From positions 57,536,001 to 57,600,000 of the forward strand of contig NC_043007.1 in the NCBI RefSeq assembly GCF_006345805.1: a stretch of DNA of 64,000 nt. Direction: 5' to 3'. How positions within the stretch are numbered: the stretch's first letter is position 1; every line of letters begins with the position of its first letter. The DNA is from Octopus sinensis. Lineage: Eukaryota. Both the position numbers and the translations under genes were made by a program. The notes under the pieces are model-generated. The model searched no databases. It had not been told where the DNA came from and was given only the letters and a program-made list of their open reading frames with translations. Positions 1-64,000 of this stretch are shown piece after piece.

Positions 1-54
1 TCCTTCTTTTATCTTATATCTATATTTTTTGCATTATTTATATAGACATATATG

Positions 55-102
<48 letters not shown>

Positions 103-120
103 TGTGTGTGTGCGTGCGTG

Positions 121-312
121 TGTTTGTGTTTATCCCCATCGACACTGCTTGAAGACCGGTGTGGGTCTGTTTACTTCCTTGTAACTTTGCGGTTTGGGAA
201 AAGATACCACCAATAAAATAAGTACTAGGTTGGATTTGTTCAGCTAAAACCTTTCAAGGCGTGCCACTCATTCGCACAGTTCAGTATCTGAACAAGTGAA
301 ATATAAGATAAA
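121..312 (+). mobile_element. SINE family B, 3' half
   Basis: actgcttgaagaccggtgtgg...tgtttac...gtaactttgcggttt...aataagtac...gaacaagtgaaatataagata matches the post-(TG)n half of the full copies at 20018-20415 and 47838-48235. Confidence 0.7.
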
Positions 313-706
313 AAATCAATATACGATATATCAGAGCATCCTAATCTTTTCGTCCTTAAAATTCTTACGTTGTCTTCTATCGATAACTTTTACATTTGTT
401 TTTCAACTGTGCAGTCATTAATATTATGATTTCCGAATTATAATTATAAAAAATTATAATTCAAACAATTTCTTATTTCCGTTCAGAAATTAATAGATAA
501 AATACCATGAAATGCCAAAATTCGAGCGAGATATCATAATACTTTTTGCCATACGAATTATTATGCAACGTGGTTGTATGAGTTCAGAAAGTGTGTTATA
601 CGATAAATGTATGGTAATATCAAAAGAAAACTAACCCACTCACCCGGCAAAGTTGAAATACCAAACATTGAAGATAGAAAGCATATAATATGTATAACCT
701 GATCTA

Positions 707-913
707 AGGCTGGCAGAGTCGCTAGCACACCCGGCAAAAATGCTTAGCGGCATTTTGTCCGGATTTACGCTCTGAGTTCAAATTCCGCTTAGGCCGACTT
801 TGACATTCATCCTTCCGAAGGTCGATAAAATAAGTACCAGTTGAGCATTGGGGTCGATGTCTTCGACCTGAACCCTCTCCAGACATTGGTAACCTTGTTC
901 CGAAAATTGAAAC
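707..913 (+). mobile_element. tRNA-derived SINE family A (~205 bp) with 21-bp TSD
   Basis: B-box-like gagttcaaattcc and central ttcatccttccgaaggtcgataaaataagtaccag. Flanked by taatatgtataacctgatcta (686-706) and taatatgtataccgtgatcta (914-934). About 9 related copies occur in the window. Confidence 0.85.
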
Positions 914-1871
914 TAATATGTATACCGTGATCTACGTGGCACTAGTGTCCTCTTAATGTTTCTTATCAATGTTTTTTTTTTCTTTATACTCTCTTCTTAA
1001 TTTAAAACAACACCTGTAACCATTCAGACCATCGTCTCTTCCAACCACTGACTCGAGAAAATTTTCATTTATTGTTCTTGCAGGTAATTCACTTTTGTAG
1101 ATCTGATTGTTGCGTGTGTTGACTCATTCGGAAATCTTGTGTCAACCACTCAGACTGCTGATGTCCATTCATTAAAGCACTTCTGCTACACAACTACCCC
1201 GCCTTTCATCAAGTCGACACACTATATTCTGGCGTCTTTGTTGACACACTGTGCTGTAAAGCTAATGGTTGATATCAATATTGCAAGATATCAATACTTA
1301 CTGACTTATTTCTCTCTTCTACATTATGTGTCATTCTAACAATTAAAACACACACACTGTAACACATTTGAAGTGAGAAAGAAAAATCGTAGTTAAAGTG
1401 TTAAACTCCATTTGCATCTATTATTGCTTCTGTTACTACACTTTCGGTAATTATAACAAATAACTAGCCTCATTGCACTTGTAATTGCTGTTGTTGTTAC
1501 TGTTGTCGATATTGTTGTTGTTGCTATTGTTATTATCGTTATTGTTGCAGTTGCAATATAGCACCAGATCAACTCTCGTTGAACAGATCTATGATAAAAT
1601 ATCTTCCAAACATGGCCATCGCCTTTGTTTTGCTTCATTAACTAGTGTGCGTCTTTTCTTTTTTTCAGATGCTGAATTGTGATTTGACAATACTTGACTG
1701 TTATCTCAAGCAAAACAAGTAAAGGCTTCTTAGTATGCTTGACGATGTGGTTACTATACAAGTTACTGCTACGGCAGATACACTGAAGTTGTAAGATCAT
1801 TGCTGGTATTCCTGCAACAGTAACGGCATTTTATTGCAACTTCCATTGGTGATGCCTCGAGTGAGGCACGA

Positions 1872-2080
1872 AGCTGGCAGAATCGTTAGCACACCGAGAA
1901 AAATGCTTAGCAGCATTTCGTCCGTTTTCACGTTCTGAGTTCAAATGCCACTGCGGTCGACTTTGTCTTTCATCTCTTCGAGGCAGATTAAATTAATACC
2001 AGTTGAACACTAGAGTTGATGTAATCGACTTATCCCCTCCCGCAAATTTGTTAGCCTTGTGCCAAAATTTGAAACCAATA
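1872..2080 (+). mobile_element. SINE family A copy
   Basis: gctggcagaatcgttagcacacc...ttctgagttcaaat...ccaaaatttgaaac, colinear with 707-913. Confidence 0.85.
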
Positions 2081-2888
2081 TTAACCCCGGGTGAAGCCTG
2101 ACGAAAAATTTCAGCCAAGATTTTCCATCAATAATCATCCGATATTTCATTTATACATATCGTATTTAATATTGCATTATGCAGAGTTGTCTTTTCCAGA
2201 AAGATTTAGCTGCTATTTCTGACTTGTTGAGCAATCTATTCTCCCATTACAACCACTGTTATTTTTAGTAGTCTAAGCTGTTGATGCATCAACTGCTACA
2301 GTTTCTCTCTTCTTTTCGCTAAAACAAAACATTGTAGTTTCTGCACTTACTGTAGTTTTCTGTTTCTGCAGATATGAAAACATTGGCAGTTATTGTAACT
2401 GCTGATCTTATCATAACGAGTATATACACAATTTTTGATCTGGGTGTAGTAACAGTAGCACATACTGATCATGTGGTTTCTGTTACATTCTCTCTAACTA
2501 ATGCAGCTATTTCTGCTGTGGGAGGTGCAGCTGGAGAAGGCATTTCTTGTTTAGTATACTTTTACTTCTCCTGTTAACTGCACTACAAGTGCTTCTATAC
2601 TTTTGAGCTGTTAGGTACACATATGTCACTTTCTTGATTGTAGTTTGCTGACAATTTAGTTCCTGAAGCTATGGTTGCCGTGATTACTATAACTTAATGT
2701 TGTTTCTGCGTCCTCCTTTCCACTTAACTTGCCAAAGGCTAACTCAGATATAACACTCTTTGGACATAGTTACTTTAACACCCTTCACATGACGAGATAT
2801 GATGATGCAGTGAATTGAAAGCCAGAACAGATTCTTTAGTATATTCACATGGCCATCAGTTCAACCCAGTTATATAAGACGTCCAGAT

Positions 2889-3024
2889 TATCCAATTTCA
2901 TATCCACGTATCTTCATTCTTAAACACATACATACCCACACATAGATACATACGGATATCCAATTTCATATACACGTATCTTCATTCTTTAACACATGCA
3001 TACCCACACATAGATACATACGGA
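2889..3024. repeat. Tandem duplication, 68-bp unit x2
   Basis: tatccaatttcata...catagatacatacgga starts at 2889 and again at 2957, with about 3 mismatches. Confidence 0.9.
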
Positions 3025-3149
3025 CAGATAGATAGATTGGTATATATGTACATGCATATTTCTGCGAAGTGCAAACACAAAAGATCTCATATAGTTATTT
3101 GGGTAAGAAAAGAAGAGTCATGTCATAGAGGTCAGCCGCTCCGCAGATG

Positions 3150-3480
3150 TGAATATTTCCTTCTCAAATCAGAGGATGGAGAATATTTATGGACAACTAC
3201 TTTGAATTCCTCAACTACTTTGATTATAAACTCCACTTTATACCAATAATTATTGGTGCATATGGCTCTGTCAATAAATGTTAAAGAGAAAATCAGGAAC
3301 AAACAGTGTTGTCAGGCAAAGAAAGTTACCGTCGATGACGCACTTTGCAGATTGAATCTAAGGTGAAACGTAAAAATATGTCCAGCTTTTCTAAAGTTCA
3401 ACAGATCACATCAGTATTGTTATCCAAATTCCAGTGGTAGAGCTTTGTTTCCTTGATAAAAACCAACTTCTTTGTTGAGG
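3150..3480 (+). pseudogene. Possible highly decayed Penelope-type RT fragment
   Basis: Broken frames give LIINSTLYQ...GAYGS (cf. YQQxxGxAMGSP), VDDALC (cf. YVDD) and FLD, in the expected order. Many stops and frameshifts. Confidence 0.35.
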
Positions 3481-4266
3481 GAAGAATTTAAATAGTCAAA
3501 AGGAGAAAATAACATACATGCATCATGATACCATCTACAATATGTACATCTCTGATCATGAGCAGGAGTAGAGGGGTTCTTTGGGGGTCTGAATTAATGT
3601 AACAAAAGCAAAGTTTGAAGGAAATATTAGCTATTTTTCATATTTTCTACGGGTAAGCAAATACAAAATAACAGTTGCAATCCAAGGACAGTGGGTAGCA
3701 AGTCACACGGTGTTATGAGGTGCTAAATGTTTTGTTAAATTTCTGCGAACTGGTCACTCATAAAGTTTCAGATGTTATAGAATTGTCTGTGACCAGGTCA
3801 GACATTTTAGAGATATTTTGTTATTAGAAATCAAGGAAAGTGACTGTAACAGTTTTTCTCATACATGAAGAGAATATAGCTGTCTTTGTTGCTGATTGGC
3901 TAAAGTAACTTCTTTCCCGTTGTACTAGTCTCCGTATCAAAGTATGCATCAAGTCTCCTACTAAACTAGTTCAAGTCTGAGATAAGAAATGTGAGAAAAA
4001 GAAAACATCTATAGCAAACTAATGAGAAATTGTAGATACTACCGCCGGAGACCAAGACATTTGATTGTTATCTTATATTATTGGAACATGATATGTAAAT
4101 GTTCAACGATAAATCTTTAGGAGATGGTCTTCATACCTCAAAATGGAAATACATATTTAGGGAATTAGATTAACAAAACAATAATGAAGGCAATGGTATA
4201 TAAAGTAAAATTTTGTAAACAGTCTGACTAAACGGGCTTTCACAATACAAACACATCCGCAAAGAC

Positions 4267-4303
<37 letters not shown>

Positions 4304-4304
4304 T

Positions 4305-4494
4305 GTAGGTCCCGGGTTGAGTCGGGGTTAACCACAGTAAATAAGGTACTCAATACATAGCAGAGTAAATTAATTTATTTTATAGAAGGAGCTTCTACAG
4401 GACTAGAACAAATGAAATCATCAGGAAGCTTCCTGATGATTTCATTTGAATGAAACAGTTCTAGTCCTGTAGAAGCTCCTTCTATAAAATAAAT
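4305..4494. mobile_element. Fold-back Penelope-type remnant in (TA)n with hammerhead-like core
   Basis: Palindrome 4373-4494 centred on ggaag|cttcc. The right arm has CTGATGA (4433) ...GAAAC (4452); the left arm lacks 10 nt of it. One-sided extension at 4305-4372; (TA)n on both sides. Confidence 0.7.
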
Positions 4495-4496
4495 AA

Positions 4497-4535
<39 letters not shown>

Positions 4536-5025
4536 AATAGAAATATCATTGTTCCTAAATCTCTCAACGAGAGACATTCAGTAACAGTACCTTAAAGTAA
4601 AAATAATGTGGCAGTTCCGGTTGAGATGAATATTACTGTTGTTTAGCTTCAGGAAACATCGTCTCCAGCTGGCTGTACAACACACTATCTGTGTTCTTAT
4701 ATTTTCCAACAGGGAGTTTAGCACCACCACCCAGCACAAAGCAATATCTGTGGACCACAGTTTCTGGGTTATTTCACTTCTTCAGTACAGAATAGCTGCT
4801 TGACTGAGACGGCGCTGCTAAATCCTCGTTCGAAAATATATATGTAATTTTCAAACTGATACACATTCAATGATCTAATAAATAGAAGCATTACTGTTCC
4901 TAAATCTCTCAACGAGAGATGTTCAGTAACAGTACCTTAAAGTTAAGATGGCGATAATGTTTCCATTTATTAGATCAGTAACGGTATGCCACTTTGAACA
5001 TTATATATATTTTCGAACGACGGTT
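4536..5025. mobile_element. Rearranged Penelope-type remnant with direct and inverted repeats
   Basis: ~63-bp direct repeat tgttcctaaatctctcaacgagaga...accttaaagt at ~4536 and ~4880. Inverted pairs ~4698-4730/4810-4842 and ~4871-4893/4953-4979. Minus-strand CTGAAGAAG...GAAACTGTGGTC at ~4750-4786. Confidence 0.5.
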
Positions 5026-5057
5026 ATATACATATATATATATATGCATGTATATAT

Positions 5058-5175
5058 GACGGACTTTTCAGTTTCGTCTACCACGTCCACTCACACGGCT
5101 TTGGTCGACCCGAGATTATAATAGAGGGTACATGCCCTTGGGAAGCAAGTTTCTAACCACAGGGCCATGCCTGCG
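5058..5175 (-). mobile_element. SINE family B, 5' part (internally deleted)
   Basis: gacggacttttcagtttcgtctacc...gctttggtcgacccgag...gggaagcaagtttctaaccac is the reverse complement of the family B head. Confidence 0.7.
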
Positions 5176-6909
5176 ATTCTTAACATTTTCCTAGTTACCT
5201 TTTCTCGTATTTTTTCTCAGTTTTCCTTAGGGAGAATCCATATTGTTTTAAGCAAGAATAATAGGAGGGTAAGTACGCTATACGTTACTATACTTTCCAA
5301 ACGTGAAACATCAAGTAGCTCTTGTATAATACCAGCATTCCCTAAATGATATTTATTTCTCATTCAGTGCTTTTTGATGATCCTATCAACAAGCTAACAG
5401 TACACGACACACACATACACACACACGCGTACACACACAAAAAAGACACACATATATGTATCTACATCTATCTGCCCATAAGTGTGTGTGTGTATGTATG
5501 TGAGCGAGTGTTTGGGCGTGCGTGCCTGTGTGTGTGTGTGTGTGTTTGTGTTTGTGTGTGTGTGTGTTTGTGTGTGTGCGTGTGTGTGCAAGGAGCAATT
5601 TTTGCGTAGATAAGACTGTTCACCACAGCCTCAATTATAAAATGTCACCGTATTACTACAAAAGTTCAAAATATTGTGATTCTATACAACTGCAGTTACT
5701 TGAAAGTGATAGGGTGACGCAATAATAATTATTCAACAAGGAACCTTATTAAATTATATGCAACAGGATAAATTCAGCTTTGCTTGTTAATGAGTGACAC
5801 CCCTAAGTGAACAACTCTTTCGGTCAGTGGATGGTCGTGAAACCGACAAATTTCTTTAGCTGAAACTTTCATTTTTGTCAGATCGATTTGCTCTTGGCGC
5901 TCTAAATAGGGAGAAAGCTCTTGTCAGTGGTACATTTCTCAGCACTATGCACAATTGTATTTAAAACATACTTAGGAAAATGGATATGTATTAGTATTTT
6001 TTCGGTATGGTCACTTTTAGGCTCTACGCTATTGTGTTTTCCATTAAACTGTATCCGCCATTTTAGATCATTAGATAAGTATCATTATGAATGATTACTT
6101 ATAGCTTCCATCGTCAATAATTCTCTCAAATAAACGGAAACATTTCATTTTCGTCTTTTTTACCACTATTTATACATCTGCAGTTACTTAATATTTTCTG
6201 TTTACAGAGCATTGTTATCTTAACGGGCTCTGAACTTTTCCAATTGGAGTTCTTCACGCAGTGTTATTTCCTCAGCTTCCTTCATTCTTCTCCTTTCAAC
6301 CAGCAATCGATATTGTAGCTGCTCTCGTTAAAACTCCTGCTTACATCACTTTGAATATATTTCACTGGCGACAACACACTGGACTAAAAGCACTAATTCA
6401 ATTTTCTTTTATTCTCCATTCTATAAACATTCACGACGTTATCTTTTACATTATCAAACCAACAAAACCAGAGACGACTCTACAACACGCCAGCCACATC
6501 ACTGCTATATTATCCACATAAAGTTAACTGACCAACACAGACTACGTACCTGAGATTCTTCCACACAGTTATTTCCTACTATTGAACTTAGGTTTGATGT
6601 TAGTTACAACACCTAAGACATGTAATGTATTAAGCTAAAATGGCAACAAATTGCTTTTATCTTTAACCGACCATCACCATTCTGTATCATGACACATATC
6701 CTTTCATTTGACATTATTAAATCTGGAACGGAATCAACGCAACATGATTCATTCCATCGATAGCGAACCAATATTTCAAGATGGCTGTCATTCAACTTAA
6801 ACACAGCAATGCTTTATTGTAGATGTGTGTGTTTGCGCAGATGCATTTGGTGGATATAGAGAAAGAAAGCACATTGAAATATGTCTTGGTTATGTATGTG
6901 TGTGTGTGC

Positions 6910-6966
<57 letters not shown>

Positions 6967-7202
6967 CGTGCGTGTGTGTGTGTGCGTGCGTACGTTTGTG
7001 TGTGTATGTGTTTAATAATATTTATTAGAAGCAAGAGTGACTCAAGGGAGGAGAGTTGGCACTTATGAAACTTAGAGTTTGATAAGTGCCAACGTACAAA
7101 ACTCTTGGCCCTTGAGTCATTCTGTTGCTTCAAGTAAAAGTTAATAAAAATATATATATGCTCATATTTTGAGTTCTGTCTTTCCTGTTTGCACCAACAT
7201 AC

Positions 7203-7287
<85 letters not shown>

Positions 7288-8717
7288 ATATAAAGAGAGA
7301 GAGAGAGAGAGGATGTGTGTGTGTGTGTGTGTGTGTAAGAGCAGGAGACGCACACACATATAAGCACATACATATATATGTATACACATACATATAAGTG
7401 CAGGTGCATTCGCACATGCATCTTCTTGAGTGTGAATGAATTCATGTTTATGTTTCGCAAAATCAGATGTTTAATACATTTACTTCTAGAGATTCAAGCC
7501 ACCCTTCAATTGGTGATCCTTGTTTGGCTTCATCGATTGGAGAGTTTTGCCGTTTGTGCCTTGTCCAATGGTATTTGTTGAATATGTGAAAAAAGCTACG
7601 AAGTATATTGGTCTCCTTTTACTAGAAACGTATACAACATAGCAGCAACAATTTTGATGTATTTCGATAGTGGTATATGTGGCTTGCCTGATACAGGTTG
7701 TAGTATGACTACGATCTTCTGTAGGGGGATTTTAAATCCATAACTCACCACGAGCTGCTGAAAAGCAGTTATTAATCTGGAAACTATGTAGCTGTGAAAT
7801 TACAACTGATATGTAAATATCATATTGCTTTCATTTTCAAAATATATAAGGATAAGGAAGTGTATATGGAAATGGTCATATAATTAAAAATAAACGTTTA
7901 TTCACCAACCAAAAGCTAGAACTTTCTTGATTACAATTGTTTATATACAAGATATTCATACATGATCAGTTATTCAGAAGATATATTCTTAATAACGGTT
8001 GACACTGCACTCCATATCCAGTCAAAGGATCAGAAGAGAGATGCCACAATATCATTCATTGCTAGCACATGGAAGCAGACTTATCTGCCTGTTTTCATTT
8101 CCTCCCCGGTCCTTTTCAGTTTTAACAAATGTTCTTCGTCCTAGCCCAGTTTAATTGACATATCTAATAGGATCAAAATGACATGGGGTTTCTGATTACA
8201 ATCACCAGCTGAATAGTCAGTTGTGTAAAATAAGCAGAGTACTTTTTATTAGAACATTACAAATGAAATAACAAAATGAGACAGAAAATGCTACAGAAAT
8301 AAAATGAGATAAAAGGAAAGATAGGAAAGAAAGAAGCCATATTTTCATTGTCATACACACCGTTGTAAAATGAAACCCTTTTTGTTCGTTCGTTATAAAT
8401 CATTATTGTGACTTTTCTGGTAATTACGTATTGTGCTGATGCCATGACACCATTAGCCAATACCTGGACGATACCTGATGGACGATTGGAAACCAGTGAT
8501 TACACACCACACGCACAAACACACTCACATACATACATACACACACACTTATGTACATATGTGTGTGCCTATATATATATGTTTATATGCTATACGTATA
8601 CATATATATATGCGTGTGTGTGTATAATATATATATGTATATATAATTATATATATATGTATGCGTATATACTTATATGTATGTATATCTCTATATCTCT
8701 ATCAATGTTTATGTACT

Positions 8718-8771
<54 letters not shown>

Positions 8772-9339
8772 CATACATACACAGACAATCAGAGAAAGAG
8801 AAATTCACACAAACGGAGAAAGAGAGAAGTGGCTTGAGAAGAAGGAGAAAAAAATACGTGCGAAATGAGAAAGAGAGCCCGAATGTGTAGATCCCGTGTT
8901 CGAATCCACTGAATTGTATTCTTTGTTTTAAAACAACAGAACGACTTTTCATTTAGAAAAGTAAGCTTATTCGAGATGCCATGCAGACATCTCGAATAAA
9001 CTTACTTCCAATCCCATCATCTATATCAGTCCCTTGTTTCAAAGCTATAAAGCTAGGATTAAAAAAGAGTTGCAATTTTTCGGTGACTAAAATGAAGTCC
9101 AAAAGTAAGGGTTCATCCTGCAGTGTGAAGCGATTCGCCTCTCTTGCTTCACATGTTTCCTTTAGAAAAGAAACGAGCGTCACAAAGTCAGTCGCACACA
9201 TACACACTCGCGTGCGTGCATGCATATATGACTGTGTTAGTATATGTAATGTATATAACTATCACTATCAACCCTGAGTTTACTTCTTGCATTCATTCTC
9301 CTTCTATGTATGGAAACACGCACACACCTGTATACATGC

Positions 9340-9376
<37 letters not shown>

Positions 9377-9739
9377 ATATTATATATATATATATATATG
9401 TGTGTGTGTGGTGTGTGTGTGTGTGTGTGTAATGCACACATACGCACATTTGTTTGTATATGTGTGTGTGTGTGTGTATGAACACATGCATGTGGGCATA
9501 CACTTAGAATCGAGTGAATTTATCAACGATGGTGACATGACAAGCCCTAAGTAATCAGAAAAAAAGTAATCAGAAATAAAATGAAACATGCAGCAACAAT
9601 TACATGATACAAAGACGGAAAAAAAAGAACACAACAACGACAACATCAAGAAGTAAATGTGATCAGGAGCAAAAAAAAAAAAGAGAAAACAAAAACAAAA
9701 CAAGAATAATTAAAAAAAAACATACTGATGTTAGCAATA

Positions 9740-9819
9740 ATAGTATTAATAGTAGTAATTATGATAATGATGATGATGATGATGATGATGACGACGACAA
9801 CAACAACAACAACAACAAC

Positions 9820-9851
<32 letters not shown>

Positions 9852-9900
9852 CAACAACAACAACGATGATGATGATGACGTTGATAATAATAATAGGCAA
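9740..9900. repeat. Compound trinucleotide microsatellite (GAT)(GAC)(AAC)(AAT)
   Basis: Directly visible. Confidence 0.95.
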
Positions 9901-10332
9901 AAAAATAACGATGATGATCACAGTAATACGAGACCCTTTCTCGATAACATATAAACAAAAACAACACTAACAGCAACAGCAACAAATACTACAAAAGCAA
10001 TAATGAAGCAAAGCAAAATCCGAAGCATCGATAACAACATTACTAACTAAATGAGGATCACTTCCGTTATGTATTCAATTTGAAAATACCATTAACATTG
10101 CATTGCTGCCGACGGATGTAACTGAGCATGCTGTGAGTAACAAACTTCCGGTTAGGTTCACTTCCGTCCGCCTTTGCTTAAACATCTTGTAATGTGCCGT
10201 CATTGTTCCTGTTGACTGTCTCTTTAACAGGGGTAGCAGATGATGGGTGGCTACGGACTGTTGTCGAACTGCTTTATAATAGCATTACATCCCTACGCTC
10301 TATATTGATTGTCATACACACACACACACACA

Positions 10333-10393
<61 letters not shown>

Positions 10394-10505
10394 ACACACA
10401 TATATATAGTAAAAATAATAGTAAAAATATAATGAAATAACAAATATGAACAAAAGTGTGGTTTTCACGTAAAGAGAATTTAAGTATGTAGATATATGTA
10501 TGATA

Positions 10506-10549
<44 letters not shown>

Positions 10550-10569
10550 AATGTAGGTGTGTATTTATG

Positions 10570-10601
<32 letters not shown>

Positions 10602-10858
10602 CTTGTAAATAACTTATACATGGAGGCTCACATACACACACACAAGCACATGCACACACGCACACACACACTGACACACATAATAGATAGATGCGCCCGA
10701 ACTTTGATAAGATGTTAATTACAACGAGTGCTCAACAACTAAATAGGTAGTCATTGCTACGTCGTAGCACCTACGTGATTTTAACAAACGCGAAGAATGA
10801 ACTTAAATTGTTACACTTGTTATGTGTGCGTATATGTATGTGTGTGTGTGTATGTATA

Positions 10859-10915
<57 letters not shown>

Positions 10916-11289
10916 GCGTGTGTGCGTGTATATGTACAAAGATATATGCATTGAAAAGGAACACAAAACGTTAACCAGTATTTATGCTTTATATAGTGTA
11001 CACGCGCGTTTCTGAAAACAAACTACCGTTAAAACAAGCCTATAAGCCCTATTCAACAAGAATGTAGCCAGCTCACTTCATCAGTATTAATAACAAAAAT
11101 GCAATATAAAGAACAATAGACGCCCATATATGTAAAAAGTATATTTACGTCATCATAGAATAGAAAAAGAAAGGGAAGATGACCTGGGGGTAGACCAAGG
11201 AGGAGATGGTCAAATAACAATCAAATCCTTATGCGATCTTAATTTCATTCGATTCCTTTAGAGAATCGTTTATATATAGATACCAACCA

Positions 11290-11676
11290 GCATTTGATAA
11301 CATATTTGCTTCGCAACCACATGGGAACCTTGGGCAACTGTCTACTCTAACCTCGGGCCGACTTAAGCGCTGTGAGACGGAAACTGAAGGAAGCCTGTCA
11401 TATATGTGTATATATATATATAATATATATATATATATACACGATGGGCTTCTTTCAGTTTCCACCTACCAAATCCACTCACAAGCAAGGCTTTGGTCAG
11501 TCCGAGGCTGTAGTAGAAGACACTTAACGAATGTATATACTTATGTGTGTGTTTGTATTTGTATCTATGTTTCTATCACCACCACCACCATCGCTTCACA
11601 ACGGATGCTGGTATGTTTGTTTCTCCCTAACATAGCGGCTCGGCAAAGAGACCAATAGAATCAATACCAGGCTTAC

Positions 11677-11746
<70 letters not shown>

Positions 11747-11790
11747 AGCATGGCCACAATCTAATGAATGAAAGAATTAAAAGATAAAAG
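11290..11790. mobile_element. Cluster of SINE family B fragments (+ 11290-11400, - 11440-11525, + 11560-11790 interrupted by (AAT)n)
   Basis: accttgggcaactgtctactcta...gagacggaaactgaaggaagcc; gggcttctttcagtttcc...ccaaatccactcacaag; cagcatggccacaatctaatga. Confidence 0.65.
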
Positions 11791-12277
11791 ATATATATAA
11801 ATGTACACACGAACATACATGCAGACACACGCTCATCCCACAGGCACCGATAACACATCAATGGAGGACGGAGCTGCACCGGTTTGTAGCTAATTACAGA
11901 GTGAATATGTAAGTGTCCGAACTGGCGCTTGCTTCATAGGCATTATTTTCAGGTAGAATTTATTTGACACAGTGTATGACAATATTTGTAGTTAATTACA
12001 GGTCGAATATATTCGATGGATTCCACACAGCAATCGGCAACCCATATCTAGTCACAAAGCTTCACTCGATATGGGCATTCCAAACCACGGCTGCCCCAGC
12101 CTATCCCACATCCACACAAGCGAGGAAACTACGAAAATGGTGGTATTCCGTCGTTGCAGACAAGAATGACATCTCGTGCGCCGCAATGAATGAGCAATCG
12201 TCTATTTTTAGCTGCATGAAATAATCATCTTGACTGTGGTTGAGTAAAAAGTGCATTGATATTATCTGGTAATAAGA

Positions 12278-12475
12278 CAGATTCGTTAGCACATCAGGCA
12301 AATGAATTAGGAGCATTTCGTTCGTCTTTACGTTCTGAGTTCAAATTCCGCCGAGGTCGGCTTTGCTTTCCATCATTTTGTGGTTGACAAAATAAGTGCA
12401 GCTGAGCACTGGGGTTGATGTAATCGACTAACTCCCTCCCCGAAATTGCTGGCTTTATGCTAAACTTTGAAACTG
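12278..12475 (+). mobile_element. SINE family A copy
   Basis: cagattcgttagcac...ttctgagttcaaattccgccgaggtcg...actggggttgatgtaatcgac...tttgaaac. Confidence 0.85.
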
Positions 12476-12947
12476 ATATTACCAGCACATCAAAATTTAT
12501 ACCGATAAACGCTTGTGCGATACAAGTGCCTCGCATTAAAAGATTGAAGCCATTAAACTAGCAATAAGCAAAGAGAGAGAAGATGGCTAGAGACTGCAAA
12601 CGCTGCAGGTTTCAAGTGACAGAGTCATGAATCGCCTCTTCCTCGTCAATAAATCTTGATGGGGCTGCTAGTTTGGATGCCGACAACCCAAACATGTACA
12701 GATTGGTTTGGCTTACATGGTTGGCACAAGCACAAGTCAAGTTATACAAATACTCAAATCCAGACACTCACACGCGAGCACATACACACACACGCGCGCA
12801 GACAGACACACACACACATACACACACACAAACACTTATATGTACACGCACACGAATAGTTATGTTGTAGTGTGACTGAAAAAAACGCATCAATGAAAAT
12901 TGCTGACCTCCCTACAAACATATTGCGCGCACACACGCACACACACG

Positions 12948-12989
<42 letters not shown>

Positions 12990-12991
12990 CG

Positions 12992-13026
<35 letters not shown>

Positions 13027-13646
13027 ATACGCACATACGCCTACACACATGTATATCTGTGTCTGAATGTTTGTATTTATATATTTGTGTGCATGTATGT
13101 ATATAAATATATATATATGTATCTATTTATATACATGTTACGTATATATACGGGTAGTATAGTTTCTATATGTATATATGCTGTAAACTTAAGTGCATAT
13201 ATAATTGTATGTTTGCGATGCAATCGTATATGTGTTCATAACCCTTCTGCTATGTCCAACTTGAAACTAAATTTCTACGCAACATTGCCGCCATCAAAAA
13301 ATGTCAATTATGTCAGCAGGTTTCTGAACCCAATGAAAAACAATTTGGCTCTGATATATTATTCATATATATATTTTTATATGTGTGTTAATTTAGTATA
13401 TTGCGCATTCATATGACTGAATGAGTGAGTGAATGAGTGGATGGGTGAGCGAGTGAGTGAGTGAGTGAATGAATGAATGCGAGAGTGAGCAAGAGGGTGA
13501 GTGAGTACGTGCTCGCGTAGTATGAGTATTGAGCGTTTATATATACGGGTGAATGCGTGAAAATATGTACAGGAAAGGAATGAGTTATATTGTGTATAAA
13601 CATACATATGTATGTATATATATATGTACAAATACAAATACGTATA

Positions 13647-13709
<63 letters not shown>

Positions 13710-13875
13710 TATATTATGCATGTACGTGTTTGTCTCTATATACATGTCTGTAAAACTCATGTATTCAAATCAATAATTTTAATATTATTATTGATATTTA
13801 TATGATTCTATATTGCATATAAACGCACTTAAATATATGTGTGAATGTATGTGTTGTTTGTGTGTGTATATACAT

Positions 13876-13937
<62 letters not shown>

Positions 13938-14927
13938 CACAAACTCTCTCCTTCTCTCTCTCTCTCTCTCTCTCTCCCTATACACACACACATATATATA
14001 TAGAGAGAGAGAGACAGATAGAGAGATAGATATGTATATGAGTATATAAATACATATATACACACACATAACATATATACATATACATGTAGACATATAT
14101 ATATCTACATACATATATATACATATATACAGCATATGTTTGTATATATATCTGTCTGTCTGATTGTCTGTCTGTTCCTCTCTTTCTCACTAAAGATATA
14201 TATATATATGTATGTATTTATGCGTGTATCCATGAATATATATATACACACATACATATTTGTATTTGTTTGTAAAAGCACACTTTCCTCTGAAGTGGCA
14301 AATAATGAATTTGAGTGTGTAAAGGAGGAGAGAAAAGAGAGAGAGAAAGAGTGAGAGAGAAGAGAGAAAATAAAGAATTAGTGAGCTTGAGAAAGAAAGA
14401 AAGAGAGAAAGAAGGAAAGAAAGAAACGAAACGAAAGAGCTAGAGGTAGAGAAAGTAAGAAAGGAAAAATATAGAAATGAAAAATTTTTATGGAGCATAT
14501 GAATTTTTCTGCCCTAGTCTCCTATAAATGTAATTATCAACAAGAAGCCACCATTTTCTACAGTCACATGATTTTAATGGAATGCCATTTGCGTCTGTTT
14601 CTTCACTTTTATAGTTCTTTATTTCACTCTTTCTCTTCTCTCTTTTATTACTATGCTTTAATTTATGACTCTCTGGTATATTTGCTATTTTAGTTGATTT
14701 CCTTCTTATTTTTATACGGGTTACTTCCGAAAATTGATCGTCATTTTACCTTGTTATTGTTATATGGAAATTTTGTTAGCATTTGTTTTTGGTTGTTTAT
14801 TTGTTTGTTTGCTTTTTTTCTTTGGTTTTCGTTTCTTATTTGATTTGTGATCGTTGTTGTTGTTGCTGATGTTTTCCTTTTTTCACCCTTGTAGTTATGT
14901 ACATATTCACACACACACAAACATTCA

Positions 14928-14929
<2 letters not shown>

Positions 14930-15001
<72 letters not shown>

Positions 15002-15102
15002 ATATTCATATATATATGTATATATATATGTATATACTTACATATATATGTATGTATATATGTGTATATATATATGTATGTATGTATATACATATATATA
15101 TA

Positions 15103-15146
<44 letters not shown>

Positions 15147-15177
15147 GTATGTATATATGTATATATATATGTATATA

Positions 15178-15239
<62 letters not shown>

Positions 15240-15380
15240 TACACTCACACACATGTATCTGCATATATATATAGGAATATATATATGTACACGTATATAT
15301 GTGTGTGTATGTGCGTGTGTTTGTGCTTCTCTGTGTGTGAGTGTGTGTGTGTGGGTGTGTGTATGAGTGTGAATGTGTGA
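14930..15380. repeat. Long (TA)n/(TG)n compound microsatellite (representative of dozens)
   Basis: Directly visible. Similar tracts at ~6895-7330, 8520-8770, 10315-10600, 13600-14140, 17060-17440, 37620-37970, 52180-52680 and 58690-59190. Confidence 0.95.
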
Positions 15381-16363
15381 GAGTGCTTCCTTTCTTTCGT
15401 TACTTGTCTACTGTGACATCACTTCAGAAGCTCTATGTGCCATTTTCTCATAAATAACTGTCTAAATGATTCCGAATCGATTCATATATTTTTCTATTTG
15501 TACTCACACACGTGCCCGTGCACATAAACGCTCTCATATACACTCACAGACATTCATACACATACACATACGCACACATATATACTAACGCATATTCACA
15601 CATGCACAAATATGGAGTTGCACAAACGCAAATGCATAAAAGCACACATTACATTTACAAATGCGTGTGTGAGCGTGTGTCAGTTTACATAAACATCCAT
15701 GCAAATATAAAGGTATGTATATAGAAACATGCATATGATATATATATAGCATGTATGAATATTAACTACACGCACACATATAAAGAGGGAGAGACACACA
15801 CACACATATCCAAGCACACAGGTACACTCAAGAGTGTACACTCTCTCTTTATATATGTGTATGTGTGTGTGTCTGTGTCTGTGTCTGTGCATTTATGTAT
15901 TTATACATACATATATATATGTATATATATATACACACACATGAATATGTGTATATGTGCATATGTGTTTGTATGCGTGTATATGAGAGAGAGAAAGAGA
16001 GAGAAAGAGAGCGTGGGAGACAGAGGGGAAAGAGAGAGAATATGAAAAACAGAATATATTCCATGGCGATGTGTTAAATAAAAATATAACAACAGGATTT
16101 CTTAAGGCAAAGTTACACTTCATTGGTTTCCTGCTGCCTTCTCTACGATGGGTTGAAGCCAAAGAATTGAGTCTGGAGATCTGATATGATCCATTTCCGA
16201 CATGTATATGCACCGAGGCACGTACATTTGATTGTCCGGTTCAAAATTTCAAAGATTCGCTGACTACATCGTTGAACTCATCACCTATCAGCTGGCAGTC
16301 AAATACATTATCCGCTCGTGTATTAACCTCTATGCTCATAAAAAATTATTATTATTATTATTA

Positions 16364-16405
<42 letters not shown>

Positions 16406-16411
16406 TATTAT

Positions 16412-16620
16412 TGAGCTGGTGCAATCGCTAGAACGTCGTAATAAATTATTTATGATATTTTTTTCAGTCTTACATTTTTTTTTAATTCACTTGCAGCCGA
16501 AGTGAAACTTGCCTATCATGCCTCCAGTGTCGGTAAAAAATAGTACCAGTCACGTACTGGATTCAGTGGCTCCGACTATACCCCAATTAGAATTGCCGGC
16601 GTTATTCCTACATCAGAAGT
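16412..16620 (+). mobile_element. Degenerate SINE family A copy
   Basis: gagctggtgcaatcgctagaacgtcg...gtcggtaaaaaatagtaccagt...gaattgccggc. Confidence 0.55.
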
Positions 16621-17215
16621 TGTTGTTGTTGTTCTTATTACTAGCAAACCGTGTAGTCAAAATGCCGTGAGGGTTCTTAATGATAGAAAATGGCGCATCA
16701 AGACAATGGGAGAAACCTTTGATAAATGTTAGCAATCGAGATGTACATAACAACGATTTATGTACATACACAGTGAAGCACTTGAACAACCAGATATATT
16801 GTCGAAAATATTATTACCCACGTATTAAGTACCTGTGAAACCTCCGCTTTGGCATCATTTCACGAGTCAGGCACTTTCAGGTTGCCAACCGTCACTTGTT
16901 TCCAAGAACAGTAATATTTCACGAAGCCAAGGCACGGTTACGAAGTCGACTAGAAACAAAGATTACCTATTGCATGACGGTGACAATCGCTGAAGTAAGG
17001 GACATTAAAACAAAAATGCACACACATACACACAACCACCAGAAAGACACACACTCACATATATATATACATATATATAAACATATATATCAATATAGAT
17101 ATATATACATGTATAAATATATATACATATATAAACATATATATCAATATATATACATGTATATACATGTATATATATATATATAATATAAACATATATA
17201 TCAATATAGATATAT

Positions 17216-17289
<74 letters not shown>

Positions 17290-17346
17290 ATACATATATA
17301 TACACACATATGTATGCATATATATACAAATGTATATATATACATT

Positions 17347-17377
<31 letters not shown>

Positions 17378-17388
17378 CTATATATATA

Positions 17389-17434
<46 letters not shown>

Positions 17435-17440
17435 TATATA

Positions 17441-17679
17441 GATCAATAAATGGTGGGGTTGTGTTGACCGCACGTGGAGAAATGATAAGTAAGGAAAAAT
17501 TTTTTTTTAAATGCAGAATGCTCAAATGAAAGAAAATTTTAATAAAATGAGAAATTGATAAAATATATTTATATATGATAAATTGATAAAATATATTTAT
17601 ATATTTTATCAATTTCTCATTTTATTAAAATTTTCTTTCATTTGAGCATTCTGCATTTAAAAAAAAATTTTTCGTTACT
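17441..17679. mobile_element. Fold-back element in (TA)n (probable Penelope terminal remnant)
   Basis: Near-perfect ~80-bp inverted arms, 17488-~17568 and ~17598-17679. One-sided extension at 17441-17487; (TA)n on both flanks. Confidence 0.65.
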
Positions 17680-17785
17680 ATATATATATATATAAATATA
17701 TACTAAGCAATAAGGGTTCAGCAACGAATTGCCTTACCACATACCGAATTTAGAAATAGCAGTCAAAGGGTTATAGCTATTTCTT

Positions 17786-17826
<41 letters not shown>

Positions 17827-19527
17827 CTGTGTGTGTGTATGTATGCATGTATGTATGTATGTATAAAAGGAGAGTGTATAATTGGGAAAAAATCACAATT
17901 ATAACGGAGAGGGTTATAAAAACATTTACATGCCTAGAAATAGCAGTCAAAGCCGCTAAAAAGCCACTATAAACACTCACATATTTCCTCAACCATAAAA
18001 GCTGTCGGAGAGCGAAATGATATAAAACTTCCTTAAATACACCTTCCCCCATATTACGTGGAATTTACGCACCCTGTTAATATTTGGTTTGGCGGAGGTG
18101 ATTTCTGCTTCATAATGTAAGTGCTTCAGAATTGGTTATGGGTAAAAGTGCTTGTATTTCTGCATCTAAGAATAATCTCATTTAATTTAGTTTTTAAAGG
18201 TTTTCAAATTAGGTGCGTTTGATTTAGAGAATTGTCATCAAATTGGACTTCGTCCCCTTTACGCACGCACACACACACTCACTCTCTCTCTCTCTCACTC
18301 TTTCAAAATCGATTGCATTGCGCAGTGAGGGGATCACGGATGAGGATTTTAGCTAAATCATAACATCTTTCCATCTAGAGTGCTACAAAATCCTTCAAAG
18401 AAAACATAGCACACGTTGGACGCGAAAGGACAACTGTGCTGTATGGCACGGAAGAGTTAAAAATTATTCTGGAATGCAATTGTATCTCTGTTTAAGATTG
18501 CCATCTATTGAGTAGAGGCGACAGTAAATGACTGTCGGGCAAGAAGAAACATTTGTCGACTACTTCTTTAACTCTTATTATTTTTGGATACTGAGAGTAT
18601 GTGAGATCCTGTCTCTGAACCTGCTAGTTTTCAGTGCTTTATTGTAGTCGTGGATCACATTGCAGATTTCAGTAGCTGATGACATGTGTGAGACTATTTT
18701 AATAATATTACGAATCGGGCTCTGCGTGAACGACAGGAGACTATATTAATATACGTGAGTTTTGCATATGTTTCTCATTATGCATAATTAATTTAAAGTT
18801 AACATATAAAACACTTCAAATACTTACGTTGGCGGTTATACTTACTTTTAGGTCGAAAATTTATAAGGTATTGATAAAAGGCTGACATACAAACTGGTTT
18901 ATACATTTTTCTCCTTCAACGTTTAGTGAAATATTGATAAAATCTTGTATATACATTTTGTAAAGGATTGCGTGTAGAGAAACATTCTGTATTTGATAGA
19001 TACATTACTTCCAAGAAAGCCACGAGAAAGAGAAACGGAGAGTCAGAGAAATAAAATAAATAAAAGTGAAAGAGAGAGGAAACTAACAAACTATTAAATG
19101 GGCAGAGATGCCGGTACACACGAGATTTCTTCCTTCATTTGATCTTCCCGTGAAATTCCTGGTTTTTTCTACCTATCCCCTTCAGTTTATTTCATATGAA
19201 GGACACAACAACATAACACAGTCTCACGCACACATACATGCGTGCGCGCGCGTACTCCCTCACACACTCGGACACAGATTCACGCATACATGCACTCACA
19301 CAATCACACTCTTATTTAGATGAATTCATACCTCTCCCAAGCATCACAAAGTCACATCCATTTAAATTGTTAACTGGTTTATGTGCTCTTGCTTTCTCTG
19401 CTAAGCTCTACTACTCTCCCCACTCTCTCGCTATATAAATATGCATGTGTGTAAGAAGGTTAAAAAAGAAACACATTTATACGCGCAAACAACTCACATA
19501 CTCTTATATACATATATATATATATAT

Positions 19528-19923
19528 ATACAAAATTAAGAGGAATGACCACCAAAGTGGACTCTTAATATGCTAAATATAGACGTCAAATCGCCATTAC
19601 CACGAAGAGTGTGTCTCAAGAAAAAATTCCAGCAAAATGCCAGAATGTAAAAATGAGCAAGACAAATGAAAATATAAGAAATAAAAATCGATTACCTACG
19701 TACCATGGTTTCGCTTGTTAATATTTACGAATGTAAATATCTGCAAATTTCGTCTTGAGAATACACTCTTCATGGTAATGGCGATTTGACGTCTATATTT
19801 AGCATATTAGAAGTCCACTTTGGTGGTCATTCCTCTTAATTTTGTATGTTATATAATTTTTAATCTTCGGTTTTTTAATTATGCTGGTTTTAATTGATTA
19901 ATATCTATTTCTACCCTTATTAT

Positions 19924-19930
<7 letters not shown>
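19528..19930. mobile_element. Fold-back Penelope-type remnant with hammerhead-like motif
   Basis: ~100-bp inverted arms 19528-~19632 and ~19743-19847. Minus strand ATGAAGAG...GCGAAACCATGGTA (19773-19701) has palindromic stem III ACCATGGT. One-sided extension to 19930; (TA)n flanks. Confidence 0.75.
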
Positions 19931-20001
<71 letters not shown>

Positions 20002-20017
20002 ATGTGTGTGTGTATAG

Positions 20018-20415
20018 GCGCAGGCGTGGATATGTGGTAATAAATTTGCTTCCCATTCACATAGTCTCGGGTTCAGTCTCACCGCATGGCACCTTGGGCA
20101 AGTGTCTTCTACAATAACCTCGAGCAGACCAAAGCCTTGTAGTGGATTTGATAGACGGAAATTCGAAGAAGCCTGTCGTATATAGGCGTGTGTGTGTGTG
20201 TGTGTATGTGTATGTGTGTGTGTGTGCATCCTTGTATCAGTGTTTGTCTTCTCATCACTGCTTGACAACTGGTTTGGCATGTTTACGTCCCCGTAACTAA
20301 GCAGTTCCTAAGCTTAAAATATGCCCTGGGGTCGATTTGTTCAACTAAGAAACCCTTCAAGCCGGTGTTCCAGTATGGCTCCAGTCAAATGACTGAAACG
20401 AATAAAAGAATATAA
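20018..20415 (+). mobile_element. SINE family B, full length (tRNA-like head, CORE-like ggcaccttgggcaagtg, internal (TG)n, 3' tail)
   Basis: Colinear with 47838-48235. A-box-like gtggatatgtggtaa and B-box-like gggttcagtctc. Confidence 0.8.
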
Positions 20416-20530
20416 GAGTATATATATATATAAAATATCGTGTACATTAAAATACATTAAGGGCTTCCATCATAGGAAAGCCTTGTGCTAGAAAGAGCAG
20501 TAGAAAATTCTTATTACCTTAATATTATTT

Positions 20531-20586
<56 letters not shown>

Positions 20587-20587
<1 letters not shown>

Positions 20588-20755
20588 CAAAGTGAAGTTG
20601 TGAGGTACCGCATGGGTGGAAATATATATGAAAGAAGGTTTGAAAATGCAATTTTAAGATGTTTATTCACTTGACCGGTTTCACTAAAAACGTGAAACCG
20701 GTCAAGTGAACAAACATCTTTAAAATTGCATTTTCAAACCTTCTTTCATATATAT
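20587..20755. mobile_element. Fold-back Penelope-type remnant in (TA)n
   Basis: ~63-bp inverted arms 20622-20684 and 20692-20755 with a 7-nt loop. Both arms carry the hammerhead 3' half GAAACCGGTC. One-sided extension at 20587-20621. Confidence 0.75.
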
Positions 20756-21068
20756 ATATGTTTGTATGTATACACACCAGCAATATTATTTTTAGGAATA
20801 TTACCGTTCTTATCTCTATATACATACATACATACACAAATGCATACATGCATGCATACATACGTACGTACAAAGAAACACATCTGTAAGTCGATTACTC
20901 CTCTTGATATCATCTTCCACTTATCACCATCATCATCATCATATAAATATTTTACTCTTGTCTTCCAACTGGTATCATTTCTACATGACAGGTCCGTAAT
21001 TTTTTTACGCACAAAACAATAAAGTCACCTCCCAGTTAAACAATGATCCGTTTGAATGTCCATCAGCG

Positions 21069-21921
21069 GTCCGACTTTAGTTTTCCTCGCCACATCTAAC
21101 GCCACGTTGGTAAAATTCTTTGGGTGGAAAGTGACGCCACCTTCCCTGCGCAAACAAGAAACATTTCGGACTGGTAGGCCATGTCAGTTCCAGGCTGTTA
21201 CACCTAGAATACAGACGTGTAGTGTGCGCTTGTCAGAGTTTCGTTTTCACGTATGATGACCAAACTTATCGACCAGACATCATAAACCCATGTCTCATCA
21301 CAAATGATGATGGTCTTCATGGAGTTTGGGTCATAGTTTGCACAGCCCAGCATGGCCTGAACGATTTCCATGCGAAATTCCTTCTGCTGCACCGCCAGCA
21401 CCTTGGGGACGAATTTCGTCGACACTTTCAGCACGCACATATATTCCCTTAAAATGCTCTGGTTTTGTACTTATTCCCACTTCATGTGCAATTTCCTGGA
21501 TTGTTACACGACCGTCTTCCGTGGCTATTCTCCGAATCTTCTCAATCGGCTCCACGAAGTGCAGCTATGTTTGAAGCGGTTATACCACTCCTTTATCTGA
21601 GTTGTGCTCATAGCATCATTGCCAAACGTCTGCTGAATCTTCTTGAAAGCTTGAGCTTGAGTTTCACCAAGCTTTTGACAAAATTTTATGCAATATCTCT
21701 GCTCGATGAGCTCGGTTAAAACAAAAATCCGAGAAGCGCGCACTACACGTCTGTACTCTTGGCATAACAAGCACTAAATAACGTGGCCTACCAGCAAAAA
21801 AACCCCAAAAAAACGCGCATACGCAGGTCGGGTGGCATCACCTCCTGCCCAAAGGATCTTGTCCATTGGGCATTAGTTTGGCAAGAGAAAATAAAGTCGG
21901 ATATCTTTTGAACGCACCTCG
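21069..21921 (-). mobile_element. Decayed, internally deleted mariner (Tc1/mariner) DNA transposon
   Basis: Frameshifted pieces EQRYCIKFCQKLG...IKEWYNRFK (HTH), EDGRVTIQEIAHEVGIS, KFVPKVL (WVPxxL) and IIICDETWVY (first catalytic D). TIR cgaggtgcgttcaaaagatatccgactttattttc ends at 21921, with a partial match gtccgactttagttttc at 21069. Confidence 0.85.
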
Positions 21922-22469
21922 AAACCCTACTAAACACTACCAGTTTTTATTCAGAGTTACTGCCCTTTTATGAAGATAGTCTGCGATGCAGCTAGCAATG
22001 TTTACGTCTCGTCCATATATTTTTCATTTGTTGTATTATTTCATCAACTGATAGCCCTTCCTATCATCAACCACTTTGCAGTTGTAATATATACATTTTA
22101 TTTTCTGGCCAGCACTACAAGGTCTACTTCATGCTAGTTATTGATAAGCAGGTAGTTTGTGATGCGGATCCTTTGAGATTTCTAGTTCTAGAGAGGTTGT
22201 ATTTTATCTCAGTTCTTACTCGGAATTACTGCCCTCTTAGACTACTTAACTGGGCTGAAGTTAACCACACAGCGAAGATGCCATTGCAGTATACAATCCA
22301 GGTATAGTTTTGAAGTTTGCATCTTAACTATATGATTCTATCTCACTGCGCAGTTTCTTGAGCGGGTGTTCCTACCATAGCTTCAGATCGAAAAATATCT
22401 TAGACAATTGCCATATTTCGGGACGGTCAGTCGGCCAATTAACACACACACTATTTATTTCATCTTTAC

Positions 22470-22523
<54 letters not shown>

Positions 22524-22525
<2 letters not shown>

Positions 22526-23001
22526 GTGAGAAAACAGCACATGCCATCTAAGTGACACTAGGGTACAAATATACGAAGCTCAATATACCTATCATGACTG
22601 CCTGTCTGACAAGTGTACACCAGGTACATGCATCACAACTATATGTACGCGACATGGTGATCTCATATTAAGATAAACAGCACATGACCTTGCAGGTGCA
22701 TCTCAGAATTTTTTTCAAGTCAAGTGACCCATCCCGTACAAAAGGTCCCTGAATAAGATTTGTTTAAGGGTGATGAATGAAACACTCATATTTCCAGAGA
22801 TGAATTATTCAAACCCCAAAGAATCTTTCTCAAAACGTGGTTATGATGCTCCGTCACTACTTCTACTTGTGATCAGAAATACACATATCATCATCCACTG
22901 AGGAATATGCTCAACTGATTAAACTCAAGTAACTGACAAGCAAATCTGTGGTATTGAGCAGAATATTTGCTGTAGCCCACCTTTTATACCAAGACAAAAC
23001 A

Positions 23002-23003
<2 letters not shown>
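22524..23003 (-). mobile_element. ~550-bp (TTA)n-flanked unit, copy A (diverged, truncated)
   Basis: Colinear with 25250-25806 and 31880-32425; abuts the 3' end of the R4/Dong copy. Confidence 0.85.
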
Positions 23004-23041
<38 letters not shown>

Positions 23042-23109
23042 TATTATTATATTATTATTATTGTTGTTGTGTTGTTGTTGTTGTTGTTTTGTTATTATTA
23101 TTATTATTA

Positions 23110-23160
<51 letters not shown>

Positions 23161-23163
<3 letters not shown>

Positions 23164-25150
23164 TAGTTTTATTTTTATAACGTGCTTTCACTTCACTACC
23201 GAGCACATCTCTGTGTGCCTTGGGTATGTGTTGTGATTTGTTGTGATGCTCTGATGGTTATTGTATGGAAAGTGTTCTGCGTAGGATGTGTGCAGTGCCT
23301 AGTAGTGCAATTTTCTGTATGTTATATGTGTTTGTAAGTCCTGGTGTTTTTGTTATGTATTTGTCTGAATATTTTTTATCATGCCTAATGCACCTACTAT
23401 GATAGGAATTGTTTCTGTTTTTAGATTCCACATTCTAGTTACCTCTATTTCCAGGTCTTTGTATTTTGAGAGTTTCTCCATTTCTTTTAGAGACACGTTG
23501 TCATCTGCCGGTATTGATACATCAATTAGAAAGCATTTTTTTCTTCATGATCTCTGACAACTATATCTGGTCTGTTGGCCTTAATTTCTCTATCTGTGTG
23601 TATCGGCATATCCCAGAGTATGGTTGCTTTCTCGTTTTCTGTGACCTTTTCTGGTGTGTGCCTATACCATCTTTTTTCTGTGTATGTAGGTTCCGACTCT
23701 GTCATGTCTGTGAATATATTCCTTCTTAGCCAGGACTGGGCAGCCAGAGATAATATGATTTATTGATTCTTGTCCATCTCCACAAATTCTGCAGTTACTT
23801 GTTATATTTCTTTTCATTATATGTTTTTGGTAATTTCTGGTGGGGAGGCTTTGGTCTCGTGCTGCAATTAAAAATCCCTCTGTCTCTGCTTTGAGTCCTG
23901 AGCTTCTCAACCATTGCTGGAATTTTTCTTTGTCTATTTCTTTTGCATTAAGTTTAGTCCAGTATTTACCATGAAGGGGCTTTTCTTGCCATCGTTTTAT
24001 CGTGGTTCTTTGCTGTTTTAGTTTTAGTTTGGATTTCATTTGTTTTATAGCTTTTGTTGTTTCTCCATCTTCTTCTTCTTCTTCTTCTTCTTCTTCTTCT
24101 TCTTCTTCTTCTTCTTCTTCTTCTTCTTCTCTTCTTCTTCTTCTCTCTTCTATTCTTCTTCTTCTTCTTCTTCTTCTTCTTCTTCTTCTTCTTTCTTCGT
24201 CTTCTTCTTCTTCTTCTTCTTCTTCTTCTTCATCTTCTTCTTCTTTTTCATATTTGTTAGGTGGTATGATTTCTTGTTTGTATTTGTCAGCTTCCTTAAA
24301 TACTGAGAACAGTTTGTAGTTTTGCTCGTGTTTTGCCGCTATTTGTATCAGTTTTCCTTCCTTCTGAAGTAGATTTTTTTGCAGTCCTATGGTGGTTATT
24401 TTATAGTAGTTTTCCTAGCTGTATAGGCCTCTACCACCTTCTATACGTTGTATATATAGTCTTTCTATGTCAGATTTTAGGTGATGCATCCTAGATCCTG
24501 TCATTTCTTTCTTTTTCGTTTTCCTATCTATTTTGGTCAGTTCATTTAGTGCCCAGTTAAGGATATTGTAGCTGTAACTTATAACTGGGACAGCTAAAGT
24601 GTTAATACCTATTATCTTGTTTTTAGCATTGAGCTCTGTGTTTAGTATTGATCTAACTCGTCTATAATATTCTTTTTTTATTTTCTCTTTCATTTGTGTG
24701 TGTTGTGTCTTATTTAGGTCATGGATTCCTAAGTATTTGTAAGTTTGGCTTTGGTCTAATTCTTTTATTTCATTGGTTTTATCTAGTGTGATGTTGCTAC
24801 TCTTAACGAGTTTTCCTCTTTTCAGGGTTACTTTGGCGCATTTTTCTAATCCAAATTTCATATCTATTTCTTTGGTAAATCCATGAACTGTCTTTAGTAG
24901 TGTTTCCAGCTGTTTGTCATTTGCAGCGTATAGTTTTAGGTTATCCATATATAAAAGGTGGCTGATCGTTTTGCCGTAACATTTATATCCGCATCCAGTT
25001 CTATTTAGCATATCAGATAAAGGTGACAGTGTCAAGCAGAAAAGGAGTGGAGAGAGCGTGTCTCCCTGGAATATTCCTCTTCTAATGGGGATGGCTTTGG
25101 TTTTCATGAGTCCCTCTTTTGCTTGGAGCTGTAGTACTGTTTGTAGCACT
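23161..25150 (-). mobile_element. 5'-truncated R4/Dong-clade non-LTR retrotransposon (RT, CCHC, RLE), frameshifted
   Basis: RRGIFQGDTLSPLLF, HLLYMD(N)LKLYA, GGRGL, CRICGDGQESINHIISGC, RHD and ANRPDIVV. ORF ends LGTAHILRRTLS. (TTA)n on both sides, consistent with the known TAA-repeat targeting of Dong elements. Confidence 0.92.
24060..24245. repeat. (TTC)n expansion inside LINE ORF
   Basis: ~185 bp of TTC here, versus ~25 bp at the homologous site 33358-33385. Confidence 0.95.
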
Positions 25151-25184
25151 TATTATTATTATTATAATAATAATAATAATAATA

Positions 25185-25227
<43 letters not shown>

Positions 25228-25249
25228 TATTATTATTATTATTATTATT

Positions 25250-25806
25250 GAGTGAGAGAGCAGTGCATGACATCAAAGTGACACTGGGGTGAAATATACG
25301 AAGCCCAGTATACCCATCATGACTACCCGTCTGATAAGGGTATACCAAGTACATGTATCACAACCAAATGTGCGCAACATGGTGTCTCATATGAAGATAA
25401 ACAGCGCATGACCTTGCAGGTGGGGGCCTAGTTAGAATGTTTTTCTAGTCGAGTAGCTCATCCCGCTCAAAAGGTCTCTGAATAAGGATTGTTTAAGGAT
25501 GTTGAACGAACCACTCATGTTTCCAAAGGTGACTTATCCAAACCTCCAAGAATTCCTTTCAACACACGGTTATTGTGCTCCCCCATTACTTCTGCTCGTG
25601 ATCAGAGATGCACATATCGTCAGCCACTAAGGGACATGGTCAACTGGTTAAGGTCTAACAACTGACAAGCAAATCTGTGGTATTGAGCAGAATATTTGCT
25701 GTAGTCCATCTTTTATACCAAGACAAAACAATGTACATGATAACACTTCCAATCAGTTAAGATCAGAAGCCATGAGAGCCACTGTCTGGTACTGCATCAG
25801 GGCAAC
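25250..25806 (-). mobile_element. ~550-bp (TTA)n-flanked unit, copy B
   Basis: gagtgagagagcagtgcatg...actgcatcagggca, flanked by (TTA)n on both sides. Confidence 0.85.
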
Positions 25807-25903
25807 TTATTATTATTATTATTACTATTATTATTATTATTATTACTATTATTATTATTATTATTATTATTACTATTATTATTATTATTATTATCATTAT
25901 TAC

Positions 25904-25960
<57 letters not shown>

Positions 25961-28267
25961 TATTATTATTATTATTATTATTATCATCACTATTATTATT
26001 GATGTTGTTGATAGTGAATGCTCATTTGCCTGAGTTATTTCGTCACACATTCTGTGAACTCTTCAGTTACTATCTGTTCTCCGTGTCTCCACTTCTATTC
26101 CACCTTGTCCTGTCTATCCCATCTTGTCTTTCTGTAATTTCTGTCACCATCAACGTGTGTGTATGTTTGTGCGTTGTGTAAGTGTATGTGTGCTTTGTGT
26201 AAGTGTGTATGGTTTTTCATGTCACACAGTGTGCATTCGTGTCTCCGCTTCTTTTTACAATTTTGTTGAAGAGGAGTTAGCCATTACAAACTGGTAGAGA
26301 GACTCATAGACAAACTTTTCATATCAGAGACCTCACCAAAATGTAACAGTTACTTCATTTATCAACACTGAACTGTTATACTGTAACTCAACTATGTAAC
26401 GTTTGTAGCGTTTCGATGACCACCTTATTATATTAATAATGAGAGTCTCAGGGTTCTAGGGAAGAAATGCAATCGGTAGATTACTAGGTCCGTGATTTAT
26501 CGAACCACCTCTAAAAAAACAGTAAAGACTGAAATCTACCCCTATGGGGCAGATTCTAGAAATTCGTGGAATATTTTATTGCATATACTATAGAGAGCCC
26601 TTTACTGTTTCTTCTATTCACTCTGCCACTCTTTTGCTTTAAGTAACTACGGAAATATTATGATTCACAATAATGGTAACATTGAGAATAAAACTGCTTG
26701 TCGTTACCGCAATAACAACAAAGAGTACTAACGCAAAAGCAATAACAATAACGATAACAAAAACATCAATAATTTTAACAATAACAACGCACCACCATCA
26801 CCGCCACCACCACCAACAACAATAGCAGCAGTAACAACAACAACAACAAGAACAAAAATAGAAATAACCGCAAGAACAACATCAGCAATAGTGCGATCGG
26901 TCACCTCACCGTTAACAAAGTCGATAAAATCTTTTGATTCAAACAACAGGAAGTAATATCCCACAATGCTTCGTCTTTGAGTATTTCGCTATTGAAGTTT
27001 TGCTAAGAACATTAAATATATAAAATAAAATGTATAGTAAAGATAAGCAGCCTGAAGAGCCAATTAAAGGTTAGAACTAAAGACTTGCCAAGATTGGTAT
27101 ATTTAAGAGTGACATTTAGAAAGACATGCAATTAATAAAGACATCAATATATAGAGAGTCACTGGGCTTTATTGACTTTTCCTGTCTAAATTGTTTTATA
27201 AATTCTTTTATATTCAGCAGAGCAGTTGGGGTCCATATGTAACCGGAAATTCTAACCTTACAGTTAGGTTCGATTTCTTACGTATAGCATCTACAAGAAT
27301 CTTCCTTGAATCATGCTTCTTATTTACTTACAAATGGCCAATGGATTACATGCATATTGATCACGCTGCTACACAAATCTAGAAACCGAGAAAGCTAGTA
27401 GAGTAGAGTTTTATTTTTAACGATATTGTTTTTTTAGTTTAAGAATCGTTGGCCTTTCTCAGCAAATACGGTTTAAAATTTTTCTCAACTGATTTTGCGT
27501 TTAAAACTAATGTTGATCCGTCAGACGCTATAAAGATTTATTTTGGGTTAACTATGACTAACGTGTATTGCGAGCAGTAACTCCCACTGAATTATGACGA
27601 AGAGTCCCAGGAACTCCGATACAATATCATAAATGGATCTGAATCGATGTATAACAAAACAATTTAGACTGCTCACCGATAAATGACTAAGGATGAAAGC
27701 TTAGAATAACGTGTAAAATGTACGACAGAAAATTTAAGACTGAATAAAATAAAATAGGATAGTTATATACCCCAGAGTATAATTGAGACAATCATGTAAC
27801 TAGTTTCTCAGTCGTTAGAAGATGTAAAACCCTGTTGCTTTTCTTTTATTTCCCACCCGTTATTTTTACCCCGAAGAAGAATTTTGTACAAAGTGTTGAA
27901 TATTCCCCCACCCACTGGCAATTTCTCTGCATTTTCCGTCGCATTTTCATATACAATGCCACACACTGGCATATAATTAAATTGAAATAGAGATAGATAT
28001 AGGTATTTAGCTATATAATTAATACTTAGTGACGAATATTTTTTCAACTAGAATATACGATTCCGTTAAAAGCGTTAAGATTTAAACCATAGTAGCAAAA
28101 ACTTGTTTTCACTACATTTTCTCATTTGCCAATGTTCCAATGTCACCGTGACGGACCCTTTTCTTCTCGTCCTTCCGATGTCGATAAAATAAGTACGAAA
28201 TACTGTCTCCATATGAGTACCAATCAAGTACCGGACCTCGTATGTGTGCGTGTGTGCGTGTGTGTGT

Positions 28268-28465
28268 GTTTGTCCTCTCCACAGCACTTGACAACCGGTA
28301 TTAGTGTGTTTACGTCCCTGTAACATAACTATTTGGCAAAAAAGGCTGGCAGATTAAGAACCAGGCTTGAAAAAATAAGCATCGGGGTCGATTCATTCGA
28401 CAAAAATACTTCATGGCGTCGTGCTATCATGGCCGCAGTCTAATGACTGAAATAAGTAAAATAAA
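28268..28465 (+). mobile_element. SINE family B, 3' half
   Basis: cttgacaaccggtattagtgtgtttacgtcc...ggggtcgattcattcgac...catggccgcagtctaatgactgaaataag. Confidence 0.75.
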
Positions 28466-28470
28466 AAATA

Positions 28471-28516
<46 letters not shown>

Positions 28517-28629
28517 TGTATGTATGTATGTATGTATGTATGTATGTATGTATGTATGTATGTATGCATGATGCATGTATGTATGTATGTATGTATGTAT
28601 GTGTGTGTGTATATATATATATACATATA

Positions 28630-28826
28630 TAGGGAGATTTTACGAAAAAAAAAAACAAAAGACGAAGACAGGTGGTGTACAAAACAAACAGATGTATTAG
28701 TATAACGCTCAGGAATAGAAAAAGTCTTTTACGTTTCGAGCCTACGCTCTTCTACAGAAAGGGACACAGAAAAAACAAGGAGAGAAAAAAATATGTGTAG
28801 TGGCAACCGATCTATCATGGCGACTG
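28630..28826 (-). mobile_element. ~200-bp element in (TA)n with minimal hammerhead-like motif (copy 1)
   Basis: Minus strand cttt-CTGTAGA-A-GAGC-gtag-GCTC-GAA-ACGT-A-aaag (28761-28726). Inverted homolog at 37429-37621. Confidence 0.75.
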
Positions 28827-28942
28827 ATATATATATATATCTTAGAGAGGGAGAGAGAAAGAGTGTTTATATGTATATTTATATATTTATTCTTCAAGTA
28901 TCTCTGTCTGTCTGCTTATCTATCTACCTGTCTTTCTGTCTA

Positions 28943-29037
<95 letters not shown>

Positions 29038-29119
29038 AATGTGTATGTGTGTGTGTGTTTTTCTCTGTGCGTGTGTATGTGTGTGTGTGCGTGCCTATTT
29101 CTCCGTGTATGTGTGTGTA

Positions 29120-29169
<50 letters not shown>

Positions 29170-29489
29170 TGTGTGTGTATTACATATTGGTATATTTATG
29201 TGTGCACATACAAGTTTAAAAGATATTTAGAACACCAGCGTCAGCAGCAACAAAAACAACAACCGCAACAATAACATCAACAGAAATAGTGAAAGGGAAG
29301 GTTCCGTGTTTCATTAGAAGCAAAGTGGACCAACTTGCACCGATTCCAGTGTCTCCGGGAAACTGGGTATCATTCCTCGGTCACAGGAACCAAACTAATA
29401 TGTATGGCGGACAAGATTAAGTGACGTGACACCAAGACATCTAACTTCCTTTTTGTCTTCGATTGTTTAAGTAACTGCAATCAGAAGAT

Positions 29490-29770
29490 GGTTGTAATGG
29501 TGGTAGTGACGGTGGTGGTGGTGGTGGTGCAGGTAGTGCTGGTGGTGATAGTAACGGAGGTGGTTGTGGTGTTTATACTGGGGTCATATCAGCAGTGGTT
29601 GTGCAGCTAAGTGGTATTGATGATAGTAACGTTGGTAGTGGAATGGAGATAATGAAGTTAATGGTGGTGGTGGCGGCGGCGGCGGTGGTGGTGGTAGTGG
29701 TGGTGGTGGTGGTAGTGGTGGTGGTGGTGGCGGTGGTGACAGCGGCGGTGGTGGTAGTGATGGTGGTGGA
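29490..29770. repeat. (GGT)n-rich low-complexity tract
   Basis: Directly visible. Confidence 0.85.
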
Positions 29771-30289
29771 TAATACTGGTATTAGCTGTGTAGGAGTGAT
29801 GCTTATCGTATGTGGTGGGGTAGGATTTTGGTGTCAGTGGAGATCATGTTTGTCGTAAGTATGCTGTTGGTGATGCTGTTGGGGATGGTGTTAGTGTTAA
29901 TGGTCGATGGCGATGTTTTGGTAACTGGTGATGATGGCAGTAGGGATGTTGCTGTTGTTGTTGAGGAACAAGACATGGTGATGTGATGCTTATATGAGTT
30001 ATAAATGTTGGTGACTGTAAGGGGTGAAAAAAATTCTACTGTTAGTAGTGTTAGTATAGGTAGTATGGAAACTGCAGGAAATAGCTAACATGAATGAGGA
30101 CTTAGAGATGGAGATGCAAGGCAAGATAAAAATAAGAGAGTAATTCGAGACGAATGGTGTAAATGATTGGGAATGAGGAAGATGTAGGGTGGGAGGGGGA
30201 AAAACAGAAAAGAATGGTAAAATTAGATTCAGATTTGGGTGTTTTTTCTTTCATCTTGATCGTTCGCCTACAGGATTTTTTGCTGGCTC

Positions 30290-30790
30290 CCATATAAATC
30301 TTTCTTTAGGATTATCAAAGATCGTCTTCGCAGAATTCAAACCGGTTACCAACAAAAATCTGGTTCTGTAATTGCATGGTTCTACCAACAGTTATTTATG
30401 ACAATGAGACATGGAAGAGCACGGTAAAAATAAATAGAAAGTTAGATTTGTTCATCAACGATACTCGAGAAGGATTTTAAGAACGTACTGGCAAGATCAC
30501 GTAATCAATAGAGACATTTCTAACGAAAGCCAATACAAAACTACTTCCTAAAATATTCTCAAAACAAAGACTAAACTAACAGGTCATATACTCCACCTAC
30601 CAGAACAACACCATTCTAAGACAATTTTCAAACGCAGAATATTCATAACCGACATGAGAGAGGCCAATATCACTTGGCTGGTTGCAGAGAAAATTGTAGT
30701 CAACAAAAACTAATGGCCTCAGCGTATTGCCCAATGTGCTCGAAAGCATCTGATAGTGATGCTGGTACCAACAAAGTGACAAAACATTTA
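30290..30790 (+). pseudogene. Decayed RTE-clade LINE, C-terminal ORF fragment
   Basis: Broken frames MVLPTVIYDNETWK...RKLD, HQRYSRRILRTYWQDHV and LTGHILHLPEQ resemble the RTE C-terminal LxYGxETW, RRILxIxWxD and GHxxR motifs. Confidence 0.65.
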
Positions 30791-31190
30791 GTGTTTGAGT
30801 CAATGCATATCATCAGATTTGTGACGATGTGAGTTAGTGTGTGTGTATATGATGTAGATTGACGTAGCGTGATAGAATGGTTCAGAAGTTCGCTTCTCAA
30901 AACTCAGTTGCTGCCATGGGGCATTTTGGCTCAGTATATTTTAACCATAGCTTCGAGTCAATACAATCCTATTGAATGAAATTGGGGGTAAGGAAACAGT
31001 GCAGAATCCTGTCGGATGGAGACATTTTTCTTTAAATATAGATATATGTGTATATATACTTGGACTAATACACTTACGTATGTGCATATATGCATAAATG
31101 TAGGTATATGTATGTATATGTGCATGTATTTTTGTATGAGTGTATGTATGTGAATGTATATGTATATACCCAAACGGGGTAAATACATGC

Positions 31191-31782
<592 letters not shown>

Positions 31783-31807
31783 AGCCCTTTTGGTCAATAA
31801 AGAAAGA

Positions 31808-31879
<72 letters not shown>

Positions 31880-32425
31880 GAGTGAGAGAGCAGTTCATGC
31901 CATCAAAGTGACACTGGGGTAAAATATACGAAACCCAATATACCCATCATGACTACCCGTCTGATAAGGGTACACCAGGCACATGCATCACAACCATATG
32001 TGCGCGACATGGTGATCTCATATCAAGATAAACAGCGCATGACCTTGCAGGTGGGGCCCAGTTAAAATTTTCTTCAGGTTGAGTAGCCCATCCCGCTCAA
32101 AAGGTCTCTGAATAAGGGTTGTTTAAGGATATTGAAAGAACCACCCATGTTTCCAGAGGTGAATTATTCAAACCCCAAAGAATCCCTCTCAACACATAGC
32201 TATGATGCTCCTCCACTACTTCTGCTCGTGATCAGAGATGCACATATCGTCAGCCACTAAGGGACATGCTCAACTGGTTAAGGTCAAACAACTGACAAGC
32301 AAATATGTAGTATTGAGCAGAATATTTGCTGTAGCCCATCTTTTATACCAAGACAAAACAATGTACTTCCAATCAGTTAAGATCAGAAGCCATGAGAGCC
32401 ACTGTCTGGTACTACATCAGGGCAT
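31880..32425 (-). mobile_element. ~550-bp (TTA)n-flanked unit, copy C
   Basis: Colinear with copy B. Separated from the LINE 3' end at 32449 by a short TTA run. Confidence 0.85.
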
Positions 32426-32448
32426 TTATTATTATTATTATAATTATT

Positions 32449-34310
32449 CAGTAGTTTTATTTTTATAGCGTGCTTTCACTTCACTACCGAGCGCAGCTCT
32501 GTGTGCCTTGGGTATGTGCTGTGATTTGTTGTGATGCTCTGATGGTTATTGTATGGAAAGTGTTCTGCGTAGGATGTGTGCAGTGCCTAGTAGTGCAATT
32601 TTCTGTATGTTATATGTGTTTGTAAGTCCTGGTGTTTTTGTTATGTATTTGTCTGAATATTTTTTATCATGCCTAATGCACCTACTATGATAGGAATTGT
32701 TTCTGTTTTTAGATTCCACATTCTAGTTACCTCTATTTCCAGGTCTTTGTATTTTGAGAGTTTCTCCATTTCTTTTAGAGACACGTTGTCATCTGCCGGT
32801 ATTGATACATCAATTAGAAAGCATTTTTTTCTTCATGATCTCTGACAACTATATCTGGTCTGTTGGCCTTAATTTCTCTATCTGTGTGTATCGGCATATC
32901 CCAGAGTATGGTTGCTTTCTCGTTTTCTGTGACCTTTTCTGGTGTGTGCCTATACCATCTTTTTTCTTTGTTATTCCATAATGTTGGCATAGCTTCCAAT
33001 GTATGTAGGTTCCAACTCTGTCATGTCTGTGAATATATTCCTTCTTAGCCAGGACTGGGCAGCTAGAGATAATATGATTTATTGTTTCTTCTCCATCTCC
33101 ACATATTCTGCAGTTACTTGTAATATTTCTTTTCATTACATGTTTTTGGTAATTTCTGGTGGGGAGGCTTTGGTCTTGTGCTGCAATTAAAAATCCCTCT
33201 GCCTCTGCTTTGAGTCCTGAGCTTCTCAACCATTGCTGGGATTTTTCTTTGTCTATTTCTTTTGCGTTTAGTTTAGTCCAGTATTTACCATGAAGGGGCT
33301 TATCTTGCCATCGTTCTATTTTTAGTTTGGATTTCATTTGTTTTATAGCTTTTGTTGTTTCTTCATCTTCATCTTCTTCTTCTTAATATTTATTAGGTGG
33401 TATGATTTCTTGTTTTGTATTTGTCAGCTTCCTTAAATACTGAGAACAGTTTTTTGTTTTGCTCGTGTTTTGCCGCTATTTGTATCAGTTTTCCTTCCTT
33501 CTGAAGTAGATATTTTTGCAGTCCTATGGTGGTTATTTTATAGTAGTTTTCAAGCTGTATAAAGCCTCTACCACCTTCTATACGTTGTATATATAGTCTT
33601 TCTATGTCAGATTTTGGGTGATGCATCCTAGATCCTGTCATTATTTTCTTGTTTTCCTATCTATTTTGGTCAGTTCATTTCGTGTCCAGTTAAGGATATT
33701 GTAGCTGTAACTTATAACTGGGACAGCTAAAGTGTTAGTACCTATTATCTTGTTTTTAGCATTGAGCTCTGTTTTTAGTATTGATCTAACTCGTCTATAA
33801 TATTCTTTTTATTTTCTCTTTCATTTGTGTGTGTTGTGTCTTATCTAGTTCATGGATTCCTAAGTATTTGTAAGTTGGGCTTTGGTCTAATTCTTTTATT
33901 TCATTGGTTTTATCTAGTGTGATGTTGCTACTCTTAACTAGTTTTCCTCTTTTCATGGTTACTTTGGCGCATTTTTCTAATCCAAATTTCATATCTATTT
34001 CTTTGGTAAATCCATGAACTGTCTTTAATAGTGTTTCCAGCTGTTTGTCATTTGCAGCGTATAGTTTTAGGTCATCCATATATAAAAGGTGGCTGATCGT
34101 TTTGCCGTAACATTTATATCCGCATCCAGTTCTATTTAGTATATCAGATAGAGGTGACAGTGTCAAGCAGAAAAGGAGTGGAGAGAGCGTTTCTCCCTAG
34201 AATATTCCTCTTCTAATGGGGATGTCTTTTGTTTGGAGGTGTAGGACTGTTTGCCATTTATTCATAGAGTGCTCTATGAATTTTATGATTGTTGGTGCTA
34301 CTTTGTTAAT
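32449..34310 (-). mobile_element. 5'-truncated R4/Dong-clade LINE, second copy, frameshifted
   Basis: HLLYMDDLKLYA, CRICGDGEETINHIISSC, RHDRVG and ILWDMPIHTDREIKANRPDIVV. Closely similar to 23161-25150. Confidence 0.92.
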
Positions 34311-34384
34311 TTACACACGCAAATTCACAGGTAAAATATGTATTTAAAAAATTAATAAATAAATTAATTCATGAATGGATGTTG

Positions 34385-34775
34385 TTTTCACAGCGATAAT
34401 GCTCTTCTCAGTACATGAGCCGTTCCAGTTAACACGATTTTTGCACTTCCTGTAGGGATGGTAAGCCTGGTATCATTTTCAAATAGGTTTCGGTACCTTT
34501 TTTAATCATTCCTAGAGCTCCTACAATCACTGGTACTGTATTCGCCTTGGGATGCCACATTTTTTCAATTTCTATTAGCAAGTCTTTATATTTACTGATC
34601 TTGTCAAATTCTTTCGCCGCTATATTGTGATCGCAAGGAATACTCATGTCAGTTAATAAACACGCCTTTTTTGTCTGATCTTTTATCCAGTTTATTAGCT
34701 TTTATAGTTTTGTCGGCATGTACGGGGAAGTCCCATAGAATCGACACACATTTTATCCCTCAGTCATAGCTTCAG
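34385..34775 (-). pseudogene. R4/Dong-type RLE C-terminal fragment (different subfamily)
   Basis: DMSIPCDHNIAAKEFDKISKYKDLLIEIEKMW...VPVIVGALG...GTAHVLRRALS. Confidence 0.85.
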
Positions 34776-34809
34776 GATGGTGTTTTATTATTATTATTAT
34801 TATTATATT

Positions 34810-34846
<37 letters not shown>

Positions 34847-34852
34847 TATTTA

Positions 34853-34920
<68 letters not shown>

Positions 34921-34936
34921 TATTATCATTACCATT

Positions 34937-34985
<49 letters not shown>

Positions 34986-34991
34986 CATTAC

Positions 34992-35036
<45 letters not shown>

Positions 35037-35044
35037 CTTCTTTT

Positions 35045-35850
35045 AATTTTGTTTCCATTTCTTGCCGAGTGTCTTTCGAACAACTAGGGCAAAGAAGTTC
35101 ACTGTATACATTGGTAGGCCATCAAAATAAACACACCAGATTGTTCATTTACAGAGCCATGTGTAAGAATAGAAGGGGAGGAAAGACAGATAGAAAAAGG
35201 AAATAAGGAAAAAAGCTAAAATGAAAAAGAAAACACAGAAAATATATGGCAAAAAGGAAAGAAAATTCACAGTGACAATGCTCTTCTCAATACGCGTGAC
35301 CTACCAGTTGAGGCAATCTTTTGCACTTCCTGCATGGGATCATCCTCAAATAAATTTCAGTTCCTCATTCCAAGTGCTCCTATAATCACTGGTATTGTAA
35401 CCGTCTTGAGATACCACATTTTTTCGATTTCTATGAGCACATCTTATTTTCTGAGCTTATCAAATTCTTTTGCCGAGGTATGATCACAAGGTATGCTCAT
35501 GTCAATCAATAAATAGATTTTATTGTTTTAGCCTTTCACAACAATATCTGGTTTATTAGCTTTGATGCTTCGGTCTGTGTGTACTGTTAAGTCCCAAAGA
35601 TCATTACATTTCCCCCTCAGTTATAGCCTCAGGGTGGCGTTTGTACCATTTGTCATCCGTTTTGATTTTATAATGCCGATGCATTATCCAGTGTAGATAT
35701 TAGCCAACTCTGTCATGTCTTGATTTGTACTCTACCGGTGCTACAACTGTACACCCAGAGATTAGGTGGTCCACTGTTTCGATCTTATCGTTGCAGTATC
35801 GGCACTTTGGGTCTACTCCATTTTTCATGACATTGGCTTCGTACTTCCGG
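35045..35850 (-). pseudogene. R4/Dong-type CCHC+RLE fragment with 3' UTR
   Basis: CRYCNDKIETVDHLISGC...RHDRVG...HTDRSIKANKPDIVV...IEIEKMW...IPVIIGALG. The 3' side ends at (TTA)n. Confidence 0.85.
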
Positions 35851-35903
35851 GTCAGTAAGCTCTGATCTTGAGCAGCCAAGATAACACCTTGGCTCTTTGA
35901 TGA

Positions 35904-36335
35904 GCAGTAACAACAATAGTAGCAGAAACACTAACAGCATCTGTTAGTCGGCCGGGAATGGAAGGTGGAGTGGCAATGCTGTTTAGAAAAGAACTGGATC
36001 TCGAGGTAAAGTCGATCTTCCGGGACCCGAACGGAAAGTTGGTGGTTCTGAACGTCAGCAACAGTGAAGGTGGTCGTCTACGATCCTACCGTAGCCAATC
36101 AGACAGCTTTCTTTAGGCGTCTGGAAGACTTTCTATGTACGTCTCGCCCTTTACTGTTAGTAGGGGACTGGAACGGAATCTTGGATCAATTCTGGGATTG
36201 TGTAGGAGTAGCTGATAGAAGAGAGGGGTGCAAAAGCTTCAAGCACCTGAACAGCCAGTCCCAACTGTTTGACAGGTACTGACGACATTTCCCTAATGAG
36301 CCAGTGTAGACCTGGACCAACCGCTTAGGGTCATC
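35904..36335 (+). pseudogene. L1/Tx1-type APE endonuclease fragment
   Basis: IVAET...GGVAMLFRK...DPNGKLVVL, frameshift, then VYDPT...FFRRL...LLVGDWNGILD...TWTN (GDxN and xTW motifs of APE). Confidence 0.75.
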
Positions 36336-36729
36336 TAATTCTTTCAAATTTAATTTGGAAAGGAAGATGAGGGTGGAAGAGAGAAGTGCTGCCTCCCAGT
36401 ACATTTTCTAAAAGGTGGATGAACGAAGCAAAAATGGTACGTGTAAGTGAATCTACTCTTATAATGCGCCTGTAGGCTAGTGTATTTGAGAAGGTTGTTC
36501 TTCCCAGAAACCCTCGAAGCGTCGAGTGATTCAGGATTGGTGGGGTACCTGAGCCAACTCCAGGTGGTTACCTTCCACCCCTATTGGGGAACTTTCATTA
36601 TTATATTCTTTTGTTACACGATTGTGTAATCGTTGTTTCTGTGTAAAATCCCCACTGCCCATGTCTAATGTATCGTCCCTATATGTCGGCCCTAGTGAAA
36701 TAATAATGATGACGATGATGATGATGATG

Positions 36730-36802
<73 letters not shown>

Positions 36803-36821
36803 TGATGATGATAATAATAAT

Positions 36822-37065
36822 AGTATCTTTAGTATCCTAGTTGTCTTTAATAACTTTGTTCTCTGGAGCTGTGCTAAACTGGGTTTTATGCCCATTTCCT
36901 CTATCCATCTGTAGAGATATTTAGGGATAGTTCCCAATGCACCTATACTTACTGGGATACATTTTACCCCCATTTTCCATAGCCTCTGTAATTCAATGGC
37001 CAGGTCCTGGTACTTTGCTATTCTTTCTATACCTCTCATATTAATTTTTTCATCATTTGGGACCT
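36822..37065 (-). pseudogene. RLE-LINE C-terminal fragment (third subfamily)
   Basis: KYQDLAIELQRLWK...CIPVSIGALGTIPK...LQRTKLLKTTRIL, ending at the (AAT)/(GAT) tract. Confidence 0.8.
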
Positions 37066-37260
37066 CTTTAGCTTTTGAGTTTCTGTGTATATTTATCCCT
37101 TCCCCGAAAGATGAACAATTACCTCCCCTTTCCCCAATAATAACGATCACCAATTACCTCCCCTTAGATTTTTCTACTTGTTTAATCATTAATTCATGAA
37201 CTCCGCACATAAAATGAACTAAAATCTTCTTAAGTAAATACGAAATTATAATAATTTCAA

Positions 37261-37293
37261 TGTCATGATTAGCGAAAGCGAAACCGGTCGACA
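37261..37293 (+). ncRNA. Minimal type I hammerhead ribozyme motif, A3-U8 core variant
   Basis: tgtc-ATGATTA-GC-gaaa-GC-GAA-ACCGGT-C-gaca. Stem I tgtc/gaca, 2-bp stem II with GAAA tetraloop, palindromic stem III, GUC cleavage triplet. Confidence 0.75.
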
Positions 37294-37378
37294 AACACTA
37301 TATAAAATATATTGAAAAATATATCAAAACTATATAACGTGGGTGCATTTTTATTTTATTTTATTTATATATATACAT

Positions 37379-37428
<50 letters not shown>

Positions 37429-37621
37429 GAGTCCCCTTGATAGATAGTTAGCCACTACACACATTTTTTCTCTCCTTATTTTTTTCTGTGTCCCTTTCTG
37501 TAGAAGAGCGTAGGTTCGAAACGTAAAATACTTTTTTCTATTCCTGAGCGTTATACTAATACATCTGTTTGTTTTATAACCACCTGTCTTCGTCTTTTGT
37601 TTTTTTCGTAAACTCTCCCTA
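37429..37621 (+). mobile_element. ~200-bp element in (TA)n with hammerhead-like motif (copy 2)
   Basis: ctttCTGTAGAAGAGCgtagGTTCGAAACGTAaaa at 37494-37529; homolog of 28630-28826. Confidence 0.75.
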
Positions 37622-37622
37622 T

Positions 37623-37659
<37 letters not shown>

Positions 37660-37690
37660 CGTATACACATATATATATATACGATATATA

Positions 37691-37751
<61 letters not shown>

Positions 37752-37858
37752 GTATATACATATATATATATACGTATAATATATGTGTGTATATATATAT
37801 ATATATTTATTATATATAATATATATATATATTAGATATATATATATATATACATATA

Positions 37859-37898
<40 letters not shown>

Positions 37899-37915
37899 TA
37901 TATATATATATATAA

Positions 37916-37949
<34 letters not shown>

Positions 37950-37984
37950 TACATATATATATACGTTATATGTATGTGTGTATC

Positions 37985-38182
37985 TCTGTTTGATACAACC
38001 GCTCGATACCTGTGTTGTTTGTTTATATTTTCGTAACGATGCGGTTTTGCAAAAAGAGACCAATAAAATAAGTATCAGACATTAAAAAAGTACTGGGATT
38101 GATTCATTCAACTAAAAATTCTTCAAGATGCTGCCGCTGCCCGGCCGTAGTCTAATGACTGAAATAGATAAGAGATAAAGAT
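37985..38182 (+). mobile_element. SINE family B, 3' half
   Basis: gtaacgatgcggttttgcaaaaagagacc...gattcattcaactaaaaattcttcaag...gtctaatgactgaaa. Confidence 0.7.
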
Positions 38183-38204
38183 ATATAATAATGATAAATG
38201 CGTC

Positions 38205-38445
38205 CTTTTATAGCCTAGCCAGGTTCATGGGCCCGGTTTCCCGGTTTCTATGGCGTATGTGTACCCTAGCTGGACGGGACGCCAGTCCATCGCAGCGTAA
38301 CTCATTTTTACTAGCAGTGGACTGGAGCAACGTGAAATGAAGTGTTTTGCTCAAGAACACAGCGCGTCGCCCGGTCCCGGAATCGAAACCACAATCTTAC
38401 GATCATGATGCTGATACCCTAACCACTAAACCTCGCGCCTCCACA
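38205..38445 (-). mobile_element. tRNA-derived SINE family C
   Basis: Minus strand has A-box-like ggtttagtggttagg and B-box ggtttcgattcc, followed by gtgttcttgagcaaaacacttc (V-domain-like; unverified). Confidence 0.75.
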
Positions 38446-38503
38446 CACACAACACACCACACACACACATACACACACACGCACACACACACACACACAA
38501 TAC

Positions 38504-38562
<59 letters not shown>

Positions 38563-39104
38563 TACACACATACATACCTACTCGCACTCACACACACTCG
38601 TCTATAGATATAATCATGCAGTAGCTTTGGCGTTCCCCTCTTCACTGTTATCACTCATCGTCCCTGTTCAACTGTTTTCTTATTCTGTTCATATTTATGT
38701 CTTCAAAGAATTTTACATGCTTTCTTCCATTACTTTCCCGCTTTCTTTCACTCGTTCTACCCTCCGCTGTTTCTCTATCATTTTATGTTCAAGACTCTTT
38801 TCTTCTTTTCTTCTTACTTGCCTTCTCTCTCTCACTAGCTCCTAGACCCTTTCCCTCTCATTTTCTCTCGGTCTCACTCACTTTCGACATATATATATAT
38901 ATATATATATATATACTACAAAATTAGAGAATGGAGAAATATACTTAAATCAGTAAAACATCAACTATCCGATGATACTCAATCCATACTTAATACACCA
39001 TTACATATGAGTAAAGGCAATACATAAAATGAAATGAGATATACAGTAATAGTAAAAAGATAAAGAGATATAAGTAAAAATTTTCAAATATAATTGCAAA
39101 TAAA

Positions 39105-39222
39105 TCAAAACTGACAGCTGTTTCGGCAGTGAGGACAGTCATACCTCATTTAACCTATAAGCCATAAGGCAGGTATAAATGAGGCATTAACAAGGATGCC
39201 CCACGGCCTCTTCAGAGAATTA
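39105..39222 (-). ncRNA. Hammerhead ribozyme motif (type I, long stem II), left arm
   Basis: Minus strand CTGAAGA (39215-39209), ~85-nt stem II, then GAA-ACAGCTGT-C. Predicted cut 3' of 39113. Confidence 0.8.
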
Positions 39223-39569
39223 AATTAAATTTGTTATAATAAAGTGAAAAATATTATACAATCATATACATATAAATATAAAAATAAAAAAATGTAAAAT
39301 ATAAAAACTTATACATCATAAAGCTACACTTATATAATATAATACACATTTGTACAAAAAAGGAAGGTAAACAGAACAAAATAAAAAAAATATATAATAG
39401 TGTATATATTAATATCAATAAGTACCGATATTATACATATTTGGCTAATAGTTTTTTTTAAATATATATAAAAAAAAAAAAAAAGGCTAACATATATGGA
39501 GATGAAAAATAATTAAATCCGTGGTACAGTTCATAAGATTCTAAGCTATAAAAGTTAATAAAAATTACT

Positions 39570-39621
<52 letters not shown>

Positions 39622-41312
39622 TATAATAAAAAATAGATACAGTTAAGTTAGCACCAAGTCCATCCTTACAAGATCGAAATAACTATGAGTTAAGAATGCT
39701 GACCACTAGGTAAAGAAAGTATAGATTAATTCGATTGGCTATTGGTTTGAAATTTAAATCACAAAAGAAAATTATACGGTTGGTTAGTCAGGGAACGCCA
39801 ATATTCACACACGCATCTACAGATCAATCGCACATACACACATAGTAATATGTATATGCATACACTTATACACATACATAATTACAAGCAACAACTAGCA
39901 CATAGATAAACAAAGGGAAGCAACTATGCTACAATTTAGTCCTTCAAAATTATAATTGTGCCTCAATAATAAAAGAAGAACCATTCATGCATTCCATAAA
40001 ATATTTAATTTAGATATAAATATATTTTTAAATATCAATTGTTACTAAGTCAGATACTTATTTCATGGGTAACTTAAAATTTAAACACCGGTTTGTTGCA
40101 GAGTAAACATACGGTTGTTAGATTTATCGTAAGTTTGTTATGGTTTTAAGTACGCTAAATTATAAATATAAAATATAAAAATATATTAATTTAAATATTA
40201 TAAATAAGTCACTTATTAACTTAATAAATATAGTGCCATAATAACCATTTAAGGCATTAAAGAATAGAGGGGAAGTATTAATGTAAACGCTTATGAGAGC
40301 ATCACAAAAATTTTTTAAATAAATTTTATATTATAAAGACTTAAGATGAAAAGAGATAATAAATAAGAAGGAATAAATACGGTTATACACATAATAATTA
40401 CAAACCGTATATATGTATTCATATATTATTAAAATTAAATAAAAATAAATGATAGATATGTATGTATAAATAAAACTACCCCAGTATAAGTAAATAAGTA
40501 AAAAATAAATAGGTAGCAAATTAGATGACTTGATATGTATGTAAACATCTACACTTAAATAGGCAATAAATAAATAAATAGAAGACTAGATGCAAAAATT
40601 GATAATATTACAATAAAATGGAAATAATAAAAATAATAAATAGAGTGAATATATATGTTATATTGTTGAAAGTAAATATGTATGGAAGGATAGTTTAAAG
40701 TACAGATCCAGAAGACTATAGATATAAACTAAATATATGAGGCTGGTAATAATTATAAAGCATAATGCATGTAAATGAGAAAATGAAAAAAATGAAAAAG
40801 GTTTATCAGTGAATAGCATAAGATACAAATTAAGGTGAGTACAAAAAGACCAAATATACAATAAAAACCTTCCAAATAAACACATACAAAAAACCTATAA
40901 TCTCAACCTAAACCCACCAAACTCACAAAAGGCTCTCATATATTACATATTATACAATATCATTACATTATCCAGAGCTAGGTATCTACCCAAGATATAT
41001 ATATATACTATGCAATATACTATGCAATATTGGAAAACTTCAAAAATCACACATTACAAGGCAAGTACCAAAATGAATATGTTATTTTATGTCATATTGC
41101 ATTTCTCTTAAAAAAAACAAACAAAAACCCACATACAAAAAACAAGAAACCAATAATACTAGACACATCCATTAATTATTATACAAATGTAGCTATAAAA
41201 ATTATAAAATTATAAAATATATAAATTGTATACTTTAGAATTATAGAAGACCACAGGTATATTTAGTTAAAGAAGGGAGTTAAAAAATTAATAATAGTGG
41301 AAGTGCTAAGTT

Positions 41313-42533
41313 CTATTTGAATCTAGAAAAGGTGAACGGTAGCCTATGAATACAAAAGAAGTTTTTTTCATTAATGTTGTTAATAATTTGCCGACCCGCT
41401 TTAATAATGAAGAAAATTTCATTAATACATAGAGAGCATTTTTTATTTTTTCCATTATACACAGGTGCTGAAGTTAGTATTTTCCAGTTTAATCTAAAAT
41501 CTAAGTTCTTATTTTTAAGCTCCCAAATGTATGCACTTAGCCCTGTAGAGTACATTCTATTTTTATTCCTAAAAGTATATCTGTGATAATTCCATCTTTG
41601 TTTTATGCTATTCATAGTTGCCCCGATATACACCCTACTACTCAATTGTGTATCTACAGTGCATTGGTAAACTACCTCCTTCCGGAGGCATTGATTACCA
41701 AATACACATTTATTTTTATTTCTGAAATTACAAAGATTAACAGAATGAGGAAATCTAAAATTGGACAACACCCCTATACTACTATTCACATTATAAGTGT
41801 TACAATTGTTATCATCATCCAAACCCAAAATCAACGAATGAGTTAATTTCACATTATCGGCTATATTCCTATCACTAGTACTAGTATTGGTATTAGTAGT
41901 ATGATCTATTTCATTTATATTATCTCTGACAGGTATGGTGCACTCATTATTAGTAAGGAGGTTGTTCCCATTTGTTCCAAGAAAGTTTCTATTCCTATTA
42001 TTAATGAAGAGGGGCAAGTTTACCTGGTCTAAATTCAATTTTCTATCCTTATAGAAGTGATCCAGTTTCTTGTTATTAAAAGAGGAGATAATGGTGGCTA
42101 GATTATGAGTAATGCTATATCCCACTCTAACAGTACCGTTGTTAATTAAAGGACTAAATTTATTCTTATCCTTACCAAAATGCCTAAAAATAACATTATG
42201 CAAAGCTCTCACTATGTTTGTTTTAATCTGCATTGCATATGGGATAATCAACCAAAGAGTATCCTTATCAGAATTAGGATTGCCTATAGAATTAATGTTA
42301 TTTGTAAAAATCCTATTCGTAGACCAACTCATAGGATTACTATTCTTACCATTGTCATTGTTATATTTATCTATATCAATATTACCATGGTTATTGCGCA
42401 AGTAAACTTTACCATTATCATGTCTACCATAAGTTTTAATTCGTATATTATTATTAATATTCCTACTATAACCCGTATGTTTAGATCTATTTGAGCTACC
42501 GTTCACCTTTCCAAGGTTAACATCACTTCTACA
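41313..42533 (-). CDS. PLE ORF C-terminal part: Asn-rich linker plus GIY-YIG endonuclease
   Basis: CNFRNKNKCVFGNQCL...VVYQC...VYIGAT...KQRWNYH...STGLSAYIWELK...CSLCINE...CIH is a Naiad-type GIY-YIG with Cys/His motifs. The frame is open from ~42533 and out of frame with the RT by one base. Confidence 0.88.
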   Translation of the reverse strand, partial: CRSDVNLGKVNGSSNRSKHTGYSRNINNNIRIKTYGRHDNGKVYLRNNHGNIDIDKYNNDNGKNSNPMSWSTNRIFTNNINSIGNPNSDKDTLWLIIPYAMQIKTNIVRALHNVIFRHFGKDKNKFSPLINNGTVRVGYSITHNLATIISSFNNKKLDHFYKDRKLNLDQVNLPLFINNRNRNFLGTNGNNLLTNNECTIPVRDNINEIDHTTNTNTSTSDRNIADNVKLTHSLILGLDDDNNCNTYNVNSSIGVLSNFRFPHSVNLCNFRNKNKCVFGNQCLRKEVVYQCTVDTQLSSRVYIGATMNSIKQRWNYHRYTFRNKNRMYSTGLSAYIWELKNKNLDFRLNWKILTSAPVYNGKNKKCSLCINEIFFIIKAGRQIINNINEKNFFCIHRLPFTFSRFK

Positions 42534-44153
42534 TTATTATAGGTGTTATCATATATTCCATTTTTACAATTCTTATGTATATTGTTGATTATCCTAAATC
42601 TATTTGTGTTGTTCCTGATAGTTCTACCTCCATTAGGGGGGTTCCCCTTAGGTATAAACCAAATCTTACTTTTATATCCTGCCTTAAGCAATGCTGCATT
42701 GTATCTATCACAGTGTTTGTTAAAAATTTCCTCGTTTGAGGATAAACTAGAAATTCTCTGACTAATGCTCCTCACTAGTGCATTTTTAATTTGAGGGGGG
42801 TGATTACTTGAACGGTTAATGTATATTAGGTTAGAATTAGGTTTAATATAGGGTTCATGTAAACCATTAGTAATATTACAATTAACATCTAAATAATTAG
42901 CAGAATAATTTTCACTTTCAATGATAATGGATAGGCCGAAGCTTTTAAAAAATTTATTTATTCTTTTTTTCAGAAGATCTAATCTCCTATTTGATGTATT
43001 CCTAACACAAAATAAGGCGTCATCCCTGTATAATCCACCTTTTAATTCAGGGAATTCCCTACTAAAGTTATCTAATAGATACATCCCAACTAGATCAGTC
43101 ACCTCCGCTGAGTCCGGCGATCCCATTGTGATATCGAACAAGTTGGGTGTGTCCTTTCTAGCCCAAAGTTTATTATCAAACTCTATTAAAGTTTTCCTGG
43201 CTGTTAGTATAACCTTAATCTCCCCCATACTTAATTTAGTGTGTTTTCTAGCAAAAATTAAGGACTTATTTAATATAATAGGGTTAATGGAAGTGTAATA
43301 ATTCTGTATATCGAATTGTATAAATTTATTTCTATTATAGCTAAAGTTGTTACTGTCACAGACCTTAATGGCAGAAAACCAATCCAAAGCACCCTGAGTA
43401 TTCTTCCAAAGGTTTAGTTTGATTTTATTGCGGATGGTGGGTAGGTATTTATCCAGAATGAGTTTACTTAGTCTGCCTAAGTCAGATTTAGTGGGGCAAA
43501 TTAATCTGACCTGTGTGTTTCCAAGAAAATTCTCTTTATGATCCTTTAGTGTAATTCTCGGTCTAGATGGGGTGTAGGGTTCTGTTTTTTCTTCTAGGTA
43601 GTAGTCAAATATGATTTCTCTGATCTCCAGGTTCAGTTTTCTAAGTGTACTAGAAGGTACTACTTTGTATTTCTTGGTTATTTCCTTGTGTAGAAGATCA
43701 TGATATGCAGTAATGTCAATGTTGTAGATGTTGTTGGTTTTGTCAGAATGTGTTAGAATGCCGCTCTTACCTTTGAGAGTTCTAATTAAGTCTTTCAATT
43801 CTCTTTGGTGCTGGTTATATCTTAAAGGATGATTTCTAAATTTTATGTTTTTTACAGTCTCCCATAGTTCTTGTTCAAAATTGTCTAGATGTATATTTGG
43901 TGGAGGAGACTTCCTAGATTTAAATGTAGTGCCTGTTAGTTTTAATATTTCTTCATAGGTGCTTCCAATTCTATTACGGATCGTTTCCTCAGTGTGTTGT
44001 TGTTTATTTTATTATTATAGTTCTCATGGTGGAAATCCTCCATCTGATCCTGTGGATGAATTCATTCATTCTATAAATTAGTTCTTTAGTGTAATGGTCT
44101 TTGGTAGGGATAGGTACATCCTTCATTGATGAATTGATCAGTATTTTCTCCAT
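42503..44153 (-). CDS. PLE ORF N-terminal part and reverse transcriptase (frameshift near 44010-44035)
   Basis: ATG at 44153 gives MEKILINSSMKDVPIP...FIHRIRWR. The main frame is open from ~44008: FKSRKSPP...NIKFR...SDKTNNIY...TLKDHKENF...RLICP...QFDIQNYYTSI...FDITMGSPDSAEVTDLVG...GLYRDDAL...NYLDV...SNHPP. Confidence 0.92.
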
Positions 44154-44460
44154 TCTTCTAGCAGTAATGATCAAAGGAACAAATATACTATACTAGGGTG
44201 TATTCACATGCACTATTAATTTTTAAGTCAATAAATGGATGCTTATATTACACCAGTATGAGCAATTCAGGTTCTTCAAAAGAAAATTTAGGTTATAAAT
44301 GAGATAGGGGTTGAAAGTTCAACCCACCATGGGATAATATATATCCAATATACTGCTAGATAGGTACCCAACAAAATTAATACATAGATGTAAAAATTGT
44401 CAAACAATCAGTTCATCTATTGCATTATATGGGTAAGGTAATAATATTACCGTAAATTAA

Positions 44461-44710
44461 TACTACAAAATTAGAGAATGGAGAAATATACTTAAATCAG
44501 TAAAACATCAACTATCCGATGATACTCAATCCATACTTTAATACACCATTACATATGAGTAAAGGCAATACATAAAATGAAATGAGATATACAGTAATAG
44601 TAAAAAGATAAGAGATATAAGTAAAAAATTTTCAAATATAATATGCAAATAAATCAAAACTGACAGCTGTTTCGGCAGTGAGGACAGTCATACCTCATTT
44701 AACCTATAAG
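44461..44710 (-). repeat. Internal 5' pseudo-LTR (direct repeat of 38914-39160) with only the 3' half of the hammerhead
   Basis: tactacaaaattagagaatgg...aacctataag; ends at the tip of the stem II hairpin. Confidence 0.9.
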
Positions 44711-46229
44711 TTAAAACCTGTGGGTTTTTGTTTGTATTTTAAGAGAATTGCAATATGACATAAAATAACATATTCATTTTGGTACTTGCCTTGTAATGTG
44801 TGATTTTTGAAGTTTTCCAATATTGCATAGTATATTGCATAGTATATATATATATCTTGGGTAGATACCTAGCTCTGGATAATGTAATGATATTGTATAA
44901 TATGTAATATATGAGAGCCTTTTGTGAGTTTGGTGGGTTTAGGTTGAGATTATAGGTTTTTTTGTATGTGTTTATGGTCTTTTTGTACTCACCTTAATTT
45001 GTATCTTATGCTATTCACTGATAAACCTTTTTCATTTTTTTCATTTTCTCATTTACATGCATTATGCTTTATAATTATTACCAGCCTCATATATTTAGTT
45101 TATATCTATAGTCTTCTGGATCTGTACTTTAAACTATCCTTCCATACATATTTACTTTCAACAATATAACATATATATTCACTCTACTTATTATTTTTAT
45201 TTTTTTATTTATTTTCCATTTTATTGTAATATTATCAATTTTTGCATCTAGTCTTCTATTTATTTATTTATTTGCCTATTTAAGTGTAGATGTTTACATA
45301 CATATCAAGTCATCTAATTTGCTACCTATTTATTTTTTACTTATTTACTTATACTGGGGTAGTTTTATACATACATATCTATCATTTATTTTTATTTAAT
45401 TTTTAATAATATATGAATACATATATACTGGTTTGTACTTATAATTATGTGTATAACCGTATTTATTCCTTCTTATTTATTTTATCTCTTTTCATCTTAA
45501 GTCTTTATAATATAAAATTTATTTTTATTTAAAAATTTTTGTGATGCTCTCATAAGCGTTTACATTAATACTTCCCCTTCTATTCTTTAATGCCTTAACT
45601 GGTATATTATGGCACTATATTTATTAAGTTAATAAGTGACTTATTTATAATATTTAAATTAATATATATTTTATATTTATATTTTATAATTTAGCGTACT
45701 TAAAACCATAACAAACTTACGATAAATCTAACAACCGTATGTTTACTCTGCAACAAACCGTGTTATAAATTTTAAGTTACCCATGAATAAGTATCTGACT
45801 TAGTAACATATTGATATTTAAAAATATATTTATATCTAAATTAAATATTTTATGGAATGCATGAATGGTTCTTCTTTTATTATTGAGGCACAATATAATT
45901 TTGAAGGACTAAATTGTAGCATAGTTGCTTCCCTTTTTGTTTATCTATGTGCTAGTTGTTGCTTGTAATTATGTATGTGTATAAGTGTATGCATATACAT
46001 ATTACTATGTGTGTATGTGCGATTGATCTGTAGATGCGTGTGTGAATATTGGCGTTCCCTGACTAACCAACCGTATAATTTTCTTTTGTGATTTAAATTT
46101 CAAACCAATAGCCAATCGAATTAATCTATACTTTCTTTACCTAGTGGTCAGCATTTCTTAACTCATAGTTATTTCGATCTTGTAAGGATGGACTTGGTGC
46201 TAACTTAACTGTATCTATTTTTTATTATA

Positions 46230-46273
<44 letters not shown>

Positions 46274-46624
46274 TATTATTATAGTAATTTTTATTAACTT
46301 TTATAGCTTTAGAATCTTATGAACTGTACCACGGATTTAATTATTATTTTTCATCTCCATATATGTTAGCCTTTTTTTTTTATATATATTTAAAAAAAAC
46401 TATTAGCCAAATATGTATAATATCGGTATTTATTGATATTAATATATACACTATTATATATTTTGTTTTATTTTGTTCTGTTTACCTTCCTTTTTTGTAC
46501 AAATGTGTATTATTATTATATAAGTGTAGCTTTATGATGTATAAGTTTTTATATTTTACATTTTTATATTTTTATATTTATATGTATATGATTGTATAAT
46601 ATTTTTCACTATTATAACAAATTT

Positions 46625-46752
46625 AATTTAATTCTCTGAAGAGGCCGTGGGGCATCCTTGTTAATGCCTCATTTATACCTGCCTTTATGGCTTATAGGTT
46701 AAATGAGGTATGACTGTCCTCACTGCCGAAACAGCTGTCAGTTTTGATTTAT
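46625..46752 (+). ncRNA. Hammerhead ribozyme motif (type I, long stem II), right arm
   Basis: CTGAAGA at 46636-46642. ggccgtggggca pairs with tgtcctcactgcc and tgcctcattta with taaatgaggta. GAAA at 46728-46731, palindrome ACAGCTGT, cut after C46739. Confidence 0.8.
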
Positions 46753-47142
46753 TTGCATATTATATTTGAAAATTTTTTACTTATATCTCTTTATCTTTTT
46801 ACTATTACTGTATATCTCATTTCATTTTATGTATTGCCTTTACTCATATGTAATGGTGTATTAAAGTATGGATTGAGTATCATCGGATAGTTGATGTTTT
46901 ACTGATTTAAGTATATTTCTCCATTCTCTAATTTTGTAGTATTAATTTACGGTAATATTATTACCTTACCCATATAATGCAATAGATGAACTGATTGTTT
47001 GACATTTTAACATCTATGTATTAATTTTGTTGGGTACCTATCTAGCAGTATATTGGATATATATTATCCCATGGTGGGTTGAACTTTCAACCCCTATCTC
47101 ATTTTAATACCTATATATATATATATTATATATATATGTATA

Positions 47143-47255
47143 CGAGGGCTTTTTTCAGTTCCGTCTACCAAATACACTCACAAAGCTTTGGTCGACCCGA
47201 CGCTATAGTAGAAGACACTTGCCCAAATGCCACGCAGTGCGACTTGAACCCGGAA
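47143..47255 (-). mobile_element. SINE family B, 5' part
   Basis: cagttccgtctaccaaatacactcacaaagctttggtcgacccg...agacacttgccca...ttgaacccggaac. Confidence 0.75.
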
Positions 47256-47306
47256 CTATATATATATATGTATATATACCACACACATTCATGCATATAT
47301 ACATTC

Positions 47307-47392
<86 letters not shown>

Positions 47393-47509
47393 CCTATCTA
47401 TATAGTTGTAGACATACACACACATAATACATATGCACACACACACACGTACATATACATATGCAAAGTTGCTCTCTTAACATGCAATAAATTAGAACTT
47501 ACTTGTGCT

Positions 47510-47680
47510 GAACTTGATGAGATGAAAGCGAACCAAAACAGAGTAATTTGTGAAAGAATAGAAGAACTAGAAGAAAAGCCATCACATGAACTGCTCCACA
47601 GCGACACCAAGAATGTGAAAAATTACCACTTAGGAGAGTGGCTCCAAAGTGAAGATTCAATGAGAGAAAGAAACTAAATG
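47510..47680 (+). pseudogene. Possible RTE LINE linker fragment
   Basis: [11 protein letters not shown]...LLHSDTKNV resembles the RTE CxEIExxxxK...hxxIKxh region. Short and weak. Confidence 0.3.
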
Positions 47681-47837
47681 TTCATCTATTTCATCACTTA
47701 AACGAACAAATGTGGTCCATGTAATAAGCGACAGTATTGAAGCAAGCTCCGAAGTGGTTAGCTCCGAAATAATGCCAGAGGCAACAGTTTTGTCTTTGTT
47801 TACAGTGGCATCTTTGTAGAAAAAATATACAAACAAT

Positions 47838-48235
47838 CGTAGCTGTGTAGTTAAGAAGTTTGCTTCCCAACCACATTCTTCAAGGCTCAGCCTCACTGCA
47901 TGGCACTTTGGCCAAGTGTCACCTACCATAACCTCAGGCCAACCAATGCCTTGTGAGAGGATGTGGTAGACGAAAACTGCAAGAAGGCTGTCGTATATCC
48001 ATGTGTGTATGTCTTTATGTCTGTGTTTATCCCCTTCGCCACTGCTTGGCAACTGGTGTTGGCTTGTTTACGTCCATATAACGTAGCTGTTCGGCATTAA
48101 CAGACCGATAGAATAAGTACCAGGCATAAGACATATATAAACTGGGATCGATTCATTCGACTAAAAGTTCTTCAAGACGATGTTTCAGCACGGCCGCAGT
48201 CTAATGACTGAAACTGATACCAAATAAAAGATAAA
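47838..48235 (+). mobile_element. SINE family B, full length
   Basis: cgtagctgtgtagttaagaagtttgcttccc...ggcactttggccaagtg...gtctaatgactgaaac...ataaaagata. Confidence 0.8.
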
Positions 48236-49043
48236 CAACACTCCAGACATGTGGTCCAGTACTCCAGAAAAGGATGGATGGCAATGAACTTATTACACCA
48301 AAGATGCAAGGCGTCAGGTTTTGGCAGACACACAGCAGTACATCACCGTTTCCCAGGTAGCTGCTGCCCAAACCTCGGTTAAGATAGCAACTTGGGCTCT
48401 CCTTTCGTTCACTTTGACGCGTTGTGCCGCCTAGAGTCAGGCATGCAACCTTGTTGTTTAGGGAAAGCGAGAAATATTTTTCATAGATTTCGCTTCATAC
48501 CTAACAACTTTTTTGTCGTTGTTGCTGTTGTTCTCATATTTGTTTATTTCCGTTTAATGTTAGCGATAGTTGTCCAGCGAGTAACGTTTCAGTGCAGGTC
48601 AGAGGAACTGCAGCTATCCAGTGTTTTAGTCAGAGGAATAATATTCCCTCCCATTGCTTCATACAGTATAGTGGGCGTGTGTTCTGGTGTAGCCATGATT
48701 TAAAACACTAAAATTCACGATATAGTAACATCTTTGTTCTATTAACTACTTTAAATACTCTCCCTTTCTTCACGTAGAGAAGTAGGGGTCGTTATTTAAG
48801 GAAAAGTCGAAGAACCAAAAAATAAAACGAAACAAAATATCTCTAAAACAACTGACTTTTACGAGCTGAAGCAAAGCGCGCCAAACACAGAACAGCAAAT
48901 CGTTTTCTATTCGCAAAGAAAGGAAAGAAGGAAAGACGATACACAGAGATGTAAAAACAATAAAAATGGAACGCCAAATGCAAGAGCATCACTGCGATGA
49001 TGGTAACAGGAATGGTGGCTGTCACCGCTGTCACTAACCACCG

Positions 49044-49075
<32 letters not shown>

Positions 49076-49147
49076 ACAATAACAACACCAACAACATCAT
49101 TGATAAAAATATTTTTAAGAGACAACAACGATAATCATTGTTCTTTG

Positions 49148-49572
49148 TAATCCTGGTACAAAACCAGCAATTTTGACGGAAGGGGTAAGTTGATTATATT
49201 GAGTTCAGTACTTGACTGATACTTATTTTGTTGACCCCGATAAGATGAAAGCTGTAATCGATCTCAGATGAATTTGAAATGCAAAGAGCCGGAAGAAAAC
49301 TTCTGAGCATTTTGTCCAAGGTGCTAACGATTCTGCCAGCTCGCTAACTTAATAACGATAATAATCATTTTTCGTTCTAGACACAAGGCCTGAAATGTTG
49401 TGGGGAGGAAGATAGTCGACCATATCAACGTCAATGCTTGGCTGATACTTATTTTATCGAACATGGAAGGATGAAATGTAAAGTCGACCTCAACGGAAGT
49501 CAAAATGTAAAGACGGACGAAATGGCACTTAGCAATTTGCCCGATGCGGTAACGATTTCACCAGCACGCCGT
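49148..49572 (-). mobile_element. Two adjacent SINE family A copies (49148-49345, 49378-49572)
   Basis: Both contain tgatacttatttt...gatgaaa...gacctc/gatctc and aacgattctgccagc-like heads in reverse orientation. Confidence 0.75.
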
Positions 49573-50101
49573 CTTAAATTCAGTCTATACTGGAATCTAA
49601 AATTGGCATACAACTTCAACTAAGGCAACATTGCCTCCGTAATACTATTAAAACTTCTACAACAGATAATAAGAAATGAGAATGTTATTACTGGTGAGGA
49701 TAATGATGATGAAGAGAGATAACCGCAGTCGCATACATTTGTTTGTTACTACATAGATATATTTTATAAGATATATAAAAAAGCAAATTCACTAGAAAGT
49801 ATGTGTGGATGAAGAAAACGTACCGAAAATTTCTATACGTGTGTGTATCTGAGTGTGTGAATGTGTGTGTGTGTGTGTGTGTGTGCAAGTACATACATAC
49901 ATACATACATCATACATACACACACATATTCATACGTATGCATAAAACAAGTGCAGTGGAGAGAGATGAATGACTGAATGAATGAATGAAAGAAGAGAGA
50001 CTTATAACTGGAGAGTGGATGAGAAAGATAGAAACAGATATATAGGAGACAAGAAGACACAAAAGAGAGATAAAGAATGAATGTATGAGAGATAGAGAGA
50101 C

Positions 50102-50141
<40 letters not shown>

Positions 50142-50144
50142 GAG

Positions 50145-50187
<43 letters not shown>

Positions 50188-50720
50188 GCAGAGTGAACAA
50201 GAAAAAGGACTCGTATCTTTCCGTTGACTTCCGGAGGTGTCGTCACAAAAGCTACTCTCCCAAACGATACATCATTTAAGCAAATCGGAAGCTGCCACGT
50301 CGATCCGGTTGACACGACACTCATCAATTAGTTCGTCAATTGGCTGGTTTAGTCAGGGCAAATGAATTAATGGACTATTTATTGCTGTCTTCAGCAAATA
50401 AGTCAATTTAAGATCTATGCTGATGACAAGACGTCTTTATCTATGCATTCACCAAGAAAAACAGCCGCAACAGGACATCCGCTGGCGGCAAAAATATCTA
50501 CGCCATCTCCAACACCACACTTGCCTCTGCATATAGCCTTGCATCCTCACCACTACCACCACCATCATCGCATCACTGCCTGCTACAGACAGACATATTC
50601 CTTTCCAAAGCACCTTCATATTTCTTGTCTTCTGACTTCTCCAACTTCTCACCACCTACCTCCACTCTGTCTTGTTTTCCTATTCTTCCGCATCTTCTTT
50701 CTTATTCATTTTCTTTTCAC

Positions 50721-50784
<64 letters not shown>

Positions 50785-51456
50785 AATAATAATAATAATA
50801 ATAAATAATAATAATAATAATAATAATAATCTTCAGATCCCCCCTCTTCCTCTTATCTTCCGACCTATTGTTTTCTTTTTCATCCTCATTACACAAACCT
50901 CCTCCCTCCTTCTCCTCCCTCCTTCTCCTCCCCTCCTCTTCATCATCATCATCATAAGCAACATTATTCAATTTTCTGCACACCCCTTTCAATCACTCTA
51001 ACTTACATTCCTCTTCCCCACCCCACTCCCGTTCATATTCATTCTCTTTACTCATTATATCTTTGTCTCTCTGTCTACTTCCCTTTCTCTCTCCGTTTCT
51101 CTCACTCTATCTCTCTCCCTCTCTTTCCAGACACTAACATAGCAACCCGTATCTCACAAATAGCTGTCTAATCGTTTCTTAGCATGAAGACTATGTTGTA
51201 GTTTAGAATTCCATCATAGACACATAGATCGAATGTTACACAGCAAATTCACCTCATGCTTTTATTTTTGCTATTTCCCCCCCCCCCCCCCCTGCAATCA
51301 TAAAACACAACCACGCACACAGACATACACACATACACACACACACACACTCATATGCACACATACACACACACTCACGCATGCATAAACACAAACACAT
51401 GCACATATGTATTCAAACTAATGAGTACTCAGTTGGGCGTTCGGCCACTACAAATT

Positions 51457-51487
<31 letters not shown>

Positions 51488-51624
51488 CAGTGTACGTTTG
51501 TATATGCGTATGTATGTGTGTGTGTGTGTATGCGCGCGCGCGTTATGTGTGTATTTGTATGGAATGTATATACGTATAAATATATTCAACGTACATACAT
51601 GCATATTATGCAAACATGCATAGG

Positions 51625-51833
51625 GCGACTGGCGGGCAGATTCGGTAGCACGCCGGGCAAAATGTTTAGCGACATTTGGTCCGTAGTTACGTTCTGAGTT
51701 CAAATTCTGCTGAGGTTGATTTTGCCTTTAATTCTTATGGGGTCAATAAAATAAGTACCTGTTGAGCACTGGGGTTGATCTAATCAATTTACCTACTTCC
51801 TGAAAATTCTGACCTTGAGTCAAAATTTGAAAT
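51625..51833 (+). mobile_element. SINE family A copy
   Basis: ggcagattcggtagcacgccgggcaaaatg...ttctgagttcaaattc...ataaaataagtacc...caaaatttgaaa. Confidence 0.85.
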
Positions 51834-52172
51834 CACTTTATATATATATTTGAAATTATTTTATATATATATTTGAAATTAGTGTATGTGTTCAACGGTT
51901 TTCTTATAAGCTGACACGGTGAGTTGAATTTAACCCTAGGCGTAGTAAGAGCAACCGATGAGAATTAAAATGTTCTGCACCAAAATTCAAAATCACTGGT
52001 GTTTTGGCTATGTTCGCTAGGGAGCTGGTCTCCTCTTTCAGTCATTAAGATAGAGCTTCAGTGACTATTGAGTTGTTTTTACTCTTGTACCACTTAGCAC
52101 GTCCTGTCACATTAGTGATGTCTATAAACTTGCCTTAGGTTGTTAAGTTGCTAATAAGCCACCCATATTATT

Positions 52173-52204
<32 letters not shown>

Positions 52205-52226
52205 TGTATGTATGTATGTATGTATG

Positions 52227-52278
<52 letters not shown>

Positions 52279-52330
52279 ATCTATCTATATATATATAATA
52301 TGTATATATATATATATATGTAATATATAT

Positions 52331-52393
<63 letters not shown>

Positions 52394-52394
52394 T

Positions 52395-52530
52395 TGCAGG
52401 AGTGGCTCTGTGGTAAGTAGCTTGCTTCAGTGTGTGGCACCTTGGACAAGTGCCTTCTACTATAACCTCAAGTCGACCAAAGCCTTGTGGGTGGATTTGG
52501 TAGACGAAAACTGAAAGAAGCCCGTCGTAT
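52395..52530 (+). mobile_element. SINE family B, 5' part
   Basis: gcaggagtggctctgtggtaag...ggcaccttggacaagtg...gtggatttggtagacgaaaactgaaagaagcccgtcgtata. Confidence 0.75.
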
Positions 52531-52537
52531 ATATTTA

Positions 52538-52596
<59 letters not shown>

Positions 52597-52648
52597 TATA
52601 TCGATAGATAGATAGATAGATGATAGATAGATAGATAGATAGATAGAT

Positions 52649-52679
<31 letters not shown>

Positions 52680-52699
52680 TTTCTCTAATGAACCGGAAT

Positions 52700-54480
52700 A
52701 CCTGTGATTCGCATTTCATCAAAATCAGTGATAAAGAATTTTAATTGAAGTTCTTTCCCTCTTTACATACCCTAACAAAAATTCTAATCATAACATATTT
52801 ATCCCACACTACTCATTTACAGATTTCAAAGTCCAAATCTTATAATCTTATAAAGCCTATTCAAAGTTCTTGCTCCTGAAAAATGGAGCACATGGAGCTC
52901 TAAAATGTAGGAGTTAAGGCCCCTATTAGGGGTGGATCTTAATGTCAACCAGAGAAGTTAAATTGTTGGGTATCTTTTTTAACTTGTGTCTAATATCTAT
53001 TGCTCAAATTTCTTTGAAATCGGAAATATATGAATGTTCACTGGGTTTGTAAAAGAGAGCTAGAGGAAACCAAAAACTGAATGATCATAATAAGCAGTCA
53101 GCTACCCAACCCTAGTCGTTACCACTACCCGCTGTAGGATTTCTCAACAAACAGGTGACTGGAACAGTCGTAAGATGCATTACGGATCTATAGCAATTGG
53201 AAGGGCGTGACCCAACTCAAATAAACATTAACAACTCTGTGACGTGAGGGCTAAGAGGAAATGAAAGTGTCACATCTGGGGTTTACCAATGATCACTATG
53301 CCGATAAGTAAATGAACAGAATAAATTTGCAGTCTATAAATCTCTTTGAATGACCAATCACTTAACTGGAAAGGCCTTGAAATCAATGTTACCATCTGAG
53401 GATTATCTCTGACCCAGGAGGTCTGCAACCAAGTAACTTTACTCAACTAAATAAGTGGAGGCAAAGATGCCTCTCCTTTATTTGACAATTTATGTACCAC
53501 TTTGCAGAAATCAGAATCTAAGTATATCTCAAAGCAAACTCTTACACTGTTGTAGCATTGAATTACAAATAACACTCATCTTGTATGCTCGGGTGATTCT
53601 ACAGCTTCCAAGACTACAGTTGTATTAGTCTTGGCTTTGGAAAAATGACTAAATTGTGGGAGTTAAGCCGCCGTTAAGGGGTTTTACTAACCTCGTAAGA
53701 AGTTGAAATTTTAGGAATATTGTTTCATTTGTATCTAATAGCTATGGTTAAAATTTCAGCAAAATACATTAATGTTCATGGAGGTTATGGCCTTATTTAT
53801 GACCTTCACTTCCAAATATATAATGCACTACATCCGCCCTTATGCATAGAATATAATTTCCAAATTTCATAAAGATCCATTCAGTACTTTTGACCTTGTT
53901 TTGGATCATAAAAAGTAACCAAAATGTAGGAGTTAAGGCCCCCATTAGGGGTTCTTGAATCCTCATGGGAAGTAGAAACTTTGGTAATACTTCTTGATTT
54001 GTATCAATTACCTACGGTTGGAATTTATGAATTTTCATGGGGGCTTCTGCACCCTTTTAGCCCCACTCAAATTCAACCCAAACATACTACATTATACCCG
54101 CCCATATGCATTGAATCTAAGTTCCAAAGTCGTAAGGATCCATTCAGTAATTTTGGTCTATGAAAAATGACTAAAATTTGGGGGTTAAGGTCCCATTATG
54201 AGGTCTTAGAATCATCCAAAGAAATGGAAAATTTGAATATATTTAAAATTTATTTCTAATATCTATGGTTCAAATTTCATCAAAATCCGAAGAATATGAA
54301 TTTTCACGTGGGGTTCTGCCCCGCTTTATGCCCCCTCAAAATTGTATGAAACATACGGCATTACTCTTCTCCCTAGGCTTGCATTTTGTGTTGGATTTTG
54401 TGTTCATTAGGATCGGTCCAGTAGTCTTCGAGTCTATAAGTAACACACAAACATACAGACATTGACTTTTATATAAATAG
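52700..54480 (+). mobile_element. Helitron/Helentron-like non-autonomous element with degenerate ~250-280-bp internal repeats
   Basis: Unit core aaaatgt(a/g)ggagttaaggcccc.attagggg at ~52902, 53652, 53921 and 54173. The end gatcggtccagtagt...acacacaaacatacagacattgacttttatata resembles Lep1/DINE-1-type termini. Confidence 0.5.
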
Positions 54481-55339
54481 ACTAGCTCTTTTGACTCATG
54501 CTTCGCTCGGGTTTTGGTGGTGGTGTCTTTTGTGTGCATGTTGTCTCCTTTTCCCTTTCTTCTTTTATTCGTCTTCTTTGCCTGGTTCTTTTTAAATCAC
54601 AAAAAAAATCTTTCAAAATTACTTAAAATTTTGTGAAATTTGATACTATTTTCTGGTATATTTTGACGGTTCATGATGTAAATGAAAGCTAAAATTTTGA
54701 CCTTTAACACAATGCCATTTTTACCCATGTCAACCAAATAATGCAAACAGAAAAAAATTAAATCTAAAAATAGGGCAAAAATGTACTCTTTTTAAAAGTT
54801 GAAAAATTTTACCCCCATTTCCAAAATCCACCCAATTTTTACACCCACAATTAAAGATAACCGCCTCTAGTCGCTGCAGCAACACGAAAAGCCATTATTC
54901 AAACAGCGCAACCTGTCTATACCATGAAACTCAATTTTTCCCATATTCCTCACCATGGCAACCAAACGGTGGCCCCGAGCGACTTGCAGCCCTCCTCACA
55001 CCACTGCCCACCCTATTTTACCTCTTTTGGTGCCAATCCGACCCCATCTACCGCCCCTTAAACCGTTCCCATCCCAACATGAGACAAATAACCAAGAAAT
55101 CACACAACTTTTTCGCATTTCAGCTATATAGATATTAATATATATGTATTTGTGTGTCTGTGTTCTTCCCACTATCGCTTGACAACCGAAGAAATGTTTC
55201 ATAAAATTAATTTTGAACTTTCAAACTTTTCCATTAGCAGAGCGAATAAAGAATAATATAGATGAAAACTTCTGTTTTCCTATTAATAACATCTTTTACT
55301 TGGAGCACATGACCCAAAATACTTTTGTAGGGTGCGTGA

Positions 55340-55482
55340 GGTGGGGAGTTAGTTCTTCACTGGTATTTTATTTTATTCCTGGAAGAAAAGTTGACACTGG
55401 CGGGATTTCAACTCAGAACGTAAAATGTCGGAAGATATTTCACAAAGCAATTTTTCCGATGCTCTAACGATTCTGCCAGCAC
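55340..55482 (-). mobile_element. SINE family A, partial
   Basis: actggtattttattttatt...aactcagaacgtaaa...ctaacgattctgccagc. Confidence 0.7.
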
Positions 55483-57426
55483 TTCGACATTTTACATATT
55501 GGCAATGCGGAGAAAAAACAAAAATTTTAACTGATATTGAAGCAGGAGATAATATTTGTGAACTTGAGGACCATCGTATCATTGGGTTTTGAGTGCAGTT
55601 AAACAAAAGAAAATTGAAGAATTCGGCCAACCTGCTAGAAATAGCTGCTAAACGCCCCTCGAAATAAACCTTGCCGGATGAATTAGATAATTAGTTCTAC
55701 ATGCAAATTTTTGGAAACAAAATGTAGAATTGTCTTGAACGATTATATGTATGCTCGTTTGGTAGCATAGGACTTGTACGATGACAACTAGAACAGGAAG
55801 GACAACTCAATATATTTGCTAAATTTCCGAGAAATTTTCCGTAGTGTCCGTCTCTGGAATCGGATCAGATTGAATTGTAACACTTTATACGGCTTATAAT
55901 ACAGCTTACACTGTTCTAAGCGATATCCATTGTCAACCGCCACTAATTCTTCGGTGAATTAATTTAATTCAACCATAGCATTTATAACAAATTCACCCGC
56001 AAAAACACACGCATACAGGATAGGCATTAAAATACATATATGGCTCATTCAAAAAAAAAGTTAAAAACAAGAAAGAGAAAAAAAACAGCTGCTTGTCACA
56101 TTTTACTCGTTGTCAAACGGTATTGCATAATGTGTGTAAACATTATGTCAAGAAAACAACAAACAAACGAGCGATCAAGCAAACAAACAAACAAATAGAA
56201 ACACTTAAATGTTCGGCTAATGTCAGTCAGAAACCGGAAGCTGGCTTGAAACGCATGCAGATTAAAAACAAAATAAAACGGAGGCCGATTTAAGCGTTAA
56301 ATTAATGACGGGAGGCGGACATTTTGTTAAATCTTTCATCGTTAATTCTGATTTCCACAGTTTCTCTTTACAACATAACATGTTTGAAGGTTTGTAGGAG
56401 GAAGTGAGCAAATGAAAGAGGGGAAATAAATATGTAAAGCTCTCACACACGAACACACAGATATATATTCAAGCATAGACACACATACACATAGATACAC
56501 ATTCGTACACAAACACACATACGCAAAAATATACATTCATACATAAACATGCGTACAAACACAGATGTAAATTCAAGCATAGACGCATACACACACAAAG
56601 AGACTCTCGTAAGTTCACATGCACATACAGACAATAACGCACATACACATAAATATAGAAACAAAGCTGAGAAAAAAGCAATAAAAAGAAACTAGAAGAT
56701 CGACAGAATCATTTAGCTATGGATGGAAATAAATTTTACATCCCCACCTACAAGCATACACACACTAACATTACAGATACACGTACATACAACCATATAT
56801 AGAGATATGCAGAATTATATACATACGTACGCATGCAAACAAGCACACACATACAAACACCGTTATGCGCTAGTGTACATAATCGCAGATACGCACACAC
56901 ACAAACACACATAAATACACGTTACATATATAAAAAACACACACCTCTCGATCAATTTCTTTCTCTCTCATACATACGTTACACATATTTAAATACATGA
57001 TATATATATACACACGTTACATACACACTTAAAATACATACAAAGTGGGAACATATATATGCATATATATGCATATATATGCACATATATGCATACATAC
57101 ACGCATACACGCATTTTATTTTGCAATACACACACACAAATATATATATATATATGCATTAATACACAGGCATGTTTATACACATTACATGTATATACAT
57201 ACACACACCTATATATATATATGTGTGTGTGTGTAATATTTGCATACATGCTTTTATGCAATACATATATATTTACATACATATACATGCTAATATATAA
57301 TACATCCGTATATATATACATGCTGACATGTATATATATACAGATATGCAGAATAAATTGTCATGAGAAATAGTGATACATATGAAAGACTAGAAGAAGT
57401 CACCTACATTAATTGTACGGAGATTT

Positions 57427-57486
57427 AATATGGCCGATATATTAGCTGTTATTCAATATGGCCGACATATTTGCTGCTATTCAATA
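57427..57486. repeat. 28-bp tandem duplication
   Basis: aatatggccgatatattagctgttattc followed by aatatggccgacatatttgctgctattc. Confidence 0.85.
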
Positions 57487-57993
57487 AATTAAAAAAAAAC
57501 AGTTAAATCTTTTTCCCTACCTCTTTAAACCAAAGAACCAACTGCTTCCTCTCCCTTACTATAAACTGTAATTTTTGTTGAAACGACTTACTCCAGTTTA
57601 ACTATGGCAAGGATATCTAAAATGAGTTAAAGTTCTAAAGAAATACATTGAGTATATTAACGCACTCTATGCTATAAACTGTTATTGTTCTTAACTCTAC
57701 TCTGTCAGAACTAATCTGGAACAAAACAATAGCAACAACAACAACTATTTGAATTCAGTCTGGGAGTCTATTCAAACTGGTAAGAGAGCTAGTAAATCGT
57801 TTCTCGGTTTGCTCGATATTGAAGCCGCGTCTCTTAAAACAAACATCCAACCGTCTATAAAAATAAAACCGAAATGCAAAGGCACTACAGAAATGGACTA
57901 TGATGACGCTTCCACGTAGTCTGTAACTGACTTATTAAAAATAGTAGCAAAACCACGCCGTAAAAAGGAAAATACGTTAAATAGCGTAATACC

Positions 57994-58163
57994 CAAGGCC
58001 GTTTTAGTAGCATTACTTGATCCCTGGTACATCAGTGCACTGGGCCTCAAAGCAATGGCTTATTTACAGCAAGCCACATCATACATAGATTAGAATTGGG
58101 CCCCTGGACCCGTGAGGGCCTCTAGACAAATGCCCAGTGTGCTCATACTTTAAAACGGTACTA
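57994..58163. mobile_element. hAT-type MITE with 8-bp TSD
   Basis: Imperfect TIRs caaggccgtttta and taaaacggtacta. Identical gtaatacc at 57986-57993 and 58164-58171. Subterminal gggcc/tgccc motifs. Confidence 0.8.
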
Positions 58164-58689
58164 GTAATACCAGTTACAGCACGTCTACAAAAGTAAACAA
58201 TAATCGTTTCGAGAATGTCTTTGTTCATTTGTCTGTTCGATCAAGAAGGGTGATTTTCGATTAAATAACAATCATTATCACCACCATATGTTCAAAACTG
58301 TAGGGCTTTTCAATTGGATAGCTCCATGTTAGAAAAGAAAGATATACTTTCATTTGCACTCGAAGGTACATACACAAACGCAGTAGAAGATACATTTAAT
58401 ATGCTGCCCAAAGCGTGCGAACCCTGAAGCAGGTGATTGCAAAACGAACTTCTTAACCACGCAGCCATACCTGTGTCCGTGTACGTGGCAACAGACATAA
58501 ACGGACAAGATTCTCTAGTCTAAAAGCGTGAAAATAAACACGTTTATATAAATAGTTGTATGCAAGCGTGTGTTTCTATGCGTCTATCAGTGTACAGGCA
58601 AATGTCAAATTGCTATTTAATTGAGCATTTCATTAAATATAGGAACCGGCTCTTCGTTCTCTCATATTACACACATTTAAGACACACAC

Positions 58690-58814
<125 letters not shown>

Positions 58815-58948
58815 ATATATACTTATGTATGTATGTATGTATGTATGTACGTTTGTATGTATGTATGTTTGTATGTACGAGTGTGTGTGCGCGTAGTGTG
58901 ACAGCGTGCGATGTAATATACACGCACACACGCATATATATATGAGTG

Positions 58949-58986
<38 letters not shown>

Positions 58987-59103
58987 ATACTCATATATAT
59001 GCATATATACATATATATATATGTATACATACAGTTACATACACATAAATTATATATTTATATGTATATATATACGTGTGTGTGTGTGTAAATGTATGAA
59101 TGA

Positions 59104-59136
<33 letters not shown>

Positions 59137-59329
59137 TGTATGTTGTATGTATGTATGTATGTATAAATGTATGCATATATGTATGTATATATAAAGGCAT
59201 GCTGCTAGTATTCTTACACACAGACATATATGTCGGCGAGTAAATGACTGAGAACGAAAGGGAGTGGCCGCGTGAATAAGTGATTTTGTGTGTGTGTGCG
59301 TGCGAGCGTGTGTGTGTGTGTGTGTGTGT

Positions 59330-59368
<39 letters not shown>

Positions 59369-59960
59369 ATTAGGGTTACGAACGTGATGCCATTTCATAT
59401 TGGAGAGCAATATAGAATATCCGACTGCATCTGTAGTAGACTTGATGTCTGTTACTTCGCTAATTGAGAGATGTGCGTCAATCACATTACTACTGCTCAA
59501 ATGACCACTTAACCATTTGACCATTTCCACATTTCATCACTTTACATTACTGATGCCGTTGCTATCGAACCGTGAACTTTGAAATGGCTACAATGGCCGT
59601 CGCAAGTAATCAGTGTCGGGATTTACCCCCCTTTCTCTTCTGCATTACTGGACAACGCAATAATGAGGGAGCCAGTACGTAGTCACCCGACCTTTTAAAA
59701 ATAGCAGGACATTTCCCTCAATTCACTCGCAATAGTGCTAGAATAGAAGATATTGGAAAATGAAGTCAAACGATCACTGGACATATATAATTAGTACGGA
59801 ATGGTTACAGCCAGAACGCTTTTGATTCTAGACAATTCCGTTCGATCACAGCTAACCTGAGGTAAGTAACAGCGATAGAAACAATTGTCGGAGGGGGACT
59901 GAACGAGTTCATGTGTGTGTTTGAGAGAGAGAGAAGGGAGGTGAGATGAAAGAAGTGAGA

Positions 59961-59962
59961 TA

Positions 59963-60025
<63 letters not shown>
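59961..60025. repeat. (AAAG)n microsatellite
   Basis: Directly visible. Confidence 0.95.
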
Positions 60026-60027
<2 letters not shown>

Positions 60028-62063
60028 GATATTTGAATGGCAAGGAAGGCTATGAGACGATCAGCTGAAAATCACCGCTATTTTTCCTGTTTGTCTCATC
60101 GCTCCGTTGATGTCAAAACATCTCACCCACAACCATTCAGTTCACTAAGTCGTTCCCCATTGGGATTTTTTACTGCACAGGAAAGAAAACTTTGGATTGC
60201 ATTGGTATATCGTAACCACAATCGCCGTCTTATACTATACAGAATTCACGTCTTATTGTACTCGTTCGGAAGCATCAGGAAACTCTGCATAATTGCTTGA
60301 GCTGCTTGTTAGAGATAGCAGCTAAAAGTTCTTGATGTCATACCATTCCGTCTTAAGAATAAGAACATTGAATAACGTGATCCGGGAAAAATTAGACTAG
60401 ATGGCTATAGCTGGAACACCTTTGATCATAGATCAGAAATTATCTATGATTCATTAGCTGCAGTAAGAGCTAGGCGGTTGAGTCAGTATCAGTTAGCAGG
60501 GAAGTGGCTGGTTCTAATACTAACACTGATGTTGATTTGTATACTTACTCATGTCACTTTTTGGCTTTTAACGACCTGCTGCAACTTGCTGTAAATACTA
60601 GAGAATCGTGTATTTCATAACTAATGAATGTGTCATTTCCTGAATGAACTGAGATCAACTCTTTTTGTCGAGATTTATTTTGGATAAGAATTTTTTCCGT
60701 CTCGGATTTTTCTTTATATTCTATGCTTCTGCTATTGTTATTTGACTCGTGATCAGCATTGGTTGATCAGGCCTACAATAAAAATGGTTCAAGCTATGGC
60801 CTTTTTGTTTCTTTCTTCACGTATTGTATAAATAATACTATATTATTCAAGAGAATCTTATATAGTCTCAAGACTGTGAGGTTTGATTTAAAGAAGTAAC
60901 CATGTGGAGGCAACAGAGTTTTGTTTATATATATTCTACGCCATGTTTCTGTCGGTGACCAACACAAGTAACTTTTAATGGCTTGTTAATGAGACAAAAT
61001 CAATGTTCATATCTACTTTTTGCAAGTGTTGTTGAAACAAGTGATGGAAAATAAATTTATACGGAGATAGATATCAAGATTGTTGATTTAATTTAATCAG
61101 GAGTTTATCTTACACTGTGGTGTCCGTGGTGAAAGTTTAATGGCGATTTATTTCATAAAAAACAAAAAAGGCTCGGGTTTGAGGATAGAAGACGTTAAAT
61201 TGAAATTCTGGGTTGCAAACGAATGTGTGTGTGTGCGTAATTACGTGTGCGCGTGAGTGTATGCGTGTGCGCGCGCGTGCGTGTGTGTATGTATGTGTGT
61301 GTGTGTGTGTACAATGGAGAAGAGAATAGAAATGCTCATGCAGAAGTCAAAACCAAATGGCCGACTTTGCTCAATAATGTCAATATTTATTCCGCAGGTC
61401 AACCCAAGTTTCGATACAAGTAGTAAGACTGAGTCAATCAACTACAGCATTTCTCCTAATGGAATTATGGCTCTGTATCACCAAATTAAGAAAACACTAA
61501 TTATTCTTTAATTAAAACTGAGAAGTGGAGATTTGGCTTAATTGTCATCTCCTATTTACATTATTCCTGATTCCAAATACTGCTGGAGTGAACTCTGCTT
61601 TTCGTATCGAAGTGGTTAATAAAATATATATCGGTAATGCACTGCGCCAATTTATATATTTATCTGTAGTAGAGCAAGAAATAGGCTCCTCTCGAGTGAA
61701 GACAATGCCTCAGTTTCAAATCGATTTTGGTGCTAGTTCTTTTCAGTTGCACTTGCGTACGTCGTAACATCCAAACATAATACATCCCTTTACGTTCTGA
61801 GTTCAAATCCTGCCGAGGAAAACTTTACTTATCACCTGTGGAGAGCGATAAAATAAAATAACAGCCGTGCACTGGTTTCGATTGAATCCACCGCCTTCAT
61901 TGTATATAATGTTACTCGTAGAACCGAAGAGGTAAGAACAACTCTTACATTCTCTAAGTACAGTTTTGTCTACCAGGAGTTGATCCTTGGTACCTCGGCA
62001 CTTACGCTTGCAACCCTTCTGCTCAAGTGGCAGGACTCTATTTTTTTCAGATGTCCGTACTTT

Positions 62064-62095
<32 letters not shown>

Positions 62096-62131
62096 GTTGT
62101 TGTTGTTGTTGTGTTGTTGTTGTTGTTGTTG

Positions 62132-62196
<65 letters not shown>

Positions 62197-62204
62197 GTGT
62201 CCTT

Positions 62205-62778
62205 TACTCTCAGTTGACTAAATGCTTCGGAAACACAGATTAGCTCTGGTCTTATTAAGCTGTAAGATTCGAAGCAGATATTAAGATCTTTGTAAAACTA
62301 AGACCGATTAAATCGATTATTTCTCTAGAAAGTAAAAAGATTGTAATAGTTGTATTCAAACCAAATGTAGAGTATAGTTGTTTTTTTCATTTTGGAGTCA
62401 ACAATTAAATCCTATTTGTCTAAGGAGTGTTTTGTTTTCTTTGTCTAAGCTCTTTCGGCACACATCCTGTGACCTCTTTAACAACACTTTATAAAGTGTC
62501 GCTGAAGAGGTCGCAAGATGTACGTCGAAAGAGCTTAGACAAAGAAAACAAAACACTCCTTAGACAAATAGGATTTAATTGTTGACTCCAAAATGAAAAA
62601 AACAACTATACTCTACATTTGGTTTGAATACAACTATTACAATCTTTTTACTTTCTAGAGAAATAATCGATTTAATCGGTCTTAGTTTTACAAAGATCTT
62701 AATATCTGCTTCGAATCTTACAGCTTAATAAGACCAGAGCTAATCTGTGTTTCCGAAGCATTTAGTCAACTGAGAGTA
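62205..62778. mobile_element. 574-bp spacerless palindrome, Penelope-type, with hammerhead-like motif near the centre
   Basis: Centre at 62491|62492 (acacttta|taaagtgt). The outer ~253 bp of each arm is perfectly complementary. CTGAAGAG (62502)...CGAAAGAGCTTA (62526-62537). Confidence 0.85.
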
Positions 62779-62799
62779 CAAGACTTTCCTCTGAACACC

Positions 62800-62945
62800 A
62801 CTGTATCTAGCAATCATTTTCATCCGAGTGGATTGAATCATCGGTAACTTGCTCAAGGAAACAACGCACCGCTTGATTCAAGATTCGAACCCTCAACATA
62901 AAGATTGCGAGCCCAACACCCTAACCACGATGCGTTGTATCTTCG
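62800..62945 (-). mobile_element. SINE family C-like copy
   Basis: Minus strand tcgtggttagggtgttgggctcgcaat...gggttcgaatc...gtttccttgagcaag. Confidence 0.65.
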
Positions 62946-63137
62946 CTGTCTTAACTATGCAAGACCAATTATTGAGGATAATAATAAATTGACTGGATGC
63001 ACACAGATATAGTTTTGCTACGGTTTTCATCGGCCCAAGATGCCGATAAACGGTAAAAATAATAATAACATGAATAGAACCGAATTACTGTGGAGTCATA
63101 GCTTCAACTCTCTCCACCCACCATTCAGTTTATATAT

Positions 63138-63380
63138 CGACAGCACAGCTACTTCTACGTCCACACAAGTACCACACCTCCAACACAACTGTCTCTACAT
63201 CCAACACAACTACCACTACATCCAGCACAGCTACTATACCTCTAACACAACTACCTTTACCTCCAACACAGCTACCTCTACCTTGAACACTACTACCATA
63301 CCCCCAACACAACTACTACTGCATCAAGCACAGTTACTACACCTTCAACACAGCTACCATAGCTCCAGCACAACAACCAC
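63138..63380. repeat. Degenerate 20-21-bp minisatellite (ccaacaca(a/g)ctacc.ctaca/ct)
   Basis: About 11 recurrences of caca(a/g)cta at 20-21-bp spacing. Confidence 0.8.
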
Positions 63381-64000
63381 TACCTCCTCCACACCTACCA
63401 TTATTACAAAACCAAGAAAAACTCCGCCACACCTACCTCCATATTCACAATCACCATAACCATTATCATTCCAAGAATTGCTATATCTTTTCGTTACGAG
63501 ATCAGAGTACAAGAAAGGCGGAGACAATCGATATATAGGAATCATATTTTAATGACTCTGCATGAATGATTGGCAAAGTTGACTCCGGTTCTATTTGGAA
63601 TCATATCTCTAGGATTCTAAAGTAGCTATCTTAGATGTTCCTGTCAAAATCTCTGTAATTACAAGTCAGTTTTGTAATTGATTGTAAAATACTATTTGTC
63701 TGTCATACGAATCAAGCATGAACAATTTGGGGGACGAGGAATGCACGGATGTAACCATCACAACTTTTTCAACATCACAAGGGATATGTGTGGAAAAAAA
63801 ATTTGGTTCCTCTAGGAAGAGAAGTTGGATAGCGCATGCTCCTTCTTATGACTCGAAGTAGATGAAAGATGACTCGAAGAATAGAAAAAGCAGGTGTAAT
63901 AGATAAATGAAATATCTATTAAGCCTTTTAGATCCCTAAAAGTCTAGTGCTAAGTTTCAGTGCTATGATTTGAAGTAAATGAGCAGGAAACAATCCGCTG

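Follow-up and report, generated by a model that had tools for sequence, protein, structure and literature searches.

Can a hammerhead ribozyme in which both members of the tertiary 3-8 pair have been exchanged, A3-U8 for C3-G8, be a natural functional variant, and is the exchange a family trait or the accident of one copy? The question is raised by a hammerhead-like motif of 33 nt on the forward strand, at positions 37261-37293 of the 64,000-nucleotide stretch of DNA analysed here (the window). Read directly from the sequence, the motif is exactly as the original prediction described it, with a core AUGAUUA and all other elements canonical. These elements are:

37261..37264 (+): 5' strand of stem I, UGUC, pairing with 37290-37293
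37265..37271 (+): core A3-U4-G5-A6-U7-U8-A9 (A3 at 37265, U8 at 37270, A9 at 37271), with A3 and U8 in place of C3 and G8
37272..37279 (+): stem II, 2 bp (GC/GC), with a GAAA loop, by direct reading
37280..37282 (+): core G12-A13-A14, by direct reading
37283..37288 (+): palindrome ACCGGU, from A15.1 to U16.1, through which two copies are predicted to join in a stem III of 6 bp
37289 (+): C17, with predicted cleavage 3' of this base
37290..37293 (+): 3' strand of stem I, GACA, pairing with 37261-37264

The role of C17 as cleavage position follows from hammerhead numbering. At up to three mismatches the window holds one match to the motif, against 0.08 expected in 64 kb. The core typical of the minimal type I hammerheads of Penelope-like elements (PLEs), namely U4-G5-A6-N7, A9, G12-A13-A14, A15.1-U16.1 and H17, is present, and its columns are invariant in our alignment of related motifs. 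The literal C3 and G8 of the CUGANGA descriptor are replaced by A3 and U8, which are Watson-Crick complementary, and for lack of the literal pair the motif is filed as a variant. Searches based on CUGANGA would miss it, as had been foreseen; the Rfam hammerhead families also gave no match in the window, either at the gathering score or at E-values up to 10.

The folding energy of the monomer is at the level of shuffled sequences (z = 0.63), as expected of a 2-bp stem II, and in the predicted monomer fold A3-U4 is mispaired with G16.2-U16.1. When two window copies were co-folded, the double hammerhead was the minimum-energy structure, at -14.9 kcal/mol. Among the 13 motifs co-folded in this way, the same held for the window motif and four others, while in the remaining eight the double hammerhead lay 1.4-4.6 kcal/mol above the minimum-energy dimer.

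The surroundings of the motif had been predicted to resemble a PLE 3' end extending over ~37150-37365. The assignment was borne out, since blastn identifies a remnant of a pLTR; its extent is wider than proposed:

about 37066..37375 (+): 5'-truncated PLE remnant (~310 bp), end of the 3' UTR / pLTR, 66-83% identical to family loci by blastn

The remnant passes into a (TA)n/(CA)n microsatellite. This copy retains neither RT nor endonuclease sequence, as tblastn of the family proteins against the window gave no match, and no second copy of the motif that might act as a partner in cis lies within the 64 kb; the next family copy (locus L366) is ~40 kb away on the opposite strand. The window copy is thus a lone decayed insertion and probably inert itself.

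The nature of the element becomes visible in longer relatives, in which an RT, followed by a Cys linker and a GIY-YIG endonuclease, lies upstream of the same motif. The motif follows closely on the GIY-YIG frame, at about 800-950 nt downstream of the RT segment. Pfam matches to RVT_1 and GIY-YIG were obtained in L142, L144 and L140, and decayed family fragments gave nothing real in Pfam. Moreover, inverted 5' copies occur at L027-L029 and the longer copies end in (TA)n. Judged by these sequence features, the family is an EN+ Penelope-like element. A CX2-5CxxC linker between RT and endonuclease was read in the family frames; as described for Neptune and Nematis by Craig et al. 2021 (10.1101/2021.04.23.441226), it fits one of these two clades, an assignment that follows the motif definition. 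The RT, the Cys linker, the GIY-YIG domain with its Cys/His motif, the pLTRs, the inverted 5' copies and the (TA)n targets are likewise those of the Neptune/Nematis EN+ PLEs in that description. The nearest named protein relatives come from Argonauta hians (55-57%) and from bivalves, which makes an octopod cephalopod the likely host.

An intact young element was found at L140 (G000:C2:146927500-146934000, minus strand), the core of which is U3-A8. Its pLTRs form a 308-bp direct repeat, 100% alike and about 4.0 kb apart, and both contain the motif. It has two overlapping open frames of 495 codons (ORF1, upstream) and 837 codons, an arrangement that suggests a frameshifted ORF1 and that differs, by this separate upstream frame, from the Neptune/Nematis elements as described (10.1101/2021.04.23.441226). 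ORF1 gave no Pfam match. No intact A3-U8 element was found in the genome, the intact relative L140 being U-A, nor an A3-U8 family as young as L140: the closest pairs of A3-U8 copies are 92-98% alike, against 100% for the pLTRs of L140.

The A3-U8 core is the norm of the window family. A 25-mer of the motif has 67 exact copies in the source genome (G000) and none for the reversed control. When the scaffold was kept exact and positions 3, 7 and 8 were left free, 157 copies were recovered, with A3 in 144 of them. The 13 others carry C (6), G (4) or U (3) at position 3; twelve of these keep U8 and one is G3-G8. Among the first 100 copies listed, U8 is present in 94. At position 7 the subfamilies have either U or A, and C3-G8 occurs in none of the 157 exact-scaffold copies. 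A sample drawn independently of the motif gave the same picture. Here, the best 30 loci were taken for 581 bp of upstream DNA, of which 27 reached the motif and could be aligned; leaving out the query, A-U was found in 24 of 26, A-G in one and G-C in one badly decayed copy. Thus, the genome search for many copies with both changes came out as the original prediction hoped, and the window copy is no singleton, its family norm being A3-U8 and not C3-G8. A younger subfamily of the window family has 437 exact copies (control, 0). Among inserted copies CpG decay is seen, and conservation of the motif (0.879) is close to that of its flanks (0.890 and 0.885); this is neutral ageing after insertion. 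At one locus of the younger subfamily, L324-L326 (G000:C2:15873154-15874267), a tandem series of three near-identical A3-U8 motifs is spaced at 544 bp on the same strand and forms a natural substrate for dimer folding in cis.

The same core was found in sister families. When A3-U8 was searched for together with an extended stem II, 245 matches were obtained in the genome against 52 for the reversed control. They brought out two more families: a second, in which stem I is entirely different (6 bp), stem II is G-U..A-C and position 17 is A, and a third. The RT proteins of the A3-U8 families are 62-65% alike and there is hardly any alignment between their pLTRs; stems I and II differ from one family to another by compensatory changes. 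In an alignment of 18 rows, 93.7% of the cells are paired and 45 cells are changed on both sides, values as high being reached in 0 of 500 shuffles; it should be noted that these rows were hand-picked and partly chosen by pattern, so that the alignment illustrates rather than tests covariation, and that one row, L183, is out of register 3' of position 9. In these rows each of the four stem I pairs differs between families on both strands, G10.1-C11.1 is kept in 17 of 18, and the second stem II pair is C-G or U-A. The 3-8 pair itself is A-U in nine rows and C-G, G-C and U-A in three each. G5, A6, A9, G12, A13, A14 and A15.1-U16.1 do not vary, and at the level of families G is absent from position 17.

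Selecting 50 loci by the RT protein alone, we obtained a core in 35 and none in 15. The cores were A-U (25), U-A (6), G-C (1) and unpaired (3), the latter comprising two A-A, one of them probably a false match, and one A-C. The G-C motifs have stem I, an upstream hairpin and protein (up to 83%) in common with the second A-U family. One subfamily, 2b (L121, L124, L134-L136, L139, L144-L146, L158 and L159), carries the A3-U8 core ~800 nt downstream of the RT segment. In its motifs G12 is followed by an additional nucleotide, which may be U, C, G or A; the palindromic stem III is longer and stem II is unusually variable. Often the subfamily has U17 beside A3; both U17 and the extra base are possibly harmful. 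The idea that A3 families avoid U17 was rejected on account of this subfamily.

We counted the forms of the 3-8 pair over the source genome with one pattern shape, each against its reversed control. This pattern gave 371 matches for C-G (control, 40), 8051 for U-A (63) and 118 for G-C (18); for A-U the corresponding counts are the 245 (52) obtained with the longer stem II and the 437 (0) of the one subfamily. Among mismatches, counted for the purine-purine and pyrimidine-pyrimidine combinations, the four purine-purine ones together gave 287 (207) and the four pyrimidine-pyrimidine ones 195 (116). Within the first 100 matches listed for each of these, most are single changes of large families or unrelated repeats. 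The exception is a family resembling a pLTR, in which the core is U3.U8 and stem II is poor. It makes up 15 of the first 100 pyrimidine-pyrimidine matches listed; the five members examined (L352-L356) have no RT within 1.1 kb. It may be read either as a dead family or as an intermediate between U-A and A-U, and its existence indicates that a family can spread without the 3-8 pair. U3-A8 is the dominant minimal hammerhead core of the genome and occurs in several stem II families that look unrelated (e.g., L328-L330, L357-L360 and L140). Natural G3-C8 subfamilies (L287-L296 and L337-L344) number at least 100 copies above control, take several stem II forms and are nested in an A3-U8 family. All four Watson-Crick pairs at 3-8 are therefore found at family level in one genome. 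Any Watson-Crick pair at this place is reportedly tolerated in some backgrounds, according to what Przybilski and Hammann are said to have found in 2007.

A repeat of ~360 bp with high identity (L064, L068, L075, L079-L082 and L331) also carries hammerheads, either C3-G8 or U3-A8, arrayed both in tandem and inverted. It has no RT nearby and is retrozyme-like.

The order of the changes was read from an RT tree of 22 rows, chosen from 37 by leaving out long or partial ones and rooted on five C-G outgroups. Two U-A families branch first (99/97), then the A-U clade (96/90), and G-C is nested in the second family of the A-U clade (93/84); at L138 the core is G-C, and the U-A motif at L153 belongs to a neighbouring insertion. 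The tree requires at least three changes of the 3-8 pair. By the AU test, with groups named after earlier trees had been seen, monophyly is rejected for U-A (p 0.011) and for A-U alone (p 0.0003); for G-C it is neither established nor rejected. From this branching we infer that the lineage passed from C-G to U-A, then to A-U and on to G-C.

Outside the source genome, 127 loci of RT relatives in public metagenome and genome contigs were surveyed, a set that leaves out the nearest outside protein relatives (P0001-P0011). The motif was found at 42 of them: 33 are C-G, five U-A (three convincing) and four other weak or wobble forms, with no A-U or G-C among the 42. Viral contigs contained neither an RT relative nor an A3-U8 motif. 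Contigs of three other organisms aligned on an A-U copy had no other letter at position 3 or 8. On a G-C copy, the greater part of the depth in organisms C and D was A3/U8 and the remainder G/C, these being letters per position without phase. The presence of both sets of letters in other organisms implies that the 3-8 variants are not assembly errors and, as far as can be inferred, that they are older than the split of those species. Some PLE RT genes with hammerheads (L240-L286) lie in contigs filed as bacterial genomes and are probably host DNA in metagenome bins.

How do these motifs compare with those already described? PLE minimal type I hammerheads have low activity in vitro (Cervera and De la Pena 2014, PMC4209133), and the 56 representatives in Fig. 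S3 of that paper comprise 53 with C3, three with U3 and none with A3 or G3. The present motifs resemble them, as there described, in their pLTR site, short stem I, G10.1-C11.1 and palindromic stem III for dimer folding, and also in occurring mostly as single copies from truncated insertions and in inverted pairs. They differ from all of these, including the U3-A8 motif of Schistosoma mansoni Cercyon, in the A3-U8 core and in having G3-C8 sister families; moreover, stem II is only 2-3 bp and A9 is followed directly by G10.1. Natural U3-A8 hammerheads have been published (Perreault et al. 2011, PMC3088659, section 8; PMC4209133). The natural covariation of the 3-8 tertiary pair is common to both cases, although the examples given in that section by Perreault et al. 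are pyrimidine-3/purine-8 only, whereas here a purine stands at position 3. Small PLE variants reported by Lunse, Weinberg and Breaker (RNA Biol 14:1499), going by the title as cited in PMC6765202, appear alike in the reduced stem III, the dimer mechanism and the PLE association. By its sequence features, the A3-U8 motif conforms to the PLE minimal hammerheads, every testable feature being present except the literal C3-G8.

The same pair and the same rescue logic have been explored with laboratory mutants, unlike the natural forms found here. Among all double mutants of a type III hammerhead, only G-C rescues 3-8 and A3-U8 and the other doubles are low (Roberts et al. 2023, PMC9901934). The hammerhead of the anole PLE PAc cleaves only with protein, and G3-C8 partly rescues it (PMC11167929). 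The original prediction held that compensatory double changes can restore activity; in the parts of the literature consulted this is documented for G3-C8 (PMC9901934, PMC11167929) and U3-A8 (PMC3088659) and not for A3-U8. We found no natural A3-U8 or G3-C8 in the literature covered, which does not extend to Lunse et al. or to Przybilski and Hammann 2007, either of which could hold them; the portions consulted of PMC6765202, PMC6257768, PMC2837043 and 10.64898/2026.07.22.740005 added none.

Taken as a whole, the sequence evidence makes it rather probable that the motif is a family-wide A3-U8 minimal type I hammerhead which, in active elements, is likely dimer-folded and likely cuts the element RNA, probably with an element protein. 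Two copies of the motif, in a tandem transcript or in trans, would pair through ACCGGU to form stem III. A3 would then pair with U8 in the active fold, and this pair, like C3-G8, would hold the ribose of residue 8 in place for catalysis; the group by which this residue acts is the ribose 2'-OH, as stated for G8 (PMC2920678). Cleavage after position 17 would trim the precursor at the pLTR, probably aided by an element protein. The changes of the pair would have occurred in few master copies under selection, and inserted copies, such as that of the window, would decay neutrally. Function is inferred here from the family-level covariation of the 3-8 pair. The persistence of A3-U8 across families whose RTs are 62-65% alike, while the stems covary, argues for this mechanism. 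Several observations argue against it: the low values of non-G-C double mutants in the type III scan (PMC9901934), the weak in vitro cleavage of PLE hammerheads (PMC4209133), in vitro insertion without cleavage in anole (PMC11167929), the U3.U8 family, the U17 and extra base of subfamily 2b, the failure to find an A3-U8 family as young as L140, and the mispairing of A3-U4 in the monomer fold.

That the 3-8 pair is under selection in master copies is very probable. The fold, including this pair, might be selected as a structure (a dimerisation signal, a protein binding site or an organiser of the RT template) with cleavage negligible or irrelevant. All the covariation described here is also compatible with such a role, and it accords with the low rates in vitro (PMC4209133), with the low values of non-G-C swaps in another hammerhead (PMC9901934) and with the anole element, in which cleavage is dispensable for insertion in vitro and no RNA-seq ends were reported at the site (PMC11167929). 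We nevertheless regard a purely structural role as unlikely: the fixed G5, A6, A9, G12, A13, A14 and A15.1-U16.1 and the non-G position 17 follow the pattern of the catalytic core, and the 3-8 pair belongs to the cleavage-ready fold, having been seen only in the tertiary-stabilised, active structure (PMC3884650). The presence of A-U, U-A and G-C families in one genome thus likely reflects selection that keeps the pair, and the RNA is predicted to self-cleave still.

A3-U8 could also be a dead ribozyme, two chance changes having been fixed in one master of an element that does not need its hammerhead. Naiad PLEs are described as spreading without any hammerhead (Craig et al. 2021, 10.1101/2021.04.23.441226), the U3.U8 family exists, and in the window family the motif is kept no better than its flanks. 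Equal decay is, however, what one expects among inserted copies and says nothing on the masters. Between families the core stays while the pLTR flanks lose alignment and the stems covary, and two more changes, again paired, led from A-U to G-C. Persistence of the A3-U8 core over an RT divergence of about 35% largely refutes this reading, which we hold to be quite improbable. Least credible of all is selection of A3 for the sake of a start codon, AUG (A3-U4-G5), instead of for pairing with U8. In the anole element the reading frame is reported to start inside the hammerhead (PMC11167929), and the AUG of the window motif opens 16 codons; yet position 8 falls third in the following codon and need not track position 3, the corresponding triplet in sister families is UUG, GUG or CUG, and the first AUG of ORF1 in L140 lies about 237 nt behind position 3. 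A cleaving hammerhead with an exchanged 3-8 pair is the reading we prefer.

We see the balance as even on whether these are the first natural purine-3/pyrimidine-8 hammerheads, and whether one cephalopod PLE lineage would have walked through C-G, U-A, A-U and G-C, each cleavage-competent. If true, selection of PLE minimal hammerheads for catalysis would have direct evolutionary evidence behind it, and core descriptors would miss most hammerheads in such genomes. Since the 3-8 pair is formed only in the active fold, three paired replacements in a lineage are strong evidence of selection on that fold. The role of tiny animal PLE hammerheads as catalysts, weak in vitro and dispensable for insertion in the test tube, is the debated ground to which these data speak. 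Moreover, the lineage provides a natural four-way series (C-G, U-A, A-U and G-C) on nearly the same scaffold, which bears on the laboratory finding that A-U substitutes poorly. With the one pattern shape used, non-canonical cores outnumber C3-G8 more than 20-fold in the genome, so that ribozyme counts based on CUGANGA can be badly low.

The window contains further mobile elements. A second PLE-like element at 41313-44008 (-) combines a GIY-YIG-like frame with an RT-like one that carries a DKT motif, has repeats near 40840-41110 and 44740-44990, and resembles the Hydra clade by motif only; it gave no Pfam match and no hammerhead in the motif scan. Fragments of a non-LTR retrotransposon with (TAA)n tails lie at 36692-37065 (-), 32849-34701 (-) and 31140-31643 (+). 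An RVT_1 match at 33795-34193 falls within them, and one fragment adjoins the PLE remnant.

Follow-up and report, generated by a model that had tools for sequence, protein, structure and literature searches.

How the inverted arms and the tail of Penelope-like retroelements arise has been stated as an open question (PMC8557442). Naiads, one clade of these elements, have an N-terminal nuclease, a DKA motif, a CxC motif, a CCHH motif and an IFD, and carry no hammerhead (PMC8557442); for the Hydra clade, tails of 30-40 nt have been described (PMC8557442), and a C-terminal CxxC/CxH end has been labelled potentially Hydra-specific (PMC8557442, Fig. S7). In vitro, the protein of an anole Poseidon element cuts and extends both target strands, with two internal RNA starts bounding the tail, and the accessible text of this 2024 study does not tie the two start sites to an insertion's two ends (PMC11167929).

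Here we analyzed an element in a window of 64,000 nucleotides from Octopus sinensis (NC_043007.1, positions 57,536,001 to 57,600,000), which reads in the assembly as two head-to-head copies of a 5.57-kb family unit (5570 bp) with both 3' ends facing outward into (TA)n (Table 1). Self-BLAST of the window aligned inverted arms at 38913-41133 and 46942-44719 (2266 columns, 95.8%, 9 mismatches, 35 gap openings), a direct repeat pair at 38913-39161 and 44460-44710 (252 nt, 98.4%), and an inverted match between 44297-44710 and 47104-46691 (415 nt, 99.3%), from which it follows that the right arm extends ~165-175 nt beyond the end of the left arm. These matches bear out much of an earlier sequence-only reading, which had described a fold-back with ~2.2-kb inverted arms in (TA)n, an inverted copy of nearly the whole 3' UTR, a ~250-bp 5' pseudo-LTR (pLTR) and a ~170-bp right-arm extension copying the 5' leader; the outer ends indeed abut TA runs, and no target-site duplication was found at the locus outside them. 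The minus-strand RT + GIY-YIG ORF and the ~2.4-kb 3' UTR, which that reading had called unusually long, were likewise recovered, with the reading frame split by three 1-bp deletions.

Table 1. Features of the element, in window positions
Feature	Position	Strand
(TA)n target, left flank	38889..38915	no strand
Main copy, 1.04 units, 5'-truncated within the upstream pLTR; short (S) 3' end at 38913	38913..44710	minus
3' UTR, 2.4 kb, AT-rich, pLTR at its end	38913..41312	minus
Type I hammerhead motif (CUGAAGA...GAAAC AGCU GUC), left 3' end	39113..39215	minus
Single ORF, RT + C-terminal GIY-YIG; ATG 44153, stop 41313	41313..44153	minus
Tail = start of the 5' leader, bounded by S and L sites	44297..44459	minus
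Upstream pseudo-LTR, 252 nt	44460..44710	minus
Head-to-head junction, spacer 8 nt	44711..44718	no strand
Inverted 5'-truncated arm: most of 3' UTR, pLTR, tail; long (L) 3' end 47104-47112	44719..47112	plus
Hammerhead motif in inverted arm	46636..46739	plus
(TA)n target, right flank	47112..47141	no strand

The ORF, 947 aa in intact copies, comprises an N-terminal region, a telomerase-like RT, two Asn-rich disordered inserts, a Cys linker and, at the C-terminus, a GIY-YIG domain, with the two inserts accounting for its extra length over homologs (median 707 aa in 40 full-length proteins). GLYRDD lies at about residue 373 and YIG at about residue 843, placing the nuclease C-terminal to the RT. 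The RT motif SDKTN is of the DKT type, as in 56 of 79 homologs, and RT3-RT4 spacing is as in homologs (within one residue of Hydra-1_Obim by eye), indicating that there is no IFD. In intact copies the CxC...C-x5-C linker reads CNCRNKNKCVFGNQC; the GIY-to-YIG segment, VVYQCTVDTQLSSRVYIG, holds one Cys, whereas the DKG families in this genome carry CxxC at that place, and the GIY-YIG domain (VVY...YIG) has R, H, E and N aligned to homologs. For a predicted structural model, the 8 best Foldseek rows and the 12 best VIA rows were all telomerase RTs (best match Z 15.7, rmsd 4.0, 354 aligned), and a dimer prediction for two copies of residues 1-495 gave no verdict (score 0.00). Pfam gave no RT or GIY-YIG match for the window frames, the intact ORF or five homologs, and a PDB sequence search returned a single chance match (E=1).

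The sequence-only reading had assigned the element to a Naiad-type Penelope group. The Penelope-like part of this assignment stands, as telomerase-like RT and GIY-YIG share one ORF, the pLTR comes from a partial tandem, and the insertion includes an inverted copy truncated at its 5' side together with a tail at one end; by domain order, motifs and hammerhead the Naiad part does not, since the nuclease is C-terminal, the RT motif is DKT and not DKA, the CCHH motif, which has two Cys in the GIY-to-YIG segment, is absent, and a hammerhead motif is present. The motifs offered in its favor (GLYRDD, SMKDVPIP...RIRW and CSLC..E...CIH) are all found in the ORF, where RIRWR is the RWK motif with a variant last residue, but the C-terminal one is the end considered potentially Hydra-specific. 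Judged by domain order, motifs, hammerhead and (TA)n targets, the element is assigned as an enlarged Hydra-clade Penelope-like retroelement: it has a C-terminal GIY-YIG without CCHH, DKT, the RW motif, a Cys linker and CxxC/CxH, lacks an IFD, and exceeds the size generally described for Hydra (<3 kb), a descriptive and non-defining trait. In an RT tree built without named Hydra or Naiad proteins, the named Hydra families being compared by eye, it sits inside a set of unnamed homologs of the DKT type, at a long distance from three DKG proteins (Neptune-type by motif). A published Naiad motif had one match in the genome, with no long RT frame there.

The pLTR motif, overlooked in the first reading at both 3' ends, has the core and palindromic stem III of a canonical-type hammerhead with a much longer, rod-like stem II of ~85 nt (fold z=-4.05), making it a putative ribozyme whose core is conserved in 150 arms scanned; Rfam returned 18 weak matches, none of them a hammerhead. 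The upstream pLTR starts within stem II, which leaves it missing the ribozyme core's first half. The family tail, ~175 nt long, folds at this locus into small hairpins, and 188 of 223 family ends run into TA under a strict 10-nt rule. Apparent excesses of 5' ends were seen in stem II of the hammerhead (one 40-nt bin, 14 of 97 arms at risk) and around reference positions 5200-5240 (11 of 42), but neighbouring bins vary and loci were selected unevenly, and we make no claim of them.

Relative to intact copies, the locus ORF carries its three deletions near 44035, 44002 and 42535, together with a Cys-to-Phe variant at the second linker Cys (41725). Two intact family copies exist elsewhere in the genome, and comparison of the locus with one of them gave 35 gap runs and 14 substitutions over 5.8 kb, an excess of gaps that looks like long-read consensus errors. 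The two arms differ by 44 events, comprising 23 one-base indels, 9 pure substitutions and further indels (one of 24 bp, deleted in the right arm, and others of 2-11 nt), much as first described. The claim of a young insertion drawn from this pattern holds on other grounds: the few substitutions and the intact sister copies mark the insertion as recent, whereas the 1-bp indels are a weak argument given their resemblance to consensus errors. The ORF was present, in every case as contigs, in 20 of the 24 sequencing-run rows listed (8 studies), and no RNA data holding the ORF were among those 24 rows.

Insertions of this family end at one of two fixed 3' sites, S or L, ~175 nt apart, with the S site being AT-rich and resembling the target. 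Scored in preset windows of 21 nt (L) and 18 nt (S), all 110 L ends fell within 17 nt and all 114 S ends within 13 nt. Exact matches numbered 81 for S and 100 for read-through, and every one of the 32 outward pairs among them was S+L (P=2e-10 against one half, the most that independent end choice predicts). Length-filtered classing of 129 genomic regions likewise gave S+L in 88 of 88 resolved fold-backs, with no S+S or L+L among them, alongside 37 single-ended and 11 unresolved clusters; the 88 include most of the 32 exact-match pairs as well as 30 fold-backs from 50 matches chosen for having no partner, and reduce to 86 independent loci after removal of 2 local duplicates. A sister family (~51% RT identity) paired S+L in 47 of 47 cases, and in all 11 that were resolved from 20 of its unpaired matches. 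Fold-backs thus pair one S with one L end as a near-absolute rule in two families of one assembly; the exception (L168) joins an L arm to an arm of 23 nt whose end lies 25 nt into the tail, so that the S end is not absolute. Single-armed S insertions numbered 23. In the openly accessible literature we found no earlier count of S/L pairing and no report of twin priming in Penelope-like elements.

Arm centres coincided within 15 nt at 27 of the 86 loci, forming near-perfect palindromes (permutation expectation 2.5; maximum 11 in 20000), and were offset by more than 15 nt at 59, with the S arm reaching further in 23 and the L arm in 36; at 6 loci the L arm lay wholly inside the tail and had nothing in common with the S arm. 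The offset centres make self-priming alone insufficient, and S arms that do not overlap the L arm or reach beyond it imply separate first-strand synthesis of the two arms. Half of the junctions (43/86) showed microhomology overlap. Across 57 loci, median substitutions were 0.25% between arms of the same locus vs. 1.8% between loci, and arm-arm divergence stayed at or below 1.3% even at loci 12-15% from the reference, a comparison showing, at the level of sequence, that both arms of a locus come from one template lineage; at 14 of the 57, an arm's own partner was not its nearest arm. Such likeness could alternatively reflect two RNAs of one donor, gene conversion or assembly polishing.

Our leading explanation, to which we assign a probability of roughly 60%, is that twin priming on a single RNA gave rise to the unequal arms, during recent insertion of an enlarged Hydra-clade element. 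The GIY-YIG nuclease would cleave a (TA)n tract on both strands, and the RT, probably as two subunits, would extend each free 3'-OH, one from the S and the other from the L site of the same transcript. The unit places both starts upstream of the ATG, so this template would need a pLTR and tail downstream of the ORF, supplied by tandem read-through or a circular RNA. Both cDNAs would head for the RNA 5' end, with displacement of the leading strand by the trailing one in the overlap, until synthesis stopped early or both met the same obstacle; their ends would then be joined via microhomology or a few added bases, each templating the other's second strand, to yield head-to-head arms whose 3' ends point outward. 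Loss or trimming of one cDNA would leave a single-armed copy. Counting against the model, the start site did not differ between strands in the anole study (PMC11167929).

The strongest competitor, though an unlikely one, is that two RNAs, one per target strand, sit in a complex whose asymmetry or order obliges one RT to start at S and the other at L. It predicts the same strict pairing, needs no strand displacement where arms overlap by kilobases, as at this locus, and would also yield near-identical arms from one donor's two RNAs; it nevertheless requires an extra source of asymmetry on symmetric (TA)n, explains the 27 coinciding centres less simply, and meets no arms of clearly different subfamilies in the 57 loci compared. 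Self-priming, where a strand folds back through a short palindrome to serve as its own template, with unequal ends left by resolution, appears less probable again. A study of rotifer Penelope elements proposed it on an antisense template (PMC3846280), and the palindromic centres are also compatible with it, such that it may still contribute to that class; against it stand the 59 offset centres, the 6 loci without arm overlap, and the 23 in which the S arm reaches further, so that neither arm always copies the other. We are marginally more doubtful that L is the only RT start and S a nuclease cut in the element's double-stranded intermediate, then joined to the target: an AT-rich, target-like S site would suit such a cut, and nuclease-mediated resolution has been suggested for the tail (PMC8557442), but the 23 single-armed S insertions and the S arms extending past or not overlapping the L arm need synthesis begun at S, and both tail boundaries are RT starts in vitro in the anole element (PMC11167929). 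Finally, an assembly artefact of collapsed or chimeric long reads is highly improbable despite the excess of 1-bp deletions and a fold-back known from the assembly only, since the flanks are unmirrored, 3.6 kb of unique sequence separates the arms, both ends sit at the family's fixed sites as at 85 other loci with different centres, and chimeric reads would not choose element-specific ends.

Twin priming on one RNA may also extend further. We would place even odds on obligate two-site twin priming, with two RT subunits using one site each, being general to Penelope-like elements and yielding their arms, tail and palindromic centres; in the Hydra lineage here, with tails of 120-175 nt, the rule would then hold in thousands of insertions. 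The one-short-one-long rule and the non-overlapping arms narrow models of arm formation to a few, and the long tail makes S and L sites easy to tell apart. The family additionally widens the Hydra clade, being twice its described size, intact and recently active, and its escape from the Pfam and Rfam libraries used suggests that such elements are likely under-annotated.

In LINE-1 twin priming, a single RNA is primed from both target strands and the inversion is joined via microhomology, with the second primer at variable internal sites and segments that do not overlap; here, in contrast, neither start varies and overlap of the arms is the usual case. Poseidon PAc of Anolis carolinensis (Frangieh et al. 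2024, PMC11167929) shares two fixed internal starts bounding a tail, cutting and extension of both strands, and an AT-rich target, but its tail is 30-40 nt and its start sites lie inside the ORF, compared with ~175 nt and start sites in the non-coding leader here, and its accessible text gives no tally of the pairing between the two sites within single insertions. The Penelope families of Adineta vaga (Arkhipova et al. 2013, PMC3846280) share inverted pLTRs with a tail on one, palindromic junctions, Asn-rich in-frame inserts and long spacers before the 3' pLTR; they belong to another clade with few copies, and their self-priming explanation fits about one third of the centres here. Naiads (PMC8557442) share the Penelope-like RT, pLTRs, inverted 5' copy, tail and (TA)n preference, but the clade traits given at the outset, including hammerhead absence, do not apply here. 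The nearest likeness is to Hydra elements such as Hydra-1_Obim (PMC8557442), which share the RT-then-GIY-YIG order, DKT, RW, lack of CCHH, CxC..C-x5-C linker, CxxC + CxH, hammerhead and (TA)n targets, with the N-terminal 400 aa of this ORF matching Hydra-1_Obim motif by motif by eye. The 27 listed Hydra families measure 1.1-3.0 kb, however, against a unit of 5.57 kb here, and their hammerheads have a stem II plus loop of roughly 12-24 nt against ~85 nt; the 2.4-kb 3' UTR and intact young copies set this family apart, and a hammerhead sequence unlike that of Hydra-1_Obim indicates that the two are different families.

Self-alignment of the window (C11:57536001-57600000 in G000, the 2.7-Gb, microsatellite-rich assembly of the same genome) upheld every structural claim of the sequence-only reading, namely a Penelope-like fold-back of two outward-facing arms with a direct repeat, a longer right arm, which runs on through 44460-44297, and (TA)n at both outer ends. 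Read in element sense, the locus is a head-to-head pair of copies.

Features of the window (unit, one element length; pLTR, pseudo-LTR)
Feature	Position	Strand	Details
Inverted arms	38913-41133 / 44719-46942	opposite	self-alignment, 95.8%
Direct repeat, 252 nt	38913-39161 / 44460-44710		self-alignment
Main copy, 1.04 units	ends 38913	minus	pLTR, tail, ORF, 3' UTR, pLTR
5'-truncated copy	starts 44719, ends 47104-47112	plus	ends ~175 nt further along unit
Non-LTR retrotransposon, broken frames	23665-25149, 32852-34196, 36695-37153	minus	RT motifs GDTLSP and YMDD, CxxC/HI zinc knuckle, nuclease-like C-terminus; no Pfam match for 36695-37153

Copies of the window family stop at one of two 3' sites, short (S, after ...TTTTGTAGTA) or long (L), which bound a tail segment. 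An exact-pattern search of G000 returned 133 S matches and 177 that read through S. Among the matches listed, compared over the range common to both kinds (81 S and 100 read-through, with 19 S matches dropped), the 32 outward-facing pairs, without exception, were mixed (S+L), against at most 50% expected under independent site choice per strand; the remaining matches listed formed 3 same-strand clusters and 110 unpaired matches. We next retrieved 30 clusters plus the first 25 unpaired S and the first 25 unpaired read-through matches; pooled with earlier loci, these gave 129 regions after duplicate removal: 88 fold-backs, every one S+L (88/88), 23 single S, 14 single L and 11 unresolved. After two local duplicates were dropped, S lay at left in 46 and at right in 40 of 86 fold-backs, and a search of single-ended flanks yielded one exception, locus L168, whose second arm stops 25 nt into the tail.

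The same rule held in a sister family (~51% RT identity; 715 S and 996 read-through matches in G000), where 47 of 47 outward pairs were mixed among the matches listed (77 S and 100 read-through; 23 S beyond the shared range dropped), and of 20 fetched unpaired matches, 11 proved to be S+L fold-backs and 8 single-ended, with 1 unresolved. Some insertions are complex, carrying at least two inversions and exceeding 1.3 tandem units (L021-L022, L025-L026), and their outer ends are still one S and one L. Elsewhere, whole fold-backs lie side by side with identical or nearly identical centres (L038-L039, L111, L141), representing either local duplication or duplication in the assembly.

Elements with inverted arms, one of them ending in a tail, have been described before (PMC8557442, Fig. 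2 legend; PMC3846280; PMC8969392), and bioRxiv 10.64898/2026.07.22.740005, in its accessible portion, has no bearing on element ends. In the non-subscription literature searched, we found neither an S/L pairing count nor a twin-priming model for Penelope-like elements. The many copies of this family expose a strict end rule, and this rule makes an open mechanistic question testable.

To compare arms, we used 57 loci with arm overlap of at least 150 nt. Divergence between arms of one locus had a median of 0.25%, vs. 1.8% between loci; the partner arm was nearest or tied in 43 loci and strictly nearest in 30, and minor-variant sites common to both arms numbered 625, with 83 sites differing. Judged by these sequences, the arms of a locus derive from one template lineage. 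Arm 5' points fell within 15 nt of each other in 27 of 86 fold-backs (permutation mean 2.5). Self-priming (proposed in PMC3846280) fits the palindromic third of centres but not the remaining two-thirds, and we consider it improbable. The S arm reached further in 23 fold-backs and the L arm in 36, six L arms were confined entirely to the tail, and the 86 junctions comprised 43 overlaps, 11 blunt joins and 32 with inserted bases.

Twin priming, known for L1, likely accounts, on one RNA, for the two starts, the shared lineage, and both coinciding and offset centres; an asymmetric complex of two RNAs is an unlikely alternative. Two fixed start sites would be used, one per target strand; centres would coincide where both reverse transcriptases halt at one obstacle or at the RNA end, and arms would otherwise be offset or non-overlapping. 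The chemistry needed has been described in another clade's element, where both strands are cut and extended, two internal starts bound the tail and a dimer is predicted (PMC11167929). In 97 of 140 arms the sequence continues past the hammerhead cleavage site, so the template at that point is either uncleaved or re-ligated, in agreement with the in vitro finding of that paper that cleavage is not needed. A circular template, as proposed in PMC4209133, would also place the tail downstream of the ORF. In the intact copies on contigs C4 and C26, which are L-ended, the upstream hammerhead is complete; in contrast to these, the window copy, being S-ended with an incomplete upstream hammerhead, would be a poor donor for two-armed insertions.

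The window ORF is broken by three 1-bp deletions, and a scan of 31 regions, 30 of them fetched in addition to the window, gave an unbroken 947-aa ORF in two, the C4 and C26 copies. The window differs from the C4 copy by 6 substitutions within the ORF and, across 5.8 kb, by 14 substitutions and 35 plus 10 gap runs; since its excess of short-run deletions looks like long-read error, the ORF may be intact in the living animal. An AlphaFold model (pLDDT 72.6) best matched telomerase RTs, with disordered segments at residues 505-630 and 711-805 (22-25% Asn) that are missing in most homologs. At 41725, Phe replaces the second linker Cys, likewise in L042, L045, L049 and L054, unlike both intact copies, and this variant seems to have spread.

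Elsewhere in the window, a second, unrelated fold-back (62199-62784; 293-nt arms, 97% complementary, no spacer) adjoins a (TAT)n run, has a hammerhead-like core (CTGAAGA...GAAA) close to its centre, and is likely a pLTR-only remnant of another Penelope-like family. A lone core found by pattern search at 4433 (CTGATGA...GAAAC) may be chance or another remnant. Locus L253 holds a Neptune-type (DKG) family of 781 codons, with several copies of identical length, a separate 479-codon upstream ORF (674-2110) overlapping the RT ORF (2032-4374), and repeated TGACGTC and ATTGG boxes in its UTR.

The sequence-only reading had placed the window element in Naiad, defined in PMC8557442 by an N-terminal nuclease, DKA, CxC, CCHH, IFD and absence of a hammerhead. 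Its traits depart from that list and instead match Hydra as described there: C-terminal nuclease without CCHH, DKT, RWK, CxCX5C linker, CxxC and CxH, hammerhead, and (TA)n targets. Among 79 homologs, 56 carry DKT, 67 the CxxC...CxH end and 64 GLYRDD; the closest named homolog is from Argonauta hians, and a motif of a published octopus Naiad has one genomic match in G000. In quick and careful RT trees of 53 rows (40 homologs of at least 680 aa, 2 named, 6 sister copies, 3 DKG proteins and 2 own), the family nests inside the homologs with the six sister copies, far from the DKG proteins, which supports but does not prove the Hydra call because named Hydra and Naiad sequences are absent from the tree. 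Our verdict is a new, enlarged Hydra-clade variant, ordinary in overall plan.

G000 also holds a radiation of large Hydra-type sister families (L201-L220; 48-55% RT identity), and in two of these (L213, L215) the Cys linker motif has been lost while the CxxC/CxH end is retained. Many related families have open frames of 800-1100 codons. In the ten loci fetched there are Asn-rich inserts; most have hammerheads with a longer stem II, and the tails, where resolved, measure ~120-160 nt. The window-family hammerhead motif, missed by an Rfam search, combines a standard core and a palindromic stem III with a rod stem II of ~85 nt, and folds at z=-4.05 (0/200 shuffles as good). Relative to known systems, the unit is 5570 bp vs. 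1.1-3.0 kb in the 27 Hydra families listed in PMC8557442, the ORF 947 aa vs. a median of 707 and maximum of 803 across 40 full-length homologs, and the tail ~175 nt vs. 30-40 nt in described elements.
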